Positions 1 to 58,630 of a stretch of 58,630 nt of DNA are shown here, piece after piece. Each line of letters opens with the position of its first letter. Positions within the stretch are counted from its first letter, which is position 1. The DNA is taken from contig CAKOOU010000001.1 in the NCBI GenBank assembly GCA_934098455.1, forward strand, positions 1 to 58,630, given 5' to 3'. Position numbers and translations under genes: made by a program. The notes below the pieces were generated by a model, which searched no databases, had not been told where the DNA came from, and was given only the letters and a program-made list of their open reading frames with translations. Source of the stretch: an uncultured Bacilli bacterium (GTDB taxonomy: Bacteria > Bacillota_I > Bacilli_A > RF39 > UBA660).

Positions 1-284
1 TCTTCTAAGTATACAGCATAATTATTTATAGTTGCATTACCACTATTAGTTACTGTAAATGTCTTTGCTGTTATAGAGTCACCTGGCTCTATCTTTTCTG
101 CTGTTATAAGTGCATTACCATCTCCATAAACTAATTCTAAGTTTGCAGTTATAACACTAATACTTTTTTCATTATCATTTCCTTTTATTTTAGTTAGGAA
201 ATATGCGTAAGTTAATCCTACAAGAATCAAAAGTACTATAAATATTCCTGTTACACTTACTATTAACTTCTGTCTACGATTCAT
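1..284 (-). CDS. N-terminal part of a secreted TasA/camelysin-like protein with SipW-type signal peptide (3' end lies outside the window)
   Basis: ATG at 284..282 follows a GGAAGGGTGA Shine-Dalgarno (rc of 291..300). Translation MNRRQKLIVSVTGIFIVLLILVGLTYAYFLTKIKGNDNEK... has a basic N-terminus, a hydrophobic helix and a TYAYF motif typical of SipW-cleaved TasA/CalY-type proteins. The frame stays open to position 1. Confidence 0.5.
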   Translation of the reverse strand, partial: MNRRQKLIVSVTGIFIVLLILVGLTYAYFLTKIKGNDNEKSISVITANLELVYGDGNALITAEKIEPGDSITAKTFTVTNSGNATINNYAVYLE

Positions 285-394
285 CTAACTTCACCCTTCC
301 TATATTTAACAAATTAATTATATAATTTATTTTACTTAATTACCATGTGCTTATAGTACCATAAATATTTTAATTAATTTGTCATTTTTACACG

Positions 395-460
395 AAAAAA
401 TTATATCTCTTTATACCCCCCCCCCCAACGAATTTTGGGGTTGGGAGAGAGATATAATTT
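395..460 (-). terminator. Long hairpin with a C11/G-rich core, followed by a T-run on the minus strand; likely intrinsic terminator of the upstream S41 peptidase gene
   Basis: aaattatatctct (398..410) is the perfect reverse complement of agagatataattt (448..460). The inner arms are C11 (416..426) against ttggggttggg (435..445). On the minus strand the stem is followed by TTTTTT (rc of 395..400). Confidence 0.55.
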
Positions 461-622
461 CTTAATTTTTTCATGAATCGTAAATTAGTTGCGAATTAAA
501 ATGTACCAAGTTTTAATTCGCTTTGGTATTTCTACCTTAATAAAATATTAGCATTTTTTAATTTTATTGTAAATACATTTTCATAAAATTTCTAAAAAAA
601 TACTTAATTTGCATCAAGTATT

Positions 623-1822
623 TTATTCAGATAATATTCTTAAAGCCTCATTTAATTGATTATCATTTTCTTCAACTGGATTATTTTTATAATCATCACT
701 TAATTCAATATTTATATCAGGTTCTATACCATTTTTATCTATACATTCACCATTAGGCATTAACCATCTAGCACTAGTATACTTAATCATAGTACCATCA
801 TCTAATTTACCTGTTGTTTGAACTTTACCTTTTCCATATGTCTTAGTTCCAACAATTTTAGCACCATAACTATACTTTAATGCACCAGCAAGTATTTCAC
901 TAGCACTAGCACTAGTACCATTAACTAATACAACTATAGGATAAGTTCTTTTTGTATCAGTAGTATCTTTATATTTAGTTTCTTCTTTCTTAGATTTAAT
1001 ACTATACATTACTTTATTCTTTTCTAAAAATAACTCTATTATTTTAGTACAACTATTCAAATAACCACCAGTATTACCTCTTACATCTATTATTAAAGAA
1101 TCTATATTCTCTTTCTCCATACTTAATAAACTAGATTCAACTTGAGTATCTAAAGTACTTGAAAAAGTTTCTAAATAAATATATCCTATTTTCTTTCCAT
1201 TAATTTCTTTTATACTACTTGTAAGAGCAGGCACTATAAGAGTTTTAGTATCAACATCAAAACTAATTTCATTACCATCTCTATTAACAACTATTACATT
1301 TTTATTATCTTTATTATTTTTAATTATATTAGCAACCTCTGTAGTATTTTTCCCTTCAACACTTTCTCCATTTATACTAACTAATATATCCCCTTTTAAT
1401 ATACCAGCATTTTTAGCAGGACTATTATCAAATACTTCATAAACATATATTTTATTATCACCATTTAAAGTTATTCTTATTCCAATACCATCATAAGTAC
1501 CATCTAATTTATCATTTAAACTATTAGTAGCATCTTCATCCATATATATTGTATAATCATCACCAGTATATTTAAGCATTCCATTAATAGCAGCATCAAC
1601 TAATTTATTTTCATCTAAATCTTCATAATATTCTTCTAATAATTTATTATAAGTACTAATAAATTCATTTACATGTTTATTATTTGTTGTAGTAACTTTA
1701 CCAGTATTATTAAGTCTACTATATACTAAAGAACCACCTATAATAAAAGTAATTATACTTGGTACTAATACTAATAAAGATAATTGTATATAATTTAATT
1801 TAATCTTCTTCATAACATACAT
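623..1822 (-). CDS. C-terminal processing peptidase, S41 family, with PDZ domain
   Basis: N-terminal TM anchor, a PDZ-like block (GDILVSINGESVEG) and S41 motifs RGNTGGY, GTSASASEI and GTKTYGKG. The true start may be the MKKIKL Met at 1813. Confidence 0.85.
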   Translation of the reverse strand: MYVMKKIKLNYIQLSLLVLVPSIITFIIGGSLVYSRLNNTGKVTTTNNKHVNEFISTYNKLLEEYYEDLDENKLVDAAINGMLKYTGDDYTIYMDEDATNSLNDKLDGTYDGIGIRITLNGDNKIYVYEVFDNSPAKNAGILKGDILVSINGESVEGKNTTEVANIIKNNKDNKNVIVVNRDGNEISFDVDTKTLIVPALTSSIKEINGKKIGYIYLETFSSTLDTQVESSLLSMEKENIDSLIIDVRGNTGGYLNSCTKIIELFLEKNKVMYSIKSKKEETKYKDTTDTKRTYPIVVLVNGTSASASEILAGALKYSYGAKIVGTKTYGKGKVQTTGKLDDGTMIKYTSARWLMPNGECIDKNGIEPDINIELSDDYKNNPVEENDNQLNEALRILSE

Positions 1823-1863
1823 TCTATCATATATTTTTATTAAAAAAAAGATGACTATACATC

Positions 1864-2367
1864 TTATTTTAATATGTTTACAATATTATCTACACCACTA
1901 TAACATTTAACAACTTTACCATTATTAATTTTATATAATGTAGCACCTTTAACTTTAACTTCACTACTATTATTAGGTTTTTCTACTAAACTATCTCCTA
2001 AAACACTATTATTTATCTTTTTATCTAAATCAATAAAATATGTTTTAATATAATTATCACTACTTCTATAAGTAGCAAGTACACTATCTAATTCACTACC
2101 ATCATTCTCTTTAGAATATAATATTACATAATATTCATCTTCTATTCTATTAAACATAGTTCCTATTGTAGCAATATCATAATCTATTTTGGTATCAACT
2201 TTATTATCATTACTACTATTTTCTTTCTTTATCATATGGTCAGTTAAAAAATATATTCCTAAACTAATTCCAACAACTAAAACTAATAATATACCTATAT
2301 TTCTAACTATATTCATATCTTCATTAATTATTCTTTTTTGTTTTATTTTATTATTTTTCTTTTCCAT
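1864..2367 (-). CDS. Membrane-anchored hypothetical protein
   Basis: 167 aa ORF with a single N-terminal TM helix (IGILLVLVVGISLGIYFL). No recognised catalytic motif. Confidence 0.5.
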   Translation of the reverse strand: MEKKNNKIKQKRIINEDMNIVRNIGILLVLVVGISLGIYFLTDHMIKKENSSNDNKVDTKIDYDIATIGTMFNRIEDEYYVILYSKENDGSELDSVLATYRSSDNYIKTYFIDLDKKINNSVLGDSLVEKPNNSSEVKVKGATLYKINNGKVVKCYSGVDNIVNILK

Positions 2368-2423
2368 TTAAACCACCTACAAATAATATTCTATCATAAA
2401 AATATAACTTCTTAAACACAAAG

Positions 2424-3524
2424 TTATATTTTTTTACTATATTCTCTATTAAATGAACAACTTACTAATACATTATTATTTTTAAAAGATAAATTATTAT
2501 CATCTTCTATATAACTAAGTACATGTTCTAAATAATTTTTATCTCCTACTTTTATTTGATTTCTAGCATCTAACCATGAATTATTATTATCATTTATAAT
2601 TTCATTATAATCAATATTATCTCCATAATATAATTTCATAGTTTTAATTATATTTCCATACCCATAATTATACATTTGTATAGCAACTGGTATATTATAA
2701 TTAGTATCTTTTAAACATTTTTGAAATATCATACAAGCAACTTTAATATTAAAATTAATATCTTTAAGTTTATCTATTGTTATATGTACATTTTCTACAC
2801 TATCTGTTTTATAATTATAAGCACTTAAATTTTGATTATTCCATACTGATTTTTCTATTTGCATTAATCCTATAGCAGGTAAGTTATCATTTATTATATG
2901 TTCTCCACTTTCTTGTGTAGCTATTGCTAACATAATTCTTGGGTCAATACCATATTCTAATGATAATTCATTTATTATATTACCATATTTATTTTTAGTA
3001 TTAATATATTTATTAGAATCAGTTCTATCTTCATACTCTAAATCATAAGTATTTATATTATCTAGTGATAAATCAATTACATTATCAATATCATTTTCAT
3101 TATCATCTACATTATTCAAATATGATATATTATTATCATTTATAATATTTTTATCTCCAAGACTATTTACTAATCCTCCAATACTTATTATAACAGCACC
3201 ACTAAATGCACTTATTCTTTTAATTCTTTTCTTACGTAATTTATTCTTTTTTTCTTTAATATATAAAGTTTCTATTTTATCAATTAATTCATTTATATCT
3301 TTATTATCAGTATAACTAAAAGCACTTATTTTTACTTTATATTTATCATCATTATAATATATTTCATTATTACATATTTTTATATCTTTATAATTTCTTA
3401 ATATTTTATACATATAATTTATATAATTTTGATAAACTTCATAATGTACATTACCATATTCATCATATATATGACAAACTATTTTATTATTATCTTTTAT
3501 AATAATCTCTATTAAATTTTTCAT
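2424..3524 (-). CDS. Membrane-anchored lytic transglycosylase (SLT domain) protein
   Basis: Central TM segment, then SLT-type motifs AIATQESGE, GLMQI and MYNYGYGN. The 3' end overlaps the upstream gene by 4 nt. Confidence 0.7.
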   Translation of the reverse strand: MKNLIEIIIKDNNKIVCHIYDEYGNVHYEVYQNYINYMYKILRNYKDIKICNNEIYYNDDKYKVKISAFSYTDNKDINELIDKIETLYIKEKKNKLRKKRIKRISAFSGAVIISIGGLVNSLGDKNIINDNNISYLNNVDDNENDIDNVIDLSLDNINTYDLEYEDRTDSNKYINTKNKYGNIINELSLEYGIDPRIMLAIATQESGEHIINDNLPAIGLMQIEKSVWNNQNLSAYNYKTDSVENVHITIDKLKDINFNIKVACMIFQKCLKDTNYNIPVAIQMYNYGYGNIIKTMKLYYGDNIDYNEIINDNNNSWLDARNQIKVGDKNYLEHVLSYIEDDNNLSFKNNNVLVSCSFNREYSKKI

Positions 3525-3754
3525 AGTTTCTCCAAATATTTATCTATCAAGTCATAATCTTTTTCATCAGTAATTTCTATTAATTTTATTTTATCATCAA
3601 TTATTTCATATAGTGATGCATATATATCTTTACTTTTATCTTCTTCATATATTATATAATTTTTATTATTTATATTTATTTTATCAAGTATATTATATTG
3701 TTTTATATCTCCATGTTTATCTACATGATTAAATTTTATATCAGTTTTAAGCAT
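3521..3754 (-). CDS. DUF1292-like small acidic protein
   Basis: 77 aa. The pattern ...NKNYIIYEED...IYASLYEII...LIEITDEKDYDLIDKYLE matches the DUF1292/UPF0473-type small proteins of Firmicutes. Confidence 0.5.
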   Translation of the reverse strand: MLKTDIKFNHVDKHGDIKQYNILDKININNKNYIIYEEDKSKDIYASLYEIIDDKIKLIEITDEKDYDLIDKYLEKL

Positions 3755-3756
3755 AA

Positions 3757-4785
3757 TTATATCTCACTAGGATGTATTATTATTTTTATAGCATCATCTT
3801 TACCATTTGTAAGTCTTAAAAATGAATTTTGTACTTTATCTAATCCAACTATATCATCTATATATTTTGCTACATCTATTTCTTTTTTGCTAATCATTTC
3901 TATGACGCTTTCAAATTCACTAACTGTATATGCAATAGCACCTTGCATTGTTATTTCTCCCATAACTGTCATTACAGTAGGTATAGTAACTGGTACCATA
4001 CTAACACCAACTAATACTATCATTCCACCAGGTCTAACAGCCATTATTGCTTCACTTACTGCAGGACTATTTCCACAACATTCAAGTACTACATCAAATC
4101 CACCAATAGTCTTTTCTACCAACTTTGGAACTGTATTAGCATCAATTGCATTATAATATTCATCAACACAACCAAATTTTAATGATTTTTTACCACGCAT
4201 TTCATTTGTTTCTAAAAGTGCTACGTATTTTGCACCAGCCTTTTTAGCAAATAGTGCACACATTAATCCAATTATTCCTCCACCAATAATTAAAACGTTA
4301 TCATCTTTTTTTACTTTTCCTAAATTAACCGCATGTAAACTAACTGAACTAGGTTCAACCATAGCAGCTTCATCATTTGATACATTATCAGGTAATTTTT
4401 TTACCATATCAGCTCTACAACTAGAAAATTCAGCATATCCACCAGGATTAGTTAAAGATAACCCAACTGCTTTGCTCCAAGTTAATTTACAATATTGTGG
4501 ATTACCACTTTTACAAGCATGACACACACCACATGGAGATATTGGAAGTCCAGTAATTCTATCTCCTACCTTTAAATCATCTCTAGAGCCAGGGTCAACA
4601 ACAGTACCACAAAATTCATGTCCCATTACTAACCCAACAGGTTCACCCATGTCCCAATAATGAATATCACTTCCACAAATACCACAAGATTCTACTTTAA
4701 ATACTACACTACCATTTTTACTAACAGGTTTATCTATTTCACCTTGAGTAAATTCTCTCTTTCCATTTATTTTAACACATTTCAT
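3757..4785 (-). CDS. Zinc-dependent medium-chain alcohol/polyol dehydrogenase
   Basis: GHEFCG zinc motif, a C..C..C cluster (CGVCHACKSGNPQYC) and the Rossmann motif IIGGGIIG. Start moved to ATG 4785 (MKCVKINGK), which follows AGGAGGCA (rc of 4791..4798). Confidence 0.85.
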   Translation of the reverse strand: MKCVKINGKREFTQGEIDKPVSKNGSVVFKVESCGICGSDIHYWDMGEPVGLVMGHEFCGTVVDPGSRDDLKVGDRITGLPISPCGVCHACKSGNPQYCKLTWSKAVGLSLTNPGGYAEFSSCRADMVKKLPDNVSNDEAAMVEPSSVSLHAVNLGKVKKDDNVLIIGGGIIGLMCALFAKKAGAKYVALLETNEMRGKKSLKFGCVDEYYNAIDANTVPKLVEKTIGGFDVVLECCGNSPAVSEAIMAVRPGGMIVLVGVSMVPVTIPTVMTVMGEITMQGAIAYTVSEFESVIEMISKKEIDVAKYIDDIVGLDKVQNSFLRLTNGKDDAIKIIIHPSEI

Positions 4786-4864
4786 ATAAATGCCTCCTAT
4801 CATATAAATTATAGTACAAAGACATTTATTAAACAATATTCAATAAATAAATTAAACACATAAT

Positions 4865-5230
4865 TTACACAGAAGGTGCACCAACAAAATCAGGATTATT
4901 AGTTTGAAAATATATTAGACAAGATACTCCAGCAATTAACAAAGCACTTCCAAGTAATTTGATTCTAAAAAGTCTTTTGCTTTCTACACTAGCTTTCTTA
5001 TAAGCATCATAATTTCTATAAATAAAATATAAATATATTAATAAAACAACAATTAAAACAAACAAATAAATATCATTTGCAGTCTTTTCAGATTTCTTAT
5101 TACCAGTATTAACATAATTTTTTTGATATTGATTAGCAACTATATTAAAAGATATTGCAACTATAAAAATAATAAATATAATATCTTCAAATTTTAATCT
5201 AGCTAAATCATTATTTAATATATCTTCCAT
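4865..5230 (-). CDS. Small integral membrane protein, unknown function
   Basis: 121 aa with three hydrophobic helices. Confidence 0.45.
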   Translation of the reverse strand: MEDILNNDLARLKFEDIIFIIFIVAISFNIVANQYQKNYVNTGNKKSEKTANDIYLFVLIVVLLIYLYFIYRNYDAYKKASVESKRLFRIKLLGSALLIAGVSCLIYFQTNNPDFVGAPSV

Positions 5231-5243
5231 ACTAAATTATATG

Positions 5244-5293
5244 AAAAAAAGTAAACATTTAATTTACTTTTCACTTTACACCACTACACTTGT
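5244..5293. repeat. Left copy of an approx. 50 bp direct repeat (partner 6642..6691) bounding the Bro-N cassette
   Basis: aaaaaaagtaaacatttaatttacttttcactttacaccactacacttgt versus aaaaaaagtaaacttttaatttacttttcgctagatactattacacttgt, about 8 mismatches. The left copy is a dead duplicate of the 3' end of the lipoprotein gene (reads TSVVV*SEK* on the minus strand). Confidence 0.75.
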
Positions 5294-5304
5294 ATCAATT
5301 ATTT

Positions 5305-6159
5305 TTATTTATTTTCTATTTTTTCTATATCATCAATATATTTATAATTTAGATTATTATTATTTGTTATAACATTCTCTCCAATTTCATGTTCTAAATC
5401 AACTCTTGCATTATTTGCTATTTTACCACCACGTTTTGCAATACTTATATTTTCTTTTAAACCTTGTGGTTTATGTTTTATGGCAATTTCTCTCGTTGCA
5501 ATTTCTCCTAAGTCAGCAAGTGTAATTTCAATATCACTCATATTATCTCTTAAAGATTCTTTTCGTAGTCCTTTAAATTCTTTAAATTCTTTTGCTGTCA
5601 TACCAGACCAACCTTTATATATTTCGTTAGTTAAAATTGCATATTCTTTATTTCCATTTATTCCTCCATCTTTCCAAATATCAGTTAACTTTTTTCTATC
5701 TTGCATACCTTTTATTCTTTTGCTTATCCACGCTTCTTCATATCCTTTTGCACGATAAATATCTATACCACGTTGAACACTTATAGATGGATTGAATACT
5801 TCATCTATCCTCTCGCTACCTAACTTAGCTAGCCACATTTTAATAGGTTCAGCATTTTTACTAGGAATTGATTCAATTATTCTAAACATTCCCTGAACAT
5901 CAACTACATCTGTTAATCTATATTTACCATCTTGAGCTTTAAGTTTCAAAGCGTGACAATTTGTCACGGTTTCATTTCCCTCTTCCCTTAGCCTTTGCTT
6001 TAACTTTCTCCAATAAGATTGTTTATCCTTACTTTCAGATATAGTACCTACTATATCAACAACACTTATATAATATTTCTCATCTTCCTTATCCCATACT
6101 GTTCTAATAGTTTCATTATTAAATATTTTATTAATTAAATACATTTTTTCTTGATTCAT
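5305..6159 (-). CDS. Bro-N domain protein (DinD / phage antirepressor-like)
   Basis: 284 aa. The N-terminus FNNETIRTVWDKEDEKYYISVVDIVG fits the Bro-N pattern; the C-terminal half is DinD-like. Confidence 0.6.
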   Translation of the reverse strand: MNQEKMYLINKIFNNETIRTVWDKEDEKYYISVVDIVGTISESKDKQSYWRKLKQRLREEGNETVTNCHALKLKAQDGKYRLTDVVDVQGMFRIIESIPSKNAEPIKMWLAKLGSERIDEVFNPSISVQRGIDIYRAKGYEEAWISKRIKGMQDRKKLTDIWKDGGINGNKEYAILTNEIYKGWSGMTAKEFKEFKGLRKESLRDNMSDIEITLADLGEIATREIAIKHKPQGLKENISIAKRGGKIANNARVDLEHEIGENVITNNNNLNYKYIDDIEKIENK

Positions 6160-6239
6160 TATTCTTCTCCTTTTTAATTTAATATTCTATCATATCTATA
6201 TATCATTTTTTGTCGAATTTTCTAAATTAATTTCAATTT

Positions 6240-6612
6240 GTAATGTACATCAAAACTCACATCTTTTTAACAACACAATTATTATAGTAATTACCACCTG
6301 GTGCTTTTAATTTCAACTGTCTAGTAATTCTAGACGTTTCAAAATTTTCTTCTTTTAACAATTTATTTTTAGCAAATTTAAGTATTTTTAGTTTTTTTAC
6401 TATCAGTTTAAACGTCTAATATATCAACAACACTAATATTAAAATATTTTCCATTAGAAAGTTTTAAGTTCAAAGAGTTACAAATTATAACAAACTCATT
6501 TACATTCTTACATCACTAATGTTTTAATTTTCACTAATAAAATCATTTAATTTTATTTTAAGATAAAATACTAAATATATCAACAAGACCAATACTATAT
6601 TTTTCATTTAAT
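6240..6612 (-). pseudogene. Two tandem, decayed copies of the N-terminal segment of the adjacent Bro-N gene
   Basis: 6444..6610 aligns base by base with 5925..6090 at roughly two-thirds identity. It translates as NEKYSIGLVDIFSILS*NKIK*FY**KLKH**CKNVNEFVIICNSLNLKLSNGKY, against DEKYYISVVDIVGTISESKDKQSYWRKLKQRLREEGNETVTNCHALKLKAQDGKY for the gene. A second copy lies at about 6240..6452 (ETSRITRQLKLKAPGG...). Both are full of stop codons. Confidence 0.7.
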
Positions 6613-6641
6613 TTAGTTATTTTTAATATTTTAAACTGCAT

Positions 6642-6691
6642 AAAAAAAGTAAACTTTTAATTTACTTTTCGCTAGATACTATTACACTTGT
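6642..6691. repeat. Right copy of the approx. 50 bp direct repeat; forms the functional 3' end and terminator of the lipoprotein gene
   Basis: See 5244..5293. Contains the hairpin aaaagtaaa/tttactttt. Confidence 0.75.
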
Positions 6692-7837
6692 TCCAGTTAA
6701 TCCTTCAGCAATAGTCATTAATTCCTTACCATCTAAACTATTACTACTTAAATAATAATCTATTCCATTACTAGTCCAATATAATGAATTATTTGATAAA
6801 GCAGCAATACAATCACTCATTATTAATGGGTCTCCATTTACTGGTATAATTTCTAAATCATCAAATCTTCTACTAACTTCTTCTATTAATACAAATGGAC
6901 TATCTCCACTAAATGTTAATATTGCTCTATTACCATTATCAGTACTAATAGTATCTTCAGTACTTAAATGTGTATTTTGTGGAACATACAAAGGATAAAT
7001 TATATCTTTTAATATATTACTAGTATTCTCTTCATTAGTATTATTGTTATTATCTTTAATATCATTATTTTCATCGCTTGGAACTTTTGTTGTAGTAGTT
7101 GTTGTAGTTGTATTTGTAGTATCACCAACATTAGTAGTTGTTGTAGTTGTAGTAGTTTCACCATTATTTTTCTTAGTAGTTGTAGTATTTTTCTTATCTT
7201 TATTATCTATATTATCTTGTTCATCTTTAACTTCATCTTCGCTTATTAAACTTTCTAAAGAAAAATATTCATCTTTAAATTTAGCTTTATAATTTATACT
7301 ATTAACATTTAAAGTAATTTTAACATTACCATCTTGGTCTAATACTTCAACTTTCTTAACTCCATAATCTTTATCCAAATAAATCTTTTCACTATACAAA
7401 GTATTATTATTAGGATAATTTACTTTACATTGGATATAATCTTTTTCTACATGAACTTTATCATCATTAACAACATCATTTAACAAAACATCAATCAAGT
7501 ATGATTGACTACCATTATTAGGCCAATCACTTTGGAATTTAAAACTCTTATTCAAATCAGGTGTAACAACATAAACACCATCTTTATTTTTTAATATAAC
7601 TTGTTCATGATTATTAGTTTGATTTATTAAACTAACTTTATAATACCCTTCTTTACTTTTACTAGCTTCTACTTTATAAGTAAACGTGTCTTCATTACTT
7701 ACGATAGACATATTACCTTTCAAAATATAATTATCTGCTTTTTCTATTTTATTTTGAAATTTTTTAACTACATTATCACTTTTACCACATCCACATAATC
7801 CTAAGAACATACATAATATTATTATATACTTTTTCAT
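6662..7837 (-). CDS. Lipoprotein with LolA-like/DUF4367-like N-terminal part and a Thr/Asn-rich linker
   Basis: Signal peptide with lipobox (LCMFLGLCGCGK). Low-complexity TTTTKKNNGETTTTTTTTNVGDTTNTTTTTTTT tract, encoded at about 7090..7200. Confidence 0.65.
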   Translation of the reverse strand: MKKYIIILCMFLGLCGCGKSDNVVKKFQNKIEKADNYILKGNMSIVSNEDTFTYKVEASKSKEGYYKVSLINQTNNHEQVILKNKDGVYVVTPDLNKSFKFQSDWPNNGSQSYLIDVLLNDVVNDDKVHVEKDYIQCKVNYPNNNTLYSEKIYLDKDYGVKKVEVLDQDGNVKITLNVNSINYKAKFKDEYFSLESLISEDEVKDEQDNIDNKDKKNTTTTKKNNGETTTTTTTTNVGDTTNTTTTTTTTKVPSDENNDIKDNNNNTNEENTSNILKDIIYPLYVPQNTHLSTEDTISTDNGNRAILTFSGDSPFVLIEEVSRRFDDLEIIPVNGDPLIMSDCIAALSNNSLYWTSNGIDYYLSSNSLDGKELMTIAEGLTGTSVIVSSEK

Positions 7838-7970
7838 AAACTCCCCTTTTCTAATTAAATATATTTTATTAAATAATTATTTATACATAAAAAAATAAAA
7901 ATTATTAAATTAAATAAAAATGTATAATTTATTTTAATCTATGCATAATAAGAACAGAAAAGAGGTTAAA

Positions 7971-8171
7971 ATGAATACATTACAAAAGATATGCTTATGC
8001 ATAACAATTATTGGAGCTATAAACTGGGGTTTAATTGGTTTATTAGATTTTAACTTAGTTGAAGCTTTATTTGGTAGTGAATCTATTATTCCTAGAATAG
8101 TATATTCATTAGTTGGTTTATGTGGTTTAATCAACATAGGTATTTTAGTAATGCATTTAGATGAAGATTAA
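7971..8171 (+). CDS. DUF378 family small membrane protein
   Basis: Sequence MNTLQKICLCITIIGAINWGLIGLLDFNLVEALFG...YSLVGLCGL. Start moved to ATG 7971, which follows AAGAGG. Confidence 0.7.
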   Translation: MNTLQKICLCITIIGAINWGLIGLLDFNLVEALFGSESIIPRIVYSLVGLCGLINIGILVMHLDED

Positions 8172-8178
8172 AAAATAG

Positions 8179-9738
8179 TTAGAATATTCCAACTATTTCA
8201 TCATTCACTAAATCAATATTACAAGCATTAGGATGTTTTGAAAGACCTGGCATAGTAAGTATATTACCTAAATATACAGTTATAAACTTAGCACCATTAT
8301 TTACTTTTATATCTCGAACAGTCAAAGTATAATTACTAGGTGCACCAAGTTTTTTAGCATCATCACTAATACTATATTGTGTTTTAGCAATACATATTGG
8401 ATATTCTATATTAGAATATCTTTTTATTTTTTCTTTTGCCATCTCACTATATTCTATTTTATTACATCTACAAATACTTTTACACATAACATCTATTTTA
8501 TCTTCTAACTTATCATTTAATTTATATAATAAATTCAATTCTTTTTCTTTACATTTAATAACTTCTTTAACAACTTCACTAGCTCCATTTTCTCCATCAA
8601 TATAAGCTGTACTAACTGTAAATGGTATATTAAAACTATTTACATATTCACGAACTATATTAATATCATCTATTGTATCATCTGGAAATTTATTTAATAC
8701 AACAATAACATTTTGATTGAATTTAAATAAATTTTCTATATGGACTCCTAAATTACATAATCCATCTTTTAAAGAATTATTTCCATTGTATTTTAAAGCT
8801 CTAATTGTTGCAACTAATAGAACACAATAAGGATTAATGTTGTTATCTCTACATTTTATATCGAAAAATTTAACTGCACCAGCATCACTTCCAAAGCCAG
8901 CTTCTAATATTACATAACGAGATATTTTTCTAGCCATATTAGTAGCAACTATACTATTACATCCATGTGCTATATTTGCAAAAGGTCCACCATGTACGAT
9001 AACAGGATTATTGTATAATGTTTGAACTATATTTGGTTTAAAAGCATCTTTTAATAGTACAATTAAAGAACCTGTTATATTTAATTCTTTCAAATAAACT
9101 TCATTATCATCTTCATCAATTCCAATAATAATATCGTCTAATCTTTGTCTTAAATCATCCAAATCTTTTGCTAAACAAAATATTGCCATTACTTCACTTG
9201 CAGCAGTTATATTAAATTTAGTATCATAACCAATATTAACATTTCTTAAACTTCTATCATTAACATCTAAACATCTTTCAAATAATATTTTTTTTATTCT
9301 AAGAGGATTGCCATAATATATACTATTATCAATACATGCACTTATTAAATTATTTGCACTTGTTATAGCATGAAAATCACCTGTAAAATGTAAGTTAATA
9401 TCTTCCATAGGAACTATTTGTGAATATCCTCCACCAGTTGCTCCACCTTTAACTCCAAAAACAGGTCCCATAGACGGTTCTCTTAAAACTAACATAGAAT
9501 CATATCCTAATTTTCTCATACTATCATGAAGTCCTATAGCAACTGTTGTCTTACCCTCTCCATAAGGTGTAGGATTTATTGCAGTAACAAGAATAACTTT
9601 TCCATCTTTATTAGCATCTATACTATTTATTTTAGCCTTATACTTACCATACATATCATAATCTTTTATATTAAGATTATCACATAACTCACTAATTTCT
9701 TTCATTTTAAATTTTTTAGTAATTTCAATATCAGTCAT
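8179..9738 (-). CDS. fhs: Formate--tetrahydrofolate ligase
   Basis: TPYGEGKTTVAIGL P-loop, YGKYKAKI near the N-terminus and GFGSDAG. FTHFS-like over its whole length. Confidence 0.9.
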   Translation of the reverse strand: MTDIEITKKFKMKEISELCDNLNIKDYDMYGKYKAKINSIDANKDGKVILVTAINPTPYGEGKTTVAIGLHDSMRKLGYDSMLVLREPSMGPVFGVKGGATGGGYSQIVPMEDINLHFTGDFHAITSANNLISACIDNSIYYGNPLRIKKILFERCLDVNDRSLRNVNIGYDTKFNITAASEVMAIFCLAKDLDDLRQRLDDIIIGIDEDDNEVYLKELNITGSLIVLLKDAFKPNIVQTLYNNPVIVHGGPFANIAHGCNSIVATNMARKISRYVILEAGFGSDAGAVKFFDIKCRDNNINPYCVLLVATIRALKYNGNNSLKDGLCNLGVHIENLFKFNQNVIVVLNKFPDDTIDDINIVREYVNSFNIPFTVSTAYIDGENGASEVVKEVIKCKEKELNLLYKLNDKLEDKIDVMCKSICRCNKIEYSEMAKEKIKRYSNIEYPICIAKTQYSISDDAKKLGAPSNYTLTVRDIKVNNGAKFITVYLGNILTMPGLSKHPNACNIDLVNDEIVGIF

Positions 9739-9771
9739 AATATTCCTCCTAAAAAAGAAGCAAAATGCTTC

Positions 9772-10425
9772 CTAATTTTTTTCAACTATATATAGATATT
9801 TATCTTTTTTAACTAATATAATCTCAGCACTTTTATCATATTCTAAATCTTTAACATATTCTATGTCAAGATTTATCTTATAACCATCAAATTCTTCTTC
9901 ACCAATTTTATATTTAGTTTCATCTTCATTTTTAATACTAACACTTTTTACCATAGGCAAATCTTGTTCTCTTTTACCATCACTATTATCTTTCATATAT
10001 TTATATAATGTATTAGACACATTCAACTTATAATTATCTCTAATATCAGGATAAACAAATTGTACTCCGCCTACATCATACATATTTTTTTTAGCTTCTA
10101 AACTATATAAATCCATAACAAACATTTTGCTAATACTTTCAGCATATTCAGTATAATTTATATTGCTACTCTCTAAATTTTTCTTCAATTTTTTAAATTC
10201 AGCTTTATAAATATCTATATCATCTTCATATAATATATAATCAAAACCCTTAATAGATATTCCTTTATCTACATTCTTATTATTTTTTACACTACTATTT
10301 CTTCTATCTAAATTTACATATACTATTCCACCTATAAAATATAAAAGTGCTATAGAACATATAATCAGCCAAAATTTTTTATTTTTAAATAAATTCTTAT
10401 TTTTTTTCTTATTCTTATTTTTCAT
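9772..10425 (-). CDS. Membrane-anchored hypothetical protein
   Basis: 217 aa with a Lys-rich N-terminus and one TM helix. Overlaps the upstream LtaS-like gene by 11 nt, suggesting co-translation. Confidence 0.5.
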   Translation of the reverse strand: MKNKNKKKNKNLFKNKKFWLIICSIALLYFIGGIVYVNLDRRNSSVKNNKNVDKGISIKGFDYILYEDDIDIYKAEFKKLKKNLESSNINYTEYAESISKMFVMDLYSLEAKKNMYDVGGVQFVYPDIRDNYKLNVSNTLYKYMKDNSDGKREQDLPMVKSVSIKNEDETKYKIGEEEFDGYKINLDIEYVKDLEYDKSAEIILVKKDKYLYIVEKN

Positions 10426-12448
10426 AATTATTTATTCTATCCTTTTCATTCTTTATTAAATCATATACTATTATATCATTAGATAATTCAATTATATTTT
10501 CAGTATAATCTTTACATTCTTTTATATAATTTTCATCTATAGGTTCATTAGTTAAAGGCATATATTCTTCTTTACTAGCATTATAATATACTTTTTTTGT
10601 TAAGTAATTTCCATTAGGAAATGGTACTATATTATCATTCTTAGTTTCAAATATGTCATGTCCTAATGCAAATACATTTTTAATACCTAACATATTAGAA
10701 ATTGTTGGAAGAACATCTATCATTCCCATTGGATATTTAACTTCAGTTCTTAATTTTTTATTTTTACTCCATATTATTAATGGTGTTTTTCTATTTAATT
10801 CATTTTGATAATAATCATAATTTATATAAGTAGGATCATCACTAGATTTTATCTCACCAGTTTCAAAGTTATAATTATAATATCTATCAAATTCACTCCT
10901 ATTTAATTTAGCATCATGATCTCCATACATAACGAATACTGTATTTTTCATTGCATCGCTATTATTTATACTATCAAAGAACTCACCTAAAGCCATATCT
11001 GCATAATGGGCACTTTTAATGTAATTACCTAGTTTAGTTCCTTCTAAATAATCATATACAACTTCCTCTTCCACACCAGTTTCTTCATTTAATTTAGTTG
11101 TTTTATAAGTCAAATCTAATTCTGGATAATGTTCTAAATCATTAAATGGCGTATGATTAGATAATGTTATAATTGTTCCCATATAATTAGTATTTTTATT
11201 TTCTATATCAGTAAGTATAGGCATAATTTGATTATAGAATGAATGATCACTTAATCCAAGTCCAACTACTTCATCAATATTATATTTATCTTCGAAATAC
11301 ATATCTTTGTAACCTAAACTAGGATGCATTTTATTTCTATTCCACATACTAGCTTTATTGCCATGCATACTAAATGTATAATAACCTTTATCACTTAATA
11401 GTTTTTCTAAACTAACATATTCTCTATTGTAATAACTAACAAAAACTGTTCCACTAGATACTGGAAGCAAACTTGTATTAACAGTAAACTCAGTATCACT
11501 ACTAGTACCAACACTTATTTCAGGATAGAAACTACTAAAATATAATCCCTCTTTAGTTAATTTATTTAAATTAGGTGTAATTTCAACTCCATTTATTTTT
11601 AAATCTACAAAGAAAGTCATCATACTTTCCATATGCATCATGATAACATTTTTCCCTTCAAACATTCCAGTATATTTATTATCACTTTCTTCTACTTCTC
11701 TATTATTATAGTAATCTACAAATTTTCTAGCCGCTTCATCATAACCAAATAAACTATTCATTTTACTATAACTAGTTTGAAATAAATCATTACCTTGATA
11801 TATTACAATACCAAAACTCTTAACAATACTTTCTCTATTCCATTGTTTTTGTAAACTACTATAACTTCCTTTGCTAACCATAGCCATATTAAGTCCTAGT
11901 ATTATTGTAGAAATAACTAATGTAGAAACAAACATTGTTTTTCCTTTTTCTATCTTCCTCATATATGAAAAATAATCTTTTTTATTTAATCTACTATTTA
12001 TATATATAAATAATCCAAATGGTATTAAATATATAAAATATATAATCTTTAATTTAGCTAATACTGCATCTCCAACTTCACCAACTTGTCCTAAAGCAGA
12101 TAATAAACTAAATGATGCAAATGAAGAATACCAAGAATAATAAATAGCATTTACAGTACTCACAAAAGTATTTAAAAACATTAATATTGCTAAATAATAA
12201 TATTGCCTATTAACTTTAAATAAATATACAAAACTACCCAATATTGCGTTAACAGATAAATCTATAAATAAAGTTTTATAATTATACCAATTACCAACTG
12301 TTAAATATCTTACTAAAAAACAATTTATAAAACTTAATAATAAGTAAGATAAGAATAATCTATTGTGTTTAAAATATCTAACTATGTTTCTTTTAGAAAT
12401 ATTAAATATATCTTTTATATTTTTGTTATTTACTTTTCTTTTTTTCAT
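10415..12448 (-). CDS. LtaS-family lipoteichoic acid synthase / phosphoglycerol transferase (sulfatase domain)
   Basis: Five N-terminal TM helices followed by an extracellular sulfatase-like domain (MHMESM...TSSDTEF...MHGN...SNHTPF...YGDHD). Start moved to ATG 12448, which follows GAGGGA. Confidence 0.8.
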   Translation of the reverse strand: MKKRKVNNKNIKDIFNISKRNIVRYFKHNRLFLSYLLLSFINCFLVRYLTVGNWYNYKTLFIDLSVNAILGSFVYLFKVNRQYYYLAILMFLNTFVSTVNAIYYSWYSSFASFSLLSALGQVGEVGDAVLAKLKIIYFIYLIPFGLFIYINSRLNKKDYFSYMRKIEKGKTMFVSTLVISTIILGLNMAMVSKGSYSSLQKQWNRESIVKSFGIVIYQGNDLFQTSYSKMNSLFGYDEAARKFVDYYNNREVEESDNKYTGMFEGKNVIMMHMESMMTFFVDLKINGVEITPNLNKLTKEGLYFSSFYPEISVGTSSDTEFTVNTSLLPVSSGTVFVSYYNREYVSLEKLLSDKGYYTFSMHGNKASMWNRNKMHPSLGYKDMYFEDKYNIDEVVGLGLSDHSFYNQIMPILTDIENKNTNYMGTIITLSNHTPFNDLEHYPELDLTYKTTKLNEETGVEEEVVYDYLEGTKLGNYIKSAHYADMALGEFFDSINNSDAMKNTVFVMYGDHDAKLNRSEFDRYYNYNFETGEIKSSDDPTYINYDYYQNELNRKTPLIIWSKNKKLRTEVKYPMGMIDVLPTISNMLGIKNVFALGHDIFETKNDNIVPFPNGNYLTKKVYYNASKEEYMPLTNEPIDENYIKECKDYTENIIELSNDIIVYDLIKNEKDRINNYEK

Positions 12449-12540
12449 AACGTATCCCTCGTACACAGAATTATATCACACTATAAAAAATAAAAAAAGT
12501 TTAGCACTTTACTTCTTACTAAACTTTACTATATTTTACA

Positions 12541-12966
12541 TTATTTTTTAATATATTTTTTAACATTCTTATTAAGTAATTCTCTTATTTCATTTTCATC
12601 TATATTACTATTTTCTGGATATATTAATGTATTAGCATATAAGTTAAAATGAATATAAGATTGCAAATACTTCCACATCATATCTAAAATAATTTCTTTT
12701 TCTTCAGAAATCAATTTATTATTTACAACACTTTTATCAATTATAATAACAAATTTATCATTTTCTTTTAAATATAACATCTTATCTATATCATACTTTT
12801 CTTTTATGTCTAAGTAAATTACTTCACCTTTTAAAAACTGTACAACTTCTTTTATAGAATTTATATCATCATTTTTATATTCTTTACCACTCAATGACTC
12901 ATAATTTTTAATTAATCTTTTTGATACTTTTTCAATAAAATTTGCATCTCTATATGATAAATTCAT
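12541..12966 (-). CDS. Hypothetical protein
   Basis: 141 aa ORF with codon usage like its neighbours. No motif recognised. Confidence 0.4.
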   Translation of the reverse strand: MNLSYRDANFIEKVSKRLIKNYESLSGKEYKNDDINSIKEVVQFLKGEVIYLDIKEKYDIDKMLYLKENDKFVIIIDKSVVNNKLISEEKEIILDMMWKYLQSYIHFNLYANTLIYPENSNIDENEIRELLNKNVKKYIKK

Positions 12967-12980
12967 TCCAAAACCTCCAA

Positions 12981-13169
12981 TTAACTAATTTTAACATATA
13001 AAATAATCAAAGCAATTGCTATACTAAACACAAAATATAATATTTTATATGTACTTATTAAAATTTTACTTAATTTCTTATTATTTATTTTATTTATAAG
13101 TTTTTCAACAGGAACATATAAACTATATCCTAAACCTTCATAAAATATTTGATCCATATACTCTTTCAT
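12981..13169 (-). CDS. Small single-pass membrane protein, possibly an accessory subunit of the upstream GT2 synthase
   Basis: 62 aa with a C-terminal TM helix. Its start overlaps the stop of the GT2 gene by 1 nt. Confidence 0.4.
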   Translation of the reverse strand: MKEYMDQIFYEGLGYSLYVPVEKLINKINNKKLSKILISTYKILYFVFSIAIALIILYVKIS

Positions 13170-14656
13170 TACTTCACCCCATCTGAAGTATCTACTTCAT
13201 CAATTGTTACTTTACTTACATGAGGTATAGGTTTCCAAGTAACTTTAACAAACAATGCTAAATAAATTGTATATCTTCCTATAATATCAAACGTAGGCCA
13301 AGTAAAAGTATATAAAACTTTTTTCAAAAATGGAATTTTCTTAATTCTTTTTCTTTCTGTAATAAATACATAAATTGCATTCCACATATTTACAAAGTAA
13401 ACACCCATTCTGTATAGTAATCTTAACCATATAGCAATTAACATTGAAACAAAAAATGCTTTTATACCAGGCTCAATATTTATATAAGGCTTATTAAATA
13501 TAAATGATAAGAATTTAGCAACTATAGTACTACCACCAAATACATATAAATTTTTTATACCATTTGTATAACTATAACATCCATATATTATTACACTTAC
13601 TATTAGCCATCTTACTAAGTTAATTACAACAATAGGTGTTAATTGCATTAATGTATCATATGATGCAAATCTATGTCTAATGGATTCAACAATTTTACCA
13701 AATATATTACGTTCTTTTTCTTCTTTACCCCAATTATCTTTTATAAATAATTTTCCAAAGAATATATTTACAAACAATTGTGGACCAGATTCAACGAAAG
13801 CCATTAAGTGACCTTTACTCCAACGAAGTCTTTGTCTTAAAGCAACTTTTAAACTAATAGGTTGTTCATCAAAAAATTCTGCTTCATCTTGATATGTAAT
13901 TTCATAACCACGACTTACAGCATCAGCAGTTAATGCTCTGTCTTCTGTAAGTCCAGTATATTTCCATCCATTTCTAACTATTTCATTAGCAAATAAAAAT
14001 CCTGTTCCTTGTATATTAGTTGCTAAATGTAAAATACTACGTGCCCTATGATTACTTCTTATACTTCTTAACCAATGTATAGCATATGTACTTGCTATCC
14101 AATTTTCATCAAAGTTTTTTGTATTTCTATACGATGTAATTATTTTTTCTCCACTATCAAACGCATTATTCATTTTACTAATATAATTTCTATTTAATAA
14201 ATTATCCGCATCAAATATAAAATATCCTTCATAGTTTTCTATTCCATAATCATTTTTTATATTTTCAAAAAGAAATTGTAATGCAAAACCTTTTGTTTTA
14301 TGCTCATTATCAAATCTTTCATATACTTTAGCACCATGTTTTCTAGCAATGTCTGCTGTCTTATCAGTACAATTATCAGCGACAACAAATATATCAATTA
14401 ATTCTTTAGGATAATCTTGTTTTTTTATACTATCGAGTAAATTACCTATAACAGTCTCTTCATTCCTAGCAGCAACTAAAACACCATATTTGTGATTTTT
14501 TTTAGCAGGTTTAAATTTTCTTGTAAATAAAAAACCTATTGCATAATAAACTGCCTTATATGCTAACATTATACCTAGTACACTACCTATAATGTTGTAT
14601 ATATGTCTACTTTCTACATAACTTTGTCCTATAAAACTTATAATACTTCCTAACAT
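13169..14656 (-). CDS. Membrane-embedded processive family-2 glycosyltransferase (IcaA/cellulose-synthase-like)
   Basis: VLVAARNEE, FDADN and QRLRWSKG (QxxRW) motifs, flanked by TM helices. Confidence 0.8.
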   Translation of the reverse strand: MLGSIISFIGQSYVESRHIYNIIGSVLGIMLAYKAVYYAIGFLFTRKFKPAKKNHKYGVLVAARNEETVIGNLLDSIKKQDYPKELIDIFVVADNCTDKTADIARKHGAKVYERFDNEHKTKGFALQFLFENIKNDYGIENYEGYFIFDADNLLNRNYISKMNNAFDSGEKIITSYRNTKNFDENWIASTYAIHWLRSIRSNHRARSILHLATNIQGTGFLFANEIVRNGWKYTGLTEDRALTADAVSRGYEITYQDEAEFFDEQPISLKVALRQRLRWSKGHLMAFVESGPQLFVNIFFGKLFIKDNWGKEEKERNIFGKIVESIRHRFASYDTLMQLTPIVVINLVRWLIVSVIIYGCYSYTNGIKNLYVFGGSTIVAKFLSFIFNKPYINIEPGIKAFFVSMLIAIWLRLLYRMGVYFVNMWNAIYVFITERKRIKKIPFLKKVLYTFTWPTFDIIGRYTIYLALFVKVTWKPIPHVSKVTIDEVDTSDGVK

Positions 14657-14750
14657 CTCGTCAACTCCATACTAAAATTATATTATTTTAATAAAAACAA
14701 GTCAATAAGACTTGCAATTATCTCTCAATTTTGATATATTATTAACGAAC

Positions 14751-14825
14751 GCAGGTGTAGTACAGCGGTTAGTATGCGGCCTTGCCAAGGCTGAGACGGC
14801 GGTTCGATTCCGCTCACTTGCTCCA
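14751..14825 (+). tRNA. tRNA-Gly (anticodon GCC) with encoded CCA
   Basis: Hand-folded cloverleaf: acceptor GCAGGTG/CACTTGC, D arm GTAC/GTAT, anticodon stem CGGCC/GGCTG with loop TTGCCAA, T arm GGCGG-TTCGATT-CCGCT, then discriminator and CCA. Confidence 0.9.
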
Positions 14826-14841
14826 TTAATTTGTACGAAAT

Positions 14842-14863
14842 CCCTTAAAATAAGGGTTTTTTT
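14842..14863 (+). terminator. Intrinsic terminator after tRNA-Gly
   Basis: ccctta-aaa-taaggg hairpin followed by a T7 run. Confidence 0.7.
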
Positions 14864-14867
14864 ATTT

Positions 14868-14905
14868 ATATTTTTACTCTAATTTTATATTTTTACTCTA
14901 ATTTT
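14868..14905. repeat. Perfect tandem duplication of a 19 bp unit (atatttttactctaatttt x2), followed by ggagtaattt x2
   Basis: 14868..14886 equals 14887..14905. The short repeats ggagtaattt lie at 14915..14924 and 14926..14935. Confidence 0.8.
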
Positions 14906-14922
14906 ATATACTTCGGAGTAAT

Positions 14923-15426
14923 TTGGGAGTAATTTTTGCTAACATTTTTATGAATAATAAATGTATAAATTTAAAACAAAAATTTGATAAGAGTTTGTAT
15001 TGTAAAATTAACAAATGTACTATCACATTTAAAGATTGTAGCAATTGTAAATATAAAGAATATAAAGACAATAAAAAGTCCACTTTAATCAAAAAAAGTC
15101 CAATTAAAGGTAAAAAGCATAAAATAACTAAAGAGACAGAAATAAGTAAAAATGTGAAAATGACTGTATGGAAAAGAGATAACCATAGATGTATTTTTTG
15201 CCAAAAAGAAGTGTCTTGGGAATACGCTAATTCACATTATATAAAAAGAAGTCAATTAGGTATGGGAATACCAGAAAACTTAATGACCAATTGTGAAAGA
15301 TGTCATAACCTATTTGAAGAATCTATTTATCGTGAAAAAATGAAAGAATTTGCTAAAAATTATCTTATGAGTAAATATGATTATTGGAACGAAGAGATGT
15401 TAGTATATAAAAAATACACCCGTTGA
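14923..15426 (+). CDS. HNH endonuclease-domain protein with N-terminal Cys-rich region
   Basis: CIFCQ...NSHYIKRSQLG...NLMTNCERCHNLFE matches an HNH/zinc-finger pattern. The start is uncertain: TTG at 14923 or ATG at 14950. Confidence 0.6.
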   Translation: MGVIFANIFMNNKCINLKQKFDKSLYCKINKCTITFKDCSNCKYKEYKDNKKSTLIKKSPIKGKKHKITKETEISKNVKMTVWKRDNHRCIFCQKEVSWEYANSHYIKRSQLGMGIPENLMTNCERCHNLFEESIYREKMKEFAKNYLMSKYDYWNEEMLVYKKYTR

Positions 15427-15438
15427 TAAGGTGTATTT

Positions 15439-15972
15439 TTATTTAAATATTTCTGATAAACAATACCTAGCATTCTTATGTTCTTCATAATTTTCTTTAG
15501 GTTTAGCAACTCTTTCTCCGCGTTCTTTATTAGGTGCTGGTAAAACCATATGGTATACATCAACAAATAAAACTTCATAATTTCCTTGCAAATCATCTAA
15601 AAAGAAAAATTGAACGCCATTATTTTGTATTGATTTTAATCTAAAAATTAAAGAAGTAGGTATACTATTCATATTAAGTGTTTCTAACAATATTTTATCA
15701 ATCTTCTTTTGTTCTTTTTTGTGTTTAATATTTTTAATTTCATAGCAATTATCAATATCAATTTTTTTTGATTCAAACCCATATTTTTGAGATTTCAAAA
15801 ATTTAACCATTGGAGATTTTTTACCATCTATAAAGTTAGTAAAATAAAATTCTGGAAGATTAACAGATTTAATATTTGAATTAAAAAATACATTCGGTTC
15901 TTTCTCTCCGAATATATTTTTGCTTTTAAGAACACCATCTTTATTAATTACATTTTCTTGTAGTATACTCAT
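15439..15972 (-). CDS. Unknown 177 aa protein, candidate toxin partner of the upstream Panacea-domain antitoxin
   Basis: ATG 15972 follows AGAGGA and overlaps the 3' end of the DUF4065 gene by 29 nt. No recognisable motif. Confidence 0.45.
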   Translation of the reverse strand: MSILQENVINKDGVLKSKNIFGEKEPNVFFNSNIKSVNLPEFYFTNFIDGKKSPMVKFLKSQKYGFESKKIDIDNCYEIKNIKHKKEQKKIDKILLETLNMNSIPTSLIFRLKSIQNNGVQFFFLDDLQGNYEVLFVDVYHMVLPAPNKERGERVAKPKENYEEHKNARYCLSEIFK

Positions 15973-16480
15973 TAATTATTTCCTCTTTTGGAATTTCTTC
16001 ATTGTGTTTGTTTTTTTCTTCGTGAAAATGGTTTTGCCAAGATTTATCCATGTGAGAAATATTAACAAGTTTAAAATCACTAACCTCAAAAACATCATTT
16101 AAAATTGCGTCTAAAGTTTCAGCTAAAAATTGATTACCATTTAATATTACTTCTACTCTTTTTATAGCTTCTTGCTCTTGAGATTTTTTTCGGAATAATA
16201 AACTTTCTCTTTCATTAAAATATACATTTGGTACTACCGGTCCATACGACCAAGCTTCTATTCTGTCATCAAATAATCTATCCTTCTGATCTTGAAACAA
16301 CTCTGAATCTATTTTGCCTTTATTTACAAAGCCACTCCAAAAAGCAAAACAAAAATATAATGCTTTTTGCATTTTTATTGGTGTGATTGACTTAAGACCA
16401 TTAGTATATTCATAATATTTCTCCTTTATATAACAAGCTAGGTCTTTTGCTTCAAATATTCCTCTTTCTTCTTTCTTCAT
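15944..16480 (-). CDS. DUF4065 (Panacea / SocA-like) antitoxin-domain protein
   Basis: ITPIKMQKALYFCFAFWSGF and WSYGPVVPNVY match the DUF4065 core. Start moved to ATG 16480 (MKKEERG), about 10 nt after AAGAGG. Confidence 0.6.
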   Translation of the reverse strand: MKKEERGIFEAKDLACYIKEKYYEYTNGLKSITPIKMQKALYFCFAFWSGFVNKGKIDSELFQDQKDRLFDDRIEAWSYGPVVPNVYFNERESLLFRKKSQEQEAIKRVEVILNGNQFLAETLDAILNDVFEVSDFKLVNISHMDKSWQNHFHEEKNKHNEEIPKEEIINEYTTRKCN

Positions 16481-16680
16481 TCTATTCATACCTCTTACTA
16501 TATTTAAACTATAACACAACTTTTTTTGTGTTGCAATTACATATTTTATCACTTTACTAATAAAAGTCAATTTTTTTCACTCCTTTCTAGTTAAAATATC
16601 ATATAAGCTATAAATAATTTGTCGAACTTTATAATATATTTTATTTAAAGCCATAAAAAAAGAGACTAGAATTAACTAAT

Positions 16681-17457
16681 CTACTTCACTTGAATACCAC
16701 CAATAGAATTATTGATATTACCAGCATACCCATTAGTACCATTCACCCACGGTAACCAATAACCTTTTTTATTATCATAAGCTCTATAGGTTCTATTTTT
16801 TATTTGAACTGCATCAATATCATTGGGTAAATTACCAGCATATCCGTTATATCCATCAACCCATGCTAGCCAATAACCTTTCTTTTTATCATGAACTCTA
16901 TAAGTAGCATTCTCTAATTTAAAGCCACTCACACCATTACCTAAATTACCAGCATATGCATTCGTACCTACTTGTACCTCTGGTAACCATTTATTTTTAA
17001 CATTATCATAAGCACAATATTTTGATTTATTTCCAGAATATATTGCCTTCTCTAAATATGGTTCAGGATTAATTCTAGTACTAGAACTATATGATTTTGA
17101 TACCTCAAAATGTAAATGTCTTGCAGTAACATTACCACTTTCACCAATAAGTCCTACACAAGTATTTTCATCAACTTCTTGATCAACACTAACATAAACT
17201 TCTCTTAAATGTGCATATCTACTAAACATTCCATTAGGATGCTTAATTAATACATAATTACCCCAAGATTTAGTTCCAGTTGAACCCCTTAAAGTAGGTA
17301 TTCCAGTTTGTATTTCATAAACTACACCCTTACAATTTGAATATACTCTATTTTGATTTTCATCACTTCTCCAACCTAAATCTACACCTCTATGTCCTTT
17401 ATTATCGTAATGTTGAGTTATTCTATTAACACTATCATTTATTACTCTCATAATCAA
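16681..17457 (-). CDS. M23 (LytM-type) peptidase fused to three approx. 38 aa aromatic repeats (putative wall-binding module)
   Basis: HRGVDL...YAHL...ARHLHFEV matches the M23 zinc-site pattern. The C-terminus carries three repeats of Y.AYDNKKGYWLPWV.G.NGYAGN. Confidence 0.7.
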   Translation of the reverse strand: MIMRVINDSVNRITQHYDNKGHRGVDLGWRSDENQNRVYSNCKGVVYEIQTGIPTLRGSTGTKSWGNYVLIKHPNGMFSRYAHLREVYVSVDQEVDENTCVGLIGESGNVTARHLHFEVSKSYSSSTRINPEPYLEKAIYSGNKSKYCAYDNVKNKWLPEVQVGTNAYAGNLGNGVSGFKLENATYRVHDKKKGYWLAWVDGYNGYAGNLPNDIDAVQIKNRTYRAYDNKKGYWLPWVNGTNGYAGNINNSIGGIQVK

Positions 17458-17658
17458 ACCCCTTTCAATTTATTATACGTTTAATTTACTTTTTAGTATA
17501 TTGAATATTTACCAATCAAAAAAGCATAATTGCAAAACATTAAAACAAGCGAAAAAAATTTAAAAACACTTGATTATAAAATATTATAAATAAAAAAGAC
17601 CCATTACTGAATCTTAAAATTTATAATATAAAAAGTAATATAAAACACTTTTCAACAA

Positions 17659-18189
17659 TCACTCTTCTAACATCTTATATCCACTACTAATTGCACATAA
17701 TATAGAATCAGTAAATTCACGAGTTCTCGTATAACATCCATTAGTAAGTATTCCATTAGTACCAAACATACTTACTTCTTTATCAGTACTACCATAATAT
17801 TTAGCAACTACATCTGATAATCTTTTATCTTTATCAACATCTTCTATTATTTCATCAGGAACTTTAACTTTAGCACTACAACCATAATAATATTTATCTA
17901 AATCTTTATCATATATAACAGTCCATCCACATAAAAAAGTTCCATAACTACTTTCTGTTAAAATTCCTTCCATAGCAACATATAAATTGCCACTATCATC
18001 CTGATTTAATGCAGAATTAATTCTATTTTTTGAACCTTTAATCCCTTCTTCATCACCAATCGGAGTTTCAGAAACACCACTTTCTGTTTCTAAAGAAACA
18101 ATAGAAAAATCTAAAAAGAAATCTTTAATAACATTATTAACTGCATCATTTTTTGCTTTATTCTTAGAACATACAATTACTTTTTTCAT
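17659..18189 (-). CDS. Inosine/xanthosine triphosphatase (YjjX/DUF84 family)
   Basis: N-terminus VIVCSKNKAKNDAVNNV, with size and layout typical of the DUF84 NTPase family. Confidence 0.55.
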   Translation of the reverse strand: MKKVIVCSKNKAKNDAVNNVIKDFFLDFSIVSLETESGVSETPIGDEEGIKGSKNRINSALNQDDSGNLYVAMEGILTESSYGTFLCGWTVIYDKDLDKYYYGCSAKVKVPDEIIEDVDKDKRLSDVVAKYYGSTDKEVSMFGTNGILTNGCYTRTREFTDSILCAISSGYKMLEE

Positions 18190-18243
18190 AATCCACCTCT
18201 AAAAAAATTATACCATAAAGAAAAAAAACTCACAAAGAGTATT

Positions 18244-18468
18244 TCATTCAATCTCAAATAACATACCAGGATTAATATCTAATACTAAAGAAATATCATA
18301 TAAAGTTTGAACAGAAAAAGTTTTAGCAACTTTATCCGATTCGATTTGTCTAATATAATCATGACTAACTCTACATCTTTCAGCAAGTTCAGCTTGTGTT
18401 ATATTCTTTTCCTTCCTATATTTCTTAATATTGTGCCTAATTACATCATAAATATTTATACTGCTCAT
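18244..18468 (-). CDS. XRE-family helix-turn-helix regulator
   Basis: IKKYRKEKNITQAELAERCRVSHDYIRQIE is a classic HTH_3 pattern. Confidence 0.8.
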   Translation of the reverse strand: MSSINIYDVIRHNIKKYRKEKNITQAELAERCRVSHDYIRQIESDKVAKTFSVQTLYDISLVLDINPGMLFEIE

Positions 18469-18568
18469 ATTATAGTAATCACCATGTATATTATCTCATT
18501 ATATTTTTTTAAAATATGTGAACAATTAACTCACATATTATGATATAATAATGTTAGGAGGGTTAACG

Positions 18569-19099
18569 ATGGAAAAAGAACCTATAAACGAAACATCAAT
18601 AAAAATATTAAATTACATATTAAAAAGATTTAACACAGACTTCTACTTTATAAACAAATTTAAAAAATACATAATAGATATAATGATTAAAAATAAAAGA
18701 TTTATAAAATTAATTAATAACAAAGTTGATACAATAGACAACAATTATATGGACTACTATAATAAAAAATATAAAGAATTAATAATTTCAAATTTTATAC
18801 ATAATTTAAATTATTTATCAACCAAATCATATATTATAAATAATTTCATAAGTTCTAATAATTTAACTTTAAATAATTATGAAAACACATATCATATGTT
18901 AAAAACAATATCATTGTCAAATGTTAACTCATTTAATATAATACTACTATTTCAAACTATAGAAAATTACGAAAATCAATATTTCAATGAAAGCACTAAT
19001 ATTAAACATCAAACTATTCAACATTTTGTAGATGAATACGAAACAATGATACAAGAATACTATAATAAAAAAGAAGCTATTAGTGTACTTAATTTATAA
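18569..19099 (+). CDS. Hypothetical Asn-rich protein, divergent from the XRE gene
   Basis: ATG 18569 follows AGGAGGG. No motif recognised. Confidence 0.4.
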   Translation: MEKEPINETSIKILNYILKRFNTDFYFINKFKKYIIDIMIKNKRFIKLINNKVDTIDNNYMDYYNKKYKELIISNFIHNLNYLSTKSYIINNFISSNNLTLNNYENTYHMLKTISLSNVNSFNIILLFQTIENYENQYFNESTNIKHQTIQHFVDEYETMIQEYYNKKEAISVLNL

Positions 19100-19218
19100 T
19101 TATTTCTTAACCAAAACACATATGTTTATATCTTTATTAAAAAATATTTTATTATTAGAATTAAGTGTATTATAATCATAAAAATATTCATTATCTATTT
19201 GATACTTACCAATATTTT

Positions 19219-19953
19219 CTACCTATTCTTATCACAAAAATCAGCTATATCTTCTTCTTTATAATATGATTTCATTTCTTCACCACTACCACCAGCTAAA
19301 ACTTTATTTTTACCACTATCATCATATCCATTAGGATAATCAAATAAAATAATACTACCTTGAGAAACTATATTGCTAATACTTTCCAACATATTAAAAA
19401 ATACATTCTTATCTAAGTAATAGCTAACACCTAAAATACTAAACATAGATTTTTTAGTACAATCAAAATTATTAGAAATTAAACTATTTATCCAATCTTT
19501 ATTAAAATCACAACTAATATATTTAACATTACTATTATCTATATTAGTTTTTTTTATTCTAATAATCTTATCTTCAATAACTTCACTTCTATCAAGTTCA
19601 AAAACTTTAACTCTATCATTTACTAAATAACCACTAGTATCATACCCATTCCCAAGAATAACATATTGTTTTAAACCTAACTTAATTTCATTAAGTAAAT
19701 ACTTATAATTAACAGCACTTCTACCTAAAACAGTTTGTCCTATAAAATTGTTTACAATATATTCAACAGGATTATCTCCAACATAATTAGGATTAAAAAA
19801 ATTTATTCCTTTCTCCATATTCTTATAAATTTCATCATATTCATCTTTAGATAAAATCAAACTTGCATACTTGTCATTATAAATTTTAATATTACTATTT
19901 ACCATATGATAGTATCTAACAAATGCACTAACTTTCGCAGTCATATTTTCCAT
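19219..19953 (-). CDS. Class I SAM-dependent methyltransferase (Leu carboxyl/O-methyltransferase-like family)
   Basis: TAKVSAFVRYYH at the N-terminus and VILGNGYDT (motif I-like) resemble the LCM/TIGR00027 family. Confidence 0.55.
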   Translation of the reverse strand: MENMTAKVSAFVRYYHMVNSNIKIYNDKYASLILSKDEYDEIYKNMEKGINFFNPNYVGDNPVEYIVNNFIGQTVLGRSAVNYKYLLNEIKLGLKQYVILGNGYDTSGYLVNDRVKVFELDRSEVIEDKIIRIKKTNIDNSNVKYISCDFNKDWINSLISNNFDCTKKSMFSILGVSYYLDKNVFFNMLESISNIVSQGSIILFDYPNGYDDSGKNKVLAGGSGEEMKSYYKEEDIADFCDKNR

Positions 19954-20132
19954 TTCAAATCACCTCTAATACTTAATACTACAAATATATAAAACATACA
20001 AGCCTTGAAAAAAACTACATTTTATGATAATATAAACATAGAAAAAAGAAAGAAATGTAATTTTTTTACAAATCTTTCTTTTCTTTTTATCAAAAGCTAT
20101 TGTTAACAAATTCATACTTATCCACAAAAATT

Positions 20133-20342
20133 TTAATCTAATTTATCGATTTCAACATATTTTTCTTTCAAACTAATTTTTTTAACAACATATCCATATC
20201 CTATTAATTCTTTTTTACAATTCAAAAACTAATGATTTATCTCAAATCCTAAAATATTTTCTATATCATCAAAACTTAATTTATAATACTCTTTATTATT
20301 ATTTTTAATATATTCCCATAATTTAACGTATTTGCTAGCCAT
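20133..20342 (-). pseudogene. Small gene (69 codons) interrupted by an in-frame TAG at codon 38
   Basis: MASKYVKLWEYIKNNNKEYYKLSFDDIENILGFEINH-TAG(20231..20229)-FLNCKKELIGYGYVVKKISLKEKYVEIDKLD. Both halves are in the same frame. Confidence 0.4.
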
Positions 20343-20352
20343 CATATTAATT

Positions 20353-21249
20353 CTACTCTTTTACTTTTCCTAATCTCATTCTTACATTAGTTAATTTACT
20401 TCTCTTTATTTTTAAAACACTATCCATATAATTAGCAACTCCAACATATTGTCCTCTAGTATAATGTACCAAAACATACTCTATATTTTTTATTTTACCA
20501 CTATATAAAGAAATAAATTTTTTAATAGGAGCACAAACATCATATACCCATATAGGACTACAAATAATAATTTTCTTAACCTTTTCTAAATTAATATCAA
20601 CATCTTCAATATCCATAGATTTTTTTAGCATACCAAATCTACCACACCACCAAAATCCTATTGTTCCACCAACTTTTTCTTTAGATTTAATTTCATAAAC
20701 ATCAGCATGCATTTTATTAGCAATAGTATATGCAACATATTTTGTATAGTTCATTCTAGAAAAATATATAACTAACGTATCACTTTTCTTATCAATATTT
20801 TTATAATTATCTATATCAAACTTAAATTCATTTTGAGTATAAAATACATAAGTAATATACCCAGTAATAAATTGTAATAAACCAAAGATGAAAAACATAG
20901 TAGATAAAATATTTTTAGGAAATATAATAAATTGTATAGTAATCCATAACATTAAAGTTATACCAAAAACCATTCCTAATACAACACCCAATTTTTCATT
21001 TTTTAACAATAATATATAGGCAATCAAATTAGTTATACCATTTATAATTAATAAACTTATTCCAGAAAAAGTATAATTTTGAAACAAAACATTACTAAAT
21101 GGAAGTACACCAAAATACCTTAACATACCATCCATCCCCAAACTCTTACCTGTTGGGTCAATAAGCATATTTATAGCACCATATATAGCACCAATTCCTA
21201 TAAATAAACACCAAAATTCTAATATTTTCTTAACTTTTTTATATCTCAT
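20353..21249 (-). CDS. Membrane protein with C-terminal flavodoxin-like domain
   Basis: Four to five TM helices, then TLVIYFSRMNYTKYVAYTIANKMHADVYEI (flavodoxin-like). Start set at ATG 21249, forming an ATGA overlap with the upstream stop. Confidence 0.5.
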   Translation of the reverse strand: MRYKKVKKILEFWCLFIGIGAIYGAINMLIDPTGKSLGMDGMLRYFGVLPFSNVLFQNYTFSGISLLIINGITNLIAYILLLKNEKLGVVLGMVFGITLMLWITIQFIIFPKNILSTMFFIFGLLQFITGYITYVFYTQNEFKFDIDNYKNIDKKSDTLVIYFSRMNYTKYVAYTIANKMHADVYEIKSKEKVGGTIGFWWCGRFGMLKKSMDIEDVDINLEKVKKIIICSPIWVYDVCAPIKKFISLYSGKIKNIEYVLVHYTRGQYVGVANYMDSVLKIKRSKLTNVRMRLGKVKE

Positions 21250-21485
21250 TTCTTCTTTACTAATAAACTCCCAACTGCTTCTCCTACAATCATTCCAAAT
21301 GCTATACATAATTCTAACTGCAACTTAAAACCATATCCAACTGCCGTACCAATTGCAATACCAAATAACATACCTTCACTTAAATAAGTATTTTTTTTAT
21401 TTAAATTAACAACAATTACAACAACACTTATACCAAATATAACAAAAGGCAAAGCATTCTTTAAAAAACTAACTACATTTAACAT
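21246..21485 (-). CDS. Small two-helix membrane protein
   Basis: 79 aa and hydrophobic. Translationally coupled on both sides. Confidence 0.4.
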   Translation of the reverse strand: MLNVVSFLKNALPFVIFGISVVVIVVNLNKKNTYLSEGMLFGIAIGTAVGYGFKLQLELCIAFGMIVGEAVGSLLVKKK

Positions 21486-23077
21486 TATACACTCAGCCTC
21501 TCATAATCTTTGACACCAAATTTATTTAAAAAGTAATATAAACCACTACATACAATTCCTAGCCCAATAATTATTATTAAAATCAATAAATTCAAAGAAA
21601 TAACATCAATAAATTTAAATAAACAAAATGTTATAATAACAAAAAATAATAAACCAATAAATACTGATATCATAGAACTCATACTTTGTTTAACAACTTC
21701 AGTATCACTACTATAATTTAATTTAGGATAATTTAAATTTATTATTAAACCAGTAATACCATTACACAATACTATCATTAAACTAAATAATAAAACTAAT
21801 ATAAAATATATAAAACTTAATTTAAATTTTATAGAAACAATTAATAAACTAATAATAACAAATGGCATTTCAATAGTTATAGCCATTAATAATTTAGAAT
21901 TAAATATAGTACTTATCATAACAGGTAAACTCTTAGTAATATTAATACTTTTTCCCTCTAAACTTATACTAGAGGATGTTATACTAGTAAAAAATAAACT
22001 AAATAACAACACTACAATAAATACTAAATTTATAGACATATTACCACTAATACCATATTGACTAAATATACTAGATAAAATATCTTTCCCTTTAACACAT
22101 AAAAGTATACTTGCAATAAGTAAAAGAATTAATCCAAAAGAAGTATTAAACATATATACTGGACTAGAAAAATATCTTTTTAATTCTTTATTACATAAAC
22201 TAAATACTTTTTTTCTAGATTTATATGAAACTTTTCCTCCGCTTTTAACAGAAGTCTCACTAGATTTAAATATAATACTGAAATAATATTTAGAACCTAA
22301 TATAATAAATATAATAAATGGAATAATATTTATTAATAACATTTTAATAAAAGTAACTATATCAAATTTATTTATTAAACTAATATAAGAACCTATAGGA
22401 TAATATATTTTGCTTAACATATCATTTATACTAGTTGCCCTACTTGCAATATCATTAACAAAACTATCTAAATTAAAACTTAAATAATATACTCCTAAAA
22501 ATATAAATATAGATATTAAAGTTTGTATAATTTTTTTAGATTTAAATCTACTAGATATCATCATAACAATATATCCAAGTATACTAGATAATATAGTTGG
22601 TAAGAGTGGTACTAACAATATTTCTAATACACTAAGTAGTAAAAATGAAAAACTTATTCCTTCATGATATATATATGTTGAATAACATGGTAATAAAAAC
22701 ATCAAATTATAAATATATTGAAATGAAATTAATTTGAATATTCTTAAAAATAATATAGTACTTTTTTTTATAGGTAAAGAGAACAACATATCATTGTCTT
22801 TAGACTCAAATAAAATTCCTTGTGATTTATATATTCCCTGAATAAAAGTTAAAATTGAAACAACAAATAGAAATAACGTTAATAAAACGTAAGTCATATT
22901 CACTTCATGTAAAGGCTTTGCAATTAATTCTGCATAACTGCCAATACTGATACTTACTAAAACAAATAGAAATATTGGTAAAAATAATTTGTTTTTGCTA
23001 TTTTTTTTAGACTTATAATTTAAGAAATTCATATCTTGACTAAATGTTGCTTTTATAAGTGAAAATATCTTTTTCAT
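21485..23077 (-). CDS. Polytopic ABC-transporter permease-like membrane protein
   Basis: 530 aa with at least 10 predicted TM helices. Overlaps the ATPase gene by 4 nt. Confidence 0.55.
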   Translation of the reverse strand: MKKIFSLIKATFSQDMNFLNYKSKKNSKNKLFLPIFLFVLVSISIGSYAELIAKPLHEVNMTYVLLTLFLFVVSILTFIQGIYKSQGILFESKDNDMLFSLPIKKSTILFLRIFKLISFQYIYNLMFLLPCYSTYIYHEGISFSFLLLSVLEILLVPLLPTILSSILGYIVMMISSRFKSKKIIQTLISIFIFLGVYYLSFNLDSFVNDIASRATSINDMLSKIYYPIGSYISLINKFDIVTFIKMLLINIIPFIIFIILGSKYYFSIIFKSSETSVKSGGKVSYKSRKKVFSLCNKELKRYFSSPVYMFNTSFGLILLLIASILLCVKGKDILSSIFSQYGISGNMSINLVFIVVLLFSLFFTSITSSSISLEGKSINITKSLPVMISTIFNSKLLMAITIEMPFVIISLLIVSIKFKLSFIYFILVLLFSLMIVLCNGITGLIINLNYPKLNYSSDTEVVKQSMSSMISVFIGLLFFVIITFCLFKFIDVISLNLLILIIIIGLGIVCSGLYYFLNKFGVKDYERLSV

Positions 23078-23787
23078 GCTTGTTCACCTAACTCAAGAAA
23101 TACTTCTTCTAAAGATTCATCACCTTTAATATCTTTCATCTTACCTATCTTAACAATCTTTCCAGATTTTATAATTGCTACTCTATCACACAACTTTTCT
23201 GCAACATCTAAAATATGTGTTGAAAAGAATATAGTTTTACCTTCTTTAGCCATACTTCTCATTATTTCTTTCATATCAAATACAGCCTTAGGGTCTAATC
23301 CAACAAATGGCTCATCCATTATTAACACTTTAGGATCATGACTTAATGCAGCAATCAACGCAACTTTTTGTTTCATACCATGAGAGAAACTTGATATGTC
23401 ATCGCCTAGTTTTTCATCAATTTCAAACATCTTAGCATATTTTAAAACATTCTTTTTTCTAGTATCTTTATCAATTTCATACATATCACATATAAAATTT
23501 ATAAAATCTATCGCTCTCATATTTTCATATAAATCAGGATTATCAGGAACATATGCAATATCCATTTTACATTCAATAGGATTACTTTTTATAGATTTAC
23601 CATTTACCAAAATATCTCCATCTTCAAAATCAAGTATTCCAACAATAGACTTTATCATAGTAGTTTTACCAGCACCATTATGTCCTATAAAACCAAATAT
23701 TTCTCCTCCATTAACTTTAAAACTAACATCCTTAATTGCTTTCTTTACACCATTATAAGTTTTACTCACATTATTTATTTCAATCAT
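23074..23787 (-). CDS. ABC transporter ATP-binding protein
   Basis: Walker A GHNGAGKTT, signature FSHGMKQK, Walker B LIMDEP and H-loop STH. Confidence 0.9.
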   Translation of the reverse strand: MIEINNVSKTYNGVKKAIKDVSFKVNGGEIFGFIGHNGAGKTTMIKSIVGILDFEDGDILVNGKSIKSNPIECKMDIAYVPDNPDLYENMRAIDFINFICDMYEIDKDTRKKNVLKYAKMFEIDEKLGDDISSFSHGMKQKVALIAALSHDPKVLIMDEPFVGLDPKAVFDMKEIMRSMAKEGKTIFFSTHILDVAEKLCDRVAIIKSGKIVKIGKMKDIKGDESLEEVFLELGEQA

Positions 23788-24353
23788 TTTTTATTTCCTC
23801 CTTCTAATTTCATTAATGCTTTATATTGACTTGTTAACAAATTTGATATATCTTCATCACTAAAGTTAACGGTATCAGTAGCAACTAAAGTTGCAATACC
23901 ATGTGTAAATATCCACATTTTCATATGAAAATCAAATGCACCATCACTATCCAACTTAGTACTAATCTTAACTAAATCTTGTAATTTACTAAAATTATAT
24001 TCATCAGATTTAACAAATTCATTACAAAACATATTACATTCACTCATAAATAATATTTTATATAAATTTTTCTCATTTCTAGCAAAAGAAATATATCTAA
24101 TACCAGCATCTTTATAACTAACTTTACCATTACCAAAATTAAATATATAATCAAAAAAATAATGCTCTATTTTACTAATTAATTCTTTATTTAATTCTTC
24201 ACTATTTTTAAATTGATAATATATAGGTCTAATAGATGAATTAAGTTTTTTAGCAATCTCTCTATTGCTAACACCACTCGATCCCTTTTTTCTAACTAAC
24301 AAAAATGCTGTATCAAGAATCTTTTCTTTTGTTATTACAACACTTTTAGGCAA
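23784..24353 (-). CDS. TetR/AcrR family transcriptional regulator
   Basis: N-terminal HTH KILDTAFLLVRKKGSSGVSNREIAKKLNSSIRPIYYQF. First gene of the TetR-ABC-permease operon. Confidence 0.8.
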   Translation of the reverse strand: MPKSVVITKEKILDTAFLLVRKKGSSGVSNREIAKKLNSSIRPIYYQFKNSEELNKELISKIEHYFFDYIFNFGNGKVSYKDAGIRYISFARNEKNLYKILFMSECNMFCNEFVKSDEYNFSKLQDLVKISTKLDSDGAFDFHMKMWIFTHGIATLVATDTVNFSDEDISNLLTSQYKALMKLEGGNKK

Positions 24354-24430
24354 TATATCACATCCACTCTAAATATATTGTATCACATGATACATTATTG
24401 TAAAGAAAAAACTTATAAAATCTTATAAGT

Positions 24431-26221
24431 TTAATATTTCTCCATAATTCTCTTTAATTCATTTCTCAAATCACTAGTTAGTATATAATCACTAAATCCA
24501 TCTTCTATATAGTGTTTCTTTATATTCTCTTTATTAGAATCTAATATTACTATACATGGTACATTAAATTTATTTATTCTTTTTAATCTTTTTAATGTTT
24601 CATACCCACTCATTTCTTTCATATCATCTTCTATTATTATATAATCATATTTTTTACCACTCTTTATTCTATCAACTGCATCAGCACCATAAAGTATATA
24701 TGAAGAATTTATATCAGATTCATTAAATACTTTTTTTATTACTTCATTTACTTTTTTATCTTGATTAACAACTAATACTCTTTTATTACTATAATTGTTA
24801 AATAAATTAAAATTATCTTCCTTTTCTCTATATATCTTTTGATCTATTGTTAGTATTACTTCAGTACCTTTACCAAGTTTACTTTTAATTAACAAATTTC
24901 CACCTAAAGATTTAATAATTTTTTGACAAAGTTCTATATTAAATTCTGATTTTTGTAAGTTAACTATATCATCTTTATTTAATTCACTAGTAGTACTTAA
25001 TATTTCATTTATTTTATCTATTCCAATACCAACACCACTATCAATTATTCTAAATATAACTCTACATACATCATATTTTTCAATAATATCTATATTAAAT
25101 TCTATAAAACCTTTCTCTGTTTTTTTAACAGAATTCATTAATATAGAATATAATACTTGTTTTAATTTTATGTTATCTCCATAAAGATATGGCACATTAT
25201 TTGGTATATTATACCTAAATTCAACATTTCTATTTATACTAGATTCTACTCTTTTTATTAAATCTTCATATATCATATCTAAGTTATATCTGTTATTTAA
25301 AAACTTAACTTTCTGTACATCTAAACTACTAACATTTAAAACATCATTTACTACAAAATCTAATTGCCTAGATGCATTATATATATAATTTAATCCTTCT
25401 TTATATTCTTCTTTTTTATAATCATTATCAATTAATTCTTTACTACTATTCTTTATATAGTTTAATGGTTCTCTAACTTCTTGTGTCATTTCAAATATAA
25501 AATTAGATTTATCTATATAAGCTTGTTCTGTAATTTCATTATTTTTAGTAACTTCTTCTAATTGTTTTAAATCTGGATTTTCTATTGTAAAATACATCAT
25601 CATTATAATAAAAGATTCCATAGAAGTCATCAATAATAATTCAGGATGAGAGCCTTGAATACAAGTAACTACACCCCCTATTAAAAAGAATGCAAATACA
25701 GGATAATATTTTTTATTTTTAATATTTTTATGGTTCATTAACATACATATAATCCAATTAATCATACACATACCACTTACCAAATATAAAAAATTTGCAG
25801 ATGGACCATATGAATAAATAATATCTTTAGTATTTTTAAAGTAAAGAGGTAAACTCATAGTTATTACTATAAATAAACAATAAATCATTGAATAAAATTT
25901 TATAATCTTATATATTTTATTTTTTTCTTTAGTTCTATCATTTACAGAAATTGTAAAAATATAAATAGTAAATAAAAACATGAAAGTCAATAAATATAAT
26001 AAATATATCTTACATATAATCATATTAATCAAAGGAATTTTATCCATAATTCTTATTGTAAAAATACTTGTAACATCAAAAATTAAACCGAAAAAATTTG
26101 CTATCATCATTAATTTATATATTTTATTTTCTAAAACATTTAATCTTTTTTTTGAAAAATAAACAAATAATAACAAAACAATATACAAAAAACTACAAAT
26201 CTGTATTAATACGCTATTCAT
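24431..26221 (-). CDS. Hybrid sensor-kinase-like membrane protein with substituted phospho-sites (pseudo-kinase / pseudo-receiver)
   Basis: Six N-terminal TM helices, a DHp-like helix FIFEMTQEVREPLNYI (Gln where the H-box His is expected), an intact-looking HATPase_c domain (DSGVGIGI, GKGTEV) and a C-terminal receiver-like domain. Confidence 0.6.
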   Translation of the reverse strand: MNSVLIQICSFLYIVLLLFVYFSKKRLNVLENKIYKLMMIANFFGLIFDVTSIFTIRIMDKIPLINMIICKIYLLYLLTFMFLFTIYIFTISVNDRTKEKNKIYKIIKFYSMIYCLFIVITMSLPLYFKNTKDIIYSYGPSANFLYLVSGMCMINWIICMLMNHKNIKNKKYYPVFAFFLIGGVVTCIQGSHPELLLMTSMESFIIMMMYFTIENPDLKQLEEVTKNNEITEQAYIDKSNFIFEMTQEVREPLNYIKNSSKELIDNDYKKEEYKEGLNYIYNASRQLDFVVNDVLNVSSLDVQKVKFLNNRYNLDMIYEDLIKRVESSINRNVEFRYNIPNNVPYLYGDNIKLKQVLYSILMNSVKKTEKGFIEFNIDIIEKYDVCRVIFRIIDSGVGIGIDKINEILSTTSELNKDDIVNLQKSEFNIELCQKIIKSLGGNLLIKSKLGKGTEVILTIDQKIYREKEDNFNLFNNYSNKRVLVVNQDKKVNEVIKKVFNESDINSSYILYGADAVDRIKSGKKYDYIIIEDDMKEMSGYETLKRLKRINKFNVPCIVILDSNKENIKKHYIEDGFSDYILTSDLRNELKRIMEKY

Positions 26222-26335
26222 ATTCTCACCTACTATAGAAAGTATATCAAAAAATTAATAGTAATACAACTATTCAAAAAATAGTTTTAGCACACTTTTA
26301 AATTAAAATTTTACAAAAAAATAGTTTTGAAAAAT

Positions 26336-27094
26336 TTATTTCCTATTTTCCAAAACTAATTCTTTTACAGTATTTCTTAAACATTTATTTGCCTCTTCTA
26401 AATCCATATTATTTACATTTATAGGATTTCCAAATCTTAAAGTCAAATTGTTGTTACTCACTTTATAATCTCCAGTAACTCCAAAAGGTACTATTAAAGA
26501 ATTTGTTTCTTGTGCCATTTTAACTGCACCAAATTTGAAAGGCAATATTATATCATCTTCATCATAATCAACAATATTTCTATTATCTAAATCTTGTTTT
26601 ACCTCAAGCAATTTTTTTTCAGCTTCTTTTAATTTAATAAAATATTGATTGTTGCATAATACTTCTTTATCATTATTATGATTTTCAATTAAATATTTTT
26701 TATAATCTTCTAATTTTTCTAAATAATTTTTCCTTGCAGCAGTAATCTTATTTCTAGTTCCCTCTGGGAATATTCCAACAGCCTCACCATTTTTTAAATA
26801 TTTGATAGCAATTTCTTTTGATTCATGAGGATTATTATATCTGTCAACAGGTATACATTCAAATCCTTTGTACATCCAAGCCATTTTAGAATCAAAATAT
26901 TCTTTTTTAGCCATCCAATGAATAGTTCTTTTAGTTGAACATATTACAGGAACCTGATCCCACACATGTAAATGATTTCCGCATAAAATTATAGGACCAT
27001 TTTTAGGAATAAAATCTTTACCAATAATTTTAGGATGATATAAAGGAATAAATAATCCTTTTACAACCTTTCTTCCAGTTTGATAATTAAACAT
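26336..27094 (-). CDS. 1-acyl-sn-glycerol-3-phosphate acyltransferase family (PlsC-like)
   Basis: NHLHVWD (HX4D) and FPEGTR motifs. Confidence 0.8.
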   Translation of the reverse strand: MFNYQTGRKVVKGLFIPLYHPKIIGKDFIPKNGPIILCGNHLHVWDQVPVICSTKRTIHWMAKKEYFDSKMAWMYKGFECIPVDRYNNPHESKEIAIKYLKNGEAVGIFPEGTRNKITAARKNYLEKLEDYKKYLIENHNNDKEVLCNNQYFIKLKEAEKKLLEVKQDLDNRNIVDYDEDDIILPFKFGAVKMAQETNSLIVPFGVTGDYKVSNNNLTLRFGNPINVNNMDLEEANKCLRNTVKELVLENRK

Positions 27095-29456
27095 TTCTAA
27101 TTTCCTTTCTCAAAATTTTGTCACTTTCATTTTCTTTATTTTCTAAATTTTTGTAATCAATCTTATTCATTAATGTTTTTGGTAATTCTTTTATTACTTC
27201 AATTGTTTCTGGTAAATAATATTTATTAGGCAAAGAATTACACATATTTAATAGTTCTTCTTTTAAATTATTATCATACATATATCCATCATTTAAAACA
27301 ATATATGCTTTAGGAACTTCTACCTTGTAAGAATGAGGTGCTTTTATAACACAACATTCCTTCACAGCTGGATGATTTGATAAAGCATTTTCAATCAAAG
27401 ATGGATATACATTAACACCACTAACAATTATTAATCTTTTTATTCTATCTGTAACAAATAATTTACCATCTTGATTGATATAACCCATATCACCTGTATG
27501 AAGCCAAGTATTACCATCTTCATGAATAATAAGATCTTTATTAGTAGCATTTTCATCTTTATAATAACTCTTCATAATAGAAGGACCACTCGCACAAATT
27601 TCTCCTAATTCATCATATCTTAATTCATCAGTAGTTCCAGGTTTAACAATCTTTATGTTCGTATTAACTAAAGGTATTCCAACACTATTATTTTCATTAC
27701 AATCATCAAAAGTAAAAGTAACACTACTAGTCGCCTCAGTCAATCCATAACCTTTAGTAATTTTTTTATCAGAATTTCTTTCCTTTAAGAAATCATTGAA
27801 TAGATTCTCATCTGCACCCATTGAGCCACCACCAGAAACAATATAATTAATAAATGAGAAATCTATTTTTGAATAATTCTTATTACGTAAAATATCTCTC
27901 ATCAAAGTAGGCACACCCATGATATCACTAGGTCTATATTTTTTAAATATATGTGCTAAACTCTTTGAATCGTACTTAGGCATTAATATAACAGAAGCCC
28001 CAAGACATAATGGCATATGAATACAATTACATAAACCAAATCCATGAAAAATAGGCATTACAGCTACCATTTTATCATTTTTATCAAAATTTGCCTTAAC
28101 TCCATATTGACTTGGCATACTATTAAAATTTTCATTTGTTAATAGAGCACCTTTAGGTTCACCAGTAGTTCCACCAGTACTTAAAATAACTTGAGCACGA
28201 TTTTTTTCAAATGGATAATCTGCTACATTATTTGATTTAGTAGAATACTTTTTAAATTCTTCCCAACTCATATAATTTTCTTTTTTATTTTCATTATAAT
28301 ATTCTAAATCTTTTAATTTATAACTATATAATAATTTTACATACAAAGGCATTGAATCATTATTTGACAAAATTACAAATCTAGAATTTGCATTATCAAT
28401 AGTTGAATTTTTAATCTTATTATAATCAAAATCTATACAAAAATTAATTTTAGAATTACATTTCTCTATACTATTAACTATATTATCTTTGTTAGAAAGA
28501 GGATGAACAAAATTAACTAAAATACCTAATCTATTTGCTGCATAAAAAACATACAACGCTTCAGGAACATTATTAGACACTATAGAAATTGTTTCATTAT
28601 GTATATCTTTATCACTTATCCCAATACTATTGAACAAATATAAGATAGATTTTTTTGCTTTTTCAATATTATCTAAAAATTCTTTACCATATATACTTCT
28701 TCCAACATAATTTAATACTTCTCTATTTAAATTAGTTTTAACACCATTTTCCATATATTCATATATTGTTAAATTTGGAATTTTATTGATAGATTGTGCA
28801 TATGAATAATATTTAAGCCAAGGTTTATCTAATGATGGATAACCAGTTACATTACCATTTTTTGAATAAGCATTTTTATTATATAAATTACTAAAAGTTT
28901 TTAAATAAGAATCAATTTGATTCCAATCACTTGCCCTATATACATTATCTTTACTTAAATCTTTATTATATTCTTGATCCAATAAAATAATCTTTGTATA
29001 ATCACTTAATTCGAATGCATTATCTTTATTATCTTCAATCATAACGTTTATATTATTATTTATAATTTCCTCTTTTTTACTTTCTCCACAATAAATAATT
29101 TTATCATAATATATGTTGTTACTAATTAACCATTCTTGAACAATATATCTCATTAATTTTCCCAAAAAATTATTTTGTTTTGTAAATGCTCTAGAAGTTA
29201 TTATAAATATTTTATTATTATTTTTATGTTTATTGATTACACTAGAAGCATTCAATCTTGCACCTAAGAAAATAGAATATTCTAATAAATACCTTGTCCA
29301 AAATTTTTTTGATTCTGCTTCAGAACAATTAAACATTTCTTCTATTGTAAATCCTTTTTCATTAACTAAATCTTTTTTAAAAAAAGTTTTTCCTTTTTTT
29401 ATTTGATAATTTCTTATATCAGTCAAAACACCATCTATATCAATACCAATATTCAT
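27087..29456 (-). CDS. Fusion protein: N-terminal HAD/5'(3')-nucleotidase-like domain + AMP-dependent acyl-CoA/acyl-ACP synthetase
   Basis: IGIDIDGVLTD (HAD motif I) at the N-terminus. ANL-superfamily motifs STGGTTGEPKG, GYGLTE and TGD in the C-terminal approx. 550 aa. Overlaps the PlsC-like gene by 8 nt. Confidence 0.75.
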   Translation of the reverse strand: MNIGIDIDGVLTDIRNYQIKKGKTFFKKDLVNEKGFTIEEMFNCSEAESKKFWTRYLLEYSIFLGARLNASSVINKHKNNNKIFIITSRAFTKQNNFLGKLMRYIVQEWLISNNIYYDKIIYCGESKKEEIINNNINVMIEDNKDNAFELSDYTKIILLDQEYNKDLSKDNVYRASDWNQIDSYLKTFSNLYNKNAYSKNGNVTGYPSLDKPWLKYYSYAQSINKIPNLTIYEYMENGVKTNLNREVLNYVGRSIYGKEFLDNIEKAKKSILYLFNSIGISDKDIHNETISIVSNNVPEALYVFYAANRLGILVNFVHPLSNKDNIVNSIEKCNSKINFCIDFDYNKIKNSTIDNANSRFVILSNNDSMPLYVKLLYSYKLKDLEYYNENKKENYMSWEEFKKYSTKSNNVADYPFEKNRAQVILSTGGTTGEPKGALLTNENFNSMPSQYGVKANFDKNDKMVAVMPIFHGFGLCNCIHMPLCLGASVILMPKYDSKSLAHIFKKYRPSDIMGVPTLMRDILRNKNYSKIDFSFINYIVSGGGSMGADENLFNDFLKERNSDKKITKGYGLTEATSSVTFTFDDCNENNSVGIPLVNTNIKIVKPGTTDELRYDELGEICASGPSIMKSYYKDENATNKDLIIHEDGNTWLHTGDMGYINQDGKLFVTDRIKRLIIVSGVNVYPSLIENALSNHPAVKECCVIKAPHSYKVEVPKAYIVLNDGYMYDNNLKEELLNMCNSLPNKYYLPETIEVIKELPKTLMNKIDYKNLENKENESDKILRKEIRNV

Positions 29457-29631
29457 TAAAAAACTCCCCCTTAATGTGTTGGATATTTTAAAATATTTTT
29501 ATAAAAATGACATTTTATTTGTCTAAAAGTATCATTTTTACGTCTAAATCACCTTACAATTAAATAATATCATAATTAAAACATAAAAAAAAGAATAAAT
29601 TACAACAAAAGATAATTAATTTTATTATAAT

Positions 29632-30870
29632 TTATAATCTTTTCATCAATAAATTTATATAAGTAAATTTAACATCTGAATTATTTTCATCATCTATTTT
29701 AGTCATTAAATGCAATGTTGCCGGTCCATAAATATCAACTACATTAGTTTCAGAAAAATTCATATCTACCGTAGTACCTTTATTCAAAGTACAATCTAAA
29801 TCACTTACTATTTCTCCAGTAGTTTCATTATATAAGTAAAATGATGCTCCATTAGTTTCTGATACACCAGATATTCTTCCACACAATGTAATTTCAAAAA
29901 TTCCAGTTCGTAAAACATTTATGTCTAAATTATTTGGTACTTCAATATCACTGCTGACTCCAGGTATCATTCTCTTTGTATACACATTAACAGTTCCTGC
30001 TTTATCTGTATCTTGAAAACTTATAAACAAAATTGCGCTATAAACAGTTGGATTATAATAAGATGGTCCTGTTGGCCCTGTCGGACCAGGTAAACCTTGT
30101 ATACCTTGTTCTCCTTTTTCGCCTTTTGGAATGTAGAAAGTTAAATGATGAATATTTCTATCAAAATCATCTTGAACGCTTGCTTCTTCGTTGCTTTCTA
30201 CTGTTTCAGTCCCATCTATCGTAATTACCTCACTTATACCAATTTCTCCAGGAAAACCTCTAGGCCCAATTGGACCAGTTGGACCGATTTCACCTTGCGG
30301 ACCAACATCTCCCTTTAATCCAGTATCACCCTTATCACCTTTATCACCCTTTGGAATCAAAAAATCAAATACATGATGATTACCCACAACATTTTCTAAA
30401 ACTTGTGCCTCATTTCCAGCCTCAATTGTTTCTGTTCTACCAACTTCAATAGTAGCACTTTCTCCTGGAGGCCCTTCAATAACAGCTGTTTCTTTCCAAG
30501 AATTTGTTTCATGATCCCAAACAACCAAAGTTTTTTGAATTATATAACAATCTCCATCTTGAGCAACTGGATGCATTCTTTCTAACTCTTCCATCGTATC
30601 ATAAGTACCTAATATTTTTAATCCAGTACCAGTAGGACCTTGAGGTCCTGTCGGACCAGTTGCACCAACTAATCCTTGTACACCTTGTTCTCCTTTTAAA
30701 CCTTGTGGCCCTGTCGGACCAGGAACACCTTGAATTCCTTGTGGGCCTGTTGGACCAACATCTCCCTTACAACCACGAGGTCCCATAGAACCACAAACTC
30801 CTATTTCACATAATCTTTTTCTTATTTCACCATTTTCAATTATTCTATTTATCTTATCATCAAAGTTCAT
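29632..30870 (-). CDS. Collagen-like triple-helix repeat protein (BclA/exosporium- or phage-fibre-like)
   Basis: Three G-X-Y blocks (GPRGCKGDVGPTGPQGIQGVPGPTGPQG..., GDKGDKGDTGLKGDVGPQGEIGPTGPIGPRGFPGE, GEKGEQGIQGLPGPTGPTGP) separated by two related approx. 50 aa modules. Start set at ATG 30870 (MNFDDK), which follows GGGGG. Confidence 0.8.
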   Translation of the reverse strand: MNFDDKINRIIENGEIRKRLCEIGVCGSMGPRGCKGDVGPTGPQGIQGVPGPTGPQGLKGEQGVQGLVGATGPTGPQGPTGTGLKILGTYDTMEELERMHPVAQDGDCYIIQKTLVVWDHETNSWKETAVIEGPPGESATIEVGRTETIEAGNEAQVLENVVGNHHVFDFLIPKGDKGDKGDTGLKGDVGPQGEIGPTGPIGPRGFPGEIGISEVITIDGTETVESNEEASVQDDFDRNIHHLTFYIPKGEKGEQGIQGLPGPTGPTGPSYYNPTVYSAILFISFQDTDKAGTVNVYTKRMIPGVSSDIEVPNNLDINVLRTGIFEITLCGRISGVSETNGASFYLYNETTGEIVSDLDCTLNKGTTVDMNFSETNVVDIYGPATLHLMTKIDDENNSDVKFTYINLLMKRL

Positions 30871-30929
30871 AACATACCCCCGATATAACATTATATGTAA
30901 AAATGATTTTTTTGTTTAAAAAAAGAAGA

Positions 30930-31547
30930 TTAACTCTTCTTATTACCACGTTTTCTATAAAAAAAGTAAACTCCTACAACAACTACAACAAACAAAATTA
31001 ATACAACAATATGTGAGTAAGTGTCAAGAATATTGACTATTTTAGTCCAATTTTCACCAACAACACTACCAACAATTATTAAAACAGTATTCCATATTAA
31101 TGAACCAAACAACGTATACAATAAAAATTTAAACATAGACATCTCACTCATACCAGCTGGAATACTTATTAAACTACGTACTAAAGGAATAAATCTACAA
31201 AAAAATACTGTTTTATTACCCTTATTATCAAACCAATTATCTGCATTATCTATATCACTAACTTTAAGTCTAAGTATCTTACCCAATTTACCAGATATTA
31301 TCTTTTTCAATCTATCTTTATTAAAAATTTTACCAATATAATATAAAATTATAGCACCAAATAAAGACCCTAAAGTACTAGCAAGTACCATACCAAATAT
31401 ATTTAATTTAGTATAAGTAGTCATAAAACCACCAAATAATAATATTACTTCACTAGGTATTGGAGGAAAAATATTTTCAATCATAATAAGTAAAAAAACA
31501 CCAATATAACCATACTTTCCCATAATAGACAAAATAATTTCTTGCAT
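30930..31547 (-). CDS. DedA family membrane protein
   Basis: ENIFPPIPSEVILLFGG and FCRFIPLVRSLISIPAG motifs. Confidence 0.8.
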   Translation of the reverse strand: MQEIILSIMGKYGYIGVFLLIMIENIFPPIPSEVILLFGGFMTTYTKLNIFGMVLASTLGSLFGAIILYYIGKIFNKDRLKKIISGKLGKILRLKVSDIDNADNWFDNKGNKTVFFCRFIPLVRSLISIPAGMSEMSMFKFLLYTLFGSLIWNTVLIIVGSVVGENWTKIVNILDTYSHIVVLILFVVVVVGVYFFYRKRGNKKS

Positions 31548-31588
31548 AAACCTATCTCCTATCTAAATTTAATTTAAAAAAAGAATAA

Positions 31589-32011
31589 TTACATAGTATA
31601 ATAATTATATTTCACATCTTTCCTTACTAACCTAAATTCATTATTAACAATGCTCTTATTAGCAGGAATATTATTTCTTTCTGTTTGTATTATAACATTT
31701 CTACAATAACATAAAATACTTTCTCTCAACATTCTCAAAGCAATTGTACCATATCCTTTATTTCTATACATTGATAAAACTCCAAGGTCAACTTCCATAA
31801 CATTATTAACATCAACAACATTAATAAAACCTATTTCAACATTGTCTAAACATATATAACATGCATAACAACTATTTAATAAACGGCTTTTAATATTTTT
31901 TCCATTACCAAAAGTTTTTAAAAGCAAATTATCTTCACTTACGAAATTAATTATTCTATATAGATTACAATCTTCTATTTTCTTTAATTCTAACATACAA
32001 ATCACATCCAA
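31589..32011 (-). CDS. GNAT family N-acetyltransferase
   Basis: YRNKGYGTIALRML is an acetyl-CoA-binding motif A. Confidence 0.65.
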   Translation of the reverse strand: MDVICMLELKKIEDCNLYRIINFVSEDNLLLKTFGNGKNIKSRLLNSCYACYICLDNVEIGFINVVDVNNVMEVDLGVLSMYRNKGYGTIALRMLRESILCYCRNVIIQTERNNIPANKSIVNNEFRLVRKDVKYNYYTM

Positions 32012-32047
32012 TTTGTCATATATAATATCATAGTATAGTCAAAAAAT

Positions 32048-32452
32048 CTATAATTCTATCAAACTATTATCATAAACATTATTAATATTTTCTATAGTAC
32101 TATCAGTAGTTTCTTCATAGTTACCAAAATTAATTAAAAACATAAATAGTAATATAATACCAATCATTTCTAATACTCCAATAATCATACCAATTATACT
32201 TAATATAAAACCAGTACCGTAACTACCACTTTCTTTTTTATATTTATTTCCATAAACCAAACTAATAATACCAGGTATAAAACCAATAATACTTAAAAAT
32301 ACACTACTTATTAAACATATTATACCTAATACTAAACTAGTTTCTTTATTTCCACTAGTTGTCACACTATTATTAATATCTAATTTATTACCACAATTAT
32401 AACAATATTTATTACTATTTTTATTTTCTACACCACATTTAGAACAATACAT
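32048..32452 (-). CDS. Zinc-ribbon + DUF4190-like membrane protein
   Basis: MYCSKCG...CYNCG zinc ribbon followed by two TM helices. Confidence 0.55.
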   Translation of the reverse strand: MYCSKCGVENKNSNKYCYNCGNKLDINNSVTTSGNKETSLVLGIICLISSVFLSIIGFIPGIISLVYGNKYKKESGSYGTGFILSIIGMIIGVLEMIGIILLFMFLINFGNYEETTDSTIENINNVYDNSLIEL

Positions 32453-32460
32453 ATTATCAC

Positions 32461-32964
32461 CTAATCTAAATTTATTTCTATATTTTTACTTTCACCTTCA
32501 AATTTTCTATATTTAACACCACAAACATCAAATATTTTTTTACTAACAACAGTTGCATCAGTACCATGATATTTATCAGATAAGTATATCACTTCTTTAA
32601 TCCCACTTTGTACCACTACTTTAGCACATTCATTACATGGAAATAATGTCACATATAATTTAGAACCAACTAAATCACTTCTAGTACCTCCATAATTTAG
32701 TATAGCATTTAATTCAGAATGACATACATAAAAATATTTAGTATCTTTAGGGTCACCTTCTCTATCCCAAGGAAATACATCATCTTTATATCCATTTGGA
32801 GCACCGTTATATCCAATCGATAAAATTCTATTGTCTTTGCTAACTATACAAGCACCAACTCTAGTATTAGGGTCTTTACTTCTCATAGTTGATAAAACAG
32901 CAATTCCCATAAAATATTCATCCCAACTTAAATAATCTTTATTTTGTTTATTTAATTTTTTCAT
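32461..32964 (-). CDS. comEB: dCMP deaminase (ComEB-type)
   Basis: CHSELNAI and PCNECAK zinc-binding motifs. Confidence 0.85.
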   Translation of the reverse strand: MKKLNKQNKDYLSWDEYFMGIAVLSTMRSKDPNTRVGACIVSKDNRILSIGYNGAPNGYKDDVFPWDREGDPKDTKYFYVCHSELNAILNYGGTRSDLVGSKLYVTLFPCNECAKVVVQSGIKEVIYLSDKYHGTDATVVSKKIFDVCGVKYRKFEGESKNIEINLD

Positions 32965-33081
32965 AACTACACATCTCCAATATAAGTATATAATGACAAT
33001 AAACTTTAAACAAGAAAAATAATTTTTATTTTACGTTTATTAAGTAAAGAAAAAAGCACTTCCTAAAAAGTACTTTCAAAC

Positions 33082-35454
33082 TTATTTATCTCTAACACTA
33101 GCATTTAATTTGTTTTCTACATCTCTTATAATATTATTAAATATTAACATAACTTCATCTTCAGTTAAAGTACGATTATTATCTCTAAAAGTTAAATTAT
33201 AAGCAATACTCTTTTTATCACTACCAACTTTATCTCCAACATAAACATCAAATACATTTATATCAGTTAATAACTTACCACCAGTTTTCTTAATAACTTT
33301 CTCTATTTCTAAACTAGTAATATTTTTATCAACAACAAATGCTAAATCTTTTTCTATTGATGGAAATTTAGGAATATCTTTATAAGTCATTCTAGTAGGA
33401 TGTAAACTTAATAATTTATCTAAATTAATTTCAAAAACGAATATATCTTTTTTACTAACACTAGGATGTAATTTACCTATAATACCTATCTTCATTCCTT
33501 GAACGATTATATTAGCACTAACACCAGGATGTAATTCTTTAGGTAATTCACCCTTTACATCTAAACTATATCTACCATTAAATCCTAAGAAATCTAAACA
33601 TTCTTCAACTATACCTTTTAATATATAGAAATTAACATTCTTTTTATTTAATCCATCATAATAATTACCAGACATTAATATTGCTAAATTATTATTTTCT
33701 TTATAAATTCCATCTTCTTTATAAAATGATTTACCTATCTCAAATATAGAAATATCATTATTATTTCTAGCACTATTATAATCATATATTTGTTTTAAAG
33801 AATAAAGTAAACTATATCTTAAAGTATTTCTATCTTCACTCATAGGATCAGCTAAACTTATAGGAGTAAATTCATCAACCGTATATTTTTTTACTTCACT
33901 TAATGGTATCAAAGAATAAGATAATGTTTCATTTAAACCTAAATCTACTAATTTATTTTTTAATGCTCTTTTAGTCTTATCATAATATCCTAATTTAGAT
34001 TCAAATACAGGTAATTTACCAACAATCTTATCCATACCATATATTCTTCCGACTTCTTCGATTAAATCTTCTTCAATTTTTATATCTAATCTACGAGTTG
34101 GTACAACTACTTCTAAAACATCATCTTTTTTATTAACGCCAAATCCTAAAGCTTCAAAAATACTTGTTATATCATCTTCGCTAATATCAATTCCTAAAAC
34201 TCTGCATATCTTTTCTTTAGTTATATTAATAACTTTATCTTCTTTATCAGTAGTATCATAAATAATAGTATCAGATAAAATATTAGCATCAGCATATTTT
34301 TCTAATAAATGACATGCTCTATCAATAGCCATATAAGTACGTTTAGGATCAATCCCTTTTTCAAATCTATTACTTGCTTCACTTCTTAATATTTTTTTAG
34401 AAGTTTTACGTATCTTAACACTATCAAATATAGCAGATTCAATTATAATGTTTTTAGTATATTCTTCTACTTCAGTAGATAATCCGCCCATTACTCCAGC
34501 AAGTCCAACTGCTTCTTTTTCATTAGCAATAACAATATCTTCACTAGTTAAAGTTCTTAATATATTATCTAAAGTAGTTAAATTTTCTCCATCACTTGCA
34601 TTTCTAACAATTATCTTATTGCCTAATCTATCTGCATCATAAAAATGTAATGGTTGTCCTGTTTCTAACATAACATAATTAGATATATCTACCACGTTAT
34701 TTATCGGTCTAATTCCACTAGCAATTAATCTGTTTTTTATAAAATCAGGACTTTCACATATCTTAACATTTTTAACTTTCTTTGCTAAAAACAAAGTACA
34801 ATCACCAGTTTTAACTTCTACATCAAATTCATTTTTAACAGATTCATCTATTTCATTATATTTTAAATCAATATCTTTTACTTGTTTCTTATAAATAGCA
34901 CCTAATTCATAAGCCATACCTAGTATACTTAACAAGTCTCCTCTGTTGCTAGTAAGTTCAAAATCAATTACTTCATCATCTAAACCTAATAATTTTATTG
35001 GATCACTACCAACTTTTGCATCAACAGGAAGTTCATGTATTCCATTTTTATCTTTATCACTTAAGAACTTATTATCTAATCCTAACTCTTGAATAGAACA
35101 TAACATACCATTACTTTCTACACCACGAATTACACCACGTTTTATTTCACCACCAGGTAATTTTGCACCAGGTAAAGCAACTATAACTTTTATGCCTTTA
35201 CGTACGTTTGGAGCACCACATACAATATTTAATATTTCATCTCCTACATTAACCTTGCAAACATGCAAGTGATCGCTATCTGGATGCATATCACAAGATA
35301 ATACTTCACCAACTACTAAATTAGTAGCAGTGATTATTTTTCCAGCACTGTCATATTCATTACCAACACCAGTCATATCTTCAGCAATTTGTTTAATATC
35401 TAAATCATGTGGTAAATCTATATAATCACTTACAAATTTTCTACTTAACAACAT
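33082..35454 (-). CDS. pheT: Phenylalanine--tRNA ligase beta subunit
   Basis: 790 aa with an N-terminal tRNA-binding domain (HPDSDHLHVCKVNVG), B3/4, B5 and FDX-ACB-like regions. Immediately follows pheS with a 1 nt overlap. Confidence 0.92.
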   Translation of the reverse strand: MLLSRKFVSDYIDLPHDLDIKQIAEDMTGVGNEYDSAGKIITATNLVVGEVLSCDMHPDSDHLHVCKVNVGDEILNIVCGAPNVRKGIKVIVALPGAKLPGGEIKRGVIRGVESNGMLCSIQELGLDNKFLSDKDKNGIHELPVDAKVGSDPIKLLGLDDEVIDFELTSNRGDLLSILGMAYELGAIYKKQVKDIDLKYNEIDESVKNEFDVEVKTGDCTLFLAKKVKNVKICESPDFIKNRLIASGIRPINNVVDISNYVMLETGQPLHFYDADRLGNKIIVRNASDGENLTTLDNILRTLTSEDIVIANEKEAVGLAGVMGGLSTEVEEYTKNIIIESAIFDSVKIRKTSKKILRSEASNRFEKGIDPKRTYMAIDRACHLLEKYADANILSDTIIYDTTDKEDKVINITKEKICRVLGIDISEDDITSIFEALGFGVNKKDDVLEVVVPTRRLDIKIEEDLIEEVGRIYGMDKIVGKLPVFESKLGYYDKTKRALKNKLVDLGLNETLSYSLIPLSEVKKYTVDEFTPISLADPMSEDRNTLRYSLLYSLKQIYDYNSARNNNDISIFEIGKSFYKEDGIYKENNNLAILMSGNYYDGLNKKNVNFYILKGIVEECLDFLGFNGRYSLDVKGELPKELHPGVSANIIVQGMKIGIIGKLHPSVSKKDIFVFEINLDKLLSLHPTRMTYKDIPKFPSIEKDLAFVVDKNITSLEIEKVIKKTGGKLLTDINVFDVYVGDKVGSDKKSIAYNLTFRDNNRTLTEDEVMLIFNNIIRDVENKLNASVRDK

Positions 35455-36503
35455 TAGTCTTCATCCTTTCTATCAAATTGTTTTAAAAATCTTATATCAT
35501 TTCCATAAATAGTTCTAATATCAGGAATTCCATATTTAAACATTGCAAATCTATCTAAACCAGTACCAAATGCAAATCCTTGATAAACTTTACTATCATA
35601 TCCACACATTTCTAAAACATTAGGATGTACCATTCCAGCACCTAATACTTCAATCCATCCAGTTTGTTTACATAAATTACATCCTTTACCACCACATTTA
35701 AAGCAAGATACATCCACCTCAACACTAGGTTCAGTAAATGGAAAGAAACTAGGTCTAAATCTAACTTTAGTTTTTTCTCCTAATATTTTTTTACAAAATA
35801 ATTCAAGAGTTCCTTTTAAATCAGCCATAGAAACATTTTTATCAATAACTAAACCTTCTATTTGCATAAATTGATGACTATGAGTAGCGTCTTCATCTCT
35901 TCTATATACTTTTCCAGGACAAACAATTCTTAATGGCCCTTTTTCTTTATTAGCTTCCATTGCTCTAACTTGTGCTGTAGATGTTTGACTTCTTATTAAA
36001 AATCTTTCATATTCATCTTTTAAATAAAAAGTATCTTGAGCATCACGTGCAGGATGTCCTTTTGGTAAATTTAATTTTTGGAAACAATTTTCATCACTTT
36101 CAACTTCAGGTCCATCATAAACTGTATATCCCATAGATGTAAATATGTCCTCAAACTCTTCCTGTATTCTAGTCATAGGATGTTTACTACCTCTTTTAAT
36201 CTTTTCACTAGGCAAAGTAACATCTATTCTTTCACTTTCCAATTTTAAATTAATTTCATTAGTAGTAATAGTATCTAATAATTCATTATAAAAATCATTA
36301 AATGTATTTCTAATCTCATTAACTTTTATACCAAATTCTTTCTTTTCTTCATTAGGTATCTCTTTTATTAATTGTTGTATTAAAGTAATCTTACCACTCT
36401 TACCCATATAAGTATTCTTTAATTCATCTAATTCTTTTCTATTATCAACTTTAGTTAAACTTTTAACTTCTTTTAATAATTCTTCTAACTTATCATTATA
36501 CAT
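35454..36503 (-). CDS. pheS: Phenylalanine--tRNA ligase alpha subunit
   Basis: Class II motifs, including HPARDAQDTFY, FRPSFFPFTEPS and GFAFGTGLDR. Confidence 0.92.
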   Translation of the reverse strand: MYNDKLEELLKEVKSLTKVDNRKELDELKNTYMGKSGKITLIQQLIKEIPNEEKKEFGIKVNEIRNTFNDFYNELLDTITTNEINLKLESERIDVTLPSEKIKRGSKHPMTRIQEEFEDIFTSMGYTVYDGPEVESDENCFQKLNLPKGHPARDAQDTFYLKDEYERFLIRSQTSTAQVRAMEANKEKGPLRIVCPGKVYRRDEDATHSHQFMQIEGLVIDKNVSMADLKGTLELFCKKILGEKTKVRFRPSFFPFTEPSVEVDVSCFKCGGKGCNLCKQTGWIEVLGAGMVHPNVLEMCGYDSKVYQGFAFGTGLDRFAMFKYGIPDIRTIYGNDIRFLKQFDRKDED

Positions 36504-36524
36504 AATATCTTCCTCTCTTTCTTA

Positions 36525-36740
36525 TATTAAAAAACAGTACTCCATCCATAAAGGACGAAACACTGTTTAAATTCCGCGGTACCACCTTTGTTCTAGTAAA
36601 ACTAGCACTCATATTCTTAACGTGAATTAACGATTAACACTCCTATGTTGAAATTTCTTTTATACTATCAATATAATTGCTCTCAGCTAATAACAATTAC
36701 TCTCTTGAATGAACTTATATAAAATACTAAGACATAATCA
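36525..36740 (-). promoter_or_regulatory. T-box riboswitch leader of pheST (probable Phe specifier)
   Basis: Read on the minus strand: AGAGAG and GCTGAGAGC stem-I elements, a UUC-A triplet (rc of 36650..36652) in the 3' half of stem I, the conserved T-box AAAGGTGGTACCGCGG (rc of 36574..36589) and the terminator AAACAGTGTTTC...GTACTGTTTTTT (36529..36568). Confidence 0.85.
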
Positions 36741-36821
36741 ATGTATTACATGTGTTATTTTAGCACAATTATTTATTCAAAACAAGTATATTTTAAACAG
36801 TATTGAACATCAACACATAAT

Positions 36822-37880
36822 TTATATCCTATAAACTAAATCATTATATTCATTCCATTTAATAATATTATCTTTCTGTAATCTCCCAACTAATATACCA
36901 TTATTAATATTATTTTCTTTACAAAATTTAATTATACTATTCTTATTAATTTTATTTTTAATAAAGTTATTATAATTATTTTTATTAATTAATATATTCT
37001 TTGCATAATTATCTGCTTCTATTTCTATATCATTTAAATTTGTATCAACTTCATCAATAAATAATTCTTTTTTACTATGTTTTATTAAATGACATATTTC
37101 ATGAAATAATGTAAACCAAAGTATATCATCTCTCTTACCTTTATTACTTATCATTATAATTGCTTTATCACTAGTAACTTTATATGAAAGACCATTAACG
37201 TATGTATGTGGTAAAGCAGGTTCGTATACTAAAGAAATTCCACACTCTTTTAAAATTAATTTTATATCATCAATTACACTTAAAAATTTACTATTACATA
37301 GTTTCCTTATATCATTAACTTTACCTTTTAATAACAAATTATTAAATTTAGGATACACATCACTACATGACATTATTTCTCCATATCTTATATAACAATA
37401 CAAACTTTCTATTGATAAATTAAGATTACCTTTTTTTCTAAATAATAATTTATTTTTTAATTCAGTATTAAAAGACAAAGAACCTACTGAAAAAAAATTC
37501 CTCAAGTTAATAACTCTTTCATATTTATCATTTGTTTTTTTTATATAATTCCATCCTCTTTTAGACATTTCTAAATAAGGAATAGCAGATAATTTAGTTT
37601 CATCTTCTTTAATTGAATTCAAATCTTTTTGTCTTTCTAATGTTTCTCTATACTGTATTTCTAAATTATTCCAAAAATTAGCAGGTATATGAAAAACATA
37701 TTCTAGTTTCATAGCAGTAGAAGTTGTTATTGGGGCCTTCCCCTTTATAATTTCATTTATTGTTTTTTTATTAATTCCAAGTTTCATTGCCAAATCTAAT
37801 TGTGTCATAGAATTAACTTCTAAAAGTTCACTTATAGTCTCACCCGGTGCGATTATATATTCTTCATTAATTTTATTCAT
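36822..37880 (-). CDS. higA: HigA-type HTH antitoxin fused to an ImmA/IrrE (DUF955) zinc-metallopeptidase domain
   Basis: N-terminus IAPGETISELLEVNSMTQLDLAMKLGINKKTINEIIKGKAPIT...FWNNLEIQY (HigA family). C-terminal HEICHL (HEXXH). Confidence 0.7.
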   Translation of the reverse strand: MNKINEEYIIAPGETISELLEVNSMTQLDLAMKLGINKKTINEIIKGKAPITTSTAMKLEYVFHIPANFWNNLEIQYRETLERQKDLNSIKEDETKLSAIPYLEMSKRGWNYIKKTNDKYERVINLRNFFSVGSLSFNTELKNKLLFRKKGNLNLSIESLYCYIRYGEIMSCSDVYPKFNNLLLKGKVNDIRKLCNSKFLSVIDDIKLILKECGISLVYEPALPHTYVNGLSYKVTSDKAIIMISNKGKRDDILWFTLFHEICHLIKHSKKELFIDEVDTNLNDIEIEADNYAKNILINKNNYNNFIKNKINKNSIIKFCKENNINNGILVGRLQKDNIIKWNEYNDLVYRI

Positions 37881-38205
37881 AATGTTTTGATACCTCCATA
37901 ACTTTTATATCTTTAATTAATTTTAAATAACTTATAATTATATTATTGTCACCCTGTTTAAAAATTAATCTATATTGTTGAGTAATATTTATTGCAAAAA
38001 AATCTTTATATTTACCATTAAGTTTATGTCTTCTAAACGGTAAAGATGATGGAACATCATTTAAATTATCAAAAGCTTTTAACATATTAATTCTTAGTGG
38101 TAATTTATTAGCAACTTCAACACAATATTTTTTAATTAATTCATGTCTATACTTAGGATTTTCACATAAATTACGTAATTTATCATTTTTATATGTAAGT
38201 TCCAT
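37873..38205 (-). CDS. higB: HigB-type (RelE superfamily) toxin
   Basis: MELTYKNDKLRNLCE...RRHKLNGKYKDFFAINITQQYRLIFK. Start moved to ATG 38205. Overlaps higA by 8 nt. Confidence 0.65.
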   Translation of the reverse strand: MELTYKNDKLRNLCENPKYRHELIKKYCVEVANKLPLRINMLKAFDNLNDVPSSLPFRRHKLNGKYKDFFAINITQQYRLIFKQGDNNIIISYLKLIKDIKVMEVSKHYE

Positions 38206-38333
38206 TTCAATACCAACCCCTTGATGTATAAATATTATATCACAGAAAAAAGAAAATTCAACATTTAATTTACCTATTAAGTAAATCAAATTTTAATTTT
38301 TTGTACAAAAAAAGCATTGAATTTAATCAACAC

Positions 38334-38948
38334 TTATTTAATTTTCTTAACTTTCTTTAGTTCATCATAATAAATTATATCAGCAGCAGTCATATATGGA
38401 ATTAGCCAAAAATATAATATTCCTAATGTAAACACACCCAATATAATCCAACCAATGAAGCTTAATTGAAATACAAAATAATCTGCTTTGTATCCATTCA
38501 TCAATTCTTTACTTTTCTTTATACAACTAGCTCCATCATGTTCTCCATCAATAAAGATATATGGTGCCATTTTATATGAAATAGCAGCTATTATACCAGG
38601 TATAATAAATAATAATGTCCATAAAGTAGTAAATATACCAATTAATAAAAACATAACAAATATACCACCAAATAAATTATACCATTTAGTTATTTCAGCC
38701 ATTTCTACACTTTTACCTCTTACTAATTTCATATAATAAGATAATAAACCAACAGTAATAGGTAACATCGCAACTTCTAAAATAACGTTTAACATTTCAC
38801 CAACCGAACTATCTTTACCAAAGGCAAATCCAATTATCCCACCTATTAGTCCAGCAATTAAACTAACTAATAAACTAGGTGCTATAAAAGTCCATATTCT
38901 ACCTTTAATTGTCTCCTTTGCTTTCTCTTTAATTTTAACTCTATCCAT
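38334..38948 (-). CDS. DUF975 family membrane protein
   Basis: MDRVKIKEKAKETIKGRIW N-terminus plus four TM helices. Confidence 0.6.
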   Translation of the reverse strand: MDRVKIKEKAKETIKGRIWTFIAPSLLVSLIAGLIGGIIGFAFGKDSSVGEMLNVILEVAMLPITVGLLSYYMKLVRGKSVEMAEITKWYNLFGGIFVMFLLIGIFTTLWTLLFIIPGIIAAISYKMAPYIFIDGEHDGASCIKKSKELMNGYKADYFVFQLSFIGWIILGVFTLGILYFWLIPYMTAADIIYYDELKKVKKIK

Positions 38949-39095
38949 TTGTTATACTCCTTCCTAATATAATTATATTATTATGATTTAATTTATACAA
39001 GAAAAAAATATAAGCAATATAAAAACTAACTACAATCTATAAAAGTAAAAAAATTCTATACAATATCTTATATTTAAGAAAGTATAGAATTTTTT

Positions 39096-39404
39096 TTATA
39101 AATTAATTCCTTTAGGATTTCTTGAATCTAACAAAACATCAAACTTTATTTTTTTTAAAGATTTATGTTTTTGTTTTTCATAATACGGAGTCAAAGAATC
39201 TTCATCAATGTAATAATAATCACTATTCATAGTAGTAAAAGTAGTTAATGTCGACTTTTTATTGTTAATTCTATGTACATCCATTATTGAATTAATATCA
39301 TCTAATGCAACATACACATCTCCTTTACATTTTAAAAATATCCTTATTCCAACAAATTTTTCATCATACATCAAATTTCCCAAAAATATTCTATTAGTAT
39401 TCAT
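39096..39404 (-). CDS. Hypothetical protein
   Basis: 102 aa ORF with no recognised motif. Confidence 0.35.
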   Translation of the reverse strand: MNTNRIFLGNLMYDEKFVGIRIFLKCKGDVYVALDDINSIMDVHRINNKKSTLTTFTTMNSDYYYIDEDSLTPYYEKQKHKSLKKIKFDVLLDSRNPKGINL

Positions 39405-39491
39405 AAATTAAACCTCCCATATTTGTATTATAACATATAAACTTAAAACAAGTATATAAAAAAGTACCAAATTAAATTGATACTTTAAATA

Positions 39492-40973
39492 CTATTTTAT
39501 AATGAAAGCCATTACTATAATAACTACTAACATAGCTACTAAGAACTTCCAAATATATTTCATCCAATCTTTATATGGAATATCTAAATAACTTAAACCA
39601 ACTAATAACATAGCACTAGATGGAGCAACAAATGAAGCTAAACCATATGTAGATTGTAAAATCATTGAAACAACGCTTAAATTACTTGCATATTTAGTAG
39701 TAAAGAATGAATATACTAAATTAACTGTATATTGATATTCACTAGTAAATAATCCTGTAATTAAACCAGATATTGTAGTAGTAAATACATTAAATTTAGA
39801 ACCTAACATCTTACCAATTACTGTTGGAATAACTGGATACATTACAGCAAATTCAAGTATTACATAAGCAAGTAATAATACAACAACTAATTTACTAGCT
39901 TTCTTAAATCCTTCAGCAAAAGATTCAATAGTATCATTAATACTTACTTTATAACAAATTTGAAGAATTATTATAGCTAATACCATGACTACTTGAACAC
40001 CAAATATATCCCAAGAACCAAATTCATTTACATTACCAAGTAAATATCCAAAAATAGTATGTCCAAATACTTTAGCACCAGTAACCCATTCAGTTGCTTT
40101 AGTAAACCATTCAACTTTAAATACACTAGTCCATGGTAAGTAAGCAAGAACAACAGTTATTATAGCTAAAACACCAACTATAATTAAAGGAATAGTATTT
40201 GCTTTTTCACTATTTTTTACTTTATTAGCAAATAAATCAGTTTCAGCTTTTACTTCAACTACTTCTTCTTTTTTAGTTTCTTCTTTAGCATTCTTTTTCT
40301 TACTATCTTTCTTAGTTTCTTTTTTACTAGATGCTTTACTATCTTTCTTAACATTTAATAAATATCTAACATTAAATAAGCTGTAAATAGCAAAAGCTAA
40401 AACAAATAATATTATTTTTTCTAATAAATGAGTAGTATAACTTTGACTCAAATATTGAACATTCATTCCCATAACTTTAGCACTTATAGTAGAACCTAAT
40501 ATACCTACTAACATAGCACCAAATGTCATAACAAATGAACTAATCTTATTCATATTTAATTTAGAACAAATAGTAATAACAAATGGCATAAATGCAACTA
40601 ATATTAAATATTCATTTAACATACTTGCAAGTGCAGCAAATAAGAAACTAACTATTAAAGAGAATAATATTTCTTTTCCTTTCCATCTTTTACTAATCTT
40701 GTCAGTTAACTTTTGATAGGCTCCAAGTTTAGATAAGAATTGATAAAATGCACCAGTAACAAATAAGAAAGTAACAAGTACTGTAAAGTAATACATTCCT
40801 AAAAGTCCATAAGTCACAAAATCAAATAAACCTATTCTTGTAATTTCACCTTTAGTTAACTCACCAGCATTAAAATAACCTTGAGGAATAATCCATGTTA
40901 ATAATAAAGTAAAGATTATCATACATAAAGCTATTTTAACTAAATCGTGTTTTTCAAAAAACTTTTTCATCAT
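39492..40973 (-). CDS. Polytopic membrane transporter (YfcC/DcuC-like) with a Lys/Glu-rich cytoplasmic insert
   Basis: At least 10 TM helices. Insert KKDSKASSKKETKKDSKKKNAKEETKKEE. Confidence 0.5.
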   Translation of the reverse strand: MMKKFFEKHDLVKIALCMIIFTLLLTWIIPQGYFNAGELTKGEITRIGLFDFVTYGLLGMYYFTVLVTFLFVTGAFYQFLSKLGAYQKLTDKISKRWKGKEILFSLIVSFLFAALASMLNEYLILVAFMPFVITICSKLNMNKISSFVMTFGAMLVGILGSTISAKVMGMNVQYLSQSYTTHLLEKIILFVLAFAIYSLFNVRYLLNVKKDSKASSKKETKKDSKKKNAKEETKKEEVVEVKAETDLFANKVKNSEKANTIPLIIVGVLAIITVVLAYLPWTSVFKVEWFTKATEWVTGAKVFGHTIFGYLLGNVNEFGSWDIFGVQVVMVLAIIILQICYKVSINDTIESFAEGFKKASKLVVVLLLAYVILEFAVMYPVIPTVIGKMLGSKFNVFTTTISGLITGLFTSEYQYTVNLVYSFFTTKYASNLSVVSMILQSTYGLASFVAPSSAMLLVGLSYLDIPYKDWMKYIWKFLVAMLVVIIVMAFIIK

Positions 40974-41051
40974 CTAACCTCCTCAAGATAATTATAGCAT
41001 AAAATAACAGAATGCAAGCGTTTTTCTCCAAAATTTCACAATTTTTTCAAG

Positions 41052-41097
41052 AAAAAATAACAACTTATCAAAAAATGTTATTTTTATTTTATTAAAT
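41052..41097. repeat. Copy A of a repeated hairpin element at the 3' end of minus-strand cassettes
   Basis: aaaaaataacaacttatcaaaaaatgttatttttattttattaaat. The stem is aaaaataaca/tgttattttt. Related copies lie at 44092..44137 and 45293..45333. Confidence 0.7.
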
Positions 41098-41617
41098 CTA
41101 TAAGATATTTTTCATCATTATTATGTTTTTTTAATTTTTTATACTCCTTTAAATTATTTATTAAACAAGAAATACGCTTACCACCATAATACATTTTTAA
41201 AAATTCATTTGATTGATTATATCTTATTTTATTATAAATTATATTTCTCTTAGCAAAAGTTTTAGGTTTCTTTTCACCAGATTTAATAAATTGTTTATAC
41301 ATACCTTCATTAATAATTAATAAAATTTCTAATTCTGGTAAAGTACAATATTTAATAATTCTATCTTTAGAAACAATATGTTTTAATTCATTAGGTATTG
41401 AAAATCTATCCCTTTGAGTATCTCCAATTCTCAAAACTGTTACGGGTTTATTATATGTAGTTAAATGAGAAATAATAGTTGGATTAGATAACTGTTTTAC
41501 GTTAAATGGAACTAAGTTTATCAAATCTTCCTTTTTTATTTTAAGTTTATTACTTTCTAACAATAAATTAATCAATGTTAATTCATTACTGCCTTCACAC
41601 AAAATCAAATATTTCAT
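41084..41617 (-). CDS. Small RloB/DUF4276-like (TOPRIM-like?) protein, partner of the upstream AAA ATPase
   Basis: The N-terminus MKYLILCEGSNELTLINLLLE has the hydrophobic-strand + EG + acidic pattern of RloB/DUF4276/OLD-TOPRIM proteins. It lies 3 nt downstream of the ATPase gene. Confidence 0.4.
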   Translation of the reverse strand: MKYLILCEGSNELTLINLLLESNKLKIKKEDLINLVPFNVKQLSNPTIISHLTTYNKPVTVLRIGDTQRDRFSIPNELKHIVSKDRIIKYCTLPELEILLIINEGMYKQFIKSGEKKPKTFAKRNIIYNKIRYNQSNEFLKMYYGGKRISCLINNLKEYKKLKKHNNDEKYLIDLIK

Positions 41618-41620
41618 AAA

Positions 41621-42754
41621 TTACATTAATTCTTTCTTAAAATTCATCAATGATTCATAATTAACTCCAGTATCAAATGCATTATTATAAAACTTTTTAC
41701 TCTTAGATAATTCTGGTCTAAAATTATAATCTTTATATACATTTTCCAATTTAATTTTATTATCATATTTTGTTATATAAATATTATCACTTCTATTAAA
41801 TAAATCTAATAATTCACAATAATGAGTAGTAAAAATTAATGTAGCATTTTTTTTATTAACACTTTTATCTTTAAATAAATTAACTAAATATTGTACTAAA
41901 GTTTTATGAAAATGATTTTCTATTTCATCAACAATTAAATCAGAACCAGTTATCAATGAATGTAATACTAATGTAAATAAATTAAAACCTTTAGTTGTAC
42001 CACTTGATAATATATGATATAGTTCCATACCAGATACTTCTTTAGTTTCTTTATTTGCATAATACATTATGTATTTATTTTCGCCTATCATTTTTATGTT
42101 ATCCAAATGTTCATCAAGTATTTTTAATATAAGTTCTGTTAATTTATCCCCATTATCAATAGCCTTATAAAAATCAAAAGTTAAAGAATAATCACCAAAA
42201 TTATTTTCATCACTATCAAAATATACTCCCCTTATTTTTATTTTATTCAATATTCCATATAACATAGATGTATCTTCAGGCAAATCAAAATTAATATGCA
42301 TTTCTTCATATTTATCATAATCAAACAAATTTTTTGAATAAGATTTATAATATATTCTTCTAAATAATTTTTCATTTTTAAATATAATAGTTTGATTAAT
42401 AGAGTCAGTTGAAGGTACTAAATCAGTAATGTATCTATACAAATAACCTTCATGATAAAAAGTAATATCTAAATTAATGATTTTATTCCATAACATAAAC
42501 AATTTTGCCATGCTTCTAACTCTAAAAAATGAAAATATATCATAAACCAATGCTAATAAATCAGTAACACTAGTTTTACCAGAAGCGTTTTTACCAATTA
42601 TACTCATTGTTGTAAAAACAAATAAATTATCATCTATTTCATGTAATTCAAATTCTTTATCATCATGAGTTTTATTAGCTTCTGGAACAAAAGAAATTGT
42701 AAAATTATCTTCACACAATTTAAAATTATTTGCAACTATTTTTAAAATTTTCAT
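41621..42754 (-). CDS. AAA_15/AAA_21-type (ABC/SMC-like) ATPase
   Basis: Walker A GKNASGKTS, signature-like LSSGTTKG, Walker B LIVDEIENHFH and H-loop FTTHY. Confidence 0.7.
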   Translation of the reverse strand: MKILKIVANNFKLCEDNFTISFVPEANKTHDDKEFELHEIDDNLFVFTTMSIIGKNASGKTSVTDLLALVYDIFSFFRVRSMAKLFMLWNKIINLDITFYHEGYLYRYITDLVPSTDSINQTIIFKNEKLFRRIYYKSYSKNLFDYDKYEEMHINFDLPEDTSMLYGILNKIKIRGVYFDSDENNFGDYSLTFDFYKAIDNGDKLTELILKILDEHLDNIKMIGENKYIMYYANKETKEVSGMELYHILSSGTTKGFNLFTLVLHSLITGSDLIVDEIENHFHKTLVQYLVNLFKDKSVNKKNATLIFTTHYCELLDLFNRSDNIYITKYDNKIKLENVYKDYNFRPELSKSKKFYNNAFDTGVNYESLMNFKKELM

Positions 42755-42840
42755 AATAACATCCCCTTCTCTAATAGTATTATATCATATTTCATTTTAA
42801 AAAATACATTTTTTTTGTTTTTTTGAAAATAATTTATATT

Positions 42841-42869
42841 ATTTTATGCTAATGATAACAAAAAGTCAA
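42841..42869 (-). promoter_or_regulatory. Candidate sigma-70-type promoter of the ATPase pair
   Basis: The minus strand reads TTGACT-17 nt-TAAAAT, about 85 nt upstream of ATG 42754. Confidence 0.4.
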
Positions 42870-43111
42870 CAAAATAACAAAAAAAAGAATACATTATATT
42901 CTTTAACAATAAATAATTTAACAATCAATCCAATTTTTAACAATACTTTTATAATAAAACATTTTATAATAAAATTAAATCAAGATAATAAATTTTATTC
43001 GAATTAATAAAAAAATTTTTACCATTGATTCAAATACTATTTTAATATATAATATAATTAAATTAATTTTGATATTAAAAAAATAATGGTTTTAACATGC
43101 AAAAAAATATG

Positions 43112-43140
43112 TTGACAAACCAAATTATATTGTTTATAAT
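43112..43140 (+). promoter_or_regulatory. Consensus sigma-70-type promoter
   Basis: TTGACA (43112..43117), a 17 nt spacer, then TATAAT (43135..43140), about 245 nt upstream of the 43386 ORF. Confidence 0.6.
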
Positions 43141-43240
43141 AAGTTCACTAAATTAGTTATTGCATTTGTTTACATTTACATAACATATTGTATAACAATT
43201 TATGTAATATATTATGCAAAATAGTAGTATAATATTAATG

Positions 43241-43372
43241 ACGGGAGTTGGTAGTCCCAGCCTAGCTTCGGCGACCTTTATGGTAAAACAAAAAATTGAA
43301 GAACACTTTGCCTAATACTAATTAGGCTTCTACCAAAGAACTTATCTTTTTGTGGTAAGTTCTTTTCAATTT
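43241..43372 (+). ncRNA. Structured, locally GC-rich 5' leader / cis-regulatory RNA of unknown class
   Basis: GACGGGAGTTGGTAGTCCCAGCCTAGCTTCGGCGACC stands out from a flanking sequence that is mostly A+T. Possible pairings: TTGGTAG (43248..43254) with CTACCAA (43330..43336); hairpin GCCTAA-tacta-TTAGGC (43310..43327); 10 bp hairpin AAAGAACTTA/TAAGTTCTTT (43336..43367) followed by a T-rich tail just before AGGAGG. Confidence 0.4.
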
Positions 43373-43385
43373 AGGAGGCAAATAG

Positions 43386-43967
43386 ATGGTAGAAACATTA
43401 ATTGATACATTTGAAGAACTAAAAAAATATATTTTTATTATTAATCGAAATGACAAAGATATAATGATTGTAAAATTTCAAAATAGTAATTTTTATCATT
43501 TAGTCGGCTTACATAAAATAAAAAATTTTGATAATTACTTTCCAAATTATATAAAATCCAAGGATAAGCAATATAAATATATTAAAAAGAATACAAAAAA
43601 ATTTAACAACATTTTAGAAAATCAATTAAAAGAAAAAGACACATTATCTTTAAGAGTAAAAACATTTTCAAATATATTAGATTTATTAAAAAACAATAAT
43701 GCATCTCTTTACAATTTAAAACCAAAAACTCAATATTCATTATATGATGGAGACTATGGGCTTATGAAAATGTATGAAAAAGACATATGTTGCTTATTAG
43801 GATTAAAAGTGGATGAAAAGAATAATAATATTACTAATTGTATACCAAATAGTTGGATGGCTAGTAAACGTATAAATAAACTAGTAGAATTTAAAAGACC
43901 AATTTTCATAAAAAATATCTCTTATATACCCATGTCATTATATAACCCCGATGAAATTCTTTTTTAA
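43386..43967 (+). CDS. Orphan 193 aa protein; weak resemblance to barnase/EndoU/RelE-like (PBECR-type) nuclease families
   Basis: AGGAGG lies 7 nt upstream of the ATG. The motif FYHLVGLHKI is reminiscent of PBECR-type nucleases, but this is an impression only. It is the only plus-strand gene in this block. Confidence 0.35.
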   Translation: MVETLIDTFEELKKYIFIINRNDKDIMIVKFQNSNFYHLVGLHKIKNFDNYFPNYIKSKDKQYKYIKKNTKKFNNILENQLKEKDTLSLRVKTFSNILDLLKNNNASLYNLKPKTQYSLYDGDYGLMKMYEKDICCLLGLKVDEKNNNITNCIPNSWMASKRINKLVEFKRPIFIKNISYIPMSLYNPDEILF

Positions 43968-44030
43968 AAATACCAAACAAAATCTTCTTGTATTATTGTA
44001 ATACTTAGAAAATTTTTTTATTTACGGGCA

Positions 44031-44137
44031 TAAATATAATTTGTTATCAACCAAACTAAATTAAGAGTAATTAATTTAATAAACAATTCATAAAAAATAA
44101 CAACTTATCAAAAATCGTTATTTTTATTTCATTAAAT
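44031..44137. repeat. Copy B (long form, approx. 105 bp) of the repeated cassette-border element
   Basis: ...aagagtaattaatttaataaacaattcataaaaaataacaacttatcaaaaatcgttatttttatttcattaaat aligns with 45235..45333 at roughly 85 percent identity by eye. Confidence 0.7.
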
Positions 44138-44144
44138 AATAGTT

Positions 44145-45017
44145 CTAACAACCAATCCAATTTTCAACAACACTTTTTGGAACATTCATATTTCCATACC
44201 CAATTCCTACTTTTCTATCAGGTTTCTTATCACCATGACAATCGGTTCCAGCAGACATATATAGATTATTTTTTTCACAATATGCTTTTACAAATTCAAT
44301 CTCATCTTCAGTAAATTTAGAATAGTAGGTTTCTATACCATCTATTATATTTTCATTAACCAAACTATCTAAATATTCTTCATAATTTCTAAGCGGATAA
44401 GTAAATAAATGAGCTAAAAAAACTTTACCGCCTAATTTTCTTATTTCTTCTGAAACCACTTTTGCATTCGGAGTTTGATAAGAAAAATCTATATATAATG
44501 GAAAATCTATATTGCAAGTACAACACCTAAAGAAATGATCTATATCATTCCATTCTCTTTCTGTAAAAAATTTCTTATTTTCAGGATACTTTTTTATAGA
44601 TTCAAAAATATAATCTATAGGCCATCCCATACCTTCTTTATAATCAATATCATCTACCTTTATATTATTTTTATAACATGCTTTCATTAATAAATTAAAT
44701 TCCTCCACTAAATTTGGTTTCTTCTTTTCCACATTATAAATTTTATTTATCCATTTATCCATTTCTCTAACATTAAAATTGTAACCTAAAAGTTCTATTT
44801 TTGCATTGTTAAAAACACAATTAAATTCTGCACCAGTTATTATTTTACCTTTAAAGCAATCAGAATAATCCCTATTTTCTAATTCTAAATGTGCTCCAAC
44901 TGTATCATGATCCGTAATTGCTATTATTTCCACATTATTCTTTTGTGCCTCTTCTAATAATTTTTTAACTTCCCATGTACCATCCGAATATTTTGTATGT
45001 GTATGTAAATCAATCAT
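44145..45017 (-). CDS. PHP-domain metal-dependent phosphoesterase
   Basis: IDLHTHTKYSDG, AITDHD and GTDCHG motifs. Confidence 0.8.
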   Translation of the reverse strand: MIDLHTHTKYSDGTWEVKKLLEEAQKNNVEIIAITDHDTVGAHLELENRDYSDCFKGKIITGAEFNCVFNNAKIELLGYNFNVREMDKWINKIYNVEKKKPNLVEEFNLLMKACYKNNIKVDDIDYKEGMGWPIDYIFESIKKYPENKKFFTEREWNDIDHFFRCCTCNIDFPLYIDFSYQTPNAKVVSEEIRKLGGKVFLAHLFTYPLRNYEEYLDSLVNENIIDGIETYYSKFTEDEIEFVKAYCEKNNLYMSAGTDCHGDKKPDRKVGIGYGNMNVPKSVVENWIGC

Positions 45018-45131
45018 TTTATTTCAATCCTTTCTTATTTGCATAAATTTTTAATTTCTATACTACTTTTATTATAAAATATCATTTGTTATAAAAATCA
45101 TAGTTTCATTACTTTGTACATTCATACGGAC

Positions 45132-45160
45132 ATTATAGCATTTATCCGTATCATTGTAAA
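45132..45160 (-). promoter_or_regulatory. Candidate promoter of the PHP gene
   Basis: The minus strand reads TTTACA-17 nt-TATAAT with TG at the extended -10 position. The -10 lies in the loop of the hairpin atacgga/tccgtat. Confidence 0.4.
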
Positions 45161-45234
45161 AACATATAACCAAACTCCTATATGCATTAAAACACTATAA
45201 CAAAACATTTTGTAAGAAAATTAAATTAATATAA

Positions 45235-45333
45235 TAAATGCAATTTATTATCAATAAAGTAAACAAGAGTAATTAATTTAATAAACAGTTCACAAAAAAT
45301 AACGACTTATCAAAAATCGTTATTTTCATTATT
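45235..45333. repeat. Copy C (long form) of the repeated cassette-border element; its distal part forms the last codons of the 188 aa gene
   Basis: See copy B. The stem here is aaaataacga/tcgttatttt, a compensatory change relative to copy A (aaca/tgtt). Confidence 0.7.
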
Positions 45334-45876
45334 TATAATTCTCAACACTTCATCTCTAAACTCAGGATAAAGTTCATAAAATTTATCGATTTTAAATCCA
45401 TTTTTATACCATTTAACTACCTTAGGAATTAAATCACTGTTATCAAGTGGAACATCATCAGGTCTATTAGGATATAAATATAATTTAATTAATCCTTCTT
45501 TATCTAATTTTACTAATTCATCATAAATATTTTTAACATAGTATGAAGAAACAACTTTTTCTTCTCTATCACTAACAACTTCAGCACTCCAACTTGTCTT
45601 TCCACTTTTAAAATTATCAGATTTTAATTTATATATATACCCATCATAATTAAATATTTTTTTTAACATTCCTTCTTTTCTTTCTACTAAAAGAACATCA
45701 CTTGTAATTCCATTCCCAGATAAATAGTAATAATAATCACTATGAAGTGGTGATAAAAATATAGTTGCGATTGCTCTCGAAGGGGTAACATAAACCCAAT
45801 CATTTAAATGAGTACTTTTATGAGGTTTTATAACTTTTAAATTTGAAATATTACTTCCATGATAAACATAGTTCAT
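45310..45876 (-). CDS. Hypothetical 188 aa protein with N-terminal YHGS motif (possible divergent ADP-ribosyltransferase-fold/DUF3990-like)
   Basis: MNYVYHGSNISNLKVIKP...WVYVTPSRAIATIF resembles the YHGS...hYhT...A layout of DUF3990/H-Y-E ART-like families. This is a weak assignment. Confidence 0.3.
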   Translation of the reverse strand: MNYVYHGSNISNLKVIKPHKSTHLNDWVYVTPSRAIATIFLSPLHSDYYYYLSGNGITSDVLLVERKEGMLKKIFNYDGYIYKLKSDNFKSGKTSWSAEVVSDREEKVVSSYYVKNIYDELVKLDKEGLIKLYLYPNRPDDVPLDNSDLIPKVVKWYKNGFKIDKFYELYPEFRDEVLRIINNENNDF

Positions 45877-45890
45877 ACAATCTACCTATA

Positions 45891-48320
45891 CTAATCCAAA
45901 TCATGTCTAGATAATATACTAGCAGGTCTACGCCTTATAGTATTAAATACTGGTATTAAACCAATTATTAAATTAAAAATATAAACAAATATAATACTTA
46001 ATAAAACAATTCTAAAATTAACTAAGAAATATTTACTTAAAAATTTAATATTACTTAATACTTTCAAAATATAACTAGCTAAAATAATACCAGGTACACT
46101 AGCAATAGTTGTAATAGCTATTATCTCTCCATAAAACATTCTATATATATCACTTTTCTTAACACCAATTGCTCTATATATACCAACACTCTTTACTCTA
46201 GATAAGAAAGAAGCTCTAATCATCAAAAATACTTCAACTAAAGATATAATAAGTATTACACCAGATACCAATAAAGTAGTATTAACTCTTTCCTTATTAC
46301 CTTCAATATATTTCTTTCTACTAACACTATAACTATCTTCTATATTTAATCCCATATCTCTAAATTCATTTATAGTTTTATCCTTATCTTTACTAACTAA
46401 AACCAAATCTTTAGACTTACTAATTAAATCGTATTTAACAGTATTATTATTAACCAAGAAAGCATCCATATTATCTTTACTAAAATAATATCCAACAACT
46501 AATAATTTTTTATCATTTACTTTAGTATCAATATATTTATTTAGAGGCATTGTATCACTATTCTTTATATTAACAATTACTTCATAATCATTAACAGGAT
46601 AATTACCTTTCTTTAACTCAATATCATTTACTTCTAAATTATAATCATATATTTTTTGATTACCAATTTCTTCTTCGCTAATATACATATTAGTATCATT
46701 ATTTTTAGTGTTAGATAAAACATTAATAAAATTACTTCTATTCATATAAATGGATGGGCTTCCTAAATCAACTATACCTACTATAACAAAAGCATCCATT
46801 GTATCTATTTTTATTTCTCTACCTATCATATCACTAACATTTTTAATACCAATCATATTAGCATATCCAGTTTCATCAAACATAGAAAGTATACTTCTTT
46901 TATCAACTACAACTTCATTCATTTCTTTAGGCATATTTCCATATACTATATCACTATCTTTAATTAAATTAATATCAGATAAAGATCCACTCAAAATATC
47001 TTTAATATTTATTGATTGATAATAATCGTTATAATTAACACTAAAATTAACAGAACTATTACCAGGCATTATATAATTTACACTATCTAAATTTTCATAT
47101 TTTAAATAATCATCTACTTTAATTTTATTCAAATTAACACTCAAATAATTTTTATTCATAGTAACAAAATCTTCATCTTTAACATTTATTGTAGATGCAA
47201 TACTAGATACACTATACATTATAAACATACCACTTAATATAAATCCAAGTAATAATAACTTCTTTAAAAAACTATAATCAAATACTTTTTTAAACCCATT
47301 TGTAATTAAACTAATAGGATTAAATATAGAACTATATCTTTTTTTCTTGCCATCATCTTTTAAATCAAAATTATATTTATCAATATCACTTTCTTGTATC
47401 TTTTTATAACTATCATTAATTAATTCTATATTAGAATCTTCATCAATAACTACAATGTTATCTCTACTCTTACTATTAACATATATATTACCATTCCTAA
47501 CAACTATATCTAATTTAATTTTATCTTTATCATCTAAATAAATATTTATCAACTTATCTTCATCTTTTATAACATCATGTTTATCAAAATCTTTTAAATA
47601 TATATTATTATCAATTGCATAATCTAAATCTTCTTTATCTTTATTAATATAATCTTTAACTATACTACCATCTTTTAATTCTATTATTCTATCTGCATAA
47701 AATTTTGCTAAATTAACTTCATGTGTCACTAATATAACTAATCTATCTTTACTAATAGATTTAATTATTTTCATAATTTCTAGTGAGTTTTTGCTATCTA
47801 AATTACCAGTTGGTTCATCTGCTAATATAATATTAGGATTTTTAACTAATGCTCTCGCAATACCAACTCTTTGTCTTTCTCCACCAGACAACATGTTAGC
47901 AGGACGTCTTTTATATCTTAACATTCCAACTTTATCTAAAACATATTCTACTCTATTCTTAACTTCATTTTTATCTTTAATACCAAGCATAGTTAAAACC
48001 AATGCTACATTATCAAAAACACTCATATTATCAACTAATTTATAATCTTGAAATATATATCCAATATTCAAATTTCTAATCTTATCAACTTTACCATCTA
48101 TTTTAGAACTAATCTTTTTACCATTAACATATATCTTACCACTTTTAATTTTATCTAATCCACCAATAGCATTTAAAAGTGTTGTCTTACCACATCCACT
48201 AGGTCCTAAAAGAGCAACTAAACCATTATCATTAAATTCTAAACTTATATTATTTATTACATGTATTTCATTCTTTCTATGTCTATTAAAATACTTATTA
48301 ACATTTTTTAAAGATAACAT
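45891..48320 (-). CDS. Fused ABC ATPase + FtsX/MacB-type permease
   Basis: GPSGCGKTT, LSGGERQRVGIARAL and ILADEPTGNLD, with C-terminal FtsX-like TM helices. Start moved to ATG 48320, which follows GGAGG. Confidence 0.85.
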   Translation of the reverse strand: MLSLKNVNKYFNRHRKNEIHVINNISLEFNDNGLVALLGPSGCGKTTLLNAIGGLDKIKSGKIYVNGKKISSKIDGKVDKIRNLNIGYIFQDYKLVDNMSVFDNVALVLTMLGIKDKNEVKNRVEYVLDKVGMLRYKRRPANMLSGGERQRVGIARALVKNPNIILADEPTGNLDSKNSLEIMKIIKSISKDRLVILVTHEVNLAKFYADRIIELKDGSIVKDYINKDKEDLDYAIDNNIYLKDFDKHDVIKDEDKLINIYLDDKDKIKLDIVVRNGNIYVNSKSRDNIVVIDEDSNIELINDSYKKIQESDIDKYNFDLKDDGKKKRYSSIFNPISLITNGFKKVFDYSFLKKLLLLGFILSGMFIMYSVSSIASTINVKDEDFVTMNKNYLSVNLNKIKVDDYLKYENLDSVNYIMPGNSSVNFSVNYNDYYQSINIKDILSGSLSDINLIKDSDIVYGNMPKEMNEVVVDKRSILSMFDETGYANMIGIKNVSDMIGREIKIDTMDAFVIVGIVDLGSPSIYMNRSNFINVLSNTKNNDTNMYISEEEIGNQKIYDYNLEVNDIELKKGNYPVNDYEVIVNIKNSDTMPLNKYIDTKVNDKKLLVVGYYFSKDNMDAFLVNNNTVKYDLISKSKDLVLVSKDKDKTINEFRDMGLNIEDSYSVSRKKYIEGNKERVNTTLLVSGVILIISLVEVFLMIRASFLSRVKSVGIYRAIGVKKSDIYRMFYGEIIAITTIASVPGIILASYILKVLSNIKFLSKYFLVNFRIVLLSIIFVYIFNLIIGLIPVFNTIRRRPASILSRHDLD

Positions 48321-48321
48321 A

Positions 48322-50535
48322 TTAAACCTCCTCATTTAATGTAGTAATAGCACTATTCTTAAATAACTTCTTAGCAAACTTAAGACTAACTACATAAGAC
48401 ATAATAATTAATATTAAATATAAAAGTATATAATCTCTTAATTTTAAATATTTAATAATAACATCCAAGAATCCTAAATTAATTACATTCTTATAATTTA
48501 AATAAACTAATAATAATGTACCAAGATAAGATATATTAGATATAGTTAATAATTCTATTACAAGTAAATTCTTACAAGTACTTAAACTAGCTCCTAACAT
48601 TCTTATAGTACTAAAATATACATTTCTAGATTTTAATATTAATTTTGTCACAAAATAACATACAAAGAATAATACAACAACAAGTATTATTGTCACAATA
48701 GTTTTAAATATTCTAATTATATGTACTACTTCACTATTTTTTAAATTATCACTAACTCTTAAAGTTTTATAACCCATACTATCTAAACTACTTAATGTAT
48801 TTTTAATATTATCAACATCTTTAACAAATACACTACTTTGATATATTCCCTTATTATATAAATTATTATAATCTTCATAACTTATAAATATCTTACCATT
48901 ATTACTATCATAATCTTTTATACCTAATAAATTATTAATATTATATTTATAATAAACTTTACTAACTTTTAAATTAATAGCATCACTATAATAAGTATTA
49001 TCTACTAATATATTCAAGGATTGATTTATACAATAACTATTTTTACATAAGCTATTTAAATCATTACTAATATAAGTTTCTCCAACAGGAACATTTTTAT
49101 TTGGTTCTAATTTAAAATCAACGCTATCACCAGAATTATATCTTATTCCTTGAAATTCTATTTTTGTTTTGCTATATTGTTGATTTATTGTAAATGCTAT
49201 ATCATTTATATATTTATCACTAAAATAAAATTTCATATCATCATATAATGTTGCATCTGTATATTTAATTCCAACAACTTTTAATTCTTTAGTTTTATCT
49301 ATTTCACCAGTATAATCATTTTGTAAATACATAGTAGATTCTAACAATTTATCTTTATTAGATAAATAATAGCTATCTTTATCACCACTAACAATTATTT
49401 CATTTTCACTAGTAGGCATTCTACCAACATCAAGTTTACCTTTAAAATTATCTATACTAAAAGCAGTACCATATAACCATAAATATTCATTATCAGTAAT
49501 ACTAACATTACTATCTAACATCAAATCATTTTTAACAACATTTGCCACATTATCTAGTTTAGATAATTTATTAAAATCATCATCACTTATACTACTTTTA
49601 TCTTTTTTCTTAATAATAATTCTATCATCATCAATATATCTAAAGAATTGATTATAACCATTCTTATTTTCTATATATTCTTCTTTTTTAAATGACGAAT
49701 ACTCACTCATTAAACTTATTGATATAAACAAATAAACACAAAGTAATAATAAGAATTTAGGAACAATATTAAATGTATTTCTTAACCCTAATCTTATTTT
49801 ATTTAATAATGTAATATTTTTATAATCTATACCACTTATATCTTTTTTAATATTAGTATTATCTAATCTTTTATCTTCTATTATTCTACCATCATTCATC
49901 TTTATTACTCTTGTTACGTATTCACTTATCTCATCAAAATTATGTGTCACAACAATAACTAATTTATCTTTAGAAATATCATGTAATAATTTTATTATTT
50001 CTTTACTAGATTTACTATCTAAATTACCAGTAGGTTCATCTGCAATAATAATTGGAGTATCTTTTATAAGTGCTCTTGCAATTGCAACTCTTTGTTTTTG
50101 TCCTCCACTCAATTTACTAGCTTTAGTATTTCTAAATTTATACAATCCAACCTTCTTTATAATATCAATAACATCTTTTTTAATTTCTTTTCTTTTTTTA
50201 CCATTTAAAAGCAATGCTAACTCTATATTTTGTTTAACAGTATAGCTATTTATTAAATTAAAATTTTGAAATATATTACCTATATATTTACGTCTATAAT
50301 CTTCATAATCTTTCTCTGTATAATGACTTGTTTCTTTACCATAAATATACATTTCTCCATCTTCATAAGAATCAAGTCCACTTATTACATTTAATAATGT
50401 ACTTTTACCACTACCACTTTCTCCAGTAATAGCAACGAATTCTCCCATATCTAATTCTAAATTAACTTTAGTAAATCCAGTAGCAATAACACCTTTACTA
50501 TAATAAAATTTAGAAACATTTTTAAGTTTTATCAT
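48322..50535 (-). CDS. Fused ABC ATPase + FtsX/MacB-type permease (paralogue of the downstream gene)
   Basis: GESGSGKST, LSGGQKQRVAIARAL and IIADEPTGNLD, with C-terminal TM helices. Confidence 0.85.
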   Translation of the reverse strand: MIKLKNVSKFYYSKGVIATGFTKVNLELDMGEFVAITGESGSGKSTLLNVISGLDSYEDGEMYIYGKETSHYTEKDYEDYRRKYIGNIFQNFNLINSYTVKQNIELALLLNGKKRKEIKKDVIDIIKKVGLYKFRNTKASKLSGGQKQRVAIARALIKDTPIIIADEPTGNLDSKSSKEIIKLLHDISKDKLVIVVTHNFDEISEYVTRVIKMNDGRIIEDKRLDNTNIKKDISGIDYKNITLLNKIRLGLRNTFNIVPKFLLLLCVYLFISISLMSEYSSFKKEEYIENKNGYNQFFRYIDDDRIIIKKKDKSSISDDDFNKLSKLDNVANVVKNDLMLDSNVSITDNEYLWLYGTAFSIDNFKGKLDVGRMPTSENEIIVSGDKDSYYLSNKDKLLESTMYLQNDYTGEIDKTKELKVVGIKYTDATLYDDMKFYFSDKYINDIAFTINQQYSKTKIEFQGIRYNSGDSVDFKLEPNKNVPVGETYISNDLNSLCKNSYCINQSLNILVDNTYYSDAINLKVSKVYYKYNINNLLGIKDYDSNNGKIFISYEDYNNLYNKGIYQSSVFVKDVDNIKNTLSSLDSMGYKTLRVSDNLKNSEVVHIIRIFKTIVTIILVVVLFFVCYFVTKLILKSRNVYFSTIRMLGASLSTCKNLLVIELLTISNISYLGTLLLVYLNYKNVINLGFLDVIIKYLKLRDYILLYLILIIMSYVVSLKFAKKLFKNSAITTLNEEV

Positions 50536-50650
50536 AAATACTCTCCTTACACTCTAAGTATATTATATTATCAATTCTAAAACAATATATTTTAAGTAGC
50601 ATATGTAATAAAATTAGTAGCAAAAAAAGTTATTAGAAATTCTAACAACT

Positions 50651-51217
50651 TTAGTTTATAACTACATTATGCTTCTTCATATACATTTCAGGTTTACCCA
50701 TGTTAAGTTCTTTAGATACTTTTAACCCAATTTCATCTATAAATGATTGTATTTGTTTTTTTATTTCACTAACATCAACATCTTCATTAGTACAAAATTC
50801 TACTTCCATAAATAATCCTAAATCTTTTACATTTTCAATTACTATTTCATATTTTTGAAAAGTATATGTTTCTTTTTCATTATTTATTTCTATAAATTTA
50901 ACCAAGCCTAATCTTTCAAATATTTGTTTCATCATGTTTAAATCTTCTACCTTAGTTTCATATTCATCTGAATATAACCATTTTCCATTTGAAAAAACAT
51001 CATCTTTATATGTAATGCTATACTCATCATTTTTACTTCTTAATCTTAAACAATGATTTAATTGATTGTTATCATCCGGCTTTAAATCATCTCTTTTAGG
51101 ATCGTAATAATATTCATCAATAGTCTTTTTTAACCCAACATAATTAAACTTTTTAAATTTATTTTTTATAGTTTCAATATCATCATATACTTCTACTAAT
51201 ACTTCTATTTCTTTCAT
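50651..51217 (-). CDS. CYTH-domain protein (class IV adenylate cyclase / triphosphate tunnel metalloenzyme)
   Basis: N-terminal EIEVLVEV (ExExK-like strand), RLR, an alternating charged beta-strand pattern and FMEVE. Confidence 0.6.
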   Translation of the reverse strand: MKEIEVLVEVYDDIETIKNKFKKFNYVGLKKTIDEYYYDPKRDDLKPDDNNQLNHCLRLRSKNDEYSITYKDDVFSNGKWLYSDEYETKVEDLNMMKQIFERLGLVKFIEINNEKETYTFQKYEIVIENVKDLGLFMEVEFCTNEDVDVSEIKKQIQSFIDEIGLKVSKELNMGKPEMYMKKHNVVIN

Positions 51218-51277
51218 TTATATCTCCTTTTTAATTAATAATTTATTTTAAATCAAAAAGATTGCTAACACATCTAG

Positions 51278-52141
51278 TTAACAATCATTTAGTTCATTAT
51301 ATACTTTTTTTAATATATCATATCTCATAGAAATTATTTTTTTATAAAAATCTTTTCTAACATCAGAAATACATGAAATATTATTTATAAAACTATCTAT
51401 TTTTTCAATATCAATTTTATTAAACATTCTTTTTAATGCTTCATTACATCCATTATTCTTTCTGCTCTTTATAAAAGTCATATAATTAATTTTTTTGTTA
51501 TTATCTTTTAAACATGAATAACAATTGAGAACAATATTTTTAAAATCTTCTACCCTCATTTTTTCAATATCACTATCTTCAAGCATTGGATTTAAACATG
51601 AACCACAATCATAAATTGGAGAAAATTCAATTTTTTTAGTCTTTTTATTAACTAAAAAGCCCCAATTACCATTATGTCTATCTGTATTACCAATAATACT
51701 ATCAATTATAAACATATCCCAAAATTTTTCTTGTATAGAGTTATAATCAAACAATTTACTATTTCTAAGTATTTCTAAAATATCTTCTAATTCAGTACCA
51801 ATTTTTTTATCAGGATTAGCACTTAATGCAATACTTTCAAATTCATATAATTCATTTTCATCATCTGTAAAATCTAAACAAGCGCAAACTGTTTTTTCTA
51901 CACCATTAAATTTATATTTGCCTAATAAAGTTTCTTGAGTTTCAAAACCTACTAATCTAAATATATTGCTACCAACATATTCAGACAATGAATTATTTAT
52001 ATAAGAAATATTTTTATTCTTCTCTCTTACTGGATCCGGAAATTTTACTAAATATCTTTTATCTTCAAAAATTAAAGTTTTTTTCTTTTCTGAACCCTTA
52101 TAATTATTCATTTCTTCAACACAATTTGTAAAATCAATCAT
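51278..52141 (-). CDS. HipA-like serine/threonine kinase (C-terminal kinase domain only)
   Basis: IIGNTDRHNGNWGF catalytic-loop motif and IYDCGSC. Start moved to ATG 52141, which follows AAGGAGG. There is no adjacent HipB-like HTH gene. Confidence 0.6.
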   Translation of the reverse strand: MIDFTNCVEEMNNYKGSEKKKTLIFEDKRYLVKFPDPVREKNKNISYINNSLSEYVGSNIFRLVGFETQETLLGKYKFNGVEKTVCACLDFTDDENELYEFESIALSANPDKKIGTELEDILEILRNSKLFDYNSIQEKFWDMFIIDSIIGNTDRHNGNWGFLVNKKTKKIEFSPIYDCGSCLNPMLEDSDIEKMRVEDFKNIVLNCYSCLKDNNKKINYMTFIKSRKNNGCNEALKRMFNKIDIEKIDSFINNISCISDVRKDFYKKIISMRYDILKKVYNELNDC

Positions 52142-52168
52142 TAAATGCACCTCCTTAACTATTAAAAA

Positions 52169-53644
52169 TTATTTATTTTTCATTTGTGGAAATAATACAA
52201 CATCTCTTATAGATGGTTGATTAAATATTAACATCATTAATCTATCTATTCCAAATCCTAATCCACTTATAGGTGGCATACCTTGTTCCATAGCCATTAA
52301 GAAACTCTCATCCATATCCATAGTTTCATCATCACCTTGAGCTTTAGCTTTTAATTGTTCCATAAATGCTTCTCTTTGCTCTATTGGATTAACTAACTCT
52401 GAATAAGCTTTACATAACTCTGTTCCAGCAGCAAGTACTTGGAATACATCTATTCTTCTCTTATCTTCATCATTTCTACGAGCTAAAGGTATCATAACTG
52501 CAGGATAATTATATATAATTGTTGGTTCCATTATACCTTCTCTAATTTTCTTTTTATAACAGAAATCAATTATTTGACTTAATGATTTATAATCTTCTAA
52601 ATCTTCATAACTAAATAATCCTTTTTCAACTATTTTATCCTTTAATTCTATTGGGTCAGTAATATCTAAGAATTCAAATCCAAATACTTTGTTCATTTCT
52701 TCAACGTAATTTATTCTATTCCAATTTTCTTTTCCAAAATCTAAACTATGTCCTTGATATTCTATAGTAGTAGTACCAAGTAATTCTAATAATAAATTTT
52801 TAATAAATCCTTGATAAAATTTTATATTATCTTCAAAATTCCAATAAGCAACATACCATTCAACTTGTGTAAATTCTTGTAAATGTTCTGTATCCATTCC
52901 TTCATTTCTAAAACATTTTGCAAGTTCATAAACTCTATCAAATCCACCAGCTATACATTGTTTTAAGTAAGTTTCTGGAGCAATTCTTAAATTACATTCC
53001 ATATCAAGAGCATTATGATGTGTAAAGAATGGTTTAGCACTAGCACCACATACAGCATTTTGAAGTATAGGAGTTTCAACTTCTAAGAATCCATTTTCAC
53101 CTAAATATCTATGTAAAAATGAATAAAATTTACTTCTACCTAAAAATACTTTTCTAGACTCTTCATTCATTATTAAATCAGTATATCTTTGTCTATACTT
53201 CATTTCTTGATCTGTAAGTCCATGGAATTTTTCTGGAAGAGGTCTTAATGCTTTACCTAAAAATTCAAAACTTTTAACTCTTAAAGTTTTCTCACCAGTT
53301 TGAGTTGTAAACATTTCACCAGTTGCACCCATAAAGTCACCAGAATCAAACATTTTCTTAAAGAATGCATATTTTTCTTCTCCAACTTCATCAACTTTTA
53401 ATTCTAATTGTATACTTCCTTCCAAATCACGAATACGTATAAAAGATAATTTACCCATCTTTCTCATAAACATAATTCTTCCACATACACTAACTCCAGT
53501 AATACCATCTTCTAATTTAGAAGCGTCTTTTAAAGTATGTGTTCTTTTAAAACTATCAGGATAGGGATTACAAACTTTTTCTATTTCTTTTAATTTATCA
53601 CGTCTAACTTGTTCTTGTTCAGAATATTCACGCATATTAATCAA
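52169..53644 (-). CDS. lysS: Lysine--tRNA ligase (class II)
   Basis: OB-fold N-terminus, class II motifs (FRNEG, GLGFGIDRL) and RYRQRYTDL. Confidence 0.92.
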   Translation of the reverse strand: MINMREYSEQEQVRRDKLKEIEKVCNPYPDSFKRTHTLKDASKLEDGITGVSVCGRIMFMRKMGKLSFIRIRDLEGSIQLELKVDEVGEEKYAFFKKMFDSGDFMGATGEMFTTQTGEKTLRVKSFEFLGKALRPLPEKFHGLTDQEMKYRQRYTDLIMNEESRKVFLGRSKFYSFLHRYLGENGFLEVETPILQNAVCGASAKPFFTHHNALDMECNLRIAPETYLKQCIAGGFDRVYELAKCFRNEGMDTEHLQEFTQVEWYVAYWNFEDNIKFYQGFIKNLLLELLGTTTIEYQGHSLDFGKENWNRINYVEEMNKVFGFEFLDITDPIELKDKIVEKGLFSYEDLEDYKSLSQIIDFCYKKKIREGIMEPTIIYNYPAVMIPLARRNDEDKRRIDVFQVLAAGTELCKAYSELVNPIEQREAFMEQLKAKAQGDDETMDMDESFLMAMEQGMPPISGLGFGIDRLMMLIFNQPSIRDVVLFPQMKNK

Positions 53645-53738
53645 CTTCTTTCGTTAACTAGTATATCGATAAACTAAAAAAAAATCAATACAAAGAATAT
53701 AAAATTGTATATTTCATATATTTTAAAGAGGTGAAATA

Positions 53739-54068
53739 ATGAACGGAACATATTATCAAAATCCAACTTTTCCCGCTGCTACAACATCTAACTATCAAGA
53801 TACAATAGTACCAGTAGGAAATGACTTACCTATGGAACAAAGTTACATAGAGAATATTTTAAGACTAAATAAAGGAAAGAAAGTAAAAGCATATGTTAGT
53901 TATCCTGATTCTATAGATTGGAAAGATTCTGTATATACAGGAATAATAGAACAAGCAGGAAGAGACCACTTAATTATAAGTGACCCAACAACAGGTAAGT
54001 GGTATCTAATTCTAATGATTTATTTAAACTATGTAGAATTTGAAGAAAAAATAAATTATTCCATTTAA
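53739..54068 (+). CDS. gerQ: Spore coat protein GerQ-like
   Basis: SYIENILRLNKGKKVKAYVSY...GIIEQAGRDHLIISDPTTGKWYLILMIYLNYVEF matches the GerQ/YwdL pattern. Confidence 0.65.
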   Translation: MNGTYYQNPTFPAATTSNYQDTIVPVGNDLPMEQSYIENILRLNKGKKVKAYVSYPDSIDWKDSVYTGIIEQAGRDHLIISDPTTGKWYLILMIYLNYVEFEEKINYSI

Positions 54069-54088
54069 AAAAATGCCCTAGAGCATTT

Positions 54089-54616
54089 TTATTTTATATA
54101 ACTTTCCAGCATATTTCTTTCATCAAATAAATAAGTACTATCTCCATGTCCAGGATATATTTTATAATTAACATTAGATTTCAAAATAGATTTAATACTT
54201 TCCTTCATCAAATTAAAATCTCCACCTAAATCGCATCTACCAATACAACCTTTAAATATAAAATCCCCACTAAACATAATATTATCAAAAATAAAACTTA
54301 TAGAATCCATAGTATGTCCTAAATTATATCTAACTTCAAACTTAAAATTCCCAATAACATTCATACCTTCATGTAAATTACTAATATCATACACAGGAAC
54401 TTTATAGTATTTAGATACACTATCTAATGCTCCAACATGATCAAAATGTCTATGTGTTAAAAGTATACCAACTACTTTTTTATCAATATTTTTAATTATT
54501 TTATCACTTTCACTCTCAGGATCTATTATCAAGCATTCAATATCATTTTCTACAATATAACAATTAGTTTCTAATTCACCAACAACAACTTTTTTAATAT
54601 TCACATATATCACCAA
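54089..54616 (-). CDS. MBL-fold metallo-hydrolase
   Basis: THRHFDHVG motif with later GH and GD motifs. The start codon is uncertain. Confidence 0.75.
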   Translation of the reverse strand: MVIYVNIKKVVVGELETNCYIVENDIECLIIDPESESDKIIKNIDKKVVGILLTHRHFDHVGALDSVSKYYKVPVYDISNLHEGMNVIGNFKFEVRYNLGHTMDSISFIFDNIMFSGDFIFKGCIGRCDLGGDFNLMKESIKSILKSNVNYKIYPGHGDSTYLFDERNMLESYIK

Positions 54617-54672
54617 TATTATTTTACAATTTTTTTAATATTTATGCTATACTTATATAGTAGGTGATGTAA

Positions 54673-55221
54673 ATGAATATAATAATGATAATAATTTTAA
54701 TTGCAATAATACTTATAGGAATATTAATAATAAGTTATATATATAATTTTAATAATTTACAAGAAAAGAATATAAAAATTAATGAATCAGAAAGTATAAT
54801 AGATAATGAACTAAGAAATAAATATGATTTAATAATGAAATCTTCTACAACAATAAATAAATTATTAAAAAAAGAAGTTACATATTTTAAAGATTTAGAA
54901 AAATTAAAAAAAGATAATATATCAAATTTTGATTTAGATAGAAAAATTGTAGAAGGTGAAAACTTAATTCATCAAGTAAAAAATGATTATAAATCTTTAG
55001 AAGATAATGAAGAATATATCAGTATAATAAATGATTTAAAAGATAGTGATGAAATATTAGAAGCAGCAAAAGCATTTTATAACAAATACACAACAGAAAT
55101 AAATTTATTAATAAAAAAATTTCCAACAAATATAATTGCTAAATTTCATAAAATAAAACTTAGAAACTATTTTGACGGAAAAAATATGTTCGACGATGAA
55201 ATCAAAGATTTTAAACTTTGA
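54673..55221 (+). CDS. LemA family protein
   Basis: N-terminal TM helix, then the LemA-like pattern NESESIIDNELRNKYDLI...AAKAFYNKYT. Confidence 0.65.
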   Translation: MNIIMIIILIAIILIGILIISYIYNFNNLQEKNIKINESESIIDNELRNKYDLIMKSSTTINKLLKKEVTYFKDLEKLKKDNISNFDLDRKIVEGENLIHQVKNDYKSLEDNEEYISIINDLKDSDEILEAAKAFYNKYTTEINLLIKKFPTNIIAKFHKIKLRNYFDGKNMFDDEIKDFKL

Positions 55222-55227
55222 TTTTTT

Positions 55228-55274
55228 TATAACTCCAAAAAAATCAAATATTTTCATACTTTTTTGGAGTTATA
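55228..55274. terminator. Bidirectional intrinsic terminator between the LemA gene (+) and the DGR reverse transcriptase (-)
   Basis: tataactccaaaaaa (55228..55242) pairs with ttttttggagttata (55260..55274). Confidence 0.7.
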
Positions 55275-55346
55275 ACGAATATTTAATCCTATTTTGTTTT
55301 GCACACTGGACAAAATTAGTATTTTTGCATTTTTGTCTATTGCGAA

Positions 55347-56345
55347 CTACAAATATCCCTTATAACTATTAACAACGACCTTATACTTATCGATATCATA
55401 TTTTTTCAAATACTTTAACTTTCTTCTAATTCTAACTTTATTTTTATATTTTACTTTAATAACTAACTTATTACTATCATTAAGAAAAAATTTATATCCT
55501 AAAAAACAAAATCCCTTCTTAGAGTCATATACTCTAGTTTTATTATTAATACTTAGTCCTAATTCATTTAATTTTTTCTTAATTATTTCTAAACAATATA
55601 ATAAATATCCATAATTATAATCTATCAAAACAAAATCATCAACATACCTAACATAATATTTAATACCTAATTTTTCTTTTATAAAATGATCTATATCATT
55701 TAAATAAAAACTAGCAAGTATCTGACTAATATAACTACCTATATTCAATCCCTTATTATATTTATATAAATAATCTTTATCTTCTACTAATTTACTTATT
55801 CTATCATTAACATAATCTTTATTAGTGCTATCAATAATATTCTTAATAATATTATATATATCTTTATCAACAATACTATATAATTTATTAAGTAATATAT
55901 CATGATCTATATTAAAAAAATATTTCTTAATATCAATCTTCAATATATAAAACTTATTATGTTTTAACTTAATACTATTAATATATTTTTTTATTAACTT
56001 TACACCATAACTACTACCCATATTCTTACGAGTAGCAATATTAGAATTAATTAATTTTTTATCAATAATATCTACCAAATAATATTTACATATCAAATGA
56101 CTAACAATCTTATCATTAATATTTTCACTCATAATAACTCTTAACTTAGGTTCATATATTAAAAATATATTATATATTCCATGCCAATATTTACCATTAA
56201 TTAACTTATTATATAAATTAATTATATTACTACTAATAAACATATCATATTTAACTAACTTATCTCTATTCTTAGTATTCTTCTTTATATCATAATAACA
56301 ATCTAATAAATTATTTATAGTAACTACATCACTTATTCTTTTCAT
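55347..56345 (-). CDS. DGR-type reverse transcriptase
   Basis: RT motifs EPKLRVI, LKIDIKKYFFNIDH, GLNIGSYISQILASFYLN (the [ILV]GxxxSQ motif diagnostic of DGR RTs), YVRYVDDFVL and FCFLGYKF. Confidence 0.9.
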   Translation of the reverse strand: MKRISDVVTINNLLDCYYDIKKNTKNRDKLVKYDMFISSNIINLYNKLINGKYWHGIYNIFLIYEPKLRVIMSENINDKIVSHLICKYYLVDIIDKKLINSNIATRKNMGSSYGVKLIKKYINSIKLKHNKFYILKIDIKKYFFNIDHDILLNKLYSIVDKDIYNIIKNIIDSTNKDYVNDRISKLVEDKDYLYKYNKGLNIGSYISQILASFYLNDIDHFIKEKLGIKYYVRYVDDFVLIDYNYGYLLYCLEIIKKKLNELGLSINNKTRVYDSKKGFCFLGYKFFLNDSNKLVIKVKYKNKVRIRRKLKYLKKYDIDKYKVVVNSYKGYL

Positions 56346-56670
56346 ACTTTATTAACCCATACACAATTCTTTTTATTTCAATCAAATAATTACTAACACT
56401 AACATATCTTTTATTCTTAATAATCCCTTTATTAAAACATATATAAACATAATAATTTAATAAACTAACATTAACTAATATATCATTTAATATATCTAAT
56501 TTACTATCATATATTTGATACTTAAATATATATTTAATATTATTATACATACAACTATCTATTTCATTCTTTAAAACATATTCTTTATTAGGAAAACAAC
56601 TTAATATATATTTATTAATATAATTATTTATTAAATAACATTTATTTAATAAATTAAAATTATAATTCAT
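56329..56670 (-). CDS. avd: Avd-like accessory variability determinant (small helical-bundle protein)
   Basis: 113 aa, basic and predicted all-helical, placed directly upstream of and overlapping the RT gene by 17 nt. The pattern ...NEIDSCMYNNIKYIFK...LVNVSLLNYYVYICFNKGIIKNKRY...IEIKRIVYGLIK fits four-helix-bundle Avd proteins. Confidence 0.6.
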   Translation of the reverse strand: MNYNFNLLNKCYLINNYINKYILSCFPNKEYVLKNEIDSCMYNNIKYIFKYQIYDSKLDILNDILVNVSLLNYYVYICFNKGIIKNKRYVSVSNYLIEIKRIVYGLIKYEKNK

Positions 56671-57067
56671 CCAAATACCTCATAATATCTATATATTTAT
56701 TTATATCACTATCTAATATATCTTTAACTTTATTATTAATATTTAATATATAATTATCTAAATTATATTTACTATTACCTAATATTAAATATTTATTATA
56801 ATTATTTATTTCATGATAAATATATTTTATATCATGATCACTATTATATATTAAATAATCTATACTATATTCATCCAACCTACATTCTATACTTTTAATA
56901 ATATTAACAGGAAAGCCTACTTTATTATTATGTAATCTATAATTAAACAAATATCCAACAACAATAGCATTATTATAGAAACATCTATAAAAATTACCAT
57001 ATTTCATTAATATAACTGTATTTTTATATTCACTTCTTAATTTTTTATTTATCTCTATTAATCTCAT
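56660..57067 (-). CDS. MutS-domain-I-like small accessory protein (MSL-type DGR accessory gene)
   Basis: VILMKYGNFYRCFYNNAIVVGYLFNYRLHNNKVGFPVNIIKSIECRLDEYSIDYLI aligns by eye with MutS domain I ([29 protein letters not shown]...[25 protein letters not shown]). Start set at ATG 57067, which follows GGTGA; the ORF-track start at 57106 merely reads through the GT repeat. Confidence 0.6.
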   Translation of the reverse strand: MRLIEINKKLRSEYKNTVILMKYGNFYRCFYNNAIVVGYLFNYRLHNNKVGFPVNIIKSIECRLDEYSIDYLIYNSDHDIKYIYHEINNYNKYLILGNSKYNLDNYILNINNKVKDILDSDINKYIDIMRYLDEL

Positions 57068-57084
57068 ATTATCACCATAAATAT

Positions 57085-57117
57085 AATATAACACACACAC
57101 ACACACACACGTGTCAA
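57085..57117 (-). promoter_or_regulatory. Promoter-like element whose spacer is a (GT)10 microsatellite
   Basis: The minus strand reads TTGACA (57117..57112) C (GT)10 TATATT (57090..57085). The spacer is 21 nt, and the last TGT gives a TGn extended -10. Confidence 0.35.
57091..57110. repeat. (AC)10 / (GT)10 dinucleotide microsatellite
   Basis: acacacacacacacacacac, a perfect 20 bp tract. Confidence 0.98.
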
Positions 57118-57154
57118 GTATTTTTTACTATTATTATGTAAATTATACAAAAAA

Positions 57155-57205
57155 AGTAAGCCATATAACAATATAGATTACAATAAACTATATTGTGTGC
57201 TTACT
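57155..57205 (-). terminator. Long imperfect hairpin plus T-run downstream of TR (terminator or DGR-RNA 3' structure)
   Basis: agtaagc (57155..57161) pairs with gcttact (57199..57205), and aacaatatag (57167..57176) with ctatattgt (57188..57196). On the minus strand the stem is followed by six or seven T residues. Confidence 0.5.
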
Positions 57206-57360
57206 CTATTTTTAGTTTAATTATAATTAAATCAGGGAATAAATCTTGTTTCCAATCTATTTAGATTAATGCAAAGTGCATTTACTTCTTCTCATTAAAA
57301 ATTATATATTCTTAATACTCAGTATAGCAAATATTATTTAATATTCTACATAGTAGGAAT

Positions 57361-57488
57361 CTAGGGCGGAAAGCGTTAGTGTTGTTGACGTTGTTGGTGT
57401 TGATGTTACCATTCGACCCATTAACGTTCCACTCGTTCGCATTCGAACCATTATAGTTGTTCGGAGACGAAAGCCACCAATTAGAAGT
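57361..57488 (-). repeat. DGR template repeat (TR), non-coding
   Basis: 128 bp homologous to 57674..57801. On the minus strand it is rich in AAC triplets (conceptual SNWWLSSPNNYNGSNANEWNVNGSNGNINTNNVNNTNAFRP). Confidence 0.9.
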
Positions 57489-57514
57489 ACCCAATTTTTT
57501 TAGATTTACACCCA

Positions 57515-57547
57515 CACATCCACGGCGCGATTTTGCCGTTAGATGTG
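57515..57547 (-). other. GC-rich nested hairpin immediately 5' of TR (in transcript orientation)
   Basis: cacatc (57515..57520) pairs with gatgtg (57542..57547), and acggc (57522..57526) with gccgt (57535..57539). Confidence 0.5.
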
Positions 57548-57551
57548 CCCT

Positions 57552-57578
57552 CAAAAAGCATTTGCCTATGCTTTTTGA
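57552..57578 (-). terminator. Hairpin after the stop codon of the DGR target gene
   Basis: caaaaagcat / atgctttttg form a 10 bp stem with a 6 nt loop, 20-50 nt downstream of the stop at 57601. Confidence 0.45.
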
Positions 57579-57600
57579 ATCCTTTATCCTAGTCTTAACT

Positions 57601-58630
57601 TTACTTAACTGTGTAAGGATTTGAACTAGTTCCATCTCCTCCATTTATTAGCAATTCAGCCTTTAGATTGATACTAGGGCGGAAAGCGGCAGTGTTGCGG
57701 ACGTTGAAGGTGTAGATGCCACCACCCGACCCATTAACGAACCACCCGTACGCATACGAACCATTATAGCTGAGTGGAGACGAAAGCCACCAATGAGAAG
57801 TTATAGATGAATTATACAAATAATATGATTTGTTTGTTTGACCAGATTTATAAGCACCAGCATATGCTGCCTCATCCACAGTAAGTAGGCCTATCGGATA
57901 TTTTAAATTTCCATTAGTCTCTTTTCCATTTGGTAATGTACTTTTTGTTGTTGTATATCTTGAATAATTATCGTTTGCCTTCTCTGCACATTTGAATGTT
58001 GGTGTTGATGTTGTTATTGCTGTTGTTCCAGTGCTATATAGTAATCTTTCTACTGAAGAATAATATGTTATATTTGTTCCATATCCTTTTGCAGTATTAT
58101 TTGAACCGATTCCACTTTCTGCTAGTGTTTTATCTCCACAAAATAATGTGTCACTTAAATAGTTTGCATAATTTGTTTTTAAATTATCTTCATACCATTT
58201 GTCTACTGCGATTTTTATTGTACTATCATTTTTATTCTCATGTGTAGCATCATACGTTGCACTTCCTGGTGTTCCATACATATATCCTATATATGCATTA
58301 TCATTAGAGTTAGTATTAAATGCAGTTTTTATAGCATTACCACTTGTATCTTTTGCAACATCATCTAGTATAAGTCTTATTGAACCGTCTCCATTTATTC
58401 TTACTATTCTCCAAACTTTATCTGCAAATGATACATAATTATCTATTACATTCCCTCTAAAATAATAACTTGTTCCATAATCATCTGGCGCTGTATTTAA
58501 TACATGTTCTGTTTCTCTTGATACACTTGTAAATGTTGTTACTTCACTTCCTAATGTTGTTCTTGTACTGTCTGTTTGTGTTTTTGCTGTATTTATTATA
58601 GTACTAGCAAGTGTATCTGTTCCAAATGGT
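57601..58630 (-). CDS. DGR target protein (5' end outside window) with C-terminal C-type-lectin-like variable region
   Basis: I checked this frame codon by codon and it stays open from 58281 to the window edge. The C-terminus is ...SHWWLSSPLSYNGSYAYGWFVNGSGGGIYTFNVRNTAAFRPSINLKAELLINGGDGTSSNPYTVK*. The WWL.SP...(A/V)FRP framework is typical of DGR-diversified CLec-fold ligand-binding domains. Confidence 0.85.
   Translation of the reverse strand, partial: PFGTDTLASTIINTAKTQTDSTRTTLGSEVTTFTSVSRETEHVLNTAPDDYGTSYYFRGNVIDNYVSFADKVWRIVRINGDGSIRLILDDVAKDTSGNAIKTAFNTNSNDNAYIGYMYGTPGSATYDATHENKNDSTIKIAVDKWYEDNLKTNYANYLSDTLFCGDKTLAESGIGSNNTAKGYGTNITYYSSVERLLYSTGTTAITTSTPTFKCAEKANDNYSRYTTTKSTLPNGKETNGNLKYPIGLLTVDEAAYAGAYKSGQTNKSYYLYNSSITSHWWLSSPLSYNGSYAYGWFVNGSGGGIYTFNVRNTAAFRPSINLKAELLINGGDGTSSNPYTVK
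57674..57801 (-). repeat. DGR variable repeat (VR) inside the target gene
   Basis: Aligned with TR at an offset of +313 there are 21 mismatches, and 20 of them fall where TR has A on the coding strand. The identical GC-rich 3' end GCTTTCCGCCCTAG (rc of 57674..57687 / 57361..57374) is IMH-like. Confidence 0.9.

What the first reader, a model, noticed from the sequence alone, without database searches (positions are those of the whole stretch)
55347..58630. Complete diversity-generating retroelement with adenine-specific TR/VR divergence
Two 128 bp repeats, 57361..57488 (TR) and 57674..57801 (VR), align without gaps at an offset of 313.

I counted 21 mismatches. Twenty fall at positions where the plus strand of TR has T, which is A on the coding minus strand. 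These are TR positions 57376, 57377, 57385, 57386, 57394, 57395, 57401, 57406, 57407, 57412, 57413, 57427, 57428, 57433, 57437, 57443, 57457, 57460, 57461 and 57482. The only other change (57462) is a synonymous Pro-codon change.

TR read conceptually is Asn/AAC-rich (NNYNGSNANEWNVNGSNGNINTNNVNNTNAFRP). VR encodes PLSYNGSYAYGWFVNGSGGGIYTFNVRNTAAFRP, so 13 codons are diversified inside a WWLSSP...AFRP framework.

Downstream lie a MutS-I-like ORF, an Avd-like ORF and an RT carrying the DGR-specific IGSYISQ motif and YVDDF.

This is direct sequence evidence for mutagenic retrohoming acting on a surface or ligand-binding protein in a very low-GC spore-former. The 5' part of the target gene lies outside the window.
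Basis: partly seen in the sequence, partly recalled or inferred. Interest (0 to 1): 0.85.

Follow-up and report, generated by a model that had tools for sequence, protein, structure and literature searches.

The report
Msl-type diversity-generating retroelement, chromosomal
This is a genuine, complete diversity-generating retroelement of an already described type (reverse transcriptase + Avd + MutS-like Msl) in an uncultured low-GC human-gut bacterium; it rewrites the tip of a secreted protein, and its one unusual feature is a conserved (GT)n tract inside the promoter-like region in front of its enzyme genes.

Summary
TR 57361-57488 and VR 57674-57801 align without gaps, with 21 mismatches. 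Twenty fall at template adenines on the coding minus strand (p about 1e-11).

On the minus strand the cassette reads: target gene (VR, then a 24-codon tail), terminator, structured TR RNA with its own terminator, promoter-like region, then msl, avd and RT with overlapping ORFs.

- **RT:** its best solved relative is the Bordetella DGR RT, and it carries IGSYISQ and YVDDF.
- **Msl:** the "MutS-I-like ORF" is the known DGR accessory protein Msl. Its model (pLDDT 96) matches only MutS domain I.
- **Information flow:** one metagenome allele (L003) has a different VR. All its changes are at template adenines, and it copies a TR-private C-to-A change, so information flowed from TR to VR.
- **Family variability:** across 70 family members, variability sits on the TR adenine codons.
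- **Activity:** VR and the whole cassette are identical in 9 of 10 assemblies that reach VR (the window included), so activity looks rare.

It is a new member of a known kind (Wu et al. "architecture D").

New here is a TTGACA-(GT)9-11-extended -10 arrangement upstream of msl. It is kept in lineages down to 37-46% Msl identity. Its function is untested. The C-type lectin fold could not be confirmed because the structure model failed.

The parts
57601..58630 (-). 3' part (342 codons plus stop) of the DGR target gene. The full gene is about 540 aa in contig L001. It has an N-terminal SipW/camelysin-type signal region, a central region of unknown fold, a C-terminal DUF6273-like domain carrying VR, and a 24-aa tail.
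   Evidence: ORF runs off the window end. Full gene in L001 2994-4616. Peptidase_M73 5.5e-5 and DUF6273 0.004. 38 of 70 family members hit Peptidase_M73 and 19 of 70 hit DUF6273. 2399 homologues.
57674..57801 (-). Variable repeat (VR), 128 nt, codons 277-318 of the window fragment.
   Evidence: Family entropy is 2.89 bits at codons with TR-A in position 1 or 2, against 0.74 elsewhere in VR.
57674..57687 (-). IMH-like 3' end of VR, GCTTTCCGCCCTAG. It is G+C-rich, has no adenine before the final TAG, and is identical in TR at 57361-57374. Homology ends immediately after it.
57553..57576 (-). Terminator-like hairpin (AAAAAGCAT-AGGCAA-ATGCTTTTT) after the target stop codon.
   Evidence: Conserved in related lineages.
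57515..57547 (-). G+C-rich hairpin (CACATCTAACGGC...GCCGTGGATGTG) followed by GGGTGTAA, just 5' of TR. Inferred 5' element of the TR RNA.
   Evidence: Paired in the MFE and centroid folds. Nearly invariant across lineages, with a T-G/T-A change that keeps the pair. An analogous hairpin plus GGGTGTAA sits in distant locus L016.
57361..57488 (-). Template repeat (TR), 39 adenines, 16 AAY codons. Not translated; the 110-aa ORF 57312-57644 that spans it is spurious.
   Evidence: TR is identical in 9 of 10 related contigs, and the tenth has one C>A change.
57205..57360 (-). Spacer-like (Sp) non-coding segment 3' of TR. It is extremely conserved and contains the motif ACAAGATTTATTCC (57236-57249), which is shared with distant Msl-DGRs.
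   Evidence: Alignment of 8 lineages is nearly invariant although Msl proteins are only 67-82% identical. Motif also present in L016 and L011. The whole RNA folds with z = -3.7.
57149..57204 (-). Long hairpin plus T7: intrinsic-terminator-like end of the TR RNA unit.
57085..57117 (-). Promoter-like region of the msl-avd-RT operon: TTGACA (57112-57117), a 21-nt spacer C(GT)10 (57091-57111), and TGTGtTATATT with the -10 hexamer at 57085-57090.
   Evidence: The arrangement is kept in lineages down to 37-46% Msl identity. 2 of 5 matches to the pattern in 2.9 M viral contigs lie directly upstream of msl.
56660..57067 (-). msl, the MutS-like DGR accessory gene, 135 aa, pI 8.4. SD-like GGTGAT at 57071-57076.
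   Evidence: MutS_I 1.2e-5. Profile hits the MutS GxFYE region. AF2 pLDDT 96, and all 50 listed Foldseek PDB hits are MutS/MSH proteins, aligned over 69-101 columns. 638 relatives among representatives. Msl described in PMC5758913.
56329..56670 (-). avd, 113 aa, pI 9.2. Overlaps msl by 11 nt and RT by 17 nt.
55347..56345 (-). DGR reverse transcriptase, 332 aa, with IGSYISQ (55722-55742) and YVDDF (55632-55646).

Best explanation
This is a chromosomal, Msl-type diversity-generating retroelement.

**Shown by sequence**
- The minus strand carries the target gene with a C-terminal VR.
- Next comes a separately terminated, structured non-coding RNA of about 400 nt that contains TR and a highly conserved spacer.
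- Then come three overlapping ORFs, msl, avd and RT, behind a promoter-like region.

**Inferred from the Bordetella paradigm and the bRT-Avd-RNA structures**
- The RT-Avd complex binds the TR RNA and primes cDNA synthesis from the spacer.
- It copies TR and misincorporates opposite the 39 template adenines.
- The cDNA replaces VR. Homology is anchored at the adenine-poor GCTTTCCGCCCTAG at the 3' end and at ACTTCT.ATTGGTGGCTTTCGTCTCC at the 5' end.
- This randomises 22 codons (16 AAY codons plus 6 others), roughly 1e22 possible peptides. They lie in the DUF6273-like C-terminal domain of a secreted or fibre-type protein that has a SipW/camelysin-type N-terminus.

**Inferred, mechanism unknown**
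- Msl, a stand-alone MutS mismatch-binding domain, acts on the mismatched cDNA/target heteroduplex or interferes with host mismatch repair.

**Activity**
Retrohoming has happened in this lineage but appears infrequent. Most sampled populations carry one and the same VR.
For: **TR/VR pair**
- A-specific mismatches: 20 of 21, p = 1e-11.

**TR-to-VR information flow**
- Contig L003 has a private TR change (C>A at TR position 92), and its VR carries the same A.
- The other 22 L003 VR differences all fall at TR adenines.
- The window's one non-A mismatch is absent from the L003 VR.

**Proteins**
- RT: best PDB hit is Bordetella bRT 8ub7, E 7e-22 over residues 4-311, against about 1e-8 for group II, retron-type and Cas6-RT enzymes. 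phrog_1423 9e-72. Motifs IGSYISQ and YVDDF are present.
- Avd. Its pI of 9.2 fits the published 9.5 +/- 0.7.
- Msl. The literature defines Msl as a DGR accessory gene that always occurs with avd ('Architecture D') and is also found in Bacteroides DGRs.

**Family-level hypervariability**
- Variability is confined to TR-adenine codons (2.89 against 0.74 bits, Mann-Whitney p = 4e-8).

**Natural control**
- In a syntenic lineage whose RT has lost the catalytic core, only 15 of 27 TR/VR substitutions are at A. There is also an indel, and the TR copy of the IMH has mutated.

**Conservation of the non-coding TR flanks**
-.

**Chromosomal context**
- Neighbours are LemA, an MBL-fold protein, a GerQ-domain protein, LysRS and ABC transporters. 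No phage genes were called within about 10 kb downstream of the RT or in the 3 kb upstream of the full target gene in L001.
Against: - No reads were available, so ongoing diversification is not shown.
- VR is identical in 9 of 10 assemblies that reach it, from three studies (the window included). The whole cassette 55347-58289 has zero SNPs in the eight related contigs first compared, while flanks differ.
- L003 is a divergent allele of the whole target/TR segment, so its different VR need not be a recent event.
- Avd scores are below the curated cut-offs (38.9 against 40 bits; 35.2 against 80).
- The target's C-type lectin fold is not demonstrated. The AF2 model has pLDDT 39.6, and DUF6273 scores only 17.3 bits against a cut-off of 23.5 for the window protein.
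- No DNA hairpin lies next to the IMH as in the Bordetella phage. The nearest is the terminator about 98 nt downstream.
- The promoter of the TR RNA was not identified.
Confidence: 0.95

Rival explanations
1. It is an intact-looking but functionally silent DGR. The element retrohomed in the past and is now quiescent or inactive in this species, so VR is effectively a fixed allele.
For: - VR is identical in 9 of 10 assemblies from different hosts and studies.
- There are zero SNPs across the cassette.
- The msl-operon promoter has a 21-nt -35/-10 spacing, far from the sigma-70 optimum of 17 nt, in 16 of 18 contigs.
- Decay of the same element (RT core deletion; msl without avd or RT) is seen in sister lineages.
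Against: - All three ORFs, TR, IMH and the RNA flanks are intact and under strong conservation. This holds across lineages whose proteins have diverged by 20-30%.
- 20 of 21 mismatches are still at A, unlike the decayed lineage at 15 of 27.
- Assemblies report only the majority sequence and would hide minority VR variants.
Confidence: 0.25
2. It is not a DGR. TR is a decaying partial duplicate (pseudogene fragment) of the target's 3' end, next to an unrelated retron, group II intron or defence-type RT.
For: - NCBIfam gives its best, far sub-threshold, hits to group II RT/maturase (89.8 bits against a cut-off of 300) and Drt3a.
- TR lies in an open frame of 110 codons that itself matches DUF6273.
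Against: - The adenine restriction of the mismatches has p = 1e-11.
- TR is invariant while VR varies, and a TR-private change is copied into VR.
- Avd and Msl sit next to the RT.
- The best solved relative is the DGR bRT, by 13 orders of magnitude.
- No intron RNA family or any other Rfam family was found in the region.
Confidence: 0.01
3. The (GT)n tract upstream of msl is a neutral microsatellite or an assembly-prone sequence with no role in the element.
For: - Within the species, length variants are rare: n=8 once in a 1.5x-coverage contig and n=11 once in a short Logan contig, against 16 contigs with the 21-nt spacer.
- Such variants could be PCR or sequencing stutter.
- Two other distant Msl loci (L012, L013) lack the tract.
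Against: - It is the only (GT)/(AC) run of 5 or more units in the 58.6-kb, 23% G+C window.
- It sits at the same place, between a TTGAC(A) box and a -10-like box in front of msl, in lineages with only 37-46% Msl identity and even with a different gene order (L011).
- Spacer length is kept at 21-22 nt by compensating substitutions: C(GT)10, CAC(GT)9, T(GT)10 and AC(GT)9GA.
- 2 of only 5 matches in 2.9 M viral contigs precede msl.
- Decayed elements have shortened tracts, n = 5-7.
Confidence: 0.2

Closest known systems
Msl-containing DGRs ('Architecture D' of Wu, Gingery, Abebe et al., NAR 2018, PMC5758913; includes the Legionella pneumophila DGR; also Bacteroides Bfr, Bth and Bun DGRs, bioRxiv 10.1101/2024.11.15.621889)
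   Same: - An RT, an Avd and a small stand-alone MutS-domain-I-like protein sit in one cassette, with an adenine-specific TR/VR pair.
- Msl size (135 aa) lies within the published 112-283 aa.
- Msl co-occurs with avd, and there is no HRDC gene.
   Different: - Host: an uncultured 23% G+C Bacillota/Bacilli-like gut organism.
- Gene order: target-TR-msl-avd-RT, with TR as a separately terminated unit upstream of msl.
- Msl pI is 8.4, against the published 7.2 +/- 1.7.
- A (GT)n tract lies in the msl promoter-like region. None of the papers I searched mentions this.
- The Phe of the MutS Phe-X-Glu motif is kept, but Glu is Arg here.
Bordetella phage BPP-1 DGR (mtd-avd-TR-brt; bRT-Avd-RNA structures 8ub7 and related entries)
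   Same: - The RT is the closest solved relative (E 7e-22).
- Avd is a partner.
- TR is followed by a conserved spacer RNA.
- A G+C-rich, adenine-poor IMH-like segment lies at the 3' end of VR.
- AAY-rich TR.
   Different: - Chromosomal, not phage-borne.
- An extra Msl gene.
- TR is upstream of the accessory genes rather than between avd and brt.
- No hairpin next to the IMH.
- VR is followed by 24 more codons.
- The target is not Mtd-like.
DUF6273-domain DGR targets of gut phages (tentaclins and target2 proteins, PMC10743442; Faecalibacterium prophages, PMC11792537)
   Same: The VR-bearing domain matches Pfam DUF6273 (19 of 70 family members, best 7.4e-7). In those papers DUF6273 was modelled as C-type-lectin-like with VR on the surface.
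   Different: - Here the domain is C-terminal in a roughly 540-aa cellular protein.
- That protein has a SipW/camelysin-type N-terminus, or a prepilin N_methyl N-terminus in some relatives, rather than belonging to a phage tail protein.
- The fold is not confirmed for this protein.
Simple-sequence-repeat promoter switches (e.g. the poly-G tract in the Neisseria porA promoter, PMC3639595; from my own knowledge, the (TA)n tract between -35 and -10 of Haemophilus hifA/hifB)
   Same: A short tandem repeat fills the -35/-10 spacer, so unit gain or loss changes the spacing in fixed steps. n=8 would give exactly 17 nt. Variants with n=8, 10 and 11 exist.
   Different: - Length is strikingly constant (21-22 nt) in intact elements across lineages rather than scattered.
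- The variants are rare and of uncertain quality.
- The tract also supplies a TRTG extended -10, which could make the -35 box dispensable.
- No expression data exist.

Membership tests
Diversity-generating retroelement (DGR) | TR/VR repeat pair whose differences are confined to adenines of TR | tested here: met
   20 of 21 at TR-A, p = 1e-11. A second allele has 22 of 23 at A, and the remaining difference mirrors a TR change.
Diversity-generating retroelement (DGR) | RT of the DGR clade, with the motif-4 signature [I/L/V]GxxxSQ and a YxDD catalytic motif | tested here: met
   IGSYISQ at aa 202-208 and YVDDF at aa 234-238. Best PDB relative is bRT 8ub7, 7e-22, against about 1e-8 for other RT classes. 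phrog_1423 9e-72. No explicit phylogeny was built.
Diversity-generating retroelement (DGR) | Accessory protein Avd (small, basic four-helix bundle) next to the RT | tested here: met
   113 aa, pI 9.2, overlaps the RT start. bAvd 1.4e-9 (38.9 bits against a cut-off of 40), NF033474 1.2e-8 (sub-threshold), phrog_3206 'Avd protein of DGR' 1.4e-10.
Diversity-generating retroelement (DGR) | Unidirectional TR-to-VR information transfer, with TR conserved and VR variable | tested here: met
   TR is identical in 9 of 10 related contigs. The one TR variant (C>A) is mirrored in its own VR. VR alleles differ at 25 positions, 23 of them TR adenines. This is comparative evidence, not a time series.
Diversity-generating retroelement (DGR) | IMH at the 3' end of VR (G+C-rich segment) with a nearby DNA hairpin or cruciform, as in BPP-1 | tested here: inconclusive
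   The shared 14-nt GCTTTCCGCCCTAG is 64% G+C in a 23% G+C genome, and homology ends right after it. There is no hairpin within a few bases; the nearest is the terminator about 98 nt downstream.
Diversity-generating retroelement (DGR) | Ongoing diversification within a population | not testable with these tools
   Only assembled contigs were available. 9 of 10 assemblies that reach VR share one VR.
Msl accessory family / DGR 'Architecture D' (Wu et al. 2018) | Small protein (112-283 aa) homologous to MutS domain I, encoded in the cassette together with avd and without HRDC | tested here: met
   135 aa. Pfam MutS_I 26.0 bits against a cut-off of 20.6. A profile of 63 relatives hits the MutS N-terminus in the PDB. 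AF2 pLDDT 96, and all 50 listed Foldseek hits are MutS/MSH proteins. avd is adjacent. Definition.
C-type-lectin-fold DGR variable proteins (DUF6273 class) | VR displayed on a CLec-fold domain | tested here: inconclusive
   DUF6273 scores 17.3 bits for the window protein (cut-off 23.5). 19 of 70 relatives match, best 7.4e-7. AF2 model pLDDT 39.6, unusable. The family profile finds no PDB relative. The CLec nature of DUF6273 is taken from PMC10743442.
SSR-mediated phase-variable promoter | Repeat tract between -35 and -10 whose length varies between cells or strains and changes expression | tested here: inconclusive
   The tract and flanking hexamers are present and conserved. Length variants n=8 and n=11 are seen once each, in low-coverage contigs, against 16 with the 21-nt spacer. 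Expression is not testable here.
Group II intron / retron RT (considered and rejected) | Intron RNA domains or an msr-msd RNA; a maturase/X domain; scores above family cut-offs | tested here: not met
   TIGR04416 scores 89.8 bits against a cut-off of 300. No Rfam intron or retron RNA in 55000-58630, even at E up to 5. PDB hits to these classes are about 1e-8 or weaker.

The most novel reading that the evidence does not exclude
The conserved (GT)n tract that forms the -35/-10 spacer of the msl-avd-RT promoter is a heritable slipped-strand rheostat. The prevailing 21-nt state keeps the hypermutation machinery nearly silent, and rare contraction to n=8 (17 nt) switches it on. Targeted hypermutation would then itself be phase-variable, a second-order contingency locus.

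A related, still more speculative variant: Msl, a G.T-mismatch-binding fold, recognises structures extruded from the (GT)n tract and autoregulates the operon.
Probability: 0.15. Interest if true: 0.75.

Novelty: new member of a known kind. Interest (0 to 1): 0.4.

Why it matters
DGRs are the only known natural system of targeted protein hypermutation in prokaryotes, and the human gut is their richest habitat. The Msl-type cassettes are the least understood.

This locus offers:
- a compact, fully delimited Msl-type element;
- many natural relatives, both intact and decayed;
- a very large target family (about 2,400 homologues). Its N-termini are of the TasA/camelysin or prepilin type, which suggests diversified fibre or adhesin subunits in Gram-positive gut bacteria;
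- a candidate cis-regulatory element, the (GT)n promoter tract. It could explain why many DGRs look intact yet static in metagenomes.

None of this changes the classification. The finding as submitted is a correct identification of an ordinary, already described kind of element.

Tried and rejected
1. **Target structure.** I predicted the structure of the 342-aa target fragment from a 70-sequence alignment. Mean pLDDT was 39.6, so I did not run a fold search and could not test the CLec fold. The family profile against PDB sequences found nothing.
2. **Rfam.** Searches on 55000-58630, on 1-900 and on the whole window found no family for the TR RNA or for the target-gene leader. The only hit above a gathering score was a tRNA-Gly at 14751-14825.
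3. **Promoter scan.** Hits are at chance level in this AT-rich DNA (27 found, 31.5 expected). I did not identify a promoter for the TR RNA, and the scan cannot see the 21-nt-spacer arrangement.
4. **More Msl loci.** Genome and metagenome scans gave only 3 loci each. The broad alignment was too divergent for the viral scan. Three single-protein viral scans found nothing. The generality of the (GT)n tract therefore rests on three clades, and two other Msl loci lack it.
5. **Organism name.** Cluster look-ups gave no names. The closest named LysRS proteins are MAGs labelled Firmicutes, Bacillota or Bacilli bacterium at 80-84% identity.
6. **Circular window.** L001's gene start matches window 154-298, so I considered that the window might be circular. 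The distances do not fit (463 nt against 153 nt to the join). Window 1-284 is a paralogue's 5' end.
7. **Coding (GT) tract.** Gene callers start msl at a GTG inside the tract. I rejected this because the tract changes in 2-nt steps, and a conserved SD-like sequence plus an ATG or GTG start at the M-R/K-L position is kept in all lineages.
8. **Poly-G leader.** I looked for G-tract length polymorphism upstream of a widely sampled family member (P0234, 10 contigs). That gene has a different leader without a G tract.

Full report
**1.

- The repeat finder reports one outstanding direct repeat in 54000-58630: 57361-57488 and 57674-57801, 128 nt, 313 nt apart, 84% identical.
Twenty have T on the plus strand of TR, which is A on the coding minus strand. 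The last (57462) is a G-to-A change on the coding strand that leaves a Pro codon unchanged.
- TR has 39 adenines in 128 nt, so 20 or more of 21 at A has probability 1e-11.
- Substitutions go to all three other bases: 8 G, 8 T and 4 C.
- The conceptual translations are as stated, and 13 codons differ.

**2. Anatomy, read 5' to 3' on the minus strand**

- **Target gene.** It enters from beyond 58630 and stops at 57601. VR lies at codons 277-318 of the visible fragment and is followed by 24 more codons.
- **Target terminator.** A terminator-like hairpin follows at 57553-57576.
- **5' hairpin.** A G+C-rich hairpin lies at 57515-57547.
- **TR and spacer.** TR spans 57361-57488. It is followed by a 156-nt spacer-like segment (57205-57360).
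- **TR RNA terminator.** A long hairpin with a T7 run lies at 57149-57204.
- **Fold.** The whole stretch folds better than all 100 shuffles (z = -3.7).
- **Conservation.** It is almost invariant across eight lineages whose Msl proteins are only 67-82% identical. This is what one expects of a functional DGR RNA (TR plus Sp).
- **Promoter-like region.** The sequence reads TTGACA (57112-57117), C(GT)10 (57091-57111), then TGTGtTATATT.
- **Operon.** An SD-like GGTGAT follows. Then come three overlapping ORFs: msl (57067-56660, 135 aa), avd (56670-56329, 113 aa) and RT (56345-55347, 332 aa).
- **Spurious ORF.** The 110-aa ORF across TR is not a gene. It matches DUF6273 only because TR is a copy of VR.

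**3. What the proteins are**

- **RT.** It matches RVT_1 (1.2e-19) and the phage RT family phrog_1423 (9e-72).
  - Among solved structures its best relative is the Bordetella DGR bRT (8ub7, E 7e-22, full length).
  - Cas6-RT, group II, retron-type and Drt3a RTs score 1e-8 or worse.
  - It has IGSYISQ and YVDDF.
- **Avd.** It is recognised by three libraries, though below the two curated cut-offs.
- **Msl.** The "MutS-I-like ORF" passes Pfam's MutS_I cut-off.
  - A profile of 63 relatives aligns to the GxFYE mismatch-binding segment of MutS.
  - The AlphaFold model is confident (pLDDT 96).
  - All 50 listed Foldseek PDB matches are MutS/MSH proteins, aligned over 69-101 columns.
  - This is the accessory protein Msl, defined by Wu et al. 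2018: 16 DGRs, always with avd, "Architecture D", including the Legionella element. It was also noted in Bacteroides DGRs.
  - The family is sizeable: 638 representatives at E of 1e-3 or better, and a few C-terminal fusions to proteins of about 500 aa.
  - In this lineage the stacking Phe of the MutS Phe-X-Glu motif is kept, but Glu is Arg.

**4. Evidence from related sequences**

- **Same RT in many samples.** The identical RT occurs on 22 metagenome contigs from human-gut studies.
- **VR across assemblies.** Ten assemblies reach VR: the window, L001-L005, L008-L010 and L050. Nine carry the same VR.
- **TR across contigs.** TR is identical in all related contigs except L003.
- **The L003 allele.**
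  - Its VR differs from TR at 23 positions. Twenty-two are TR adenines.
  - The 23rd is a position where L003's own TR has mutated C to A, and its VR carries that A.
  - L003's VR lacks the window's one non-A mismatch.
  - This is good comparative evidence for TR-to-VR transfer.
  - L003 is, however, a divergent allele of the whole target/TR segment, so the event need not be recent.
- **Cassette identity.** In the eight contigs other than L003 that were compared, the cassette from RT to 58289 has no SNP at all while the flanks differ. The element therefore looks mostly quiescent, or clonal, in the sampled populations.
- **Family variability.** The target protein has 2,399 homologues. In a 70-member alignment, entropy is 2.89 bits at VR codons with a TR adenine in position 1 or 2. 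It is 0.74 at the other VR codons and 0.71 outside VR.
- **Natural control.**
  - A syntenic sister lineage has an RT with the catalytic core deleted.
  - Its TR/VR differences are only 15 of 27 at A.
  - It also has an indel and a mutated IMH copy in TR.

**5. The target**

- The full gene (L001, 540 aa) starts with a charged and hydrophobic segment followed by TYAYF...ADLKLE. It passes the Peptidase_M73 (camelysin/TasA family) cut-off over residues 9-90.
- 38 of 70 relatives match Peptidase_M73, and 3 instead have a prepilin N_methyl motif.
- The C-terminus matches DUF6273 weakly (19 of 70 relatives, best 7.4e-7). Others have modelled DUF6273 as C-type-lectin-like in phage DGR targets.
- My structure model failed, so the fold remains unconfirmed.
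- Contigs of many assemblies break inside the 5' half of the gene. The window itself begins with the 5' end of a paralogue, so the family is multi-copy.
- I infer a secreted or fibre-type protein with a diversified ligand-binding tip.
- I found no paper linking DGRs to TasA/camelysin-type proteins.

**6. The unexpected feature: the (GT)n tract**

- **Uniqueness.** It is the only (GT)/(AC) run of 5 or more units in the window.
- **Recurrence.** The same arrangement, TTGAC(A), then (GT)9-11, then a -10-like box directly upstream of msl, recurs in:
  - sister lineages (Msl 67-82% identical);
  - L015 and L016 (41-46%);
  - L011, L035 and L039 (37%, where TR lies after msl).
- **Reverse search.** A search for the pattern in 2.9 million viral contigs gave five hits. 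Two of them lie in front of msl.
- **Spacer length in intact elements.** It is 21-22 nt, maintained by compensating substitutions: C(GT)10, CAC(GT)9, T(GT)10 and AC(GT)9GA.
- **Decayed elements.** They have n = 5-7.
- **Within the species.** I found n=8 (spacer exactly 17) once and n=11 once, both in low-coverage contigs. Sixteen contigs have the 21-nt spacer.
- **Extended -10.** The tract also provides a TRTG extended -10.
- **Absence elsewhere.** Two other distant Msl loci lack it.
- **Literature.** I found no paper connecting DGRs with repeat-containing promoters.
- **Conclusion.** I conclude it is very probably a functional cis element of this clade's msl operon. Whether it works as a slipped-strand switch, a rheostat, a structural element or a protein-binding site cannot be decided here.

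**7. Verdict**

The element is a new member of a known kind (Msl-type DGR with a DUF6273-class target) in an uncultured, 23% G+C Bacillota/Bacilli-like gut bacterium. It is chromosomal rather than phage-borne.

Still open:
- current activity;
- the fold of the target;
- the promoter of the TR RNA;
- the role of Msl;
- the role of the (GT)n tract.

Noticed in passing
window 57085-57117 (minus strand); also L011 3266-3300, L016 455-486, L035 1511-1547: TTGACA-C(GT)10-TGTGtTATATT lies directly upstream of msl. The (GT)9-11 tract between a -35-like and an extended -10-like box is conserved in Msl-DGR lineages down to 37% Msl identity. Within the species, variants n=8 and n=11 occur once each. Intact elements keep a 21-22-nt spacer, and decayed ones have n=5-7.
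   Followed up: yes
window 1-284 (minus strand) and 285-600: The window starts inside the 5' end (94 codons) of a paralogue of the DGR target gene, 93% identical in DNA to the start of the full target gene in L001. Upstream of both lies a conserved structured leader. It has a C-rich/G11 stem (window 416-426 is C11 on the plus strand) followed by a T run. No Rfam family matches. Both copies have G11, so no length variation was seen.
   Followed up: partly
window 58195-58630 and contigs L001-L010: The 5' half of the target gene is mosaic between strains: 49 clustered SNPs shared by L001, L002 and L009, and 129 in L003. Several assemblies, and the window itself, break there. This fits recombination among multiple family copies in one genome.
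   Followed up: partly
L019-L023 (syntenic with window about 52000-58000): A sister lineage keeps msl, avd (broken in L020), TR and VR. Its RT is reduced to 126 aa by an internal deletion that removes motifs 4-5. Its -35 box is TTGAGA and the tract is (GT)7ATGT. TR/VR differences are no longer adenine-specific (15 of 27).
   Followed up: yes
L040-L049 (protein P0234): A family member with a VR-like segment and an IMH-like end (GCTTTTCGCCCTAG) sits in a different context (PRK, GAPDH, GH31), with no RT called within 3 kb. It is identical in 17 contigs. It may be a frozen paralogue or a remote target. It is not known whether it belongs to the same genome as the window.
   Followed up: partly
L011 2800-4440: A distant Msl-DGR has the order target, terminators, P(GT)9, msl, TR, Sp, avd, RT, so TR lies after msl. 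Its VR is of a different type. The Sp motif ACAAGnTTTATTCC is shared with the window (57236-57249) and L016.
   Followed up: partly
L024/L025 (P0009 lineage), between RT and LemA: A related lineage has an extra AAA_14/DUF4143 ATPase gene inserted between the DGR RT and the LemA gene. It is absent from the window.
   Followed up: no
window 51278-52150 (minus strand): A HipA_C-domain (toxin kinase-like) ORF lies next to LysRS, about 3 kb from the DGR. A GerQ-domain ORF at 53739-54068 is the only sporulation-related hint I saw near the element.
   Followed up: no

What the first reader, a model, noticed from the sequence alone, without database searches (positions are those of the whole stretch)
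57085..57117. (GT)10 microsatellite forms the -35/-10 spacer upstream of the DGR accessory/RT operon: possible phase-variable switch on hypermutation
On the minus strand the sequence reads TTGACA-C-(GT)10-TATATT. The -10-like hexamer ends about 17 nt before the ATG (57067) of the MutS-I-like gene, which starts the MSL-avd-RT gene string.

The present spacer is 21 nt, 4 nt longer than the 17 nt optimum. Loss of two GT units would create a consensus-spaced promoter, and the terminal TGT also supplies a TGn extended -10.

Length changes of dinucleotide tracts in promoter spacers are an established phase-variation mechanism, for example the TA tracts between the hif fimbrial promoters of Haemophilus influenzae. 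I do not know of such a tract being described as a control on a DGR.

This is the only long dinucleotide microsatellite I saw in 58.6 kb, and it sits exactly at this position. It would allow stochastic ON/OFF switching of targeted hypermutation. An alternating purine-pyrimidine tract can also adopt Z-DNA.
Basis: inference. Interest (0 to 1): 0.8.

Follow-up and report, generated by a model that had tools for sequence, protein, structure and literature searches.

The report
Slippery GT repeat in DGR promoter
A run of ten GT units sits between the two halves of the promoter that drives a gut bacterium's targeted-mutation machinery. It is conserved across related strains yet occasionally changes length, so it probably sets how strongly that machinery is expressed.

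Summary
On the minus strand the sequence reads A-tract, TTGACA (57117-57112), C, (GT)10 (57110-57091), TATATT (57090-57085). This lies 17 nt upstream of the ATG of a MutS-I-like (MSL)/Avd/reverse-transcriptase operon belonging to a genuine chromosomal DGR in an uncultured gut Bacilli.

I recovered the same locus from 36 other public assemblies.
- The tract is a conserved feature of this DGR clade. Distant DGR relatives lack it.
- Its length does vary: (GT)8, 9, 10, 11 and 12 occur in lineages with an intact RT.
- One contig is identical to the window apart from the loss of two GT units.
- It is not a freely toggling switch. The 21-nt spacer is found in 27 of 37 sequences, across lineages 2-8% diverged, while neighbouring non-repeat DNA shows six different lengths.
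- Both lineages with an internally deleted RT carry shorter or interrupted tracts.

Best reading: this is a slippage-tunable sigma-A promoter held by selection in a detuned, low-expression state, with rare stronger alleles. Expression, transcription start site and within-population switching are untested.

It is a new variant of known promoter-spacer phase variation. As far as I could find, it has not been described for a DGR.

The parts
57121..57126 (-). A6 tract (AAAAAA-TAC) directly upstream of the -35 hexamer; UP-element-like
   Evidence: AAAAAATAC-TTGACA is invariant in all lineages, whereas the preceding 30-42 nt vary in sequence and length. The same arrangement occurs at the canonical promoter at +43112.
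57112..57117 (-). -35-like hexamer TTGACA (perfect consensus)
   Evidence: There are only 9 TTGACA in the whole window on both strands. It is conserved in all intact-RT lineages and mutated to TTGAGA only in an RT-deleted lineage.
57091..57111 (-). 21-nt spacer made of C plus (GT)10; the mutable element
   Evidence: Spacer lengths seen elsewhere: 17, 19, 21, 23 and 25 nt with an intact RT; 19 nt (interrupted) and 11 nt with a deleted RT.
57085..57095 (-). Extended -10: TGTGT plus TATATT (TRTGn-type -16 element supplied by the 3' end of the tract)
   Evidence: TATATTATAKTTATGGTGAT is invariant in all lineages. The meaning of the motif comes from the literature (PMC2613000, and my own knowledge of Voskuil and Chambliss).
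57065..57076 (-). Shine-Dalgarno-like GGTGAT (57076-57071) and the ATG start of the MSL gene (57067-57065)
   Evidence: The GTG 'start' at 57106 reported by ORF finders lies inside the tract and is an artefact.
56660..57067 (-). MSL gene (MutS domain I-like DGR accessory protein, 135 aa)
   Evidence: Pfam MutS_I 9.6e-6, 26.2 bits against a cut-off of 20.6. MSL as a DGR accessory class: PMC5758913.
56329..56670 (-). avd (bAvd-like accessory gene, 113 aa)
   Evidence: Pfam bAvd 1.4e-9, 38.9 bits, just under Pfam's 40-bit cut-off.
55347..56345 (-). DGR reverse transcriptase (332 aa)
   Evidence: Pfam RVT_1 1.2e-19. It is 92-94% identical in sister lineages and internally deleted in two lineages.
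57149..57205 (-). Terminator-like hairpin (AGTAAGC...GCTTACT) followed by T7, between TR and the promoter
   Evidence: There are 19 predicted pairs. Two of them change on one side only, to G-U wobble. A T-run follows in all lineages.
57206..57360 (-). Highly conserved non-coding segment directly 3' of TR; probable DGR RNA spacer element
   Evidence: Nearly invariant across lineages. The motif GATTGGAAACAAGRTTTATTCC recurs in distant DGR loci L002, L010 and L023. There is no Rfam match.
57361..57488 (-). Template repeat (TR)
   Evidence: Repeat family D1. Adenine-specific differences from VR.
57674..57801 (-). Variable repeat (VR) at the 3' end of the target gene
57601..58630 (-). Target gene; runs off the window end. 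It is about 540 aa in L028, with an N-terminal hydrophobic stretch and the VR near the C-terminus
   Evidence: Weak DUF6273 hit.

Best explanation
The (GT)n tract is the spacer of the sigma-A-type promoter that drives the MSL-avd-RT operon of a chromosomal DGR. The promoter has two strong halves. One is an A-tract plus a perfect -35 hexamer. The other is a TRTGn-extended -10.

In the prevailing allele, (GT)10, the halves are 21 nt apart, which is 4 nt beyond the 17-nt optimum. RNA polymerase cannot contact both halves at once, so the operon probably runs at a low basal level from the extended -10 alone.

Slipped-strand mispairing changes the tract in 2-nt steps. This produces heritable, reversible alleles. 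Loss of two units gives a near-ideal 17-nt promoter and, by inference, a burst of RT/Avd/MSL expression and of VR mutagenesis.

Selection keeps intact elements parked at the detuned length. One consistent model is that length-dependent, contraction-prone slippage pushes the tract down against a fitness wall at 9 or fewer units, where DGR enzyme expression becomes excessive. Once the RT is dead the wall disappears and the tract shortens or becomes interrupted.

Shown: the anatomy, its conservation, the natural length variants and the link with RT integrity. Inferred: promoter use, the expression level of each allele, the switching rate and the effect on mutagenesis.
For: Anatomy.

Promoter modules.
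- Both are invariant while the adjacent 30-42 nt diverge in sequence and show 6 different lengths.
- A canonical promoter of the same style, with 17-nt spacing, exists in the same genome.
- A conserved terminator-like hairpin plus T7 lies upstream, with wobble-preserving changes.
- The rival TATAAT is not conserved.

The tract is specific to this clade.
- It is present upstream of MSL in all 36 other contigs, which carry MSL proteins 71-100% identical to the window's.
- It is also present, by N-terminal proxy, in relatives down to 67% identity.
- It is absent from 27 loci whose RT is 29-62% identical.

Length polymorphism.
- L040: (GT)8, 17-nt spacer, 0 mismatches in 809 nt outside the tract.
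- L041: (GT)11.
- L057: (GT)12, with 9 mismatches in 1750 nt to the (GT)10 contig L058.
- L060: (GT)9.
(All.)
- Database proteins of the same allele differ only in the number of tract-encoded Cys-Val pairs.

Constraint.
- The 21-nt spacer occurs in 27 of 37 sequences, across four haplotype groups 2-8% diverged (the window's group includes the 96.6%-identical strain L030).
- In strain L030 a GT-to-AC change preserved the spacer length.

Loss of constraint.
- Both RT-deleted lineages carry deviant tracts fixed in several samples.
- L050-53 have TTGAGA, then C(GT)7AT(GT), 19 nt. L054-55 have (GT)5, 11 nt.

DGR activity.
- The DGR is real and has been active historically. TR/VR differences at adenines versus other bases are 20:1, 22:0, 15:0 and 24:1.
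- The VR is identical among the 99-100% identical contigs that span it, which all carry the 21-nt allele. This fits a quiescent state.

Literature.
- 17 nt is optimal and small deviations strongly reduce recognition (PMC2613000).
- Repeats in promoter spacers are an established phase-variation mechanism, for example hifA/B (TA)n and porA poly-G (PMC3899988).
- Without selection tracts drift shorter, and long tracts need fluctuating selection (PMC4085013).
- DGR activity correlates with transcription of avd, TR and rt, and its regulators are unknown (10.1101/2024.11.15.621889).
Against: - There is no transcription start site, expression or read-level evidence.
- The tract is far less variable between strains than classical contingency loci. 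It was 12 of 12 (GT)10 in the unbiased look-ups.
- The putative ON allele appears once, in a contig of 1.5x coverage. Library or PCR stutter cannot be excluded for the single-contig variants.
- A two-unit step is needed to reach 17 nt.
- The exact pile-up at 10 units, rather than a spread over 10-13, needs an extra assumption (contraction bias plus a wall). It would equally fit a model in which 21 nt is itself the functional spacing.
- If transcription starts about 7 nt after TATATT, the leader is only 9-11 nt, with the Shine-Dalgarno sequence at its very 5' end. That is unusual.
- An extended -10 may make the promoter largely independent of the -35 hexamer, so spacer length might matter less than assumed.
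Confidence: 0.5

Rival explanations
1. The 21-bp spacing is itself the working configuration. The promoter would depend on something that re-aligns the two halves on a signal. Candidates are a spacer-distorting activator, as at MerR-type promoters, or a supercoiling-driven structural change (Z-DNA or slipped DNA) in the 24-bp alternating purine-pyrimidine stretch ACAC(GT)10. Length variants would then be mildly deleterious noise, and control of the DGR would be conditional rather than stochastic.
For: - Strong constancy of 21 nt across lineages 2-8% diverged, while neighbouring DNA accumulates indels.
- In L030, and in the T-type lineages, the first spacer bases change. Both the length and the purine-pyrimidine alternation are kept.
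- The tract decays when the RT is deleted.
Against: - MerR-type promoters have 19-20 bp spacers with a dyad operator centred in the spacer (my own knowledge). Here the spacer is 21 bp.
- The only palindrome, ACACGTGT, is off-centre and becomes ACATGT in sister lineages.
- No regulator gene was found between the DGR and its housekeeping neighbours.
- The single-strand DNA fold of the region is no better than shuffles.
- I know of no natural bacterial promoter shown to work through Z-DNA in its spacer.
- L060 keeps an intact DGR with a 19-nt spacer.
Confidence: 0.2
2. The operon is driven by a -35-independent extended -10 promoter (TGTGT-TATATT). The tract matters only through its last two units. 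TTGACA and the A-tract serve something else or are not used, so tract length has little effect on expression.
For: - The 3' end of the tract forms a perfect TRTGn element (literature).
- An RT-deleted lineage still keeps TTGACA and TATATT with only (GT)5 between them.
- Promoters with TGn tolerate non-optimal spacers better (PMC2613000).
Against: - This does not explain why a slippage-prone 20-nt tract keeps exactly 10 units in several diverged lineages.
- It does not explain why the tract departs from that length only where the RT is dead.
- It does not explain the strict conservation of the A-tract plus TTGACA next to a freely varying stretch.
Confidence: 0.15
3. The tract acts at the RNA level, or not at all. 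It could be a (GU)n stretch in a longer leader transcribed from upstream. Or it could be a neutral microsatellite that arose once and persists by descent.
For: - TR, the conserved spacer RNA and the operon are all on one strand, so read-through transcripts are possible.
- Terminators are rarely complete.
Against: - A conserved hairpin plus T-run lies between TR and the tract.
- Folding of the 306-nt region is not better than shuffles (z = -1.44), and the tract has no conserved pairing partner.
- Neutrality is hard to reconcile with constant length over 2-8% divergence, given that dinucleotide tracts of this length slip far more often than bases substitute (my own knowledge; PMC4085013).
Confidence: 0.1

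Closest known systems
Promoter-spacer repeat phase variation: Haemophilus influenzae hifA/hifB (TA)n, Neisseria meningitidis porA poly-G and opc poly-C, Mycoplasma hyorhinis vlp poly-A
   Same: A simple repeat lies between the -35 and -10 hexamers, so slippage changes their spacing in heritable, reversible steps (PMC3899988). Natural alleles differing only in unit number exist here too.
   Different: - The unit is GT/AC rather than TA or a homopolymer.
- The host is a gut Firmicute (class Bacilli), not a Gram-negative pathogen or a mycoplasma.
- The controlled genes encode a mutagenesis machine (RT, Avd, MSL), not a surface antigen.
- The common allele is two steps from the optimum and is strongly modal across lineages, unlike the broad length spectra typical of contingency loci.
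- Expression effects have not been measured.
DGR architecture D (MSL-containing DGRs; Wu et al. 2018, PMC5758913) and the Msl-containing Bacteroides DGRs (bioRxiv 10.1101/2024.11.15.621889)
   Same: The elements are a target gene with a C-terminal VR, a TR, MSL, avd and RT on one strand, with adenine-specific TR/VR differences. The Msl-containing Bacteroides DGRs were reported as tightly regulated at the transcript level, with unknown regulators.
   Different: - TR lies upstream of MSL-avd-RT and is separated from them by a terminator-like hairpin and a dedicated promoter.
- No repeat-containing promoter is mentioned in the two DGR papers I searched for the term (PMC5758913 has no occurrence of 'promoter'; the two occurrences in the Bacteroides preprint concern an inducible promoter).
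- No paper in the held library combined DGRs with simple-repeat terms among the top hits.
Gram-positive extended -10 (TRTGn, '-16 region') promoters
   Same: TGTGT directly precedes TATATT.
   Different: Here the TRTG motif is simply the end of a microsatellite. A perfect -35 hexamer with an A-tract sits at a non-functional distance.
MerR-type long-spacer promoters
   Same: Consensus-like hexamers are separated by an over-long spacer.
   Different: The spacer is 21 bp rather than 19-20 bp. There is no centred dyad operator and no adjacent MerR-family gene.

Membership tests
Simple-repeat promoter-spacer phase variation | [quoted passage not shown] | tested here: inconclusive
   The sequence fits perfectly: TTGACA, 21 nt, TATATT, with an A-tract and TGTGn. 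Both modules are conserved. The transcription start site is not mapped, so promoter use is inferred.
Simple-repeat promoter-spacer phase variation | Unit-number polymorphism between otherwise near-identical genomes | tested here: met
   (GT)8 in L040, with 0 mismatches in 809 nt to the window. (GT)12 in L057 against (GT)10 in L058, with 9 mismatches in 1750 nt. Also (GT)9 and (GT)11. The variants are single contigs, one at 1.5x coverage.
Simple-repeat promoter-spacer phase variation | High-frequency, reversible switching within a clonal population | not testable with these tools
   Only consensus assemblies were available, not reads. All 12 contigs sampled without regard to tract length carried the 21-nt spacer, which argues against frequent fixation of other alleles.
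Simple-repeat promoter-spacer phase variation | Expression level depends on unit number | not testable with these tools
   This needs reporter fusions or allele-resolved transcript data. Indirect support: the length is constrained only where the RT is intact.
Diversity-generating retroelement | TR/VR pair whose differences fall at TR adenines | tested here: met
   Adenine versus non-adenine differences: 20:1 in the window, 22:0 in L030, 15:0 in L060, 24:1 in L061-63.
Diversity-generating retroelement | Reverse transcriptase gene adjacent to TR, with an accessory gene (avd) | tested here: met
   RVT_1 1.2e-19. bAvd 1.4e-9, 38.9 bits, just under Pfam's 40-bit cut-off. MutS_I 9.6e-6.
Diversity-generating retroelement | Ongoing mutagenic retrohoming | tested here: inconclusive
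   The VR differs between the window and the 96.6%-identical strain L030 almost only at positions opposite TR adenines. The VR is identical in all 99-100% identical contigs that span it, and in L061-63.
MerR-type long-spacer promoter | 19-20 bp spacer containing a centred dyad operator, with a MerR-family regulator encoded nearby | tested here: not met
   The spacer is 21 nt. The only palindrome is off-centre and not conserved. Neighbouring genes are LemA, an MBL-fold hydrolase, GerQ and a class II tRNA synthetase.
Extended -10 (TRTGn) promoter | TRTG one base upstream of the -10 hexamer | tested here: met
   TGTG-T-TATATT at 57095-57085. The feature is kept for any tract of at least 2 units.

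The most novel reading that the evidence does not exclude
The tract is a true contingency switch placed on top of a targeted hypermutation system. Rare slippage to (GT)8 or (GT)9 would create subclones that over-express RT, Avd and MSL and diversify the target protein. Slippage back to (GT)10 would freeze a successful variant. This would be a stochastic, heritable gate on DGR mutagenesis, and the first regulatory mechanism defined for a bacterial chromosomal DGR.

A more speculative extension: looped-out GT units in a slipped structure would shorten the paired spacer to 17 bp, and the MutS-domain-I-like MSL protein might recognise such loops. That would couple the accessory protein to its own promoter.
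Probability: 0.3. Interest if true: 0.85.

Novelty: new variant of a known kind. Interest (0 to 1): 0.7.

Why it matters
How cells restrain and release DGR mutagenesis is an open question. A recent study of gut DGRs states that the signals and regulatory mechanisms "await discovery", and it links activity to transcript levels of avd, TR and rt.

This locus offers a concrete, sequence-defined candidate control element with natural alleles already in public data. The tract lies only about 0.6 kb from the VR, so tract allele and VR haplotype can be phased on single long reads or read pairs. That makes the link between promoter state and mutagenesis directly testable in existing gut metagenomes.

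It would also add to the few repeat-based promoter switches I know of in Firmicutes, here with a GT/AC unit. It is an unusual case in which a hypermutable tract appears to be held at a fixed length by selection.

Tried and rejected
- Flank-pattern scans (TTGASA, variable gap, GTTATATTATANTTATGGTGAT). JGI metagenomes gave one hit, a duplicate of L046. GTDB species genomes gave none and IMG/VR gave none. All useful relatives came from exact-protein look-ups in ENA and Logan assemblies.
- Distant DGR relatives from GTDB (RT 29-62% identical, L001-L027) have no non-AT dinucleotide repeat and no comparable promoter. The tract is a recent innovation of this clade.
- Rfam search of 56500-58000 at E up to 1 gave nothing.
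- The RNA fold of the TR-to-MSL region is not better than shuffles overall (z = -1.44); only the terminator-like hairpin is supported. The DNA hairpin at the tract is no better than shuffles.
- I rejected the ORF through the tract (GTG at 57106, product 'MCVCVLYYIYGDN...'). It has no ribosome-binding site. Its length follows the tract length and the gene caller's choice of start. The conserved GGTGAT-N4-ATG marks the real start. These artefactual extensions were nevertheless a useful proxy for tract length in protein databases.
- I rejected the TATAAT at 57147-57142 (TTGTTA, 18 nt, TATAAT) as the main promoter. It overlaps the end of the terminator T-run and is not conserved in sister lineages.
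- I compared sporulation and alternative sigma-factor consensus sequences from memory and saw no convincing match. This was not a formal test.
- The generic promoter scan is uninformative in this AT-rich DNA: 41 sites found against 50 expected.

Full report
**1. The observation**

Read on the minus strand, the window contains AAAAAA-TAC, TTGACA (57117-57112), C, (GT)10 (57110-57091), TATATT (57090-57085), ATATTTAT, GGTGAT, AAT and ATG (57067).
- Tandem Repeats Finder reports period 2, 10.0 copies, 100% matches.
- It is the only non-AT dinucleotide repeat of at least 5 units in the 58,630 bases (23.8% G+C). The longest other dinucleotide runs are (TA)5 or (AT)5.
- Dinucleotide-preserving shuffles expect 0.17 matches to (GT)6 with one mismatch. 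All five observed matches lie in this tract.
- The spacer is 21 nt.
- The last tract bases give TGTGT in front of TATATT. That is a TGn extended -10 and also the Gram-positive TRTGn motif.

**2. Context**

The three downstream ORFs match MutS_I, bAvd and RVT_1.

Upstream on the same strand lie a 128-nt template repeat (57488-57361) and its variable copy (57801-57674), the latter at the 3' end of a gene that runs off the window. TR and VR differ at 20 TR adenines and one other base. This is a genuine DGR of the MSL-containing 'architecture D' (PMC5758913).

The window is chromosomal. It carries PheT, a class II aminoacyl-tRNA synthetase, formate-tetrahydrofolate ligase and a GerQ spore-coat gene. 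The nearest RT relatives in GTDB are uncultured gut Bacilli and Erysipelotrichaceae MAGs. A sigma-A promoter model is therefore appropriate.

The same window contains a textbook promoter of the same style: A-tract, TTGACA, 17 nt, TATAAT, at +43112.

**3. What lies between TR and the tract**

About 155 nt directly 3' of TR are almost invariant across lineages. They contain a motif, GATTGGAAACAAGRTTTATTCC, that recurs in distant DGRs. This is probably the spacer part of the DGR RNA.

The segment ends in a hairpin (57205-57155) followed by seven T.
- All 19 predicted pairs are kept across 8 sequences except one A-C mismatch in L042.
- Two pairs change on one side only, to G-U wobble.
- This terminator-like element suggests that MSL-avd-RT needs its own promoter.

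The next 30-42 nt vary in sequence and length. Then AAAAAATAC-TTGACA, the tract and TATATTATAKTTATGGTGAT are again invariant.

**4. Related sequences**

Exact-protein look-ups recovered the locus from 36 other distinct contigs in ENA and Logan assemblies of many samples.

Spacer lengths, including the window:

| Spacer | Count | Sequences |
|---|---|---|
| 21 nt | 27 | the window's species; strain L030 (96.6% identical), where GT became AC with no change in length; sister lineages with C(GT)10 or T(GT)10 |
| 17 nt | 1 | L040, (GT)8 |
| 19 nt | 1 | L060, (GT)9 |
| 23 nt | 1 | L041, (GT)11 |
| 25 nt | 1 | L057, (GT)12 |
| 19 nt, interrupted, with TTGAGA | 4 | L050-53 |
| 11 nt | 2 | L054-55, (GT)5 |

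- L040 matches the window at all 809 aligned bases, so the 4-nt tract deletion is the only difference.
- Gene callers often start the MSL ORF at a GTG inside the tract. Database proteins therefore carry M(CV)n extensions. Identical alleles occur with different n, which is independent evidence of length polymorphism.
- The look-ups that were unbiased with respect to the tract (through Avd and the 135-aa MSL) gave the 21-nt spacer in 12 of 12 contigs.
- For the window's species, the 148-aa form accounts for 26 contigs. The 146-aa and 150-aa forms account for one contig each.

**5. Constraint**

The lineages sharing (GT)10 differ by 2-8% in DNA. They have six different lengths in the short non-repetitive stretch upstream.

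A 10-unit dinucleotide tract slips far more often than ordinary DNA gains indels (my own knowledge; length dependence and drift to shorter tracts without selection in PMC4085013). Its constancy therefore implies selection on length.

Both lineages whose RT carries internal deletions, including the catalytic region, have deviant tracts fixed in several samples. One of them also has a mutated -35 hexamer. Constraint on the spacer thus follows the integrity of the RT.

**6. DGR activity**

The contigs 99-100% identical to the window all carry the 21-nt spacer, and every one of them that spans the VR has the same VR. The same holds for the clonal set L061-63.

The window and strain L030 differ in the VR almost only at positions opposite TR adenines.

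The element has therefore worked in the past but is quiet in the prevailing state. This fits low expression from a detuned promoter. It is equally typical of regulated DGRs in general.

**7. Mechanism**

The best-supported reading is a slippage-tunable promoter parked in a low state.
- At 21 nt the A-tract/-35 half and the extended -10 half cannot be used together (spacer requirements in PMC2613000).
- At 17 nt they would form a near-ideal promoter.
- A simple model explains the sharp mode at 10 units, the rare 11 and 12, the very rare 8 and 9, and the shorter tracts in RT-dead lineages. In this model, contraction-prone slippage pushes the tract against a fitness wall where expression becomes too high.

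This is inference. The main rival is that 21 bp is the functional geometry of a conditionally activated promoter, through an activator or a supercoiling-dependent structural change in the 24-bp alternating purine-pyrimidine run. That rival explains the constancy equally well, but it has no supporting regulator, operator or precedent.

A -35-independent extended -10 promoter, or a neutral repeat, does not explain the length constraint.

**8. Comparison and novelty**

Mechanistically this resembles repeats in promoter spacers such as hifA/B (TA)n and porA poly-G (PMC3899988).

Membership in that class is only partly testable here.
- The position of the repeat fits, though the transcription start is unmapped. 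Polymorphism between near-identical genomes is met.
- Switching rate and length-dependent expression could not be tested.
- The strong modality differs from classical contingency loci.

I found no paper linking DGRs to simple repeats. The DGR literature I read describes regulation as unknown. I rate it a new variant of a known kind.

**9. Verdict**

- Observation: confirmed.
- Interpretation: partly supported. The tract is a real, conserved, naturally polymorphic spacer, and the predicted consensus-spaced allele exists. The data point to a selectively maintained detuned state with rare excursions, not a freely flipping switch. Function remains untested.
- Interest: 0.7.

Noticed in passing
window 416-426 (context 400-460): A (C)11 homopolymer forms one arm of an inverted repeat (TATATCTCTTTATA-C11 ... 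GGGGTTGGGAGAGAGATATA). T-rich sequence follows, downstream of the ORF at 623-1822. It looks like a bidirectional terminator. It is the only other long simple repeat in the window.
   Followed up: no
window 57206-57360 (minus strand); L002, L010, L023: About 155 nt directly 3' of TR are nearly invariant across lineages. They contain GATTGGAAACAAGRTTTATTCC, which also occurs upstream of avd in DGRs whose RT is only about 50-56% identical. This is a candidate conserved DGR RNA 'spacer' element with no Rfam family.
   Followed up: partly
window 57064-57078 (minus strand): A four-codon mini-ORF, ATG GTG ATA ATA TGA, starts about where a transcript from TATATT would begin. Its stop overlaps the MSL start (ATGA). 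The frame and the overlap are kept in the sister lineages (ATGGTGATGATATGA, ATGGTGATATTATGA). It could be a leaderless upstream ORF coupled to MSL, or just a by-product of the Shine-Dalgarno sequence.
   Followed up: no
window 57091-57106; proteins P0002-P0068: Gene callers start MSL at a GTG or ATG inside the tract. Public protein sets therefore hold artefactual M(CV)n N-terminal extensions whose length follows the tract and the caller's choice of start. This is a handy proxy for repeat length and also an annotation error.
   Followed up: yes
L050-L053 and L054-L055: Two related lineages carry internally deleted RT genes. Residues 182-284 are missing in both, and residues 23-77 as well in L050-53. 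They keep TR, VR, MSL and mostly avd, so they are decaying DGRs at the same chromosomal site.
   Followed up: partly
window 56660-57067 compared with 55347-56670; sister loci: Between lineages, MSL is only 71-82% identical in protein, whereas Avd is 91-98% and RT 92-94% identical. MSL evolves much faster or has been exchanged. Its MutS-like motif reads GNFYRCF, where E. coli MutS has GDFYELF (from memory). The Glu of the Phe-X-Glu mismatch-binding motif is therefore replaced.
   Followed up: no
L030 1655-1690 (equivalent to window 57109-57110): The diverged strain has (AC)3(GT)9 where the window has (AC)2(GT)10. This is a GT-to-AC double change at the palindrome centre. It keeps the spacer at 21 nt and the alternating purine-pyrimidine run at 24 bp.
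   Followed up: partly
window 57551-57578: A hairpin (AAAAAGCAT-N6-ATGCTTTTT) with an A-run on one side and a T-run on the other follows the target gene stop codon. It looks like a bidirectional terminator between the target gene and TR. No clear promoter for TR was seen between it and TR.
   Followed up: no
window 43100-43145 (plus strand): A textbook sigma-A promoter: AAAAAAATATG, TTGACA, 17 nt, TATAAT. It served as an internal reference for promoter style in this genome.
   Followed up: partly
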